Of a stretch of DNA of 32,000 nucleotides, positions 1-32,000 are shown one piece after another. The stretch is from positions 390,001 through 422,000 of the forward strand of contig NZ_CP059223.1 in the NCBI RefSeq assembly GCF_014252415.1. The letters are read 5' to 3'. The stretch is from Candidatus Saccharimonadota bacterium (GTDB lineage Bacteria > Bacteroidota > Bacteroidia > Flavobacteriales > Blattabacteriaceae). The notes beneath the pieces are model-generated. The model was given only the letters and a program-made list of their open reading frames with translations. It did not search any database and was not told the DNA's origin. The first letter of the stretch is position 1; each line of letters opens with the position of its first letter. The position numbers and the translations under genes are program-made.

Positions 1-1166
1 ATATAAGGACGAATTAATTTCATAGTAACACTTAATTTATATTGATTATATGTAATCGGGTATAATATTAATTTTACTACTATAGTCATGAGAATTATTA
101 TTATTCCATAATTTAAATTAGTATTTTCCAATAATTTAAATATTGGTAAAAAAAAATATTTATTAATCAATTTCAAAAACCCCCATCCAAATGGAATTAT
201 ATCTTCATAATTATTATTATATGTTCTTAATAAACTAAAATCTAATGGACCAAAATAAAAACGTGTAAAAAAATTTAATTCTTTTCTTTTATTTGGATTT
301 AAATAAGTATTAATACGAATCATTTTCAAAAATTTATTAGAATTAAAGTTTTTAGAATAAACATGTACATTTTTCAATTCATTTTTTGGATGAAAAATAG
401 TTGTAAAAAATTGTTGTTTACAAGCAAACCATTTAATATTATTAATATTTCTATTTTCCGAATTTTTCTCGGATAAGTATTCTAATTTATTTTTATCTAA
501 ATCATGAGAATAATAATATAATTGTGTATAAGAATTTTCCCAATTTTTATCTTTTTCCAATGGAAAAATATTTTGTTCTAAATTTATGAATACAGTATTA
601 TTTAATTTAAATTTTTCTGTTTTTACAGAAAAATTTAAATCATATTGTTTTTTTGTTCCTATTTTATATATATAATATAAATTTCCTTTTTCCCTATTAT
701 TATTATTTAAATTTTTATACATTAAAATAAGTGTTGTAAATTTTTTATCCTTTTTAAATAAAATAGGCTTAAATAAAATATTACCTGTATCAATTTTACT
801 CCCATTTTTTTTATCATAAAAATTCATTTTATAAAATAAACTATAATTTTTTACTAAAAAAAGATTTCTTTTATGATAAGATTGAATTGGATCATAAGAT
901 TTATATTTTTTTAAAAAAACTTCATTGATAGTACCTCCTATATTAGATATTTTTAATTTTAACACTTCATTTTCTAATATAAAAAATTGTTCTTTTAATT
1001 TCTTTTTTTCAAAAAAATTATATTGTTTTTTATAGTTAAGATTATGTTCAATTTTTTTTTCTTGAAAAAAAGATTTTTCTTCAATAAAAAATGAAAAAGT
1101 TAGCAAAACTATAATAATAAGAAATAATCCTATTATAAAATTATAATCTGTATTTTTTCCTTTCAT
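1..1166 (-). CDS. yidC: Membrane protein insertase YidC (N-terminal ~388 codons; the C-terminal part lies beyond the window start)
   Basis: Absent from the ORF track because no stop codon lies in the window. ATG at 1166-1164 (minus strand) and the frame stays open to position 1. The N-terminus has a TM segment (NFIIGLFLIIIVLLTFSFF). A long periplasmic-type region follows, then the start of the conserved YidC core (FGWGFL...NYGIIIILMTIVVKLILYPITYNQYKLSVTMKLIRPY). It sits next to pyrG, as in other Bacteroidota. Confidence 0.85.
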   Translation of the reverse strand, partial: MKGKNTDYNFIIGLFLIIIVLLTFSFFIEEKSFFQEKKIEHNLNYKKQYNFFEKKKLKEQFFILENEVLKLKISNIGGTINEVFLKKYKSYDPIQSYHKRNLFLVKNYSLFYKMNFYDKKNGSKIDTGNILFKPILFKKDKKFTTLILMYKNLNNNNREKGNLYYIYKIGTKKQYDLNFSVKTEKFKLNNTVFINLEQNIFPLEKDKNWENSYTQLYYYSHDLDKNKLEYLSEKNSENRNINNIKWFACKQQFFTTIFHPKNELKNVHVYSKNFNSNKFLKMIRINTYLNPNKRKELNFFTRFYFGPLDFSLLRTYNNNYEDIIPFGWGFLKLINKYFFLPIFKLLENTNLNYGIIIILMTIVVKLILYPITYNQYKLSVTMKLIRPY

Positions 1167-1188
1167 ATTATATAACAATTATTAATTA

Positions 1189-2823
1189 TTATAATGATTT
1201 ATATTTTTTATTTTTAGAAGTTAATACAAAAGAAATAAATAATGGATGAGGATTAATTATTGTACTTTTATATTCTGGATGATATTGAACGCCTATAAAA
1301 AATATATGATTTTTTAATTCTAAAGCTTCTACTAAACCAGTTTCGGGGTTTAATCCTACAGGTTTCATACCCGCTTTAGAAAAATGATTAAAATAATTAT
1401 TATTAAATTCATATCTATGACGATGTCTTTCTAAAATTTCTTTTTTTCCATAAATAGAAAATAACTTAGATCCCTTTAATAAAATACATCTCCAATTTCC
1501 TAAACGCATTGTTCCTCCTTTATAAAAAATATTTTTTTGTTTTTCCATTAAATTTATGATAGGATGATTAGTATTAGGATTTGATTCACATGTATCTGCT
1601 TCTTTTATTCCTAAAACATTTCTTGCAAATTCTACAGCAGAAATTTGCATTCCTAAACATATTCCAAGAAATGGTATTTTTTTTTCTCTAGCATATTTTG
1701 CTGCCAATATTTTTCCTTCTATTCCTCTTTTTCCAAAACCTGGGGCTATTAAAATTCCTGATACATGATTAAAAGTCGATTCAATATTTTCTTTATTGAT
1801 TAAATCAGAATAAATCCATTTTATTTTAATATTAATATTATTTTTTGTTCCTGCATGAATTAATGATTCTATAATAGATTTATAAGAATCATGTAACAAA
1901 ATATATTTTCCAACTAATGCAATTTTAATTTTAAATTTAGGATTTTTATATTTTTTTAGAAAAGAGGTCCATTCAATTAAATGATGGCAATTTTTTTTTT
2001 TTAAAAAATTAAAATTTTTTAATCTTAAATATTTTAAAACTATTTGATCAAATTTTTGTAAATGTAATAAATAGGGTATATCATAAATAATTTTTGTATC
2101 AATTGATTCAATAACGTGATTAGTTTTAATATTACAAAATAAGGATAATTTATTTCTAATTTTATCAGAAATATTATTTTTTGTTCTACAAACAATAATA
2201 TCTACTTGTACTCCATTTTCCATTAAATTTCTGACTGAATGTTGTGTTGGTTTTGTTTTAATTTCACCAGTGGCATTATTATATGGAAGTAAAGTTAAAT
2301 GAATTATTAACCCATTAAACTCACCTAACTCCCATTTTAATTGTCTTACTGATTCAATATATGGTAATATTTCTATGTCACCAACTGTACCTCCTATTTC
2401 CGTAATTATTAAATCATAATTTTTAGAATCTCCTAAAATTCTAATACGTCTTTTAATTTCGTCAGTAATATGTGGAATAACTTGAACAGTTTTTCCTAAA
2501 TAAATTCCTTTTCTTTCATTATCTATAACTGTTTTATAAATTAACCCCGATGTAATATTATTTTCTTTTGTTGTTTCTTGATTCAAGAATCTTTCATAAT
2601 GCCCGAGATCCATATCCGTTTCTGATCCATCTTTAGTAACAAAACATTCTCCATGTTCATAGGGATTTAACGTTCCAGGATCTATATTAAGATAAGGATC
2701 TAGTTTTAATATAGAAACTCTATATCCTCTATATTTCAATAACATCCCTAATGAAGCAGATACTACACCTTTTCCTAAAGATGAAATCACACCACCTGTA
2801 ATAAAAATATACTTTGTTTCCAT
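1189..2823 (-). CDS. pyrG: CTP synthase
   Basis: 544 aa. N-terminal synthase motif FITGGVISSLGKGVVSASLG. Glutamine amidotransferase triad motifs GICLGMQ and HRHRYE are present. Confidence 0.97.
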   Translation of the reverse strand: METKYIFITGGVISSLGKGVVSASLGMLLKYRGYRVSILKLDPYLNIDPGTLNPYEHGECFVTKDGSETDMDLGHYERFLNQETTKENNITSGLIYKTVIDNERKGIYLGKTVQVIPHITDEIKRRIRILGDSKNYDLIITEIGGTVGDIEILPYIESVRQLKWELGEFNGLIIHLTLLPYNNATGEIKTKPTQHSVRNLMENGVQVDIIVCRTKNNISDKIRNKLSLFCNIKTNHVIESIDTKIIYDIPYLLHLQKFDQIVLKYLRLKNFNFLKKKNCHHLIEWTSFLKKYKNPKFKIKIALVGKYILLHDSYKSIIESLIHAGTKNNINIKIKWIYSDLINKENIESTFNHVSGILIAPGFGKRGIEGKILAAKYAREKKIPFLGICLGMQISAVEFARNVLGIKEADTCESNPNTNHPIINLMEKQKNIFYKGGTMRLGNWRCILLKGSKLFSIYGKKEILERHRHRYEFNNNYFNHFSKAGMKPVGLNPETGLVEALELKNHIFFIGVQYHPEYKSTIINPHPLFISFVLTSKNKKYKSL

Positions 2824-2906
2824 TATTTTTTACATAAAACTAACTAATAATATTTATTTAATTATCGTAGGAATTTATAATTTTTTTTTTATATTTGCCA
2901 AATTTA

Positions 2907-3007
2907 GGGGTAAGTCCTATACAATCTGCTCCCTATTATCTCCCAGGATGGGAACATAGCAAGAGTAAATAAGGTTTGTAGCGATGTGATATAGTAAAGC
3001 TTACCCC
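2907..3007 (+). ncRNA. ffs: Signal recognition particle RNA (small 4.5S-type SRP RNA)
   Basis: A G+C-enriched island in the AT-rich pyrG-clpX spacer. The terminal stem pairs GGGGTAAG (2907-2914) with CTTACCCC (3000-3007). The apical domain-IV motif CAGG-ATG-GGAA-CAT-AGCA (2944-2961) has the same architecture as E. coli 4.5S CAGG-UCC-GGAA-GGA-AGCA, with a GGAA tetraloop flanked by the conserved CAGG and AGCA. Confidence 0.8.
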
Positions 3008-3050
3008 TTTTTAAATTTAAATAGTTACGAATTATTTTATTTCTTATGTT

Positions 3051-4271
3051 ATGGATGATTCATTAAAATGTACATTTTGTGGAAAAAAGAAAGAAGATAT
3101 AGATATATTAATATCAGGTATAAAAGCACAAATTTGTGATTCTTGTATAGAAAAAAGTTACTCAATTATACATCATAATAAAAATAATGAGATAAAACAA
3201 ATAAAAGAAACTAAGAATGAATTAGATTTAATAAATCCTAAGAACATTAAACAATATTTAGATAAATACATTATAGGACAAGATATAACAAAAAAAATAA
3301 TATCTGTTTCTGTTTATAATCATTATAAAAGAATAAAAAATAATTTATTTTTTAATAAAAACAATAATAATTCTAATAATATAGAAATAGAAAAATCTAA
3401 TATACTATTAATTGGAGATACAGGAACAGGAAAAACTTTATTAGCAAAAAGTATATCTAAAATATTAAATGTCCCTTTTACAATAGCTGATGCTACTTCT
3501 CTAACCGAAGCAGGATATGTAGGAGAAGATGTAGAATCTATTCTAAGTAGACTATTACAATCTTCAAATTATAATATTAATTCCACCGAAAAAGGAATTA
3601 TATTTATAGATGAAATAGATAAAATTTCAAAAAAAAATAATAATCCTTCTATAACTAGAGACGTTTCTGGAGAAGGAGTACAGCAAGCTTTATTGAAAAT
3701 TTTAGAAGGTACTACTGTACATGTTCCACCTCAAGGTGGGAGAAAACATCCGGATCAAAAAATGATACCAATTAATACTGAGAATATATTATTTATTGCT
3801 GGGGGGACTTTTGATGGAATTAATAAAATTATTGAAGAAAGAAATAATTCTTATCATATAGGATTTAAAATTGAAAAAAAAATAAATAAAAATAATTTTT
3901 TAAAAAACGTAATGCCGTCTGATCTAAAAAAATTTGGATTAATACCGGAATTAATAGGTAGATTTCCTATAATAATACGTTTAGATCCATTGGATAAAAA
4001 CTTATTAAAAAAGATATTAATTAATCCAAAAAATTCATTAATTAAACAATATGAAAAATTATTCAATTTAGATAAAATAAATTTAAATATAACAGATGAA
4101 GCATTAGATATTATTGCAGAAAAAACTTTTCAATTGGAATTAGGTGCAAGAGGATTAAGAATGTTTTGTGAAAAAATATTTTTAGATTATATGTTTAGTA
4201 TAAAAAAATTAAATAGTCAATTAAATATTGATAAAAAAATTGTTATAAAAAAATTATCTTCTTTTTTTTAA
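3051..4271 (+). CDS. clpX: ATP-dependent Clp protease ATP-binding subunit ClpX
   Basis: 406 aa. N-terminal C4 zinc finger (CTFCG...CDSC), Walker A GDTGTGKTLLAK, pore loop GYVGEDV, Walker B IIFIDEIDK, IGF loop (HIGFK) and sensor ARGLR. It carries an Asn-rich low-complexity insertion. Confidence 0.96.
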   Translation: MDDSLKCTFCGKKKEDIDILISGIKAQICDSCIEKSYSIIHHNKNNEIKQIKETKNELDLINPKNIKQYLDKYIIGQDITKKIISVSVYNHYKRIKNNLFFNKNNNNSNNIEIEKSNILLIGDTGTGKTLLAKSISKILNVPFTIADATSLTEAGYVGEDVESILSRLLQSSNYNINSTEKGIIFIDEIDKISKKNNNPSITRDVSGEGVQQALLKILEGTTVHVPPQGGRKHPDQKMIPINTENILFIAGGTFDGINKIIEERNNSYHIGFKIEKKINKNNFLKNVMPSDLKKFGLIPELIGRFPIIIRLDPLDKNLLKKILINPKNSLIKQYEKLFNLDKINLNITDEALDIIAEKTFQLELGARGLRMFCEKIFLDYMFSIKKLNSQLNIDKKIVIKKLSSFF

Positions 4272-5243
4272 ATTAACAATTTCATTTATTAAATTATTAA
4301 TTTCATTTTTATTTTTATAAGATATAAAAATTATATTTTCTTTAATATTTAAAAATTCATTTAATATTCTTTTTTTATCATAATTTTCAATTAAATCAGA
4401 TTTAGACATTACTAATAATCTTTTTTTATTTAATAATTTAGGATTAAATTTTTTTAGTTCATTTAATAATATAAAATATTGTTTTATTTCATTTTTCTTT
4501 TCTGAAAAAATTAAAAATAATAAAATAGAATTACGTTCTATATGTCTTAAAAAATTATAACCTAATCCCTTTCCATTTGAAGCATTTTCTATTATTCCTG
4601 GAATATCAGCTATTGTAATCGATTGAAAATTAAAATTTAAAATACCTATATAAGGAATTTTATTTGTAAAACAATAATTTCCTATCTTTGTTTTTGCTTT
4701 TGTTATTGTAGAAAGTAATGTAGATTTTCCTACATTAGGAAACCCTATAATTCCTACATCTGATAAAAATTTTAATTCCAGATATATCCATCTACCTTTT
4801 GTTTTTTTTCCATTTTTAGAACAAAAATTAAATTTATAATTTTTTCTTTTAAAAAAAGCACTACCTTTACCTCCTAACCCTCCCTTAAATAAAATTATTT
4901 TTTTTAAATTTTGATTAATTTCTTCTATTATATTTTCATTATGATCTTTAATAATAGTCCCCAATGGTACTTCTATTAATAAATCTTTACCATTTAATCC
5001 CGTTTTTTTATTTTTCCCTCCGGATTTTCCTGACATTGCAATCCAATGTTTCTTATATCTTAAATGAATAAATGTATTAATATTAGAATTACCCTGAATA
5101 AAAATATTTCCACCATTTCCTCCATTTCCTCCATCAGGTATTTTTTTTGAAAGATTTTTTTTTTTACAAAAATGTATATTTCCACTTCCTCCGTCTCCAC
5201 TTTTACAAAAAATTTTTATAAAATCTATAAAATTATTACTCAT
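4254..5243 (-). CDS. obg: GTPase Obg/CgtA
   Basis: 329 aa. Glycine-rich Obg fold (GDGGSGN, GGNGGNGGN). G1 motif GFPNVGKSTL, G3 motif DIPGIIENASNGKGLG and an SKSD G4-like motif. The 3' end overlaps the clpX 3' end by 18 nt in convergent orientation. Confidence 0.93.
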   Translation of the reverse strand: MSNNFIDFIKIFCKSGDGGSGNIHFCKKKNLSKKIPDGGNGGNGGNIFIQGNSNINTFIHLRYKKHWIAMSGKSGGKNKKTGLNGKDLLIEVPLGTIIKDHNENIIEEINQNLKKIILFKGGLGGKGSAFFKRKNYKFNFCSKNGKKTKGRWIYLELKFLSDVGIIGFPNVGKSTLLSTITKAKTKIGNYCFTNKIPYIGILNFNFQSITIADIPGIIENASNGKGLGYNFLRHIERNSILLFLIFSEKKNEIKQYFILLNELKKFNPKLLNKKRLLVMSKSDLIENYDKKRILNEFLNIKENIIFISYKNKNEINNLINEIVNLKKRR

Positions 5244-5838
5244 AAAAAAAATTTTTTTTCAATAAAATTTTATTTATTTTTTTTTCTATAAAAAAAGAAA
5301 TCTCTTTAATAGAAGAATTTCCTTCTAATCTAGTGATTATTTTTTTCCATTTTTTATTTTTCCAAATAGATGATGTTTCTTTATCATATTCATCTATCCT
5401 TTTTTTAACTATTTTAATATCTTTATCATCATTACGATTACTAACTTTGCTTCTATTTAATAGTCTATTAATTATTATACTTTTTTTAAGTAAAAAAAAG
5501 AAAATTATATTTAATTTTCCTATAGAAAGTTTTTCTAAAATCATTTCTAATGAAAAAATTTGATCTTTAGTTCTAGGATATCCATCATAAATAATTCCTT
5601 TAGTATGAATAAGTTTTTTTATCTCTTTATTAACTATATTTTTAGTAATTATATCAGGAACTAATTTACCATTATTTACATAACGATTAACAACTTTTCC
5701 TAAAGTTGTATGATTTCGTATATGATGTCTAAATATTAATCCGGTAGATAAATGAGCGTATCCAAATTTTTTTTTTATAATTCTAGCTTGAGTACCTTTT
5801 CCACAACCAGGTGGTCCAAATAATATAATATGTATCAT
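5236..5838 (-). CDS. adk: Adenylate kinase
   Basis: 200 aa. P-loop GPPGCGKGTQA, GYPRT motif and a short LID region (R...RNDD). It overlaps the obg start by 8 nt. Confidence 0.93.
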   Translation of the reverse strand: MIHIILFGPPGCGKGTQARIIKKKFGYAHLSTGLIFRHHIRNHTTLGKVVNRYVNNGKLVPDIITKNIVNKEIKKLIHTKGIIYDGYPRTKDQIFSLEMILEKLSIGKLNIIFFFLLKKSIIINRLLNRSKVSNRNDDKDIKIVKKRIDEYDKETSSIWKNKKWKKIITRLEGNSSIKEISFFIEKKINKILLKKNFFYE

Positions 5839-5913
5839 AAAATATTTATATAATGATATTATTTAAAAAAATTGATTTAATTAGAATTAAAAAATAAAAA
5901 TGTAACATTATAA

Positions 5914-7314
5914 TTATAAATAAATAGATTTTTTATATGCAATAGAAACGGATTCAAGAATAAATTCACTTAATGATGGATAAGGATATATTCCATTTAA
6001 TATTTCGTAAGCTGTAGCTTCTAATTTCCTAGCAATCATAACTGATGTAATTAGATTTATTACGTTTTCCCCTATCATATGACATCCTAACCATTCATCG
6101 TATTTAGAATCAAAAATTACTTTTATAAATCCATCTATTTTTTCATTGAAAAAAAAATTATTAATTGAATTAAATGGAACTTTAGATATTTTAACTTGAT
6201 ATCCTCTTTTTTTAGATTCTTTCTCAGAATACCCTATATAAGCTATTTCTGGAAAAGAATGTACACATTTTGGTATATTGTTATAATCAATTTTTTGAGA
6301 ATCGACCCCTACTATATTTTCAACACAATTAATACCTTCTTTTGAAGCAACAGATGATAAAAATGATCTTTTAATTACATTTCCAATAGCATAATATCCA
6401 GGTATATTAGTTTGATAATTATCATTTACTACAATAAATTTATCTTCTACTTGAATTCCTATATCTTCTAATCCAATTGAATCAATATTAGGTATAATAC
6501 CATTAGAATAAAATACTATATCTGTTTCTATATAAAATTTTTTATTTTTATTATTAATTTGAATAATTATTCGATCATTTTTTTTTATAGTTTTTTCTAC
6601 AAAAGATGATGTATAAATTTCTACCCCCATTTTTTTTAAAAAAGATCTTAAATAATTTGATATTTCATGATCTCCATCTGGAAAAAAATTATTATTATTT
6701 TCTATTATAAATACTTTGGTTCCCATATAATGATAAAAAAATGAAAATTCTATAGCAATTGAATTACTTCCTATTATCACTATTTCTTTAAGTTTTTTTT
6801 TAAATTGAATTGCTTCCTTATAATTAAAAAAATTATCACCATTATATAAATTATCAGGTTTGGATCCAGTTGCTATAATAATATTTGAAGAGCTACATTC
6901 TAATATATCATTATTACTTTTAATCACTTCTACTTTTTTACCTTTTTTTAACTTAGCATCTCCATGTATAATATTTATTTTATGTTTTTTTATAGAAAAA
7001 AACATATTTTTTTTTATTTTTTTAGATAGATTTTTGCTATCTGTGAATATTTTAGAAAAATCAATATTAATTTTATTATCATTTATTCCAAGTCCTAATA
7101 AAAAATCCTGATTTTCTTTAAATAATTTAAAAATTTTTATTTTATTTAATACATATTTAAAAATATATCCATAATTAAAATAAAATCCTCCAATAAATTC
7201 TTTTTCTATTAAAGCAGTTTTCATTCCTAATTGAGCCGAACGTATAGAGGCAGCATATCCAGCAGATCCACTTCCTAAAATTATAAGATCAAAATTCATA
7301 GATTTTTTTACCAT
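5914..7314 (-). CDS. lpdA: Dihydrolipoyl dehydrogenase (E3, class-I pyridine nucleotide-disulfide oxidoreductase) homologue with degenerate catalytic motifs; possible pseudoenzyme or decaying gene
   Basis: 466 aa and collinear with E. coli Lpd. The FAD motif (ILGSGSAGY), IIATGSKP and the dimerisation-domain region (FPEIAYIGYSEKESKKRG) are conserved. Expected GGTCLNVGCIPSK reads GGFYFNYGYIFKY. Expected HAHPTLSE reads YPYPSLSE. NAD-binding GGGxxGxE reads GSNSIAIE. AIGD reads AIGN. I verified these by re-translating the DNA at 7141-7200 and 5914-6010. Confidence 0.8.
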   Translation of the reverse strand: MVKKSMNFDLIILGSGSAGYAASIRSAQLGMKTALIEKEFIGGFYFNYGYIFKYVLNKIKIFKLFKENQDFLLGLGINDNKINIDFSKIFTDSKNLSKKIKKNMFFSIKKHKINIIHGDAKLKKGKKVEVIKSNNDILECSSSNIIIATGSKPDNLYNGDNFFNYKEAIQFKKKLKEIVIIGSNSIAIEFSFFYHYMGTKVFIIENNNNFFPDGDHEISNYLRSFLKKMGVEIYTSSFVEKTIKKNDRIIIQINNKNKKFYIETDIVFYSNGIIPNIDSIGLEDIGIQVEDKFIVVNDNYQTNIPGYYAIGNVIKRSFLSSVASKEGINCVENIVGVDSQKIDYNNIPKCVHSFPEIAYIGYSEKESKKRGYQVKISKVPFNSINNFFFNEKIDGFIKVIFDSKYDEWLGCHMIGENVINLITSVMIARKLEATAYEILNGIYPYPSLSEFILESVSIAYKKSIYL

Positions 7315-7422
7315 AAGACATAAAATTACAAATTTTTATTTAATAGAAAATTATTAATCTATCATGAAAAAAAAATAATATAACTTTAATATATTTTTTG
7401 AATAAATAATATTAAAATAATT

Positions 7423-8085
7423 ATGAAGTTTTTTTTAGATACAGCTAATTTAGAGGAAATTAAAAAAATAAAATCAATAGGAATGATGAATGGCGTAACA
7501 ACTAATCCATCATTAATTGCAAAAGAAAATATTTTCAATAAAAATGAAATTGATGCACATTATATTTCTATATGTAAATTACTAAATAATGAAGAAAATT
7601 TGAGTGCGGAAGTTATTAGTACTGAGTATGAAGATATAATTAATGAAGGAATAAAATTATCTCTTTTAAGTCCCAAAATTGTAATTAAGGTTCCTATGAC
7701 AATAAATGGTATAAAATCTATTAAATTTTTTTCAAAAAAAAAAATTAGGACTAATTGTACACTTGTATTTTCTTTAGGACAAGCTATTTTAGTAGCTAAA
7801 TCTGGGGCAGACTATGTTTCTCCATTTTTAGGTAGATTAGATGATTTATCTTTTAACGGATTACAATTAATAAAAGAAATAAAAGAAATTTATGATAATT
7901 TTAAATTCAAAACTAAAATATTAGCAGCATCTATAAGAAACCCTATCCATATAATAGAATGTGCAAAAATAGGAATAGATGCAATTACAACACCTATTAA
8001 TGTAATATATTCATTATTTAATCATCCAATGACTAATATTGGATTAGATAAATTTTTAAAAGATTATAGAAAAAAAATAAAATGA
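7423..8085 (+). CDS. tal: Transaldolase / fructose-6-phosphate aldolase family (short TalC/Fsa type)
   Basis: 220 aa. N-terminus MKFFLDTANLEEIKK...GVTTNPSL, Schiff-base lysine context IVIKVP, and SPFLGRLDD. Confidence 0.92.
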   Translation: MKFFLDTANLEEIKKIKSIGMMNGVTTNPSLIAKENIFNKNEIDAHYISICKLLNNEENLSAEVISTEYEDIINEGIKLSLLSPKIVIKVPMTINGIKSIKFFSKKKIRTNCTLVFSLGQAILVAKSGADYVSPFLGRLDDLSFNGLQLIKEIKEIYDNFKFKTKILAASIRNPIHIIECAKIGIDAITTPINVIYSLFNHPMTNIGLDKFLKDYRKKIK

Positions 8086-8086
8086 T

Positions 8087-8413
8087 TTATAATTTTATTT
8101 TTTTATCTATTAAATATTGAATTGATACCGATGTTGATTTTGGTAATCCTTCATAAAATTTAGATAATTCTATTTGTTCTCTATTTTCAAATATTTCTTC
8201 TAAATTATTATTTTTATTTGTAATATTAAATTCTTCTAATCTTTTATCTAAATCATATTTAATTTTTTCGTTTATTTTTTTACATATACTATCTAATATA
8301 CATATAGTATGATATATATTACGTCCCGTAATAGATTCTAATATAGATTTATCTATTGTTATTGTGTTAGATGGAACATTATTTATGATATATTCTATGT
8401 CTAACTCTTTCAT
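8087..8413 (-). CDS. rpoZ: DNA-directed RNA polymerase subunit omega (Bacteroidota long form)
   Basis: 108 aa. Resembles flavobacterial RpoZ as I remember it (ITGRNIYHTI core, C-terminal EEIFENREQIELSKFYEGLPK). It lies immediately downstream of bamD, as in other Flavobacteriales. The assignment is from memory of the family, not a search. Confidence 0.65.
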   Translation of the reverse strand: MKELDIEYIINNVPSNTITIDKSILESITGRNIYHTICILDSICKKINEKIKYDLDKRLEEFNITNKNNNLEEIFENREQIELSKFYEGLPKSTSVSIQYLIDKKIKL

Positions 8414-8430
8414 ATAATTAATTTTTATAA

Positions 8431-9234
8431 TTATAATAATTTTTTTAAACGAATTATTTTTTTTGATTTAGGATATTTTTTAATATATTCTTTATAGGAA
8501 TTATAAAAAGATTTTTTCTTATGTAAATTATATTCAGATATACATTTCTTATATAAAACATCTTCTGCATAATCACTATATGGATAATTTTTTAAAAAAT
8601 CTTTAAAACAAAAAATAGCGGATTTATATTTTCTCATTAGAAAAAATGAATTATATACATGATAATTCCTTTTTTCTAACAGATAATCTAAACTTTTTAA
8701 AAGCGTATGAGCTTCATTTGTTTTATCATCATTAGGATATTTTTCTATAAATTTTACTAATTTATTAACTGCTATATTAATTGATCTAGGATCAAAATCA
8801 CTTTCTATAGAATAAAAATAATAATATTTTCCATCATTAAATAATGAATTACCATATTCATCTTCCTCTTTCTCTTTCTTTTTAACATGAAAATTATTAT
8901 TTTTATTATTTTCAAACGATAAAGAAATATTATAATTACTATTATTAAAAATATCAAAAAATATTTCTTTTAATTTTTTATAAAAAAAATATATTTTTTT
9001 TATGAAAAATTTATTCTCAATATTTTTATTTTTTATATTTTCTGAAGAATTAGGATGATTTTTATAAAAATTATTTATATAATTATCATTATTTAAATTA
9101 TCTATTATCTTAGAATTATATTTATCATTATTTAAATTATCTATTATCTTAGAATTCAAATAGCAAAATAAATTATTGTATATGATTATTGGATTAGATA
9201 TCATTCCTATTACTAAGAAAAATTTTATACTCAC
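8431..9234 (-). CDS. bamD: Outer membrane protein assembly factor BamD (YfiO-like TPR lipoprotein)
   Basis: 267 aa. Hydrophobic N-terminus with a possible lipobox (NLFC). The C-terminal half has TPR-like repeats typical of BamD (KYPNDDKTNEAHTLL, NYPYSDYAEDVLYKK, KYPKSKK). Position upstream of rpoZ. The start overlaps the ftn stop by 4 nt (ATGA). Confidence 0.7.
   Translation of the reverse strand: MSIKFFLVIGMISNPIIIYNNLFCYLNSKIIDNLNNDKYNSKIIDNLNNDNYINNFYKNHPNSSENIKNKNIENKFFIKKIYFFYKKLKEIFFDIFNNSNYNISLSFENNKNNNFHVKKKEKEEDEYGNSLFNDGKYYYFYSIESDFDPRSINIAVNKLVKFIEKYPNDDKTNEAHTLLKSLDYLLEKRNYHVYNSFFLMRKYKSAIFCFKDFLKNYPYSDYAEDVLYKKCISEYNLHKKKSFYNSYKEYIKKYPKSKKIIRLKKLL
9083..9156 (-). repeat. In-frame 39-bp tandem duplication inside bamD (two identical 35-bp cores, 9083-9117 and 9122-9156)
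   Basis: ttatcattatttaaattatctattatcttagaatt occurs twice with a 39-nt period. It encodes SKIIDNLNNDKYN / SKIIDNLNNDNYI in the N-terminal region of the protein. Confidence 0.95.
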
Positions 9235-9749
9235 AATTTTTTATTGTTTATTTCAATATTTTTAATACTTTTATCAAATAAATATATACCTAATTGGTTA
9301 TTTTTTATTAATTGAATTTTATTTAAAAGCATTTTAATTAAGGATTCTTCTTCAATTTGTTCCTTTACAAACCATTGTAAAAAATTATATGTAAAATGAT
9401 CTTTTTCTTTTAAAGAAAGTTCTAATAATAAATTAATTTCATGAGAAATTAATTTCTCATGTTCAAATAATTTTTCAAAAATTATCTCTAATGATTCATA
9501 ATTTTCATTTTTGATATAGAATTTATTATCATAATTAATTTTTACGAAATCACCACCTCTTCCATTAAGATACCTTATTAATTTTAACATATGATATCTT
9601 TCTTCATTAGAATGATCATATAAAAAATTACATACTCCATCAAATCCATTTGATTCTGACCAAGAAGCCATATTTAAATATATATGAGAAGATTCTAATT
9701 CTCTATTAGATTGTTTTATTAAAGCAATTTTAATCTTTTCTTTCATCAT
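9231..9749 (-). CDS. ftnA: Ferritin (non-heme, Ftn type)
   Basis: 172 aa. Ferroxidase-centre residues occur in the expected contexts (ELESSHIY, NEERYH, EHEKL, LQWFVKEQIEEE). Confidence 0.88.
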   Translation of the reverse strand: MMKEKIKIALIKQSNRELESSHIYLNMASWSESNGFDGVCNFLYDHSNEERYHMLKLIRYLNGRGGDFVKINYDNKFYIKNENYESLEIIFEKLFEHEKLISHEINLLLELSLKEKDHFTYNFLQWFVKEQIEEESLIKMLLNKIQLIKNNQLGIYLFDKSIKNIEINNKKL

Positions 9750-10642
9750 AACATATTAATTTTTTTTAAACAATTTTCTACTTTTTTATTTAATGAGGAT
9801 GTACCAACTAATAATGGTAATCTAACATATGGTTTACATAGCCCCATTATATTTAATAATGTTTTTATCCCAGTAGGATTACCTTCTTCATAGATTAAAT
9901 ACATCATATCTAAAATATTATAAAATATAGAAAAAGATTTTTTTAAATCGTTTTTTTGTGCCAAATATACCATATCAGATATTTTTTTTGGTAATCCCTG
10001 CGCTATTACAGAAATTACTCCTTTTCCTCCTCCAATTATTATTGGGATAGTTATAAAATCATCTCCTGATATTAAAATAAAATTAGTTGATTTATTAAAT
10101 TTTATAATGTTATAAGATTGTAATATATCGCCTGAAGCTTCTTTTATTCCTATTACGTTATTTTTAAAATTACTTGATAATTTTATTATTGTTTGATAAT
10201 GAATATTTGATCCTGTTCTTTTAGGTACATTATATATAATAATTTTAATATTTGTATTATTAATTATCGATTTAAAATGATTATATATTCCATTTTGTGA
10301 TGGTCTATTATAATAAGGAGAAACAGAAAGAATACAATAAAATTGAAATAAATTTTTCATATAATTTATTTGATTTATAACATCAACAGTATTATTTCCT
10401 CCAATACCTAAAATTAATGGTAATTTTTTAAAATTAAAATATTTAATACATTCAACAACATCTCGTTTTTCTTCTTTAGATAAAGTAGAAGATTCTGAAG
10501 TAGTTCCTAATGCAACTAAATAATCAATATTATTATTCAATACATGTTTTATAATATTTTCTAATCCATTAAAATCAATATTTCCATTTTTTTTAAATGG
10601 AGTAACCAACGCTACACCTGTCCCATATAATTTTTCCATCAT
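9746..10642 (-). CDS. dapA: 4-hydroxy-tetrahydrodipicolinate synthase
   Basis: 298 aa. GTTSES motif and catalytic lysine context IGIKEASGD. It overlaps the ftn start by 4 nt. Confidence 0.94.
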   Translation of the reverse strand: MMEKLYGTGVALVTPFKKNGNIDFNGLENIIKHVLNNNIDYLVALGTTSESSTLSKEEKRDVVECIKYFNFKKLPLILGIGGNNTVDVINQINYMKNLFQFYCILSVSPYYNRPSQNGIYNHFKSIINNTNIKIIIYNVPKRTGSNIHYQTIIKLSSNFKNNVIGIKEASGDILQSYNIIKFNKSTNFILISGDDFITIPIIIGGGKGVISVIAQGLPKKISDMVYLAQKNDLKKSFSIFYNILDMMYLIYEEGNPTGIKTLLNIMGLCKPYVRLPLLVGTSSLNKKVENCLKKINML

Positions 10643-10775
10643 AAATTTGTAATTAGTTTACTAAAAATTAATGAAATTATCTAATACAGTTAAAATATTA
10701 AATAAAATAAAAAACAGATGTAAGCGCATAACAATAAATATTTATAATTAAAGTATCATACTTAAATGTAGATAA

Positions 10776-11051
10776 TTAATAATCTTTTTTTGTTCTTGGT
10801 CTGGCTGCAGATACAATGATATTTCTTCCCATAAATTCAGTTCCATTTAATTTGTCTATAGCACGTTTAGCACTTTCTTCATCAGACATTTCTATAAAAC
10901 CAAAACCTTTGCTTCTTTTACTTGATGTAGTTTCATCAAAAATAATTTTAGCATGGTTAACAGTACCTATAGATTCAAAATGTTTCTTTAACTCTTGTTC
11001 TGTCATATCATATGATAAATTTCCTACGTATAATTTCGTGTTATTGTCCAT
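10776..11051 (-). CDS. RRM-domain RNA-binding protein
   Basis: 91 aa. RNP2 motif LYVGNL and RNP1 motif KGFGFIEM. Confidence 0.9.
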   Translation of the reverse strand: MDNNTKLYVGNLSYDMTEQELKKHFESIGTVNHAKIIFDETTSSKRSKGFGFIEMSDEESAKRAIDKLNGTEFMGRNIIVSAARPRTKKDY

Positions 11052-11276
11052 AGTTTATGAATTATTATTTATAAAGATTACTTACTTACTATATTTTAAG
11101 TTATTTATTAAAACTTAACTTAACTTATCTGAAGTAAGACTATATAAAATACTTAAAAATATACAAACTGTTATAATTAAAAAATAAAAAAATTTTTTAT
11201 TTGACTAAATATAATTATTAAAATTTTAGATATTGTTCATTCAATTTTTTTATATTTTTAGACTTTAAAAAAAATA

Positions 11277-12458
11277 ATGATTTTCATGGATAATTCTTTT
11301 TTTATCTCATCATTATTAGATAATGATTTTTATAAATTTACTATGCAAAATGCTGTTATTAAATTATTTCCTTTAGTAAAAGCTCAATACGAATTTATTA
11401 ATAGAGGAAAACATTTTTTTCCAAAAAATTTTTCTAACATTTTAGAAAAAAATATAAAGAATATGGCTCATTTAAAACTATCATATAATGAAAAAATATT
11501 TTTAAAAAAATATTGTCCTTGCTTAGATAATTCATACTTAGATTTTTTAGATAAATATCAATATAATCCAAAAGAAGTAAAAATTAAACAAAAAGGAAAA
11601 TCTATAAAAATAAAAATAAGGGGATTATGGAGTAAGACTATTTTATGGGAAGTACCATTAATGTCTATTATATCTGAACTATATTATAAATTAACTAGAG
11701 TAAAACCTCTATCAGACAAAACTATAATAAGACTAACTAAAAAAAAAATAAAAAAATATAAAGAATTAAAAGTAAAATTCGGAGAATTTGGGACAAGAAG
11801 AAGATATTCTTATCATATTCACAAACTAGTAATGAAAATTTTAATGGAAGAAGGTAAATCATTTTTTGTTGGAAGTAGCAATATACATTTATCAAAAATT
11901 TATTCAATAAAACCAGTAGGAACTCAAGGACACGAATGGATTATGTTTCATGCAGCTAAATATGGATTCAATATAGCAGATAAAATTGCTATGGAAAATT
12001 GGATAAATATTTACAATGATAGATTAGGAATAGCATTATCAGACACATATACATCTAAAATTTTTTTTAAAAATTTTAACAAAAAATTATCAAATATCTA
12101 TAAGGGAGTTAGACATGATAGTGGTAATCCTATTTCGTTTATTAATGAAACAATAACACATTATAAAAAATTAAAAATAAATCCTAATAAAAAAAAAATT
12201 ATATTTTCAGATAATATGAATCCATTCAAAGTAGATTATATTTCTTCTTTTTGTAAGGGTAAAATTACTCCATTGTTTGGAATAGGAACAAACTTCACTA
12301 ACGATGTTGGTGTTAATCCCTTAAATATAGTAATAAAAATGACAAAAATATTTATAAAAAGAAAATGGATATCAGTAATAAAATTATCAAATTCAATAGA
12401 AAAATCTACAGGAAATAAAAAAATGATTGTTTTTGCTAAAAAAAGACTTCACATTTGA
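11277..12458 (+). CDS. pncB: Nicotinate phosphoribosyltransferase
   Basis: 393 aa. LLDNDFYKFTM N-terminus, FGTRRR motif and GTQGHEW (phospho-His context). The start could be 11277 or the ATG at 11286. Confidence 0.93.
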   Translation: MIFMDNSFFISSLLDNDFYKFTMQNAVIKLFPLVKAQYEFINRGKHFFPKNFSNILEKNIKNMAHLKLSYNEKIFLKKYCPCLDNSYLDFLDKYQYNPKEVKIKQKGKSIKIKIRGLWSKTILWEVPLMSIISELYYKLTRVKPLSDKTIIRLTKKKIKKYKELKVKFGEFGTRRRYSYHIHKLVMKILMEEGKSFFVGSSNIHLSKIYSIKPVGTQGHEWIMFHAAKYGFNIADKIAMENWINIYNDRLGIALSDTYTSKIFFKNFNKKLSNIYKGVRHDSGNPISFINETITHYKKLKINPNKKKIIFSDNMNPFKVDYISSFCKGKITPLFGIGTNFTNDVGVNPLNIVIKMTKIFIKRKWISVIKLSNSIEKSTGNKKMIVFAKKRLHI

Positions 12459-12480
12459 AAATGAAATTAAAATTAGAATA

Positions 12481-13791
12481 ATGAAAAGTTTTTATATAAA
12501 AAATTATGGGTGTCAAATGAATGTAGCTGATAGTGAAATTATAACATCTATATTGTTAAAAAAAGGATTTATTTTATCTAATCATATTGAAAATGCAAAA
12601 ATTATTTTATTTAACTCATGTTCCATAAGAAAAAAATCAGAACTAACAATAAAAAATCAAATAGATAAAATAAAATATTTAAAAAATAATGGATCATTAA
12701 TTGGATTAATAGGTTGTTTTTCAAAATCTTTTAAAGAATCATTATTAAATGAAAAAAAAATTGATTTTTTTATTAATCCTGATTCTTATAGAGAAATAGA
12801 AAATAAAATTTATAATAAAAATATTGTAAAAAATTTTTATAAAAGAAAAAAAGAAACATATGAAAATATTATTCCATATAAAAAATTAGATAAAAAAATT
12901 ACTACATTTTTAAGTATAACAAGAGGATGTAATAATATGTGTACTTTTTGTATTGTCCCATTTACAAGAGGAAGAGAAGTAAGTAATAATCCCTTTCTTA
13001 TTGTTGAAGAATGTAAAAGATTACAAAATCTTGGATATAAAGAAATAACTCTTTTAGGTCAAAATGTAGATTCATATTATTGGATAGATAATAATAATTT
13101 ATCATTTAATTTTGCTAATCTATTAGAATTAATTGCTAAAAAATTACCTACTGTTAGAATACGTTTCTCTACATCTAATCCTCATGATATGTCCAATGAA
13201 GTATTAAAAATAATATCTAAATATGATAATATATGTAATCATATTCATTTACCGGTTCAATCTGGTAGTAATAAAATATTAAAATTAATGAATAGAAAAT
13301 ATTCTAGAGAAGAATATTTATTCTTAATTAAGAAAATTAGAAAATTAATTCCAAATTGTTCAATATCTCATGATATTATGACAGGATTTTGTAATGAAGA
13401 AGATAATGATCATCTTGATACTCTTCATTTAATGGATGAAATTAAATATAATTATGGATATATGTTTTCTTATTCTCCAAGACCAGGAACGTATGCTTAT
13501 AATAATCTTATAGATAATGTACCGAAAAATATAAAAAAAAAAAGATTACAAGAAATTATAAAATTGCAAAACGAACATTCATTATATAGAATGAAGGAAT
13601 TTTTAGAAAAAACTCAAAAAGTACTAATAGAAGGTACTTCAAAAAAAAGTAATAATTATTGGTACGGAAGAAATTCACAAAATATAGTAGTTGTCTTTCC
13701 AAAAAAAATAAATTTAAAAATAGGAAATATAGCATTAGTTAATGTAAAAAAATTTACGTCTTCTACTTTGATTGGAGAAGCCATAAAATAG
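12481..13791 (+). CDS. miaB: tRNA-2-methylthio-N6-dimethylallyladenosine synthase
   Basis: The track ORF starts at 12427 and overlaps pncB. The ATG at 12481 gives the canonical N-terminus MKSFYIKNYGCQMN. Radical-SAM motif CNNMCTFC and a C-terminal TRAM-like region are present. Confidence 0.93.
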   Translation: MKSFYIKNYGCQMNVADSEIITSILLKKGFILSNHIENAKIILFNSCSIRKKSELTIKNQIDKIKYLKNNGSLIGLIGCFSKSFKESLLNEKKIDFFINPDSYREIENKIYNKNIVKNFYKRKKETYENIIPYKKLDKKITTFLSITRGCNNMCTFCIVPFTRGREVSNNPFLIVEECKRLQNLGYKEITLLGQNVDSYYWIDNNNLSFNFANLLELIAKKLPTVRIRFSTSNPHDMSNEVLKIISKYDNICNHIHLPVQSGSNKILKLMNRKYSREEYLFLIKKIRKLIPNCSISHDIMTGFCNEEDNDHLDTLHLMDEIKYNYGYMFSYSPRPGTYAYNNLIDNVPKNIKKKRLQEIIKLQNEHSLYRMKEFLEKTQKVLIEGTSKKSNNYWYGRNSQNIVVVFPKKINLKIGNIALVNVKKFTSSTLIGEAIK

Positions 13792-15102
13792 TTGATCATG
13801 GAATCTATTCAAAACATAAAACATAAATTCGGGATTATTGGTTATGATTACAAATTATATAGATCTCTAGAAAAAGCTATACAAGTAGCCCCAACTGATA
13901 TTTCAGTATTGGTTCTTGGAGAAAGTGGGGTAGGAAAAGAATTTATCCCAAAAATTATTCATCAATTTTCTTGTAGAAAACATCATTCATATATTGCTGT
14001 AAATTGTGGAGCAATACCTGAAGGGACTATTGATAGTGAATTATTTGGACATGAAAAAGGATCGTTTACTGGAGCAACTAACATGAGAAAAGGCTATTTT
14101 GAAGTAGCCAATGGAGGAACAATATTTTTAGACGAAGTTGGAGAATTACCTTTAACAACACAAGTTCGTTTATTACGAATTTTAGAATCTGGAGAATTTA
14201 TAAAAGTAGGTTCTTCTAAAATTCAAAAAACTGATATACGTATTGTTGCGGCAACTAATTTAAATATGGTAGAATCCATACAAAAAGGAAAATTTAGAGA
14301 AGATCTTTTTTATAGATTAAATACAGTACAAATAAATGTACCTCCTTTACGTTTTCGTAAGAGCGATATTAAATTTTTATTTAAAAAATTTTCAAATGAT
14401 TTTGCAGAAAAATACCAAATGCCTCCTATAATATTAAATGATAAATCATTAAAATATTTAGAAAATTATCCTTGGCCTGGTAATATTAGACAATTGAAAA
14501 ATTTGGTAGAACAAGTTTCAGTAGTAGAAACTAAAAGAAAAATAAATATAGATAAATTAAAAGAATATATTCCAGAAAATAAACCTTTATTATCTATATC
14601 AAAACCTAATTTTGATTCAAATAAAAAAACTTTTTTTCATAATATTTCTAGAGAGAGGGATTTTATTTATCAAATATTATTTGATATGAAAAATAATTTT
14701 AATGATTTAAAAAATATTGTTTATCAATTAATAAAAAATAATTCTAATCCTACATTTAATAAAGAAAATAGAGATCTTATTCATCGATTATTTGGAAAAA
14801 TATTTACTTCTCAAGATGAGTCTTTAAAAAAGAATCATGAAATCATAAATAAATCTATATTTCAAATAGAAAATCCATCCTTATATAAAAATAATTTAAA
14901 TGAAAACAATTTAGATTATGAAGAAATAGAAGAAGATTTATCTAAAAAAAATTCTTCTAACTCTTTTTCATTAGAAAAAAAAGAAATTGAATTTATTCAA
15001 AAAGCTTTAAAAAAAAATAAGGGAAAAAGAAGAAAAACAGCAAAAGAATTAGGGATATCGGAAAGAACTCTTTATAGAAAAATAAAACAATATGGATTAT
15101 AA
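13792..15102 (+). CDS. Sigma-54-dependent transcriptional activator (bacterial enhancer-binding protein), AAA+ and C-terminal Fis-type HTH, no N-terminal sensory domain
   Basis: 436 aa. Walker A GESGVGKE sits at residues 43-50, so there is no room for a receiver, GAF or PAS domain. ESELFGH-like SELFGHEKGSFTGA contains the GAFTGA-type sigma-54 contact loop as GSFTGA. Walker B is GGTIFLDEVGEL, and EDLFYRL and VPPLR are present. C-terminal HTH is KTAKELGISERTLYRKIKQYGL. The start is either TTG at 13792 or ATG at 13798. Confidence 0.92.
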   Translation: MIMESIQNIKHKFGIIGYDYKLYRSLEKAIQVAPTDISVLVLGESGVGKEFIPKIIHQFSCRKHHSYIAVNCGAIPEGTIDSELFGHEKGSFTGATNMRKGYFEVANGGTIFLDEVGELPLTTQVRLLRILESGEFIKVGSSKIQKTDIRIVAATNLNMVESIQKGKFREDLFYRLNTVQINVPPLRFRKSDIKFLFKKFSNDFAEKYQMPPIILNDKSLKYLENYPWPGNIRQLKNLVEQVSVVETKRKINIDKLKEYIPENKPLLSISKPNFDSNKKTFFHNISRERDFIYQILFDMKNNFNDLKNIVYQLIKNNSNPTFNKENRDLIHRLFGKIFTSQDESLKKNHEIINKSIFQIENPSLYKNNLNENNLDYEEIEEDLSKKNSSNSFSLEKKEIEFIQKALKKNKGKRRKTAKELGISERTLYRKIKQYGL

Positions 15103-15233
15103 AATAAAAAAAATATTCTAAACAAAATATATATACACAAGTAATAAAATATAGGAATTTTAACTATTTAGAATAATAAATTTAAATCTTTGTAAAATTA
15201 AGATAGAAAATATAATAAAATTATTTAAAGTAA

Positions 15234-15277
15234 TTAGATTTTATTTAATTAAATTTTAGATTTTATTTAATTAAATT
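15234..15277. repeat. Perfect 22-bp tandem duplication (2 copies) immediately upstream of secG
   Basis: ttagattttatttaattaaatt occurs at 15234-15255 and again at 15256-15277. It ends 8 nt before the secG ATG. Confidence 0.95.
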
Positions 15278-15285
15278 TATATATT

Positions 15286-15528
15286 ATGAAATACGAATAT
15301 GCAATTAATATATTAAGTTGTTTAATTGTTATAAATTCAATATTATTTATATTAATTATTTTAATACAAAATCCAAAAAAAGAAATTGTGAATCAGTCGT
15401 TTGTAGAAAAAAATTTTAAATTCTTTGGAATAAAAAAAACAAATACTATCCTAGATAATATCACATGGTTTCTATCTATTGTCATATTTTTTTTTGTTAT
15501 CATATTTAATTATTTACTAAAAAATTAA
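15286..15528 (+). CDS. secG: Preprotein translocase subunit SecG
   Basis: 80 aa with two TM segments. The first TM is followed by LIILIQNPKKE, the Bacteroidota SecG signature region. It lies directly upstream of groES-groEL, as in Flavobacteriales. Confidence 0.75.
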   Translation: MKYEYAINILSCLIVINSILFILIILIQNPKKEIVNQSFVEKNFKFFGIKKTNTILDNITWFLSIVIFFFVIIFNYLLKN

Positions 15529-15561
15529 AAAAAAAAAATGACAAAATGACATTTTTTTTTT
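15527..15561 (+). terminator. A/T-only hairpin after secG (A12-TG / CA-T10 stem, 9-nt loop); possible weak terminator
   Basis: aaaaaaaaaaaatg-acaaaatga-catttttttttt. It overlaps the secG stop. The stem is almost entirely A-U, so its stability is doubtful. It also contains the direct repeat ATGACA-AA-ATGACA. Confidence 0.3.
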
Positions 15562-15594
15562 AATTTTACTTACACAAAACAACCAATTCATAAT

Positions 15595-15611
15595 TTGGCA
15601 TGTTTTTGGCT
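15595..15611 (+). promoter_or_regulatory. Candidate sigma-54 (-24/-12) promoter for groES-groEL
   Basis: TTGGCATGTTTTTGGCT compared with the consensus YTGGCACGrNNNTTGCW. The invariant GG (15597-15598) and GC (15609-15610) are at the canonical spacing, with two mismatches in flanking conserved positions. It lies 35 nt upstream of the groES ATG. Confidence 0.55.
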
Positions 15612-15645
15612 ATTTATCTTAATCATATAAAAAATTATTAAAACT

Positions 15646-15924
15646 ATGATGGAAGTAAAGATTAAACCTTTATCAGATCGTGTTCTTGTACAACCTGATC
15701 CCGCTGAAACTAAAACGTCATCAGGTATTATTATTCCTGATACAGCAAAGGAAAAACCACAAAAAGGAACCATAGTAGCCGTAGGTACGGGTAAAAAAAA
15801 TGAACCAATGATTTTAAAAGAAGGAGATAGAATTTTATATGGAAAATATTCTGGAACAGAATTAAAATGGGAAGGAGAAGAGTACTTAATAATGAGAGAG
15901 TCTGATGTTATAGCTATTATATAA
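15646..15924 (+). CDS. groES: Co-chaperonin GroES
   Basis: 92 aa. [12 protein letters not shown]...[24 protein letters not shown] is the typical GroES sequence. Confidence 0.98.
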
Positions 15925-15983
15925 AAAATAAAAATTATAATTATATATTTATTTTTTATAATTTTATTATTAGAAAAATCTAG

Positions 15984-17636
<1,653 letters not shown>

Positions 17637-17650
17637 AAAAAATATACAAA

Positions 17651-17682
17651 AAAAATAGTGTCTTTTGACACTATTTTTTTTT
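17651..17682. terminator. Rho-independent, probably bidirectional, terminator between convergent groEL and kdsC
   Basis: aaaa-ATAGTGTC-tttt-GACACTAT-tttttttt. An 8-bp stem (17655-17662 paired with 17667-17674) is flanked by an A-run and a T-run, so a hairpin plus U-tract forms on either strand. Confidence 0.65.
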
Positions 17683-17708
17683 AATTTACTCGTTAAAATT
17701 CTAAAATT

Positions 17709-18218
17709 TTAATTTTCCCAATTATCTTGAACTTTTAATGTTTTTTCTATAACATCTCTAACACAACCATTCCCCCCTTTTTTTGGAGAAATATATTTAG
17801 AAATATTTTTTATTTCTTGAACAGCATCAATTGGAGCACAAGGAAAAGCTACAGATTTCATTACTTCTAAATCTGGGATATCATCCCCCATATAAAGAAT
17901 ATTATTTTTTTCAATATTGAAAATTTTACAAAATTCATCTAAGTACTTTTTTTTATTTATAATTCCTTGATAAATATGACGAATATTTAAACTTCTTAAA
18001 CGTTTAAATACCATTAAATCTGATCCTCTTGTTATAACACAAATATTATAACCCTTTTTTTTTGCTAATTGTATTGCGTATCCATCCTTGGCAAACATTT
18101 GTCTTACTAAATTTCCATCTGGAAAAAGATTTAACGTACAATTAGTTAAAACTCCATCTACATCAAATATAAAAGTATCAATGCATTTCATTATGTTTAA
18201 ATATCCTTTATTTAACAT
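17709..18218 (-). CDS. kdsC: HAD-IIIA phosphatase, KdsC-type (3-deoxy-D-manno-octulosonate 8-phosphate phosphatase)
   Basis: 169 aa. Motif I FDVDGVLT, motif IV GDDIPD, and the size and layout of KdsC. Confidence 0.8.
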   Translation of the reverse strand: MLNKGYLNIMKCIDTFIFDVDGVLTNCTLNLFPDGNLVRQMFAKDGYAIQLAKKKGYNICVITRGSDLMVFKRLRSLNIRHIYQGIINKKKYLDEFCKIFNIEKNNILYMGDDIPDLEVMKSVAFPCAPIDAVQEIKNISKYISPKKGGNGCVRDVIEKTLKVQDNWEN

Positions 18219-18226
18219 AAAAATTA

Positions 18227-18640
18227 TTATATATCTTCAAAATTTACATTTGTAAAATTTTTTATTTCTGATTTTTTTTGAGATGTTTTATATCCATGAT
18301 TATATGATGAATGATTTTTAAAATCTTTTTGATGACGTTCTGATATAACTTCTTTTCCTTTTTCATTTATAATAAATATAATCATATCGTTAAGTATACT
18401 TTGAAATTTAGAAAAATCTTCTTTATACAAATAAATTTTGTGTTTTTTATAAGTTATTTCACCATTTTCCGTAAAATTTTTCTTACTTTCAGTAATTGTT
18501 AAATAATAATCACCTGCTCTTGTTTCTCTTGCATCAAAAAAATACGTACGACTTCCTGTTTTCAAAGTTCTTGAACATATCTCATTTCTATCTTTATTAA
18601 TATTTCCTTTTTCGTCCATTTTTTTTATAATTAAATACAT
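18227..18640 (-). CDS. PUR-alpha-like nucleic-acid-binding protein (Bacteroidota DUF3276 family)
   Basis: 137 aa. The core RTYFFDARETRAGDYYLTITESKK...KIYLYKEDFSKF matches my recollection of the DUF3276/PUR family signature. Confidence 0.7.
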   Translation of the reverse strand: MYLIIKKMDEKGNINKDRNEICSRTLKTGSRTYFFDARETRAGDYYLTITESKKNFTENGEITYKKHKIYLYKEDFSKFQSILNDMIIFIINEKGKEVISERHQKDFKNHSSYNHGYKTSQKKSEIKNFTNVNFEDI

Positions 18641-18814
18641 TAAAACAAATCTAAATAAAAAAAATAAAATGAACTATTTTTTTTTACTTCGTTTAATTAA
18701 TTTATTCTATACGAATTCCTATTATTTAATATATTAATAATAATTTTTTATAAATTTGAGTTTATAATTACATATTATTCATCATAATTAATATTTAATT
18801 ACATTATTAAAAAA

Positions 18815-19714
18815 ATGTCCATAAGAAGAGAGTTTAGAATAAGAAGTTTACAATTCTTATATGCACAACATATTTCTGAAATAGATCTTTATCAAATAGA
18901 AAAAATTATGTTAAAAAGTATTGAAAATTTGCATAATCTATATACATCTTTTTTATGTTTAATATTAGTTATTAGAAATAATATTATAGATTTATTAAAG
19001 AAAAAAAATAATGATAATTTATTATTAAAAAAATTTGTTAATAACTCTATTTTAAAAATATTATCTGATAATAAATATTTAATGATAATATATAATTCTT
19101 CTAACAATTTATGGAAAAAAGAAAATAATCTTATATTATCTTTATTAAAGGATTTAAAAAATATAAATAATAATAATGAATTAAATAATAATTTATTTTC
19201 TTTTGAAGAAGATAAAAAATTTATAATAAAATATTATAAAAATAATATTATAAATAATTTAAAATTAAAAGAATATGTAGAAGATTTATTTATTAATGGA
19301 ATAGAAAATAATTATATAGCTCATAATATGGTATGTAAAACTTTACAATTCATAAAAAATTCTATAAATCCAAATTTTAAATTATATAATATTTATAACA
19401 ATATAGAAAACAAAAAATTTATTATTAATTTATATAGAAATACAATTATTCATAAAAAAGAATTTAATAACTTAATAAGCCGTACATCCAATAATTGGGA
19501 TATAAAAAGAATGGGAGTCATAGACTTAATTATATTGCAAATGGCTACATGTGAATTTTTATATTTTCCAAATATACCACCAAGAGCAACTATGAATGAA
19601 TATATTGAAATTACAAAAATTTTTTGTATGAAAAAAAGTAAAGCTTTTATAAACGGGATATTAGATCAAATATATAAGTTTTTGTATAAAGAAAAAAAAA
19701 TATCGAAATACTAA
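18815..19714 (+). CDS. nusB: Transcription antitermination factor NusB (long Bacteroidota form)
   Basis: 299 aa. N-terminus RREFRIRSLQFLYA. The C-terminal NusB core is WDIKRMGVIDLIILQMATCEFLYFPNIPPRATMNEYIEITKIF...AFINGILDQI. Confidence 0.88.
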   Translation: MSIRREFRIRSLQFLYAQHISEIDLYQIEKIMLKSIENLHNLYTSFLCLILVIRNNIIDLLKKKNNDNLLLKKFVNNSILKILSDNKYLMIIYNSSNNLWKKENNLILSLLKDLKNINNNNELNNNLFSFEEDKKFIIKYYKNNIINNLKLKEYVEDLFINGIENNYIAHNMVCKTLQFIKNSINPNFKLYNIYNNIENKKFIINLYRNTIIHKKEFNNLISRTSNNWDIKRMGVIDLIILQMATCEFLYFPNIPPRATMNEYIEITKIFCMKKSKAFINGILDQIYKFLYKEKKISKY

Positions 19715-19726
19715 TATTAATTTTAA

Positions 19727-20053
19727 TTGTTTAAAAATATGTTTATAATACTATTTTTTTTCCAAAAAAACTCTATTGCAAATACTATTTGCATGTTTAT
19801 ATTAATTTTTATAATATTTTATTTCTTTATGATAAGACCTCAAATACAAAAACAAAAAAATGAAAAAAATTTCCAGGAAAAATTAGAAAAAGGAAGTTAT
19901 ATAGTAACAAATACAGGAATTCATGGAAAAATTTTAGAAATAAAAAATGATTTTATTGTTTTAGAAATTGTTACAGGAAAAATCAAGATTGAAAAAAATA
20001 TAATATCAAAAGAATTGACACAATTACATTATAATAAAAATAAAATAAATTGA
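19727..20053 (+). CDS. yajC: Preprotein translocase subunit YajC
   Basis: 108 aa by the track (TTG at 19727); ATG at 19739 is an alternative start. A single TM is followed by MIRPQIQKQK, then GSYIVTNTGIHGKILEI. Confidence 0.88.
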   Translation: MFKNMFIILFFFQKNSIANTICMFILIFIIFYFFMIRPQIQKQKNEKNFQEKLEKGSYIVTNTGIHGKILEIKNDFIVLEIVTGKIKIEKNIISKELTQLHYNKNKIN

Positions 20054-20664
20054 AATCAATTCTAGTAGGAATAACAGGTAATATAGGAACAGGAAAAACT
20101 TTATTATCTGATTATTTTAAAAAAGAAAATGGAATACCTATTTATTCATCAGATCAAAAATGTAAAATTCTAATGAATAAATCAAGTATTATAAGAAAAA
20201 ATATTATAAAATATTTTGGTTCAAAATCTTACAATGGGAAAAAAATAAATAAAAATTTTTTATCAAAAATAATATTTAATGATTTAAACGCATTAAACAT
20301 ATTGTGTTCCATCGTACATCCATGGGTAGAATTAGATTTTGAAAAATGGAGAAAAAATTATAATTGTCCATACATAATTAAAGAATCAGCTATATTATTT
20401 GAATATGGAAATTATAAAGAATTCGATTTTATTATTATTTTAACTTCTTTTTTAGAAAAAATATTAGAAAGAATTATAAAAAGAGATAAACTAAATAAAA
20501 TAGAGATTTTAAATCGTTTAAATAATCAAACAAAAATTAACGATATAAAAAAAATTAAAAATATTGGTAATAGAATTTTTATTATTGAAAATAATTCTTC
20601 TATATATCAATTAAAAAAATTTTCAATAATTTTACATAAAAAAATTATAAAAACAATAATTTAA
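20050..20664 (+). CDS. coaE: Dephospho-CoA kinase
   Basis: 204 aa. The TTG start overlaps the yajC stop. The P-loop GITGNIGTGKT lies at the N-terminus. Confidence 0.9.
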   Translation: MKSILVGITGNIGTGKTLLSDYFKKENGIPIYSSDQKCKILMNKSSIIRKNIIKYFGSKSYNGKKINKNFLSKIIFNDLNALNILCSIVHPWVELDFEKWRKNYNCPYIIKESAILFEYGNYKEFDFIIILTSFLEKILERIIKRDKLNKIEILNRLNNQTKINDIKKIKNIGNRIFIIENNSSIYQLKKFSIILHKKIIKTII

Positions 20665-20665
20665 T

Positions 20666-20800
20666 ATGGGAAAAGGAGATAAAAAAACTAGAAGAGGAAA
20701 AATAAAAAATAAAACATACGGAAATATCCGTCCTAATCCAAAAAAATTAAAGAATAAAAAAAAACAACAACAAAATAAAAAAAATAATATAAATCAATAA
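20666..20800 (+). CDS. 30S ribosomal protein THX (bTHX)
   Basis: A 44-codon ORF missing from the track: MGKGDKKTRRGKIKNKTYGNIRPNPKKLKNKKKQQQNKKNNINQ. The MGKGDKKxRRGKI...YG..RP N-terminus is the THX signature seen in Bacteroidota. It starts 2 nt after the coaE stop. Confidence 0.8.
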   Translation: MGKGDKKTRRGKIKNKTYGNIRPNPKKLKNKKKQQQNKKNNINQ

Positions 20801-20803
20801 TGA

Positions 20804-21508
20804 TCAATCCTCATTATTATCTTTATTACTATTTAAAATAGACATAAAATATGTTAATTGAGTTAAATTTCCCAATGCTGATACAACATAAGTCATGATA
20901 GCTAAATTTAATAATTTTTTAACGTAAATAGTTTCATCATCTTTTATTAAATTTTTATTCCTTAACCAATTTAAAGCTATATCACTAGCATTAAATTCTA
21001 TTGGTAAAGTTATTAATGAAAATAAAACAATTAATAAAAATAATCCTATTCCTATTTTTAAAATAAAAGATTCTCTTCCTTCAGAATTATAAAAAATAAT
21101 TAATCCAATTATTATAGAAATATTACTAATCCTAGAACTAAAATTAAGTATAGTTGCTAAATTATTACGAAATTTTAATAAATTATTTTTTATTTTATGT
21201 TGTAATGCATGACCACATTCATGTGCTGCAATTGCTGCAGAAACTACATTTTTACCATAGAATACTATTTCACTCAAATTTATAGTTTTATCAGAAGGAT
21301 TATAATAATCAACTAATTCTCCTTGTATTGGATAAATTTTAACATCGTCAATATCATTATCTATTAACATTTTTTCTGCTATTTCTCTACCACTCATTTT
21401 AGATTTCAAATGAAATTTAGAATAAAATCTTATTTTATTTTTAAGAAAAATATTTATTAAATAATTAATTAAATAAATAATTGATGTAACAAAATAATAA
21501 AAATTCAT
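20804..21508 (-). CDS. Membrane-anchored neutral zinc metallopeptidase (YugP/Zn_peptidase_2 type)
   Basis: 234 aa. N-terminal TM segment, SGREIAEKML...NLSE, the HExxH motif (HECGHALQH) and C-terminal TM segments. Confidence 0.8.
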   Translation of the reverse strand: MNFYYFVTSIIYLINYLINIFLKNKIRFYSKFHLKSKMSGREIAEKMLIDNDIDDVKIYPIQGELVDYYNPSDKTINLSEIVFYGKNVVSAAIAAHECGHALQHKIKNNLLKFRNNLATILNFSSRISNISIIIGLIIFYNSEGRESFILKIGIGLFLLIVLFSLITLPIEFNASDIALNWLRNKNLIKDDETIYVKKLLNLAIMTYVVSALGNLTQLTYFMSILNSNKDNNED

Positions 21509-21623
21509 AACGTATAATAATATTATTTTTTTAAAAAAAAATATAACTTAATATTATGAAAAACAAAAATATTAATTTATTATTAAAAATGAAAATATAA
21601 CATAAATTAGTAATCATTTACCT

Positions 21624-21639
21624 ATCGAAAAATTTCGAT
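21624..21639 (+). promoter_or_regulatory. CG-containing palindrome ATCGAAA-AA-TTTCGAT abutting the ndh start codon
   Basis: 7-bp inverted arms at 21624-21630 and 21633-21639, ending 2 nt before the ATG at 21642. It occupies the expected ribosome-binding region. Its function is unknown. Confidence 0.3.
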
Positions 21640-21641
21640 TT

Positions 21642-22940
21642 ATGAATATTCCAACAGAAAAAAATTTAAAAAGAGTTATTATTATTGGAGCAGGATTTGC
21701 TGGACTACAAGTAGCTAAAAAATTAAGAAGAGACAAATTCCAGGTTATCCTCATAGACAAAAATAATTATCATACTTTTCAACCATTATTATATCAAGTT
21801 GCTACCGCAGGTTTGGAACCAGACTCTATTGCTCATTCAATAAGAAACATAATAAAAAATACTAAAAATTTTTTTTTTAGATTGGCTAATGTTTATTATA
21901 TAAATACTAAACAAACAAAGATCTATACAAATGTAGGTAATTTATTTTATGATTATTTAGTTATTTCTACCGGATCAATTACTAACTATTTCGATAATAA
22001 AAATATAAAATTTCATGCATTACCTATGAAATCGATACCAGAAGCATTAAATTTAAGAAGTTTAATATTACAAGATTTTGAATCAGCTTTATTAGCAAAA
22101 AAAATAAAAGATAAAAAAAGACTAATGACTTTTGTTATTGTTGGAGGTGGACCTACTGGAGTAGAATTAGCTGGAGCTTTAGCTGAAATGAAAAAATATG
22201 TTATTCCTAATGATTATCCAGATTTAGATCATCATTACATGAAAATTCATTTATTACAAGCATCTCCTAGATTATTAGATGGTATGTCAAAACAATCAGC
22301 TGAACAAGCATATAAAAATCTAAAAAATTTAGGTGTCTCTATATGGTTAAATTGTTTAGTAAAAGATTATGATGGTGAAATAATATCTATAGAAAAAAAT
22401 AAGCATATAGAAACATCTAATGTTATATGGGCAGCAGGCGTTAAAGGTGCGATAATAAAAGGATTTTTAAATGAAGATATAAAAAAAAATCGATTATTAG
22501 TTAACTCTTATCTTAGAACTATAAGATATAAAAATATATTTGCTATTGGAGACGTTTCATGTATGAAATTAAATAAAATGTATCCTAATGGACATCCTAT
22601 GACTGCCCCCCCTGCTATACAACAAGGTAATTATTTAGTAAATAATTTTAATAATTTATTATTCGATAATAATAATAAAATAAAACCATTTATATATAAA
22701 AATTTTGGATCAATGGCTACTATTGGTAGAAATAAAGCAGTCTGTGATTTTTCCTTTATTAGATTGAAAGGATTTATAGCATGGATAATATGGATGTTTG
22801 TCCATTTATTTAGTTTAGTTGGATTTAGAAATAAGGCCATAGCGTTAACAAATTGGATAATTCAATATTTTCATTATAATAAAAGTGTTAGATTAATTAT
22901 AAGACCTTTTTATAGAAAAAAATTTAGAAAATTAAAATAA
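21642..22940 (+). CDS. ndh: Type II NADH dehydrogenase (NDH-2)
   Basis: 432 aa. Two dinucleotide-binding motifs (IIGAGFAG and VGGGPTGVELAG), AIGD, and a C-terminal membrane-association region. Confidence 0.92.
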   Translation: MNIPTEKNLKRVIIIGAGFAGLQVAKKLRRDKFQVILIDKNNYHTFQPLLYQVATAGLEPDSIAHSIRNIIKNTKNFFFRLANVYYINTKQTKIYTNVGNLFYDYLVISTGSITNYFDNKNIKFHALPMKSIPEALNLRSLILQDFESALLAKKIKDKKRLMTFVIVGGGPTGVELAGALAEMKKYVIPNDYPDLDHHYMKIHLLQASPRLLDGMSKQSAEQAYKNLKNLGVSIWLNCLVKDYDGEIISIEKNKHIETSNVIWAAGVKGAIIKGFLNEDIKKNRLLVNSYLRTIRYKNIFAIGDVSCMKLNKMYPNGHPMTAPPAIQQGNYLVNNFNNLLFDNNNKIKPFIYKNFGSMATIGRNKAVCDFSFIRLKGFIAWIIWMFVHLFSLVGFRNKAIALTNWIIQYFHYNKSVRLIIRPFYRKKFRKLK

Positions 22941-22956
22941 TATAAATAAAAATATT

Positions 22957-24018
22957 TTAAACATTGTTAATAACAAAATTAGATAGTATATTTTTCATTT
23001 TTTTATCCGTTTCTAAATATTCACGATATATATTACTATTTTCAATTATTCCACTTCCAGCATATAATGTAATTTGTTTTTTTTTATAAGAAATTTTTGC
23101 ACACCTTAGATTAAGGTATAATTCAACATCGTTATCGTTTACAATCCCCATATATCCCGTATAAAAACATCTTTCATAATTTTCATTTTCAATAATAAAA
23201 TTCATAGCATTTATTATTGGAAATCCACATATAGAAGGATTAGGGTATAAATTTTTTAATATTTTTTTATAAGAAATTTGTTTTTTAAAATGAATTAATA
23301 TATTAGTTTTTAAATGAAACAAACTATCAATGGATATTGTTTTAGTTTTATCTAAAAAAAAATTAGTATCATAATCTTTTAATGAATTATTAATATAATT
23401 AATTACAATTTTATGTTCATTTATTTCTTTATTTGTCCATTTATATTTATCATTTTTCCAATGAGTACCTGCTAAAGCTACTGTTTGTAATATCTTATTT
23501 TTATACTTCATTAATAATTCAGGAGTAGATCCAATCCAAAATCCCTGATGAATATTATACCATAAGCTAATTAAATTATTAGGGTGAGAAAAAATTAAAT
23601 TTTTAAATGTTTTAATTAAATCAATTTTTCCTAATGAAATTTTTAAATTTTTTGATATAACTATTTTTTTTAAAAATTTTTTATTTATAAAATAAATAGA
23701 TTTTTTAATTAAATTTTTGTAGTGATAAGAAAAGTTTTTTTTTGTAAAATTTTTAGTGGAAAAAAATGAATAATTATCATTATTTAAATACTTATTGTAA
23801 ATATTTACATAATAAATGTTATTAGGAACTATTTTTATAGTTTTTTTTTGAGAAAAATCCTTAATTATAAAATAATTTTTATTTATTTTTTTACTATCAG
23901 AATAAAAAAATATTTTATCTTCATTAGGTCTTTTGAAAATAATAAAATTTTTATTTTTATGGTAATCATTTATAATTTTTTTGTATAATAGAAATAAGCT
24001 TATTTTTTTTTCAATCAT
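22957..24018 (-). CDS. menF: Isochorismate synthase (menaquinone pathway)
   Basis: 353 aa. Chorismate-binding-enzyme motifs GSTPELL, FYTGYMG, LNLRCA and AGSGIIENSN...E..ET. Confidence 0.85.
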   Translation of the reverse strand: MIEKKISLFLLYKKIINDYHKNKNFIIFKRPNEDKIFFYSDSKKINKNYFIIKDFSQKKTIKIVPNNIYYVNIYNKYLNNDNYSFFSTKNFTKKNFSYHYKNLIKKSIYFINKKFLKKIVISKNLKISLGKIDLIKTFKNLIFSHPNNLISLWYNIHQGFWIGSTPELLMKYKNKILQTVALAGTHWKNDKYKWTNKEINEHKIVINYINNSLKDYDTNFFLDKTKTISIDSLFHLKTNILIHFKKQISYKKILKNLYPNPSICGFPIINAMNFIIENENYERCFYTGYMGIVNDNDVELYLNLRCAKISYKKKQITLYAGSGIIENSNIYREYLETDKKMKNILSNFVINNV

Positions 24019-24040
24019 AATTAATTTATTATTAGTAATT

Positions 24041-24481
24041 TCAATTTTTATATAAAACTAAATTAGTCATTTTACAAAAACTGATAAGAATTTTTTTTTC
24101 ATTAAAAACTTTTACCTTTACAAGGTGTATTGTTTTTCCTTTATGAAGGATTTCAGCTTTTGCAAATAAAATACCATTTTTAATATGATGAACATGATTA
24201 GTAGATATTTCTATATTGAAAATATTAAATTTTTTGTAATTTTTTTCACTTTTTATGTTTATAAAAGATAAAGAACAACCTACAGTTTCTGATAAAGAAT
24301 TAGTAACCCCTCCATGGAGATAACCAAAAGGATTCAATATTTTTTTATTTATGGGAATTTTTGCTATCAATAATTTTTTATTTTCAGAAATAAAAATAAA
24401 TCGAATATTTATAATACATAAAAAATTATTCTTTTTTAACTTATTTAATTCATTTAAAAAACTATTAGTTTTTTTTTTCAT
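24041..24481 (-). CDS. PaaI-type hotdog-fold thioesterase (candidate 1,4-dihydroxy-2-naphthoyl-CoA hydrolase, by adjacency to menF)
   Basis: 146 aa with the GYLHGGVTNSLSETVG motif of the PaaI/YbdB family. The specific substrate is inferred only from the neighbouring gene. Confidence 0.7.
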   Translation of the reverse strand: MKKKTNSFLNELNKLKKNNFLCIINIRFIFISENKKLLIAKIPINKKILNPFGYLHGGVTNSLSETVGCSLSFINIKSEKNYKKFNIFNIEISTNHVHHIKNGILFAKAEILHKGKTIHLVKVKVFNEKKILISFCKMTNLVLYKN

Positions 24482-24488
24482 TTTTTTT

Positions 24489-24613
24489 AGAAAATTGATA
24501 ATGACTCTATTCCAATTATAAAAATATGAATAAGAAAAATTGATAATGACTCTATTCCAATTATAAAAATATGAATAAGAAAATTGATAATGACTCTATT
24601 CCAATTATAAAAA
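24489..24613 (+). repeat. 44/45-bp tandem repeat, ~2.8 copies, spanning the idi translation start
   Basis: Units are at 24489-24532 (44 nt), 24533-24577 (45 nt, with one extra A in an A-run) and 24578-24613 (partial). The unit is agaaaattgataatgactctattccaattataaaaatatgaata. Two copies of the idi start context (ATGAATAAG) occur, at 24526 and 24571. Confidence 0.95.
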
Positions 24614-25104
24614 ATAATAAAATTATTGGTTTTGATAAAAAAAACATAATACATAAAAAAGGTTTATTACATATTGCAGTTTCTGTATTTATTTTTGATA
24701 CAAATGATAAAATTAATTTGATGTTACAAAAAAGGTCTTCTAAAAAATATCACTCTTCTTTATTATGGACTAATACATCCTGTAGTCATCCAGTAAAAAA
24801 TGAATCTATATCACATGCTGCACATCGTTGTCTAAAAAATGAAATGGGCTTTGATTGTCATCTCCAATATAAATTTTGTTTCATTTATAATGAAATTTTA
24901 AATAACGGATTAATTGAAAACGAATTAGATCATGTATTTATAGGAAAATATAAAAAACATCCTATTTTAAATTTTAAAGAAGTAGCAAATTGGAAATGGA
25001 TATCATTAGAAAATTTAATAACAGATATTTATAATTTTCCACATTTATATACAATATGGTTAAAAATTATAATAAAAAATTATATTAATAAATTAATTAA
25101 ATGA
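24571..25104 (+). CDS. idi: Isopentenyl-diphosphate delta-isomerase, type 1 (Nudix fold)
   Basis: 177 aa. Catalytic Cys context WTNTSCSHP and Glu context ENELDHVF. Confidence 0.9.
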   Translation: MNKKIDNDSIPIIKNNKIIGFDKKNIIHKKGLLHIAVSVFIFDTNDKINLMLQKRSSKKYHSSLLWTNTSCSHPVKNESISHAAHRCLKNEMGFDCHLQYKFCFIYNEILNNGLIENELDHVFIGKYKKHPILNFKEVANWKWISLENLITDIYNFPHLYTIWLKIIIKNYINKLIK

Positions 25105-25505
25105 AAATAATTGTAAGTAAGAAAGGTTATTTTAGTGCATCTCATAAACTTTATAATCATTTTTGGGATGAAAAAAAAAATATTGAAACTTTTGGTAAAT
25201 GTTATAATAATCATGGTCATAATTATAAATATATAGTAAGTATAAAAGGAGAAATTAATCCTATTACTGGATTTGTTATTAATTTAAATAAATTGAAAAA
25301 TATTCTTAATCAAGAGATAAAAGATTGTTTTGATCACAAAAACATAAACTTAGAATTAAAAGAATTTAGAACTATTAATCCTACTTTAGAAAATATTGTC
25401 GTTTTTATATGGAAAAAAATAAGAAATAAAATATGTTCAAAATTTGAATTAAAAATTGTTTTATACGAAACAGAAAATAATTTTGTTGAATATGATGGAA
25501 ATTAA
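25101..25505 (+). CDS. queD: 6-carboxytetrahydropterin synthase QueD / 6-pyruvoyl-tetrahydropterin synthase family
   Basis: 134 aa. Zn-binding histidines (SASHKL and HGHNY), the C-x3-HGH motif (CYNNHGHNY) and DHKNIN. It overlaps the idi stop by 4 nt. Confidence 0.88.
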   Translation: MKIIVSKKGYFSASHKLYNHFWDEKKNIETFGKCYNNHGHNYKYIVSIKGEINPITGFVINLNKLKNILNQEIKDCFDHKNINLELKEFRTINPTLENIVVFIWKKIRNKICSKFELKIVLYETENNFVEYDGN

Positions 25506-26595
25506 TAATTTAAAAAAAACAATATTATACGATTTTCATATTAAATTGAATGCAAAAATTGTAAATTTTTCAGGATTTTATATGCCACTTCAATATAAAT
25601 CTTCCTTAGAAGAACATATACATGTAAGAAATTATTCTGGAATTTTTGATGTTAGTCACATGGGGAAATTTATAATAAAAGGAAAAAATGCTAATAAAGT
25701 TTTACAATATTTAACAACTAATGATATATCAAAAATAAAAATAGGTCAGGCGCAATATACATGTTTTACTAATGAAAATGGAGGAATTATAGATGATTTA
25801 ATTATTTATTATTTAAATAACAATGAATATTTATTAATAGTAAATTCAATAAATATTGAAAAAAATAAAAAATGGATAATAAGCAATAAAAAATATGAAT
25901 TAGAATTAATTGATCTATCACAAGAATATTCTTTAATAGCAGTACAAGGTCCAAAATCCTTTTTTTACATACAAAAATTAACATCAATATCATTAAATGA
26001 TCTTCCATTTTATCATTTTAAAATAGGAAATATATGTGGAATAAAAAATGTTCTTATATCTCATACAGGGTATACTGGATCTATAGGTATAGAAATATAT
26101 GTATCTAATAAATATGCAAAATATATATGGAGTAATATATTAAATATTGGAAATGGTAACATAATCCCATGTGGAATTTCCAGTAGAGATTCACTAAGAT
26201 TAGAAATGGGATACCGTTTATATGGTCAAGATATTTCAGAAAATATTACTCCAATAGAATCTGGATTATCTTGGATTATTGATTTTAAAAAAAATTTTAT
26301 ATCTAAGAATTTTTTAATTAAACAGAAAAAATGTGGGGTACATAAAAAATTTATATCATTTTATGTTGATGATATAAAAATTTTAATTCCAAGAAATGGA
26401 TATGATATTATTAATAATAATGGAAGTAAAATTGGAGTTGTTACATCGGGTTGTTATTCTCCAATTATAAAAAAATGTATAGGACTTGGATACTTATATG
26501 AATATTATCATAATACTTTTCCTATATTTGTTTTAATAAGAAATAAAAAAATACCCATAGTAGAAAAAAAATTACCTTTTATTAAAATTAAATAA
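25492..26595 (+). CDS. gcvT: Glycine cleavage system aminomethyltransferase (T protein)
   Basis: The track ORF starts at 25456 inside queD. ATG at 25492 (or 25495) gives MMEINNLKKTILYDFH..., matching GcvT N-termini (KT.LYD.H). GFYMPLQY, FDVSHMG, SRDSLRLE and a C-terminal barrel are present. Confidence 0.92.
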   Translation: MMEINNLKKTILYDFHIKLNAKIVNFSGFYMPLQYKSSLEEHIHVRNYSGIFDVSHMGKFIIKGKNANKVLQYLTTNDISKIKIGQAQYTCFTNENGGIIDDLIIYYLNNNEYLLIVNSINIEKNKKWIISNKKYELELIDLSQEYSLIAVQGPKSFFYIQKLTSISLNDLPFYHFKIGNICGIKNVLISHTGYTGSIGIEIYVSNKYAKYIWSNILNIGNGNIIPCGISSRDSLRLEMGYRLYGQDISENITPIESGLSWIIDFKKNFISKNFLIKQKKCGVHKKFISFYVDDIKILIPRNGYDIINNNGSKIGVVTSGCYSPIIKKCIGLGYLYEYYHNTFPIFVLIRNKKIPIVEKKLPFIKIK

Positions 26596-26723
26596 ATTCA
26601 ATATATCCTCAATTAATTTTATTTCATTATTTATAATTTTTTTTTATTATAAAAATATATTTAAAACATTTTAAAGAAAACTTTTTACTAATTTTTCCTG
26701 TAGTTTTTACACAGCTGGGAATT

Positions 26724-27992
26724 TTGTGTATAGGATTATTTGATAATATTATGGTAAGTAATCTTGGAAAAAAAGCAATAGCATCTGTTTCTTTAGCTAA
26801 TGCAGTTTTCTTTATATTAATAATTTTTGGCTTAGGTATATCTACATCGATATCTTCTTTAATATCATCTGTTGACGCAAAAAATAATTATAGAAAAGGA
26901 TCTATGATACTTATTCATAGTATAATTTTAAATTTCGTATTATCAATTATTATGTATGGTTTAACTTATATATTTTTTTTTATATTTCCATATTTAAATC
27001 AACCTGAAGAAATTAAAAAAGAAACTATTTCTTTTTTGAAAATTTTATCTATTTCTTTTATTCCATGGATGATTTTTGAAGTATTTAGAAAATTTTCAGA
27101 GGGATTATCATTAGTATATCCAAGTTTAATAGTTACTTGGATTTCAACCATTATGAATATAATATTAAATTATTCATTGATAAATGGATTATTAGGATTT
27201 CCTAAACTAGGAATAATAGGTGTAGCCTATGCTACATTAATATCAAGATTATCAATGTTGATTTTTATAATTCCTATACTTTTAAAGTATAAAAAAATTA
27301 GAAAATATTTTATTCATATAAAGTATTTTTACTTTCAAAAAAAATATATTAAACAAATATTAAAAATAGGAATTCCATCTGGATTACATATGTTATTTGA
27401 AGTGGGAGCTTTTGCTATTTCATCTTTCATATCAGGAAAGTGTGGATTAAAAGTACTGGCAGCTCATCAAATAGTTATTAATTTAGTATCATCTACATTT
27501 ATTATTATTACGGGATTTTCATTAATAGCAACAATTAGAATTGGAAATCAATTTGCTTTAAAAAATTATTTTAAAATAAAAGAAATAGGAACTTCTATTA
27601 TTATTATGGGATCTATATTTATGTTAATATGTAGTTTTTTATTGTTTTTTTTTAAAAATTATATTCCTTATATATATATAAAAAAAAACGATTATGAAAT
27701 GATTCTTATTATAAAAAAAATGATTATAGTTGCTAGTATTTTTCAATTATTTGATGGATTACAAGGAATAATTTCTGGAATTTTAAGAGGATTACAAGAT
27801 GTAAAAATTCCTATGTGTATTATCTTTTTTTCTTATTGGATTATTGGAATACCAATATCTTGGTATTTATCAAAAAAAATTGGAGGACATGGAATTTGGA
27901 TAGGATTAGGAATCGGATTAACTATATCATCCGTGTTACTTTTTATCAGATATAAAATTATTATTAAGAAACTTATTTTATTAGAAAAATAA
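26724..27992 (+). CDS. MATE family efflux transporter (true start probably upstream, between 26637 and 26723)
   Basis: 422 aa from TTG at 26724, polytopic, with the MATE layout (FDNIMVSNLGKKAIASVSLAN...). The frame is open back to 26637, and the upstream codons encode the conserved first TM helix (ENFLLIFPVVFTQLGI). That stretch contains no ATG, GTG or TTG. Confidence 0.85.
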   Translation: MCIGLFDNIMVSNLGKKAIASVSLANAVFFILIIFGLGISTSISSLISSVDAKNNYRKGSMILIHSIILNFVLSIIMYGLTYIFFFIFPYLNQPEEIKKETISFLKILSISFIPWMIFEVFRKFSEGLSLVYPSLIVTWISTIMNIILNYSLINGLLGFPKLGIIGVAYATLISRLSMLIFIIPILLKYKKIRKYFIHIKYFYFQKKYIKQILKIGIPSGLHMLFEVGAFAISSFISGKCGLKVLAAHQIVINLVSSTFIIITGFSLIATIRIGNQFALKNYFKIKEIGTSIIIMGSIFMLICSFLLFFFKNYIPYIYIKKNDYEMILIIKKMIIVASIFQLFDGLQGIISGILRGLQDVKIPMCIIFFSYWIIGIPISWYLSKKIGGHGIWIGLGIGLTISSVLLFIRYKIIIKKLILLEK

Positions 27993-28061
27993 ATACAATA
28001 AAAATTATAATTATAATTAATTTTAATAATTTTTTTTAAAAAAAATAAAAATATAATATTT

Positions 28062-29141
28062 ATGGCAGGAAACATATTTGGATCTCTTTTTAGAGTTAGT
28101 ACTTTCGGAGAAAGTCATGGTAAAGCATTGGGTGGTATTATTGATGGATGTCCTTCTGGATTAAAAATTGATTTAAAAAAAATTCAAATTGAATTAAATC
28201 GTAGAAGACCAGGTCAATCTTCTATTGTTACATCAAGAAATGAATTAGATAAAGTAAATTTTTTATCTGGAATTTTTAATGGTAAAACTACTGGTACACC
28301 TATTGGGTTCATTATATATAATAATGATTATAAACCGAAAGATTATCATCATATTAAAAATATTTATAGACCATCTCATTCGGATTTTTCTTATGAAGAA
28401 AAATATGGAATAAGAGATTATAGGGGGGGGGGTAGATCATCAGCTAGAGAAACAGTTTGTAGAGTAGTTGCAGGATCTATAGCTAAGCAAATAATAAAAA
28501 ATATTAAGATAATATCTTATGTTTCTAGTGTAGGAGATATATCAGTAAATATACCTTATCAAAAATTAGATTTATCAATAGAATCAATAGAAAAAAGTGC
28601 TGTAAGATGTCCTGATCCATATACATCAAAAAAAATGATTGAAAAAATTAAAAGTATTAAAAATAATGGAGATACAATAGGAGGAACTATTACTTGTATT
28701 ATTAAAAATATTCCATCAGGAATTGGAGAACCAGTTTTTAATAAATTACATGCAGAATTAGGAAAAGCCATGTTATCTATTAATGCAGTAAAAGGTTTTG
28801 AATATGGAAGTGGTTTCAATGGAACTAAATTAACTGGTTCTGAACATAACGATTTATTCATATCAGAAAAAAAAACTAAAACAAATTTTTCTGGAGGTAT
28901 ACAAGGTGGAATTTCAAATGGAATGGATATTTATTTCAAAATAGCGTTTAAACCTGTAGCTACCATTATGAAAAAACAAAAAACTATCGATAAATCAGGA
29001 AATTTTGTTTATTTAAAAGGAGTAGGAAGACATGATCCATGTGTTTTACCTAGAGCAGTACCTATTGTTGAATCAATGACTGCTTTAGTTATTGTAAATT
29101 ATTGGATGTATAAAAAACTATCTAAATATAATAATAAATAA
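28062..29141 (+). CDS. aroC: Chorismate synthase
   Basis: 359 aa. FGESHG, RRRPGQS and [10 protein letters not shown] motifs. Confidence 0.97.
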
Positions 29142-29151
29142 AAAATATAGA

Positions 29152-30087
29152 TTGAATAAAAAATTATTAATATCTATAGTAGGTCCGACCTGTGTTGGAA
29201 AAACGGATTTATCTTTATTTTTAGCTAAAAATTTAAAAACAGAAATTTTGTCTAATGATTCAAGACAGTTTTATAAAGAATTGAAAATAGGTACATGTCC
29301 TCCTACTATAAAAGAATTAAAATCAATACCTCATCATTTTATTGGAAATAAAAATGTTTATCAAGATTACAATGCAAGATTATTTGAAATAGATTTTTTA
29401 AATAAAATTAAAATTTTATTTAAAAAATACAATATATTAATTATGGTAGGGGGGTCAGGGTTATATGAAAAAGCAGCATTAGAAGGTTTATCTTTTATCC
29501 CTAAAATAGATATGAACATAAGAAATGAATTAATATTTAATTTTAAAAAAAATGGGATAAAATTCTTACAAAAAGAATTAAAAATATTATATGAAAAAAA
29601 TATATGTAACAATATAGATTTGAATAACCCAATACGTTTAATTAGGTATATAGAAATAATAAAATCTACTGGAAAATCTCCATCATTTTTTTTTAAAAAA
29701 AAAAATAAAAAAAGAAATTTTCATATTCTAAAAATAGGTCTTTATTTAAATAAAGAAATTATTCATTACAATATTAATAATAGAGTTAATAATATGATAA
29801 AAAATGGGTTATTATATGAAGCTGAAAAACTTTATTCACTTTATTTTAATAAAAATTTAAAAAGTTTACAAACCATAGGTTATAAAGAAATTTTCCATTT
29901 TTTTGATAAAAAAAATAAATTAAAATTTGATCAGATTATTTACCAAATTAAGTCTAATACCAACAAATACGCAAAAAGACAATTAACTTGGTATAAAAAA
30001 AATAAAAATATTAAATGGTATAATCCATATGAAAAATATAATATATTAAATTTTATAGAAAAAAAATATGGGCAATACTGGATTTGA
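29152..30087 (+). CDS. miaA: tRNA dimethylallyltransferase
   Basis: 311 aa. TTG start with the P-loop GPTCVGKT immediately after it. DSRQFYKEL, GGSGLY and KRQLTWYKK are present. The last 19 nt overlap tRNA-Val on the opposite strand. Confidence 0.92.
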   Translation: MNKKLLISIVGPTCVGKTDLSLFLAKNLKTEILSNDSRQFYKELKIGTCPPTIKELKSIPHHFIGNKNVYQDYNARLFEIDFLNKIKILFKKYNILIMVGGSGLYEKAALEGLSFIPKIDMNIRNELIFNFKKNGIKFLQKELKILYEKNICNNIDLNNPIRLIRYIEIIKSTGKSPSFFFKKKNKKRNFHILKIGLYLNKEIIHYNINNRVNNMIKNGLLYEAEKLYSLYFNKNLKSLQTIGYKEIFHFFDKKNKLKFDQIIYQIKSNTNKYAKRQLTWYKKNKNIKWYNPYEKYNILNFIEKKYGQYWI

Positions 30088-30144
30088 ACCAGTGACCTCC
30101 TGCTTGTAAAACAGATGCTCTAAACCAAACTGAGCTAATTGCCC
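30069..30144 (-). tRNA. tRNA-Val (anticodon UAC)
   Basis: The reverse complement folds as a cloverleaf. Acceptor GGGCAAT/ATTGCCC, D arm GCTC-AGTTTGGTTTA-GAGC, anticodon arm TCTGT-TTTACAA-GCAGG (anticodon TAC), variable loop AGGTC, T arm ACTGG-TTCAAAT-CCAGT, discriminator A. No CCA is encoded. Confidence 0.93.
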
Positions 30145-30186
30145 TACTGCAAAATGCAAAATACAGTCAAATTTAAATAAAAAAAA

Positions 30187-31446
30187 TTATAATAATTTAA
30201 AAATTTCATATACAATAAATGTACTGCCGCATATCAATATTAAATCATTTTTTTTAGATAATTTTTTAGCAGAAAAAAATGCTGACTTAACAGAATAAAA
30301 AAAATTAAATTTTTCATTCTTTATAAAAATTTTTTTTATTAAAATCTTTAGTTTATTTATATCATATTTTCTTTCTATAGAAGGTTGACAAAAATAATAA
30401 TATGAATCATGAGGAAAAAATTTAATAAATGAACTAACCTTTTTATCTTTTACAAATCCTAATACTAAATGTAAATTTTCATATGATTCCTTTTTCAATT
30501 GAAGATTAACCATTTTTATTCCATTTTTATTATGAGCTATATCACAAATGATTTTAGGATATTTTTTTTTTATTATACTCCAACGTCCTTTAAAATTTGT
30601 ATTTTTTTTAATATTAATTAATCCCTTGTTAATAGAATTATTAGATATTAAAAAATTTTTTTTATTTAAAATATCTATAGTATATAATACCAAATTTTTA
30701 TTAATATTTTGATAAATAATTTTATCAAAAAAATTATTATTTATTTTTATTGACTTAAAATTTTTTTTTAAAAAAAAATAAATAGGAGAATTATTTTTTA
30801 AAGAAAATTTAAAAAAAAATTTTTTAACAATATCAGAAATATCTTCTCCTATTACTACAGGAACAGTTTTTTTTATAATTCCAGCTTTTTCAAAAGCTAT
30901 TTTCAATTCATTATCGCCTAAAGATTCTGAATGATCTATGCTAATATTAGTAATAATAGAAATAATTGGATTTATAATATTAGTTGAATCTAATCTACCT
31001 CCCATTCCAACTTCAATAACAGCTATATCAATTTTTTTTTCTCTAAAATATTGAAATGCCATTGCTGTATTCATTTCAAAAAATGAAATAGATTCTTTTT
31101 CCAAAAAAGATTTATTTTGTTTAATAAAATCTACAACAAAACTTTTGTCTATATAATTTCCATTACAAGAAATTCTTTCTCTAAAATCCATTAAATGAGG
31201 AGATGTAAATGAACCTACTTTATATCCTTCTTCTATAAGAATAGAATATAACATATTAGTAGTAGATCCTTTACCATTTGTTCCCCCAACATGAATACTA
31301 TCAAATGATTTTTGAGGATTTCCAAGATATCTACATAAGTTAATAATTCTTTCTAATCCAGGTTTATATGATAAATTATTTAAACCAATTTTTTGATAAG
31401 ATGGTATTTTTTGTAATATCCAATCAATAGTTTCTAAATAATTCAA
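30187..31446 (-). CDS. folC: Bifunctional folylpolyglutamate synthase / dihydrofolate synthase
   Basis: 419 aa. Mur-ligase-family P-loop HVGGTNGKGST, and SPHL and EVGMGGRLD motifs. Confidence 0.92.
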   Translation of the reverse strand: MNYLETIDWILQKIPSYQKIGLNNLSYKPGLERIINLCRYLGNPQKSFDSIHVGGTNGKGSTTNMLYSILIEEGYKVGSFTSPHLMDFRERISCNGNYIDKSFVVDFIKQNKSFLEKESISFFEMNTAMAFQYFREKKIDIAVIEVGMGGRLDSTNIINPIISIITNISIDHSESLGDNELKIAFEKAGIIKKTVPVVIGEDISDIVKKFFFKFSLKNNSPIYFFLKKNFKSIKINNNFFDKIIYQNINKNLVLYTIDILNKKNFLISNNSINKGLINIKKNTNFKGRWSIIKKKYPKIICDIAHNKNGIKMVNLQLKKESYENLHLVLGFVKDKKVSSFIKFFPHDSYYYFCQPSIERKYDINKLKILIKKIFIKNEKFNFFYSVKSAFFSAKKLSKKNDLILICGSTFIVYEIFKLL

Positions 31447-31533
31447 TTGTAAACTTTAAAAATTGTTATAACAAAAATATATTTTTTTTTAAAAAAAATT
31501 AACTAAATTTAGTCTAGAAAACTAATATTTTAA

Positions 31534-32000
31534 ATAAAAATAAAATCTTATTTACATTTTATAGAAAAAATAATAGAAGAAGATATAAAAAAAGGTTTTC
31601 CTAAATGTAAAATAAAATTTAGATTTCCACCTGAACCAAATGGAGTATTACATATTGGACATGTAAAAGCTATTTATCTAAATTTTAAATTAGGAATTAA
31701 ATATAATTCTCCTGTTAATTTAAGATTTGACGATACTAATCCTAATAAAGAAAGTAAAAAATTTATAGAGTCTATTAAAGATGATATTTTATTTTTAGGA
31801 TTTAAATGGGATCTAGAAAGTTATGCTTCAGATTATTTTAATAATCTTTATAATTGGGCTAAAATTTTAATAAAAAATAATTATGCATATATAGATGATC
31901 AACCAAAAAATATAATAAAATTTCAAAGAAAAAATTATTTTGAGTCAGGAATTAATAGTAATAATAGAAATAGATCTTCTGAAGAAAATTTATTCTTGTT
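31534..32000 (+). CDS. glnS: Glutaminyl-tRNA synthetase (5' partial; continues past the window end; start codon uncertain)
   Basis: Not in the track because there is no stop in the window. The frame is open from 31534. HFIEKIIEEDIKKG...RFPPEPNGVLHIGHVKAIYLNF...NLRFDDTNP aligns with the E. coli GlnRS N-terminus (NFIRQIIDEDL...RFPPEPNGYLHIGHAKSI...NLRFDDTNP). No ATG, GTG or TTG precedes the conserved block. Confidence 0.88.
   Translation, partial: MKIKSYLHFIEKIIEEDIKKGFPKCKIKFRFPPEPNGVLHIGHVKAIYLNFKLGIKYNSPVNLRFDDTNPNKESKKFIESIKDDILFLGFKWDLESYASDYFNNLYNWAKILIKNNYAYIDDQPKNIIKFQRKNYFESGINSNNRNRSSEENLFL

Follow-up and report, generated by a model that had tools for sequence, protein, structure and literature searches.

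Full-length homologues of dihydrolipoyl dehydrogenase (Lpd, E3) that have lost their redox-active disulfide have been described before. In Irc15p of S. cerevisiae, a paralogue of Lpd1p, the cysteines are replaced by Tyr and Ala, FAD is kept, and the protein produces H2O2 in an NADH-driven reaction (PMC6296175). In the cockroach endosymbiont Blattabacterium, lpdA is duplicated in all five of the first genomes, that of the Mastotermes strain included (PMC3590773), and the duplication is also reported in PMC2768785. Studies comparing endosymbiont genomes class each gene as present, pseudogenised, or absent and then derive metabolic models from these classes; presence/absence matrices are unable to record a full-length gene whose catalysis has been lost.

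Here, we describe an lpdA orthologue of Blattabacterium cuenoti that lies in a 32-kb stretch of DNA analysed as a whole (referred to as the window) from a genome of 580,138 bp and ~20% GC. The preferred reading, to which a probability of about 0.62 is assigned, is that its product is a selectively maintained pseudoenzyme that probably still binds FAD and serves a non-redox role. The features on which this reading is based are listed in Table 1.

Table 1. Positions of the lpd locus features and of gcvT in the window
Feature	Position	Strand	Details
lpdA orthologue ORF	5914..7314	-	466 codons as annotated, no internal stop; E3 fold without the E3 catalytic apparatus
Probable true start M6 (MNFDLIILGSG...)	ATG 7297..7299	-	Every orthologue begins MxFD; spacing of upstream element
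FAD GxGxxG (G14-S-G-S-A-G19)	7258..7275	-	Kept in 8/8 Cys-less orthologues
Former redox disulfide CLNWGC, now YFNYGY	7165..7182	-	Y45 TAT 7182-7180; Y50 TAT 7167-7165
NAD motif GxGxxGxE, now GSNSIAIE	6748..6771	-	G184N 6765-6763; G187A 6756-6754
AIGD, now AIGN (D312N)	6379..6381	-	Alignment to orthologues
Catalytic loop HPHP, now YPYP	5980..5988	-	H443Y 5988-5986; catalytic-base H445Y 5982-5980
Conserved upstream element TTTGTAATTTTA (T[CT]TGTAA[AT]TTTA)	7321..7332	-	Orthologous position across loci
adk	5236-5838	-	Directly downstream of lpd, same strand
obg	4254-5243	-	Directly downstream of adk, same strand as lpd
gcvT (glycine-cleavage T protein), intact	25492-26595 (25456-26595 as the longer frame)	+	401 bits vs cutoff 300

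Catalytic and cofactor motifs of the lpd product

The ORF product is 100% identical to an NCBI entry named 'dihydrolipoyl dehydrogenase family protein'. It matches Pyr_redox_2 (160.7 bits) and Pyr_redox_dim (83.1 bits) in Pfam, is collinear with solved Lpd structures, and nests within Blattabacterium lpdA. The best NCBIfam model is TIGR01350 (lipoamide_DH), in which the protein scores 381.6 bits and thus falls below the equivalog cutoff of 408.8; intact orthologues reach 518–554 bits, and the Cys-less lpd of five of the eight strains described below still passes the cutoff. An AF2 model has a pLDDT of 89.5 and TM scores of 0.94–0.95 to Lpd structures, values that are alignment-driven and no proof of folding. 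Translation probably starts at M6 rather than at the annotated ATG, since orthologues begin MxFD and the conserved upstream element lies 21 nt before the M6 ATG, just 6 nt before the annotated one.

Motif columns were placed by phmmer alignment to Lpd structures (6uzi, 3ii4) and by alignment to 66 orthologues. These alignments bear out the proposal of the first-pass annotation that the substituted columns are the catalytic ones, and its codon positions for the two former cysteines (7180–7182 and 7165–7167) and the former histidine (5980–5982) are correct. The redox motif GG(V/I)CLNWGCIPTK reads GGFYFNYGYI-FKY, with a one-residue deletion, and the CxxxxC pair that would lie by the flavin is gone, residues 45 and 50 both being Tyr. 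No replacement cysteine was found in the ORF product: Cys330, Cys350, and Cys411 are shared with the aligned orthologues, and Cys140 is not part of the redox motif. At the C-terminus, HPHPSLSE has become YPYPSLSE; the His–Glu dyad of the HxHPxxSE signature is broken at His445, now Tyr, and Glu450 is kept. The NAD motif, GSGSIGLE in the intact form, no longer contains a GxGxxG (GSNSIA), though Glu205 is kept, and NAD(H) binding is inferred to be lost. Judged from these motifs, the ORF product can no longer act as a dihydrolipoyl dehydrogenase.

The FAD site presents a different picture. GSGSAG and Glu37 are present, and the ATGS motif is kept as well, in agreement with the first-pass annotation, but Asp312 of AIGD, a residue commonly assumed in this family to contact the FAD ribitol, is Asn in the window protein and has been lost in two further strains. 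FAD is most likely still bound, given that the FAD GxGxxG and Glu37 are kept and that relaxation is lowest in the two FAD domains; the loss of Asp312 here and in the two other strains makes this assignment uncertain.

Alternatively, the protein could have become an altered oxidoreductase, that is, an FAD enzyme with another electron donor or acceptor, comparable to Irc15p, the quinone reductase LpdA of M. tuberculosis, or the soluble transhydrogenase. In favour of this possibility, the FAD motif and the FAD domains are the best conserved, known relatives function without the disulfide (PMC6296175), and in free-living Flavobacteriaceae the type-A lpd is often found behind msrB and a DinB-like gene, not E1/E2 genes; no E1 or E2 partner genes were found near either Lpd type in these bacteria. 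However, the known Cys-less relatives all retain the NAD(P)H site, whereas here G184N and G187A disrupt it, and residue 184 is Asp or Asn in six of the eight Cys-less orthologues. His445 and Asp312 are also missing, and residue 45 varies freely among Cys-less orthologues (Y, S, F, or G) without any sign of a new catalytic residue. Family models for the alternative activities score far under their cutoffs on the ORF product (PRK07845.1, NAD(P)H-quinone dehydrogenase, 186 of 479 bits; PRK05249.1, transhydrogenase, 227 of 465 bits). A changed redox activity is therefore considered quite improbable.

Repeated loss and selection on the open frame

Comparison of codons indicates the route and the order of the substitutions. 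Intact orthologues have TGT at Cys45 and Cys50, GGT or GGC at Gly184, GAT at Asp312, and CAT at His443 and His445; in the window, sites 45, 50, 184, 312, 443, and 445 read TAT, TAT, AAT, AAT, TAT, and TAT. The Cys, His, and Asp changes are thus single G:C-to-A:T transitions relative to the intact codons, as expected from the AT mutational pressure that the first-pass annotation had invoked. Gly184 became Asn in two steps, GGT to GAT to AAT, and the sister strain (570,862 bp) still has GAT. The Tyr pair itself is shared in part: the sister strain has TAT at codons 45, 443, and 445, but TGT at codon 50. Loss of Cys45 and His445 predates the split from the sister strain, and for Cys45 it probably dates to the common ancestor of a five-strain clade; Gly184 first became Asp and later Asn, and the change of Cys50 to Tyr is restricted to the window's own lineage.

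Loss of Cys45 is found in 8 of ~55 Blattabacterium orthologues, all of them from strains with reduced, fast-evolving genomes (511–595 kb). In a tree of eight concatenated proteins, the Mastotermes strain is separate from two clades of Cys-less strains, one with 100% bootstrap support and one with 94.5% that groups with an intact strain; Cys45 was thus lost independently three times or more. Neighbour-joining trees of Lpd and GcvT would trace the seven other Cys-less strains to one ancient loss, a scenario that was rejected; the corresponding split has 0% support in the concatenated tree, and the neighbour-joining grouping is therefore probably due to long-branch attraction. The variants form a series of increasing severity, from the Mastotermes strain, with three hits in an otherwise fully conserved protein, to the window protein, which is the most eroded. 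In two further strains, with genomes of 567 kb, gcvT is present and no lpd appeared among the type-A orthologue matches listed, and for this reason lpd may be dispensable in some lineages. That the equivalent state occurs in eight independently sequenced genomes makes a sequencing or annotation artefact hardly credible, and the same can be said of a recoded genetic code that would restore Cys or His, given the ordinary TGT and CAT codons elsewhere in the ORF and in neighbouring genes.

Changes at invariant sites are enriched at catalytic and NAD residues. With invariant sites defined across 59 intact sequences and a seven-site catalytic/NAD set (C45, C50, G182, G184, G187, H445, and E450), 5 of the 19 invariant-site changes in the window protein fall into the set (P=0.0035), as do three of five in the Mastotermes strain (P=0.0025) and three of seven in the Euphyllodromia strain (P=0.008).

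The coding sequence has remained constrained. Since the split from the sister strain, lpd has accumulated a dN of 0.169 and a dS of 0.416, corresponding to an omega of 0.41 (bootstrap 95% interval 0.31–0.54; maximum of 500 replicates 0.64), compared with a dN/dS of 0.20 for ten concatenated neighbour genes in the same strain pair; because dS is near saturation, the absolute omega values are rough. Differences between the window and sister proteins affect 19% of formerly invariant sites, as opposed to 39% of variable sites. For deeper strain pairs, only relative dN was compared, since four-fold sites are saturated (p 0.4–0.5). Across 12 syntenic genes, the lpd distance between Cys-less strains is 1.78-fold that of intact pairs, and the other genes range from 0.9- to 1.55-fold; none of the 12 is accelerated as much as lpd, whose absolute rate equals that of ferritin, adk, and obg. 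In the Mastotermes strain, dN is 0.124 for lpd, 0.134 for adk, and 0.137 for obg.

The relaxation is spread over all domains, amounting to 1.81-fold in the interface domain and 1.38-fold in the FAD domains. Since the interface domain, which serves E2 docking and dimer formation, is relaxed more than the FAD domains, a simple E2-docking role is argued against, and E2 docking was rejected as the conserved function. The structural E3-like subunit proposed in the first-pass annotation is likewise not backed by these rates.

Could the locus be a plain pseudogene, recently inactivated or slowly decaying, with a frame that is open by chance? The catalytic residues were lost by transitions that AT pressure favours, the TIGR01350 score is under the cutoff, and the genome is strongly reduced and AT-rich, all of which would fit such an origin. 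Nevertheless, the ORF contains neither stops nor frameshifts, it is full-length in all eight Cys-less strains, and omega is not close to 1, none of the 500 bootstrap replicates exceeding 0.64. In neutral point-mutation simulations on the real coding sequence, the probability of remaining free of stops is 0.1–0.3% at 15% amino-acid divergence per lineage. A genuine pseudogene is available for comparison in strain 561052, where the adjoining pncB is a 963-bp remnant with 26–31 stops per frame next to a Cys-less lpd that is open. A very recent inactivation, which the first-pass annotation had considered, fails because the Cys45 loss is common to the five-strain clade, and the sister strain carries the dead state too. 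Plain pseudogenisation is accordingly regarded as very improbable, and the suggestion that the open frame reflects continued selection is upheld by the omega significantly below 1, the simulation, and the pncB control.

Gene neighbourhood and supply of E3

The gene order, with tal divergently oriented and lpd followed by adk and obg, is identical in 10 of 10 related loci. No terminator-like site was seen between lpd, adk, and obg, and the spacers are short; the three genes may be co-transcribed. Counts from promoter and terminator scans equalled the shuffled expectation in the AT-rich DNA of the window. Starting 24–40 nt ahead of lpd, a conserved element was found in the window and at eight of ten related loci; it is present at five of seven related loci with a dead lpd, and the Cpu locus has a G-to-A variant. 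Because the element occurs once in the window against 0.68 occurrences expected by chance, its conserved position is the one property that carries weight. The element may act as the lpd promoter or operator and is the only hint, an indirect one, toward lpd expression. A nearby BPL_LplA_LipB gene, considered as evidence for lipoylation, encodes the biotin ligase BirA and is irrelevant in this context.

This arrangement bears on the possibility of a trapped ORF, in which lpd would have no positive function and selection would act only against harmful routes of loss, keeping the frame open and foldable until a clean deletion occurs. The harm could come from truncated or misfolded products, or from premature stops in lpd that, through polarity, impair expression of the essential genes adk and obg. 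The shared strand, the short spacers without a terminator-like site, the position of lpd as the most relaxed of the 12 syntenic genes with an omega twice that of its neighbours, the relaxation over all domains, and the apparent absence of lpd from the two 567-kb strains are all consistent with this possibility. However, polarity alone leaves missense changes free, yet the dN of lpd matches that of adk, obg, and ferritin, and its invariant sites have changed at half the frequency of its variable sites. Moreover, pncB in strain 561052 decayed through dozens of stops while its neighbours were not lost, and Blattabacterium sheds genes freely, with some 940 losses across 566 genes (PMC8382890). In the small populations of endosymbionts, weak selection against misfolding should also be ineffective. 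Hence, a trapped ORF appears unlikely as the explanation for the open frame.

The glycine-cleavage gene gcvT, noted in the first-pass annotation, is intact in the window and present in all eight strains with a Cys-less lpd. Its product needs L-protein (E3) from some source. The window lpd (type A) is likely one of two lpdA copies, because published Blattabacterium genomics gives lpdA as duplicated (PMC3590773, PMC2768785), and the duplication also speaks against the view, assumed in the first-pass annotation, that one E3 serves the pyruvate dehydrogenase, 2-oxoglutarate dehydrogenase, and glycine-cleavage complexes alike. Based on the second lpdA of the literature and the retention of gcvT in all eight strains, the E3 chemistry for glycine cleavage probably comes from elsewhere than the window lpd.

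It is important to note that lpdA redundancy in the window's own genome rests on literature about other strains, as the second copy was not found. When genome contigs were scanned for the redox motif with an AT-codon-restricted DNA pattern, no Blattabacterium was among the at least 120 matches listed. Lpd of type B from a 490-kb symbiont matched by this pattern then served as protein query, and no Blattabacterium was among the best 120 matches; against 50%-identity representatives, the clusters of the most AT-biased matches contained Zinderia, and no Blattabacterium was found there. These negative results are uninformative, since thousands of proteins from free-living bacteria outrank those of symbionts, which evolve fast, and 50%-identity clusters would absorb a Blattabacterium copy.

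Proposed role and relation to known systems

The preferred reading combines two properties expected of a pseudoenzyme: the conserved catalytic motifs of the family are missing, and purifying selection has continued after their loss, as seen between two strains that both carry the dead state. The protein has lost both cysteines that accept electrons from dihydrolipoamide, the catalytic-base histidine, the glycine at the centre of the NAD(H) fold, and the AIGD aspartate; according to this model, purifying selection nevertheless maintains the gene as a folded protein. A second lpdA copy would supply E3 to the retained glycine-cleavage system. The repeated loss of the NAD site would do no harm or would even be advantageous, since an E3 without its cysteines produces H2O2 as long as it can bind NADH, as measured for Irc15p. 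The surviving role would be one in binding, a structural one, or a moonlighting one, dependent on the FAD-stabilised fold.

A more specific and far more tentative version of the model can be formulated. Reduced-genome Blattabacterium might repeatedly have converted the type-A lpdA into an NAD-blind, disulfide-less, probably FAD-holding protein that is needed non-catalytically, with the recurrent change of Gly184 to Asp or Asn being adaptive in that it ends NADH-driven H2O2 production. If true, a pseudoenzyme would have arisen in place and convergently in a bacterial endosymbiont, which would be evidence for an unrecognised non-redox function of E3 in bacteria.

More generally, lpd is kept by selection in lineages that are otherwise quick to shed genes, and on three or more occasions it has lost the same catalytic and NAD sites. 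This means either that E3 does something valuable besides catalysis or that the locus represents a distinct, long-lived stage of gene death. As a natural experiment, the graded variants could reveal the regions of the E3 fold that remain important in a protein without catalysis. Metabolic reconstructions of these Blattabacterium strains may credit E3 to the wrong gene, since a full-length lpd that passes the TIGR01350 cutoff in five of eight strains belongs to a protein for which the reaction is predicted to be impossible.

In comparison with canonical Lpd (lpdA of strain Bge; PDB 6uzi, 3ii4, 1zmc), the window protein is collinear, is 54% identical to the Bge protein, and is encoded at the position shared with intact Blattabacterium lpdA, but it is without CxxxxC, the catalytic His, the NAD GxGxxG, and the AIGD Asp. 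SthA and M. tuberculosis LpdA (Rv3303c) differ from it in being NAD(P)H-dependent flavoenzymes with an intact GxGxxG. The soluble transhydrogenase SthA has the same fold, lacks one Cys, and is without lipoamide activity. LpdA likewise shares the fold and is devoid of lipoamide activity, with one Cys and the His–Glu dyad missing (PMC6296175).

The closest known analogue is yeast Irc15p, which resembles the window protein in being a full-length E3 homologue with both redox cysteines replaced, the first by Tyr; it does not reduce lipoamide and is retained by selection in a role unrelated to the 2-oxoacid complexes (PMC6296175). In contrast to the window protein, Irc15p still has its His–Glu dyad and an NADH site, and NADH reduces it rapidly (PMC6296175). 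[quoted passage not shown] With the gene losses compiled for Blattabacterium in 2021, the Cys-less state of lpd shares its parallel recurrence; that study scores the presence or absence of genes, whereas the Cys-less lpd is present, with its catalysis gone and its ORF under selection (PMC8382890).

Catalytic motifs of the lpd product

The lpd frame comprises 466 codons with no internal stop in a window of about 20% G+C, and its product is 100% identical to an NCBI 'dihydrolipoyl dehydrogenase family protein' of Blattabacterium cuenoti, an obligate fat-body endosymbiont of cockroach hosts. Pfam returns strong matches to Pyr_redox_2 and Pyr_redox_dim, and the top NCBIfam model, the lipoamide dehydrogenase equivalog TIGR01350, scores 381.6 bits against a cutoff of 408.8. 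An AlphaFold model built from 69 homologues (pLDDT 89.5) matches solved structures of dihydrolipoyl dehydrogenase (E3) with TM 0.94-0.95, a confidence that is mostly alignment-derived and no proof of folding. Translation probably starts at M6 rather than at the annotated M1, because MxFD opens the orthologues and just 6 nt separate a conserved upstream element from the annotated ATG.

Coordinates of lpd and of the other features discussed (L-numbers denote related loci)
Feature	Sequence	Position	Strand
lpd frame, annotated start M1 at 7314	window	5914-7314	-
lpd start M6 (ATG)	window	7299-7297	-
Upstream element T[CT]TGTAA[AT]TTTA	window	7321-7332	-
Upstream element, related loci	L122-L130	about 9961-9977	
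BamD/YfiO-like frame	window	8431-9234	-
Second Pyr_redox_2-family flavoprotein	window	21642-22940	+
Region without clpX	L122 (JAISSZ010000005.1)	13019-13230	
pncB remnant	L128 (strain 561052, CP059214.1)	6107-7069	

The first-pass annotation had described an E3 homologue with its catalytic hallmarks substituted, and as a whole that observation is real: alignment to solved E3 structures and 66 orthologues confirmed every substituted column as catalytic. Relative to the orthologue consensus, the redox disulfide motif GG(V/I)CLNWGCIPTK reads GGFYFNYGYI-FKY, the catalytic loop HPHPSLSE reads YPYPSLSE, the NAD-binding GSGSIGLE reads GSNSIAIE, and AIGD reads AIGN; the FAD motif GSGSAG, Glu37, and ATGS are retained. 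A read-out of the codons found them at the annotated coordinates and agrees with the proposed origin by single transitions (intact TGT, TGT, CAT, CAT, and GAT to TAT, TAT, TAT, TAT, and AAT). Gly184 became Asn in two steps, the intermediate of which (GAT) is still present in the sister strain, 570862. No compensating cysteine was found in the protein, as Cys330, Cys350, and Cys411 are conserved in aligned orthologues and Cys140 is not part of the redox motif.

Because four defining features were sought and found missing (a score above the TIGR01350 cutoff, the redox disulfide, the His-Glu dyad, and the NAD motif), the protein should not, on its sequence, be classed as a dihydrolipoyl dehydrogenase, and it is predicted to be incapable of the E3 reaction. 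Both sequence-level hallmarks of a pseudoenzyme, loss of catalytic motifs and purifying selection afterwards, are found.

Cysteine-less orthologues and their history

The first redox cysteine, Cys45, is missing from 8 of about 55 Blattabacterium orthologues, the remaining 47 being intact. Cys45/Cys50 read Y/Y in the window's own strain (580138), Y/C in strains 570862, 586065, and 594902, S/C in 561716 and 511065, F/I in 561052, and G/Y in 587248; the codons at position 45 (TAT, TCT, TTT, and GGT) are all one step from TGT. Strain 587248, which groups with the Cryptocercus strain, we take to be MADAR of Mastotermes. All eight genomes are reduced; six of their orthologues have Asp or Asn in place of Gly184 in the NAD motif, four have Tyr in place of His445, and three have lost Asp312. 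An artefact is excluded by the presence of the same state in eight independent genomes. Strain 511065 is the Euphyllodromia strain (PMC8382890). Five of the eight proteins (P0012, P0015, P0016, P0051, and P0053) score 420-493 bits, pass the TIGR01350 cutoff, and for that reason bear the public name 'dihydrolipoyl dehydrogenase'; HMM thresholds alone overlook the loss of catalytic residues.

Neighbor-joining trees of Lpd and of GcvT place seven of the eight Cys-less strains in one group. A single common loss in the non-Mastotermes strains was rejected in a concatenated tree (eight syntenic proteins, 2,530 columns), where the split uniting all six such strains sampled has 0% support. That tree contains clade X, (511065,(561716,(580138,586065))), at 100% bootstrap, clade Y, (594902,561052), at 94.5% and grouping with the intact strain 586140, and the Mastotermes strain with Cryptocercus at 100%, all trees being neighbor-joining on fast-evolving, compositionally biased sequences. 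Given this topology, the catalytic loss arose at least three times, and that of clade X is most parsimoniously older than five lineages.

The first-pass annotation had asked whether relatives share the two tyrosines and had allowed for very recent inactivation. Tyr45 is indeed present in the sister strain; Tyr50 is not, Cys50 being kept there. Very recent inactivation is refuted, since the dead state is common to the sister strain and the loss is old and convergent. As the steps from Cys50 to Tyr and from Asp184 to Asn were taken only in the window's own lineage, erosion is progressive and the window protein is the most degraded of the series.

Selection on the open frame

Five independent lines point to a frame kept open by selection rather than chance, supporting the reading favored at first pass, selection on a non-catalytic polypeptide: omega (dN/dS), a simulation, the site pattern, neighbor rates, and a pncB control. 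The sister strain has TAT at codons 45, 443, and 445, as in the window, and all divergence between the two therefore postdates inactivation. Pairwise counting gives lpd a dN of 0.169, a dS of 0.416, and an omega of 0.41 (bootstrap 95% interval 0.31-0.54; 0/500 replicates above 0.64), with 0.20 for ten concatenated neighbor genes in the same pair; the true lpd value is lower because dS is near saturation and hence underestimated. Window-sister differences affect 19% of the sites invariant in intact E3s versus 39% of variable sites, the figures for intact pairs being 0% versus 65-75%. Constraint on lpd is relaxed yet clearly present. In a neutral point-mutation simulation on the real coding sequence, in which about 7% of mutations create a stop, only 0.1-0.3% of sequences still lacked a stop once each lineage had diverged by 15% in amino acids.

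Relative to intact pairs, the distance between Cys-less strains is 1.78-fold for lpd, the highest of 12 genes (others, 0.90-1.55-fold). In absolute terms lpd evolves at the rate of ferritin, adk, and obg, and lpd of the Mastotermes strain shows no acceleration (dN 0.124; adk, 0.134; obg, 0.137). The speed at which DNA devoid of function decays in these genomes can be gauged locally from pncB of strain 561052, a true pseudogene reduced to 963 bp (15.7% GC); each frame on its strand has 26-31 stops, and only residues 1-28, 85-107, and 359-390 remain detectable and collinear. In the sister of that strain, 594902, pncB is intact; lpd is open in both, lacks Cys45 in both, and is 58% identical between them. 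A plain pseudogene or recent inactivation is contradicted and scarcely credible.

Ten related loci share the order tal<-|lpd->adk->obg. Selection directed solely at toxic truncation, or at polar effects on adk and obg, would fit this operon-like layout, as well as the standing of lpd as the most relaxed gene; this explanation is nevertheless unlikely, as it leaves open why missense changes are as constrained as in adk and obg, and the pncB remnant demonstrates that stop-riddled decay is tolerated nearby. Purifying selection maintains the window lpd.

The substitutions are also unevenly placed. Among 93 columns invariant in intact sequences, the set {Cys45, Cys50, Gly182, Gly184, Gly187, His445, Glu450} takes 3/5 substitutions in the Mastotermes strain (P=0.0025), 3/7 in the Euphyllodromia strain (P=0.008), and 5/19 in the window protein (P=0.0035). 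Ratios of clade-X to intact-pair distances are 2.95 for the redox helix, 1.81 for the interface domain, 1.79 for the NAD beta-alpha-beta unit, and 1.38 for the two FAD domains, the background of other genes being about 1.2-1.3. In this pattern the losses target catalysis and NAD binding, and the part that binds flavin is the best conserved.

The upstream element lies 24-40 nt from lpd in the window and 8/10 related loci, within otherwise divergent AT-rich spacers, and is present in 5/7 loci with a Cys-less lpd, a slight indication that signals for lpd expression may persist. As it occurs only once in the 32-kb window (chance expectation 0.68), it seems specific to this gene and not a promoter motif of general use. 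Genes of the window, of ordinary housekeeping and biosynthetic kinds, are pyrG, clpX, obg, adk, lpd, fsa/tal, a weak BamD-like frame, ferritin, dapA, pncB, and miaB; a sigma-54 activator, groEL, kdsC, nusB, yajC, coaE, and an NDH-2-like flavoprotein; and menF, menI, idi, queD, gcvT, a MATE transporter, aroC, miaA, and folC. Outside L122, a Mastotermes-strain-like MAG, clpX separates obg from pyrG in the window and every related locus; in L122 it is absent and pyrG directly follows obg. The BamD/YfiO-like frame (33-41 bits, well under family cutoffs) carries a tandem peptide duplication (NSKIIDNLNNDKY / NSKIIDNLNNDNY), and no gene is called at its position in L123, L124, L125, L127, and L128.

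Proposed role, E3 supply, and known systems

The lpd protein probably still folds as an FAD-containing dimer, blind to NAD(H), and would serve a non-redox role. gcvT is present in all eight Cys-less strains and intact in the window (401 bits versus a cutoff of 300), and E3 activity for this glycine-cleavage T protein would probably come from a second lpdA. Published comparative genomics counts lpdA as a duplicated gene in each of the first five Blattabacterium genomes, that of the Mastotermes strain included (PMC3590773; PMC2768785); for the window's genome, we infer redundancy from this literature on other strains. Two strains of 567,420 and 567,897 bp (P0433 and P0442), of a lineage separate from the eight, have gcvT and, among the matches listed, no orthologue of the window lpd (type A), which may have been deleted or pseudogenised there; this suggests that GcvT is independent of the type-A copy. 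By its NCBIfam matches, all of them weak (best 88.7 bits), the second Pyr_redox_2-family flavoprotein of the window (432 aa) resembles NADH dehydrogenases of the NDH-2 type; it is no Lpd paralogue and is unable to replace E3.

Free-living Flavobacteriaceae have two Lpd types of about 45% mutual identity (L009, L032, L010, and at least about 20 other loci). Upstream of the type orthologous to the window frame, and in the same orientation, there is often msrB (SelR) or a DUF1572/DinB_2 gene and not E1 or E2; the usual partner of type-A-like Lpd may be something other than a 2-oxoacid complex. An intact second-type Lpd (EKYKSYGGTCLNVGCIPSK) is encoded by L114 (CP063811.1, 'MAG: Bacteroides sp. 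isolate cpbc052018'), a 489,825-bp chromosome with 22% GC in an 8-kb stretch that looks like an unclassified reduced symbiont; the closest relative of this Lpd among the matches listed, at 56% identity, is on a 294-kb contig.

Cys-poor relatives can remain enzymes: the transhydrogenase SthA still uses NAD(P)H. So does LpdA of M. tuberculosis (PMC6296175). Altered flavoenzyme chemistry in the window lpd is improbable, more so than selection solely against truncation or polar effects, as the NAD(P)H motif is kept in every known Cys-poor relative. Yeast Irc15p, a Cys-less E3 paralogue with its NADH site kept, produces H2O2 on NADH (PMC6296175); speculatively, recurrent NAD-site loss is perhaps more than drift, in that its closure would take away one cause of oxidative damage. 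A literature search found no paper describing the Cys-less lpd state in Blattabacterium. The closest known case is Irc15p, in which Tyr likewise stands at the first cysteine, FAD is kept, lipoamide activity is absent, and the protein moonlights (PMC6296175). The window lpd departs from Irc15p in the further loss of His445 and the NAD motif, in its origin as an orthologue changed in place and not as a duplicate, and in belonging to a recurrent conversion; it would represent a convergent, in-place pseudo-E3 of an endosymbiont.

What the first reader, a model, noticed from the sequence alone, without database searches (positions are those of the whole stretch)
15595..15611. Sigma-54 type -24/-12 promoter directly upstream of groES-groEL
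TTGGCATGTTTTTGGCT matches YTGGCACGrNNNTTGCW, with the invariant GG and GC dinucleotides exactly 12 nt apart. There are only two mismatches at conserved flanking positions. It sits 35 nt upstream of the groES ATG, in a spacer that is otherwise nearly pure A+T. I scanned every TGGC and GCCA occurrence in the window on both strands by eye, and this was the only one with a GC at the correct spacing. Chaperonin operons are classically driven by sigma-32 or sigma-70/HrcA-CIRCE, so sigma-54 control of groESL would be unusual. In a symbiont with very few regulators, it would give the retained rpoN/activator pair a concrete target. Candidate activator sites upstream are the direct repeat ATGACA-AA-ATGACA (15538-15551) and the inverted TGTCAT (15480-15485). 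That link is pure speculation.
Basis: partly seen in the sequence, partly recalled or inferred. Interest (0 to 1): 0.66.

Follow-up and report, generated by a model that had tools for sequence, protein, structure and literature searches.

The report
Sigma-54 promoter driving Blattabacterium groES-groEL
The motif is very probably a real sigma-54 promoter for the chaperonin genes of a cockroach endosymbiont, but this control is the normal inherited state across the Bacteroidota phylum and was already mapped in a free-living flavobacterium, so it is a sound but ordinary finding.

Summary
The sequence is exactly as described. TTGGCATGTTTTTGGCT lies at 15595-15611, with GG at 15597-98 and GC at 15609-10, and ends 34 nt before the groES ATG. 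Within the window alone it is not significant: about 0.5 such matches are expected by chance.

Comparison makes it convincing.
- The window is Blattabacterium cuenoti.
- The 19-nt block ATTTGGCATGTTTTTGGCT is invariant in 6 of 7 Blattabacterium-type genomes. The rest of the spacer is only 47-63% identical.
- The most eroded genome changes three other bases but keeps GG and GC.
- Among free-living Bacteroidota, 69 of 77 loci carry TGGCAY-N7-G at the same place before groES. About 0.01 per locus is expected.

A sigma-54 activator gene lies 0.5 kb upstream (13798-15102). It has an intact GSFTGA loop and no sensory domain, and its position next to groES is conserved across the phylum.

Published transcription-start mapping in Flavobacterium psychrophilum assigns groES-groEL, dnaK, grpE-dnaJ, htpG, lon and clpB to a sigma-54 motif. 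A 2025 survey predicts the same across Bacteroidota.

rpoN could not be checked in this genome. The literature reports that the genus keeps it.

The parts
15593..15611 (+). Conserved 19-nt block ATTTGGCATGTTTTTGGCT. This is the sigma-54 promoter core, with the -24 element TGGCA at 15596-15600 and the -12 element TGGCT at 15607-15611.
   Evidence: Sequence read. The block is invariant in 6 of 7 Blattabacterium-type genomes. Block identity is 94%, against 47% for the rest of the spacer, or 63% over gap-free pairs. It is the top weight-matrix hit in the window and in 6 of the 7 relative loci; the degenerate site of the most eroded genome (L085) falls below the cutoff.
15597..15598 (+). -24 GG dinucleotide.
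   Evidence: Kept in all 8 symbiont sequences. Part of the TGGCA found before groES in 72 of 77 free-living loci.
15609..15610 (+). -12 GC dinucleotide.
   Evidence: Kept in all 8 symbiont sequences, including the eroded TGGTATGTTATTAGCT of CP059204. The G is present in 70 of 72 free-living sites. The C is variable there: A 40, T 16, C 14.
15621..15623 (+). Predicted transcription start, about 11-13 nt after the C of the -12 GC. This gives a 5' UTR of about 24 nt.
   Evidence: Inferred from the standard geometry of sigma-54 promoters. Not measured here.
15538..15552 (.). ATGACAAAATGACAT, two TGACA pentamers at -57 and -49 from the T of TGGCA. Candidate binding site for the activator.
   Evidence: The corresponding ATGTCAT(A/T)ATG(A/G)CAT dyad lies at -55/-47 in three relatives and at -45/-37 in one. 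TGNCA pentamers are enriched 10- to 60-fold at -57, -47, -37 and -17 in free-living relatives. Binding was not tested.
13798..15102 (+). Sigma-54 enhancer-binding protein, 434 aa. It has an AAA+ domain with GSFTGA and a C-terminal Fis-type helix-turn-helix, and no N-terminal sensory domain. It is the likely activator of this promoter.
   Evidence: NCBIfam hits to NtrC, NifA and PspF-type activators at 1e-80 to 1e-94. Motifs read. All 120 orthologues carry G[AS]FTGA, with Walker A at residue 39-50. miaB-EBP-...-secG-groES synteny is seen across Bacteroidota.
15286..15528 (+). secG, the gene upstream of the promoter spacer.
   Evidence: TIGR00810, 8e-10, above the cut-off.
15646..15924 (+). groES, the first gene served by the promoter.
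   Evidence: NF001531, 6e-39.
15990..17636 (+). groEL, the second gene of the operon.
   Evidence: NF009488, 1e-261.

Best explanation
The block at 15593-15611 is the sigma-54 (-24/-12) promoter of the groES-groEL operon of Blattabacterium cuenoti. It is inherited from the free-living Bacteroidota ancestor, where the protein-quality-control genes are under sigma-54.

Proposed mechanism:
1. RNA polymerase carrying sigma-54 binds GG (15597-98) and GC (15609-10) and forms a closed complex that cannot open by itself.
2. The AAA+ enhancer-binding protein encoded 0.5 kb upstream (13798-15102) binds nearby, probably at the TGACA pentamers at 15538-15552. It contacts sigma-54 through its GSFTGA loop and uses ATP to open the DNA.
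3. Transcription starts near 15622.

Shown here: the sequence, its conservation in symbionts and free-living relatives, the intact activator gene, and its conserved linkage to groES. Taken from the literature: a mapped start site with a sigma-54 motif at groES-groEL in F. psychrophilum, and retention of rpoN in the genus. Inferred: that this particular activator serves this promoter, where it binds, and where transcription starts.
For: Sequence and spacing.

Organism: the best hits of the activator are Blattabacterium cuenoti, at 89-65% identity.

Conservation in symbionts:
- The 19-nt block is identical in 6 of 7 Blattabacterium-type genomes, inside a spacer that is otherwise 47-63% identical.
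- The 511-kb genome CP059204 has TGGTATGTTATTAGCT. Three non-core changes occurred, and GG and GC were kept at the same spacing.
- The Geopemphigus symbiont has TGGCATATTTTTCGCT.

Conservation in free-living Bacteroidota:
- 69 of 77 loci have TGGCAY-N7-G within -120 to -15 of groES. The expectation is 0.0096 per locus.
- G at the -12 position occurs in 70 of 72 loci when the proximal TGGCA is chosen blind to that base.

Activator:
- Walker A and B, GSFTGA, sensor and arginine-finger motifs and the helix-turn-helix are all intact.
- All 120 orthologues keep G[AS]FTGA.
- The synteny with groES is widespread.

No competing promoter or operator in the spacer:
- No TAnnTTTG -7 box lies in the spacer, although several neighbouring genes have one just upstream.
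- No CIRCE element is present.
- There is no Rfam match.

Literature:
- F. psychrophilum 5'-end mapping lists groES-groEL, lon, dnaK, grpE-dnaJ, htpG and clpB under the sigma-54 motif SM4. It shows the same EBP-lptE...groES gene order (PMC9723704).
- A sigma-54 weight-matrix survey finds these chaperone genes enriched in Bacteroidota, most in Flavobacteriia (PMC12316311).
- Blattabacterium keeps rpoD and rpoN (PMC3971599).
Against: - rpoN was not seen. It is not in the window, and the rest of this genome could not be reached.
- There is no transcription-start or expression data for any Blattabacterium.
- The in-window match alone is at chance level.
- In most free-living relatives the C of the -12 GC is replaced, most often by A. 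The phylum motif therefore departs from the textbook consensus, and its assignment to sigma-54 rests on one organism's mapping plus geometry.
- The putative activator site lies only about 50 nt upstream of the -24 element. That is closer than classical enhancer sites. It is also absent from the most eroded genome.
Confidence: 0.85

Rival explanations
1. The conserved block is the binding site of some other factor rather than sigma-54. It could be a repressor or activator operator, or a variant promoter for the primary Bacteroidota sigma factor, with TGTTTTTG serving as a degenerate TAnnTTTG -7 box.
For: - TGTTTTTG (15601-15608) differs from TAnnTTTG by one base.
- The phylum motif YAATTTYTG is T-rich, like the -7 box.
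- In many Flavobacteriaceae a TTG lies about 20 nt upstream of it, inside TTGTCAG.
- The TGNCA pentamers resemble TGGCA itself, so one protein could read both.
Against: - The invariant positions are TGGCA and a G exactly 13 nt downstream of its T, which is the sigma-54 geometry. A -7 box would not explain TGGCA.
- The G falls one position too far for TAnnTTTG in most relatives.
- No conserved -33 TTTG lies at 19-21 nt in Blattabacterium.
- The F. psychrophilum algorithm separated the primary-sigma motifs SM1-3 from SM4 and placed groES under SM4.
Confidence: 0.08
2. The element was once a sigma-54 promoter but now works only weakly or constitutively in the symbiont. On this view groES-groEL is transcribed mainly by read-through from secG or from upstream promoters.
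For: - No terminator-like site lies between secG and groES.
- The upstream dyad has lost its symmetry in the window.
- In CP059204 both the dyad and three promoter bases are gone.
- Endosymbionts generally express GroEL constitutively (general knowledge).
Against: - Complete invariance of 19 nt, including 7 G+C, in a genome of about 20% G+C argues for continuing selection.
- The activator gene is kept intact at 65-89% identity across strains, while its neighbour lptE has been lost several times.
Confidence: 0.05
3. The motif is a chance match in an A+T-rich spacer and has no function.
For: About 0.5 matches of this quality are expected per 32-kb window. 16 of 100 shuffles reach its weight-matrix score.
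Against: The same element occurs at the orthologous position in 69 of 77 free-living relatives, and it is invariant in Blattabacterium.
Confidence: 0.02

Closest known systems
Sigma-54 promoter (motif SM4) of groES-groEL in Flavobacterium psychrophilum, part of a protein-quality-control regulon (PMC9723704)
   Same: - Same operon and same class (Flavobacteriia).
- Same neighbourhood: sigma-54 activator, lptE, ..., groES, groEL.
- A -24/-12 type motif lies just upstream of the start.
   Different: - That promoter has a mapped 5' end and expression profile. This one has neither.
- F. psychrophilum has three activators and a wide regulon. The symbiont's number of activators and other targets are unknown.
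- In Blattabacterium the -12 element is a full GC (TGGCT). Most free-living Flavobacteriaceae sampled here have G followed by A or C, as in TCTGA or TCTGC.
Classical proteobacterial sigma-54 promoters with a sensor-less activator, such as pspA with PspF
   Same: - GG and GC 10 nt apart, and a TGGCA -24 element.
- The activator is made of an AAA+ domain plus a helix-turn-helix, with no N-terminal receiver or sensory domain.
- The activator gene is next to its target.
   Different: - The targets are cytoplasmic chaperonins rather than the phage-shock membrane response.
- No PspA-like inhibitor was identified.
- The candidate activator site is about 50 nt from the -24 element, against about 60-100 nt upstream of it in classical cases.
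- The activator loop is GSFTGA in this lineage.
Heat-shock control of groESL by sigma-32 or by HrcA with CIRCE
   Same: Same target operon. Presumably the same purpose, matching chaperonin output to protein-folding demand.
   Different: - The mechanism is different.
- No CIRCE element occurs in the window.
- The promoter has -24/-12 rather than -35/-10 architecture and needs an ATP-driven activator.
Predicted sigma-54 chaperone regulons in Bacteroidota and Planctomycetota (PMC12316311)
   Same: Weight-matrix hits before GroES, GroEL, DnaK, DnaJ, GrpE and IbpA are enriched in Flavobacteriia, Bacteroidia and Cytophagia. This agrees with the 69 of 77 loci found here.
   Different: That work is a phylum-level enrichment. 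In the passages read, it does not name this Blattabacterium site or the upstream TGNCA elements.

Membership tests
Sigma-54 (-24/-12) promoter | GG and GC dinucleotides separated by exactly 10 nt | tested here: met
   GG at 15597-98 and GC at 15609-10.
Sigma-54 (-24/-12) promoter | Flanking consensus TGGCAC-N5-TTGCW | tested here: met
   10 of 12 defined positions match. The two mismatches are C to T after TGGCA and T to G before GC.
Sigma-54 (-24/-12) promoter | Element conserved at the orthologous position in relatives | tested here: met
   Invariant in 6 of 7 Blattabacterium-type genomes. TGGCAY-N7-G occurs before groES in 69 of 77 free-living Bacteroidota.
Sigma-54 (-24/-12) promoter | rpoN (sigma-54) encoded in the same genome | not testable with these tools
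   rpoN is not in the window. The rest of the genome could not be retrieved. The literature states that Blattabacterium retains RpoN (PMC3971599).
Sigma-54 (-24/-12) promoter | A cognate AAA+ enhancer-binding protein with a GAFTGA-type loop in the genome | tested here: met
   The ORF at 13798-15102 has GSFTGA, Walker A and B, and a helix-turn-helix.
Sigma-54 (-24/-12) promoter | Transcription start about 12 nt downstream of the GC, dependent on rpoN and the activator | not testable with these tools
   This needs 5'-end mapping and genetics. The orthologous operon in F. psychrophilum has a mapped start assigned to the sigma-54 motif.
Sigma-54 (-24/-12) promoter | Upstream activator binding site | tested here: inconclusive
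   A TGNCA dyad or repeat lies at about -57/-49. It is intact in five other Blattabacterium-type genomes, reduced to one pentamer in a sixth and missing in CP059204. The pentamers are enriched in free-living relatives. No binding data exist, and in Flavobacteriaceae the element overlaps a terminator-like hairpin.
Bacteroidota primary-sigma promoter (-33 TTTG, -7 TAnnTTTG) | A TAnnTTTG box, with TTTG 19-21 nt upstream of it | tested here: not met
   No TAnnTTTG lies between 15529 and 15645. The full pattern occurs nowhere in the window. The nearest candidate, TGTTTTTG, lacks the A and has no conserved -33 partner.
HrcA/CIRCE-controlled groESL | CIRCE inverted repeat TTAGCACTC-N9-GAGTGCTAA upstream of groES | tested here: not met
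   No match with up to 3 mismatches anywhere in the window.

The most novel reading that the evidence does not exclude
In Blattabacterium, sigma-54 and one sensor-less activator may have been kept through more than 100 million years of genome reduction chiefly to run a minimal chaperone regulon (groESL and probably dnaK, grpE-dnaJ, clpB, htpG and lon). The activator would bind phased TGNCA pentamers unusually close to the promoter. Having no sensory domain, it might be controlled by titration through the chaperones it induces. That would be an undescribed heat-shock sensing circuit for the whole Bacteroidota phylum.
Probability: 0.25. Interest if true: 0.55.

Novelty: new member of a known kind. 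Interest (0 to 1): 0.3.

Why it matters
The finding gives the sigma-54 and activator pair kept by Blattabacterium a concrete and plausible target. That pair is unusual among insect endosymbionts. The finding also shows that the Bacteroidota way of controlling chaperone genes survives extreme genome reduction and A+T pressure.

The symbiont alignments act as a natural mutagenesis experiment: only GG and GC survive in the most eroded genome. The compact locus of activator, candidate site, promoter and groESL is a convenient minimal system for asking how a sensor-less sigma-54 activator senses protein-folding stress. It does not overturn anything, because the principle was already shown in F. psychrophilum.

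Tried and rejected
- Exact-protein look-ups of the window's activator (two start codons) and GroEL found no public contig. The rest of this genome, and therefore rpoN, could not be examined.
Symbiont loci were obtained instead through the activator's homologues.
- Strict consensus scoring with GC required found a site before groES in only 4 relatives. Inspection showed that the -12 C is relaxed in the phylum, so the test was redone as TGGCAY-N7-G.
- Rfam gave no match.
- The sigma-70-type promoter scan was at background level, and no terminator-like site was found.
- No CIRCE element was found.
- The Bacteroidota primary-sigma pattern was absent from the spacer.
- Two B. thetaiotaomicron transcriptome papers contain nothing on sigma-54 or groES.
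- The Sabree 2009 Blattabacterium genome paper is not held.
- No other convincing sigma-54 site was found in the 32-kb window or in 9-21 kb of seven related loci, including upstream of clpX.

Full report
**What is there**

The window has about 20% G+C. It carries, on the + strand, miaB (12427-13791), a sigma-54 enhancer-binding protein (13798-15102), secG (15286-15528), groES (15646-15924) and groEL (15990-17636).

GG is at 15597-98 and GC at 15609-10. The motif ends 34 nt before the groES ATG. The repeat ATGACA-AA-ATGACA (15538-15551) and TGTCAT (15480-15485) are also present.

**Chance**

The motif is the only match to TGGCACG-N4-TTGC with 2 or fewer mismatches in the window. It is also the only TGGC-N9-GC on either strand. 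However, 0.49 and 0.54 such matches are expected per shuffled window, and 37-40% of shuffles have at least one.

A weight matrix built from relatives gives the site 15.2 bits, the best score in the window. Still, 16 of 100 shuffles reach that score.

**Organism**

The activator protein's closest relatives are about fifty Blattabacterium cuenoti proteins at 89-65% identity. Its own contig is 580,138 bp. The window is therefore from a Blattabacterium, the cockroach endosymbiont.

**Conservation among symbionts**

I fetched the orthologous locus from six Blattabacterium-type genomes and from the Geopemphigus symbiont.

- In the secG-groES spacer, the 19-nt block ATTTGGCATGTTTTTGGCT is identical in 6 of the 7 Blattabacterium-type sequences.
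- Block identity is 94%. The rest of the spacer is 47% identical, or 63% counting only gap-free pairs.
- The block holds 7 of the spacer's 21 G+C.
- The most reduced genome (CP059204, 511 kb) has TGGTATGTTATTAGCT. Three bases changed, but GG and GC are kept at the same spacing.
- The Geopemphigus symbiont has TGGCATATTTTTCGCT.
- In six of the seven relative loci the groES site is the single best matrix hit in 9-21 kb; in CP059204 (L085) the degenerate site scores below the cutoff.

**Conservation among free-living relatives**

A GroEL-based scan returned 80 loci from free-living Bacteroidota: Flavobacteriaceae, Weeksellaceae, Sphingobacteriales, Chitinophagales and Bacteroidales. Many show miaB, the activator, about 2 kb of other genes, then groES-groEL.

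A strict consensus search requiring GC found a site before groES in only four loci. Reading the upstream regions showed why. Nearly all carry TGGCAYAATTTCTG(A/C)-like sequences, in which the C of the -12 GC is often replaced.

- TGGCAY-N7-G occurs within -120 to -15 of groES in 69 of 77 loci. The expectation is 0.0096 per locus.
- Taking the TGGCA nearest to groES without regard to the downstream base, G follows at +13 in 70 of 72 loci.
- The next base is A in 40, T in 16 and C in 14.
- The motif ends 22-77 nt before the ATG, mostly 33-55 nt.

**The activator**

The 434-aa protein matches NtrC, NifA and PspF-type activators at 1e-80 to 1e-94.

- It has Walker A (GESGVGKE), Walker B (DEVGE), the sigma-54 contact loop GSFTGA, the sensor and arginine-finger motifs, and a C-terminal Fis-type helix-turn-helix.
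- All 120 listed orthologues carry G[AS]FTGA, with Walker A at residue 39-50. The family as a whole therefore lacks an N-terminal sensory domain.
- Its neighbour lptE has been lost in the window and in three other symbiont genomes, while the activator stays intact.

**Candidate activator site**

In Blattabacterium a dyad ATGTCAT(A/T)ATG(A/G)CAT lies at -55/-47 from the T of TGGCA in three genomes. In one genome it lies at -45/-37, a shift of one helical turn. In the window it lies at -57/-49, where the left half has become TGACA, so the element is a direct repeat. It is absent from CP059204.

In free-living relatives, TGNCA pentamers are enriched 10- to 60-fold over background at about -57 (TGCCA), -47 (TGACA), -37 (TGGCA) and -17. 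TGTCA sits exactly at -17 in 24 of 69 loci.

In Flavobacteriaceae the first three pentamers form a hairpin followed by a T run. That hairpin could also be the secG terminator.

**Alternatives**

- Rfam finds nothing.
- There is no CIRCE element.
- The Bacteroidota primary-sigma signature TAnnTTTG is absent from the spacer. It does occur just upstream of clpX, pyrG, nusB, the DUF3276 gene and folC.
- The full -33/-7 pattern is absent from the window.
- TGTTTTTG within the block is one base from a -7 box. It has no conserved -33 partner, and a -7 box would not explain the invariant TGGCA.

**Literature**

- In Flavobacterium psychrophilum, genome-wide 5'-end mapping found a motif (SM4) with 'the typical -24/-12 elements' of sigma-54. 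That motif lies at the starts of groES-groEL, lon, dnaK, grpE-dnaJ, htpG, clpB and skp. The same paper lists the sigma-54 regulator and lptE a few genes from groES. It confirmed by mutagenesis that conserved SM4 bases matter at another operon (PMC9723704).
- A 2025 survey with sigma-54 weight matrices reports GroEL, GroES, DnaK, DnaJ, GrpE and IbpA as enriched targets in Bacteroidota, most in Flavobacteriia (PMC12316311).
- Blattabacterium, Uzinura and Walczuchella are reported to keep both RpoD and RpoN, which that paper calls 'unusual in insect endosymbiont genomes' (PMC3971599).
- No paper in the searchable library names a sigma-54 promoter before groES in Blattabacterium.

**Conclusion**

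The element is very probably a functional sigma-54 promoter of groES-groEL, inherited from the free-living ancestor. The adjacent sensor-less activator is its likely partner.

The idea that this control is unusual is not right for this phylum. The main untested points are:
- whether rpoN is present in this genome;
- where transcription actually starts;
- which activator serves the promoter, and where it binds.

I rate it a new member of a known kind, of modest interest.

Noticed in passing
window 15103-15285: The lptE-like gene (162-204 aa) lies between the activator and secG in three Blattabacterium genomes and in the Geopemphigus symbiont. It is missing here and in three other symbiont genomes. 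Only a 183-nt A+T-rich spacer remains.
   Followed up: partly
window 15234-15278: A perfect 22-nt tandem duplication (TTAGATTTTATTTAATTAAATT, 2 copies) sits inside the spacer left by the lost lptE-like gene.
   Followed up: no
L001-L080, about 15 nt downstream of TGGCA before groES: Across free-living Bacteroidota the -12 element keeps only its G (70 of 72). The following base is A 40, T 16, C 14. Searches that require the textbook GC therefore miss most of these promoters (compare).
   Followed up: yes
L005-L034 and others, -60 to -15 relative to TGGCA: TGNCA pentamers recur at about 10-nt intervals (-57, -47, -37, -17) upstream of the groES promoter. In Flavobacteriaceae the stem sequence ATGCCAGC...GCTGGCAT is conserved across genera, which is unusual for a plain terminator.
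   Followed up: partly
L085 5639-5764 (Blattabacterium CP059204, 511 kb): The most reduced genome has a degenerate promoter (TGGTATGTTATTAGCT), no upstream dyad, a truncated secG (63 aa) and a longer gap to the groES ATG, 89 nt from the T of the -24 element. The system may be eroding there.
   Followed up: partly
window 18641-18814: An ABC transporter gene (565-580 aa) lies between the DUF3276 gene and nusB in Bge and CP059217. It is absent here and in two other strains, another strain-specific gene loss.
   Followed up: no
window 14590-14980 (activator residues about 265-395): The linker between the AAA+ domain and the helix-turn-helix is rich in Asn and Lys and of low complexity. This is probably A+T-driven drift in a poorly constrained segment.
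   Followed up: no
window 15629-15638 and the orthologous positions: A short block AAAAATTATT about 10-17 nt before the groES ATG is conserved in most of the Blattabacterium-type sequences (five share it exactly). It may be part of the translation initiation region in a lineage without Shine-Dalgarno sequences.
   Followed up: no
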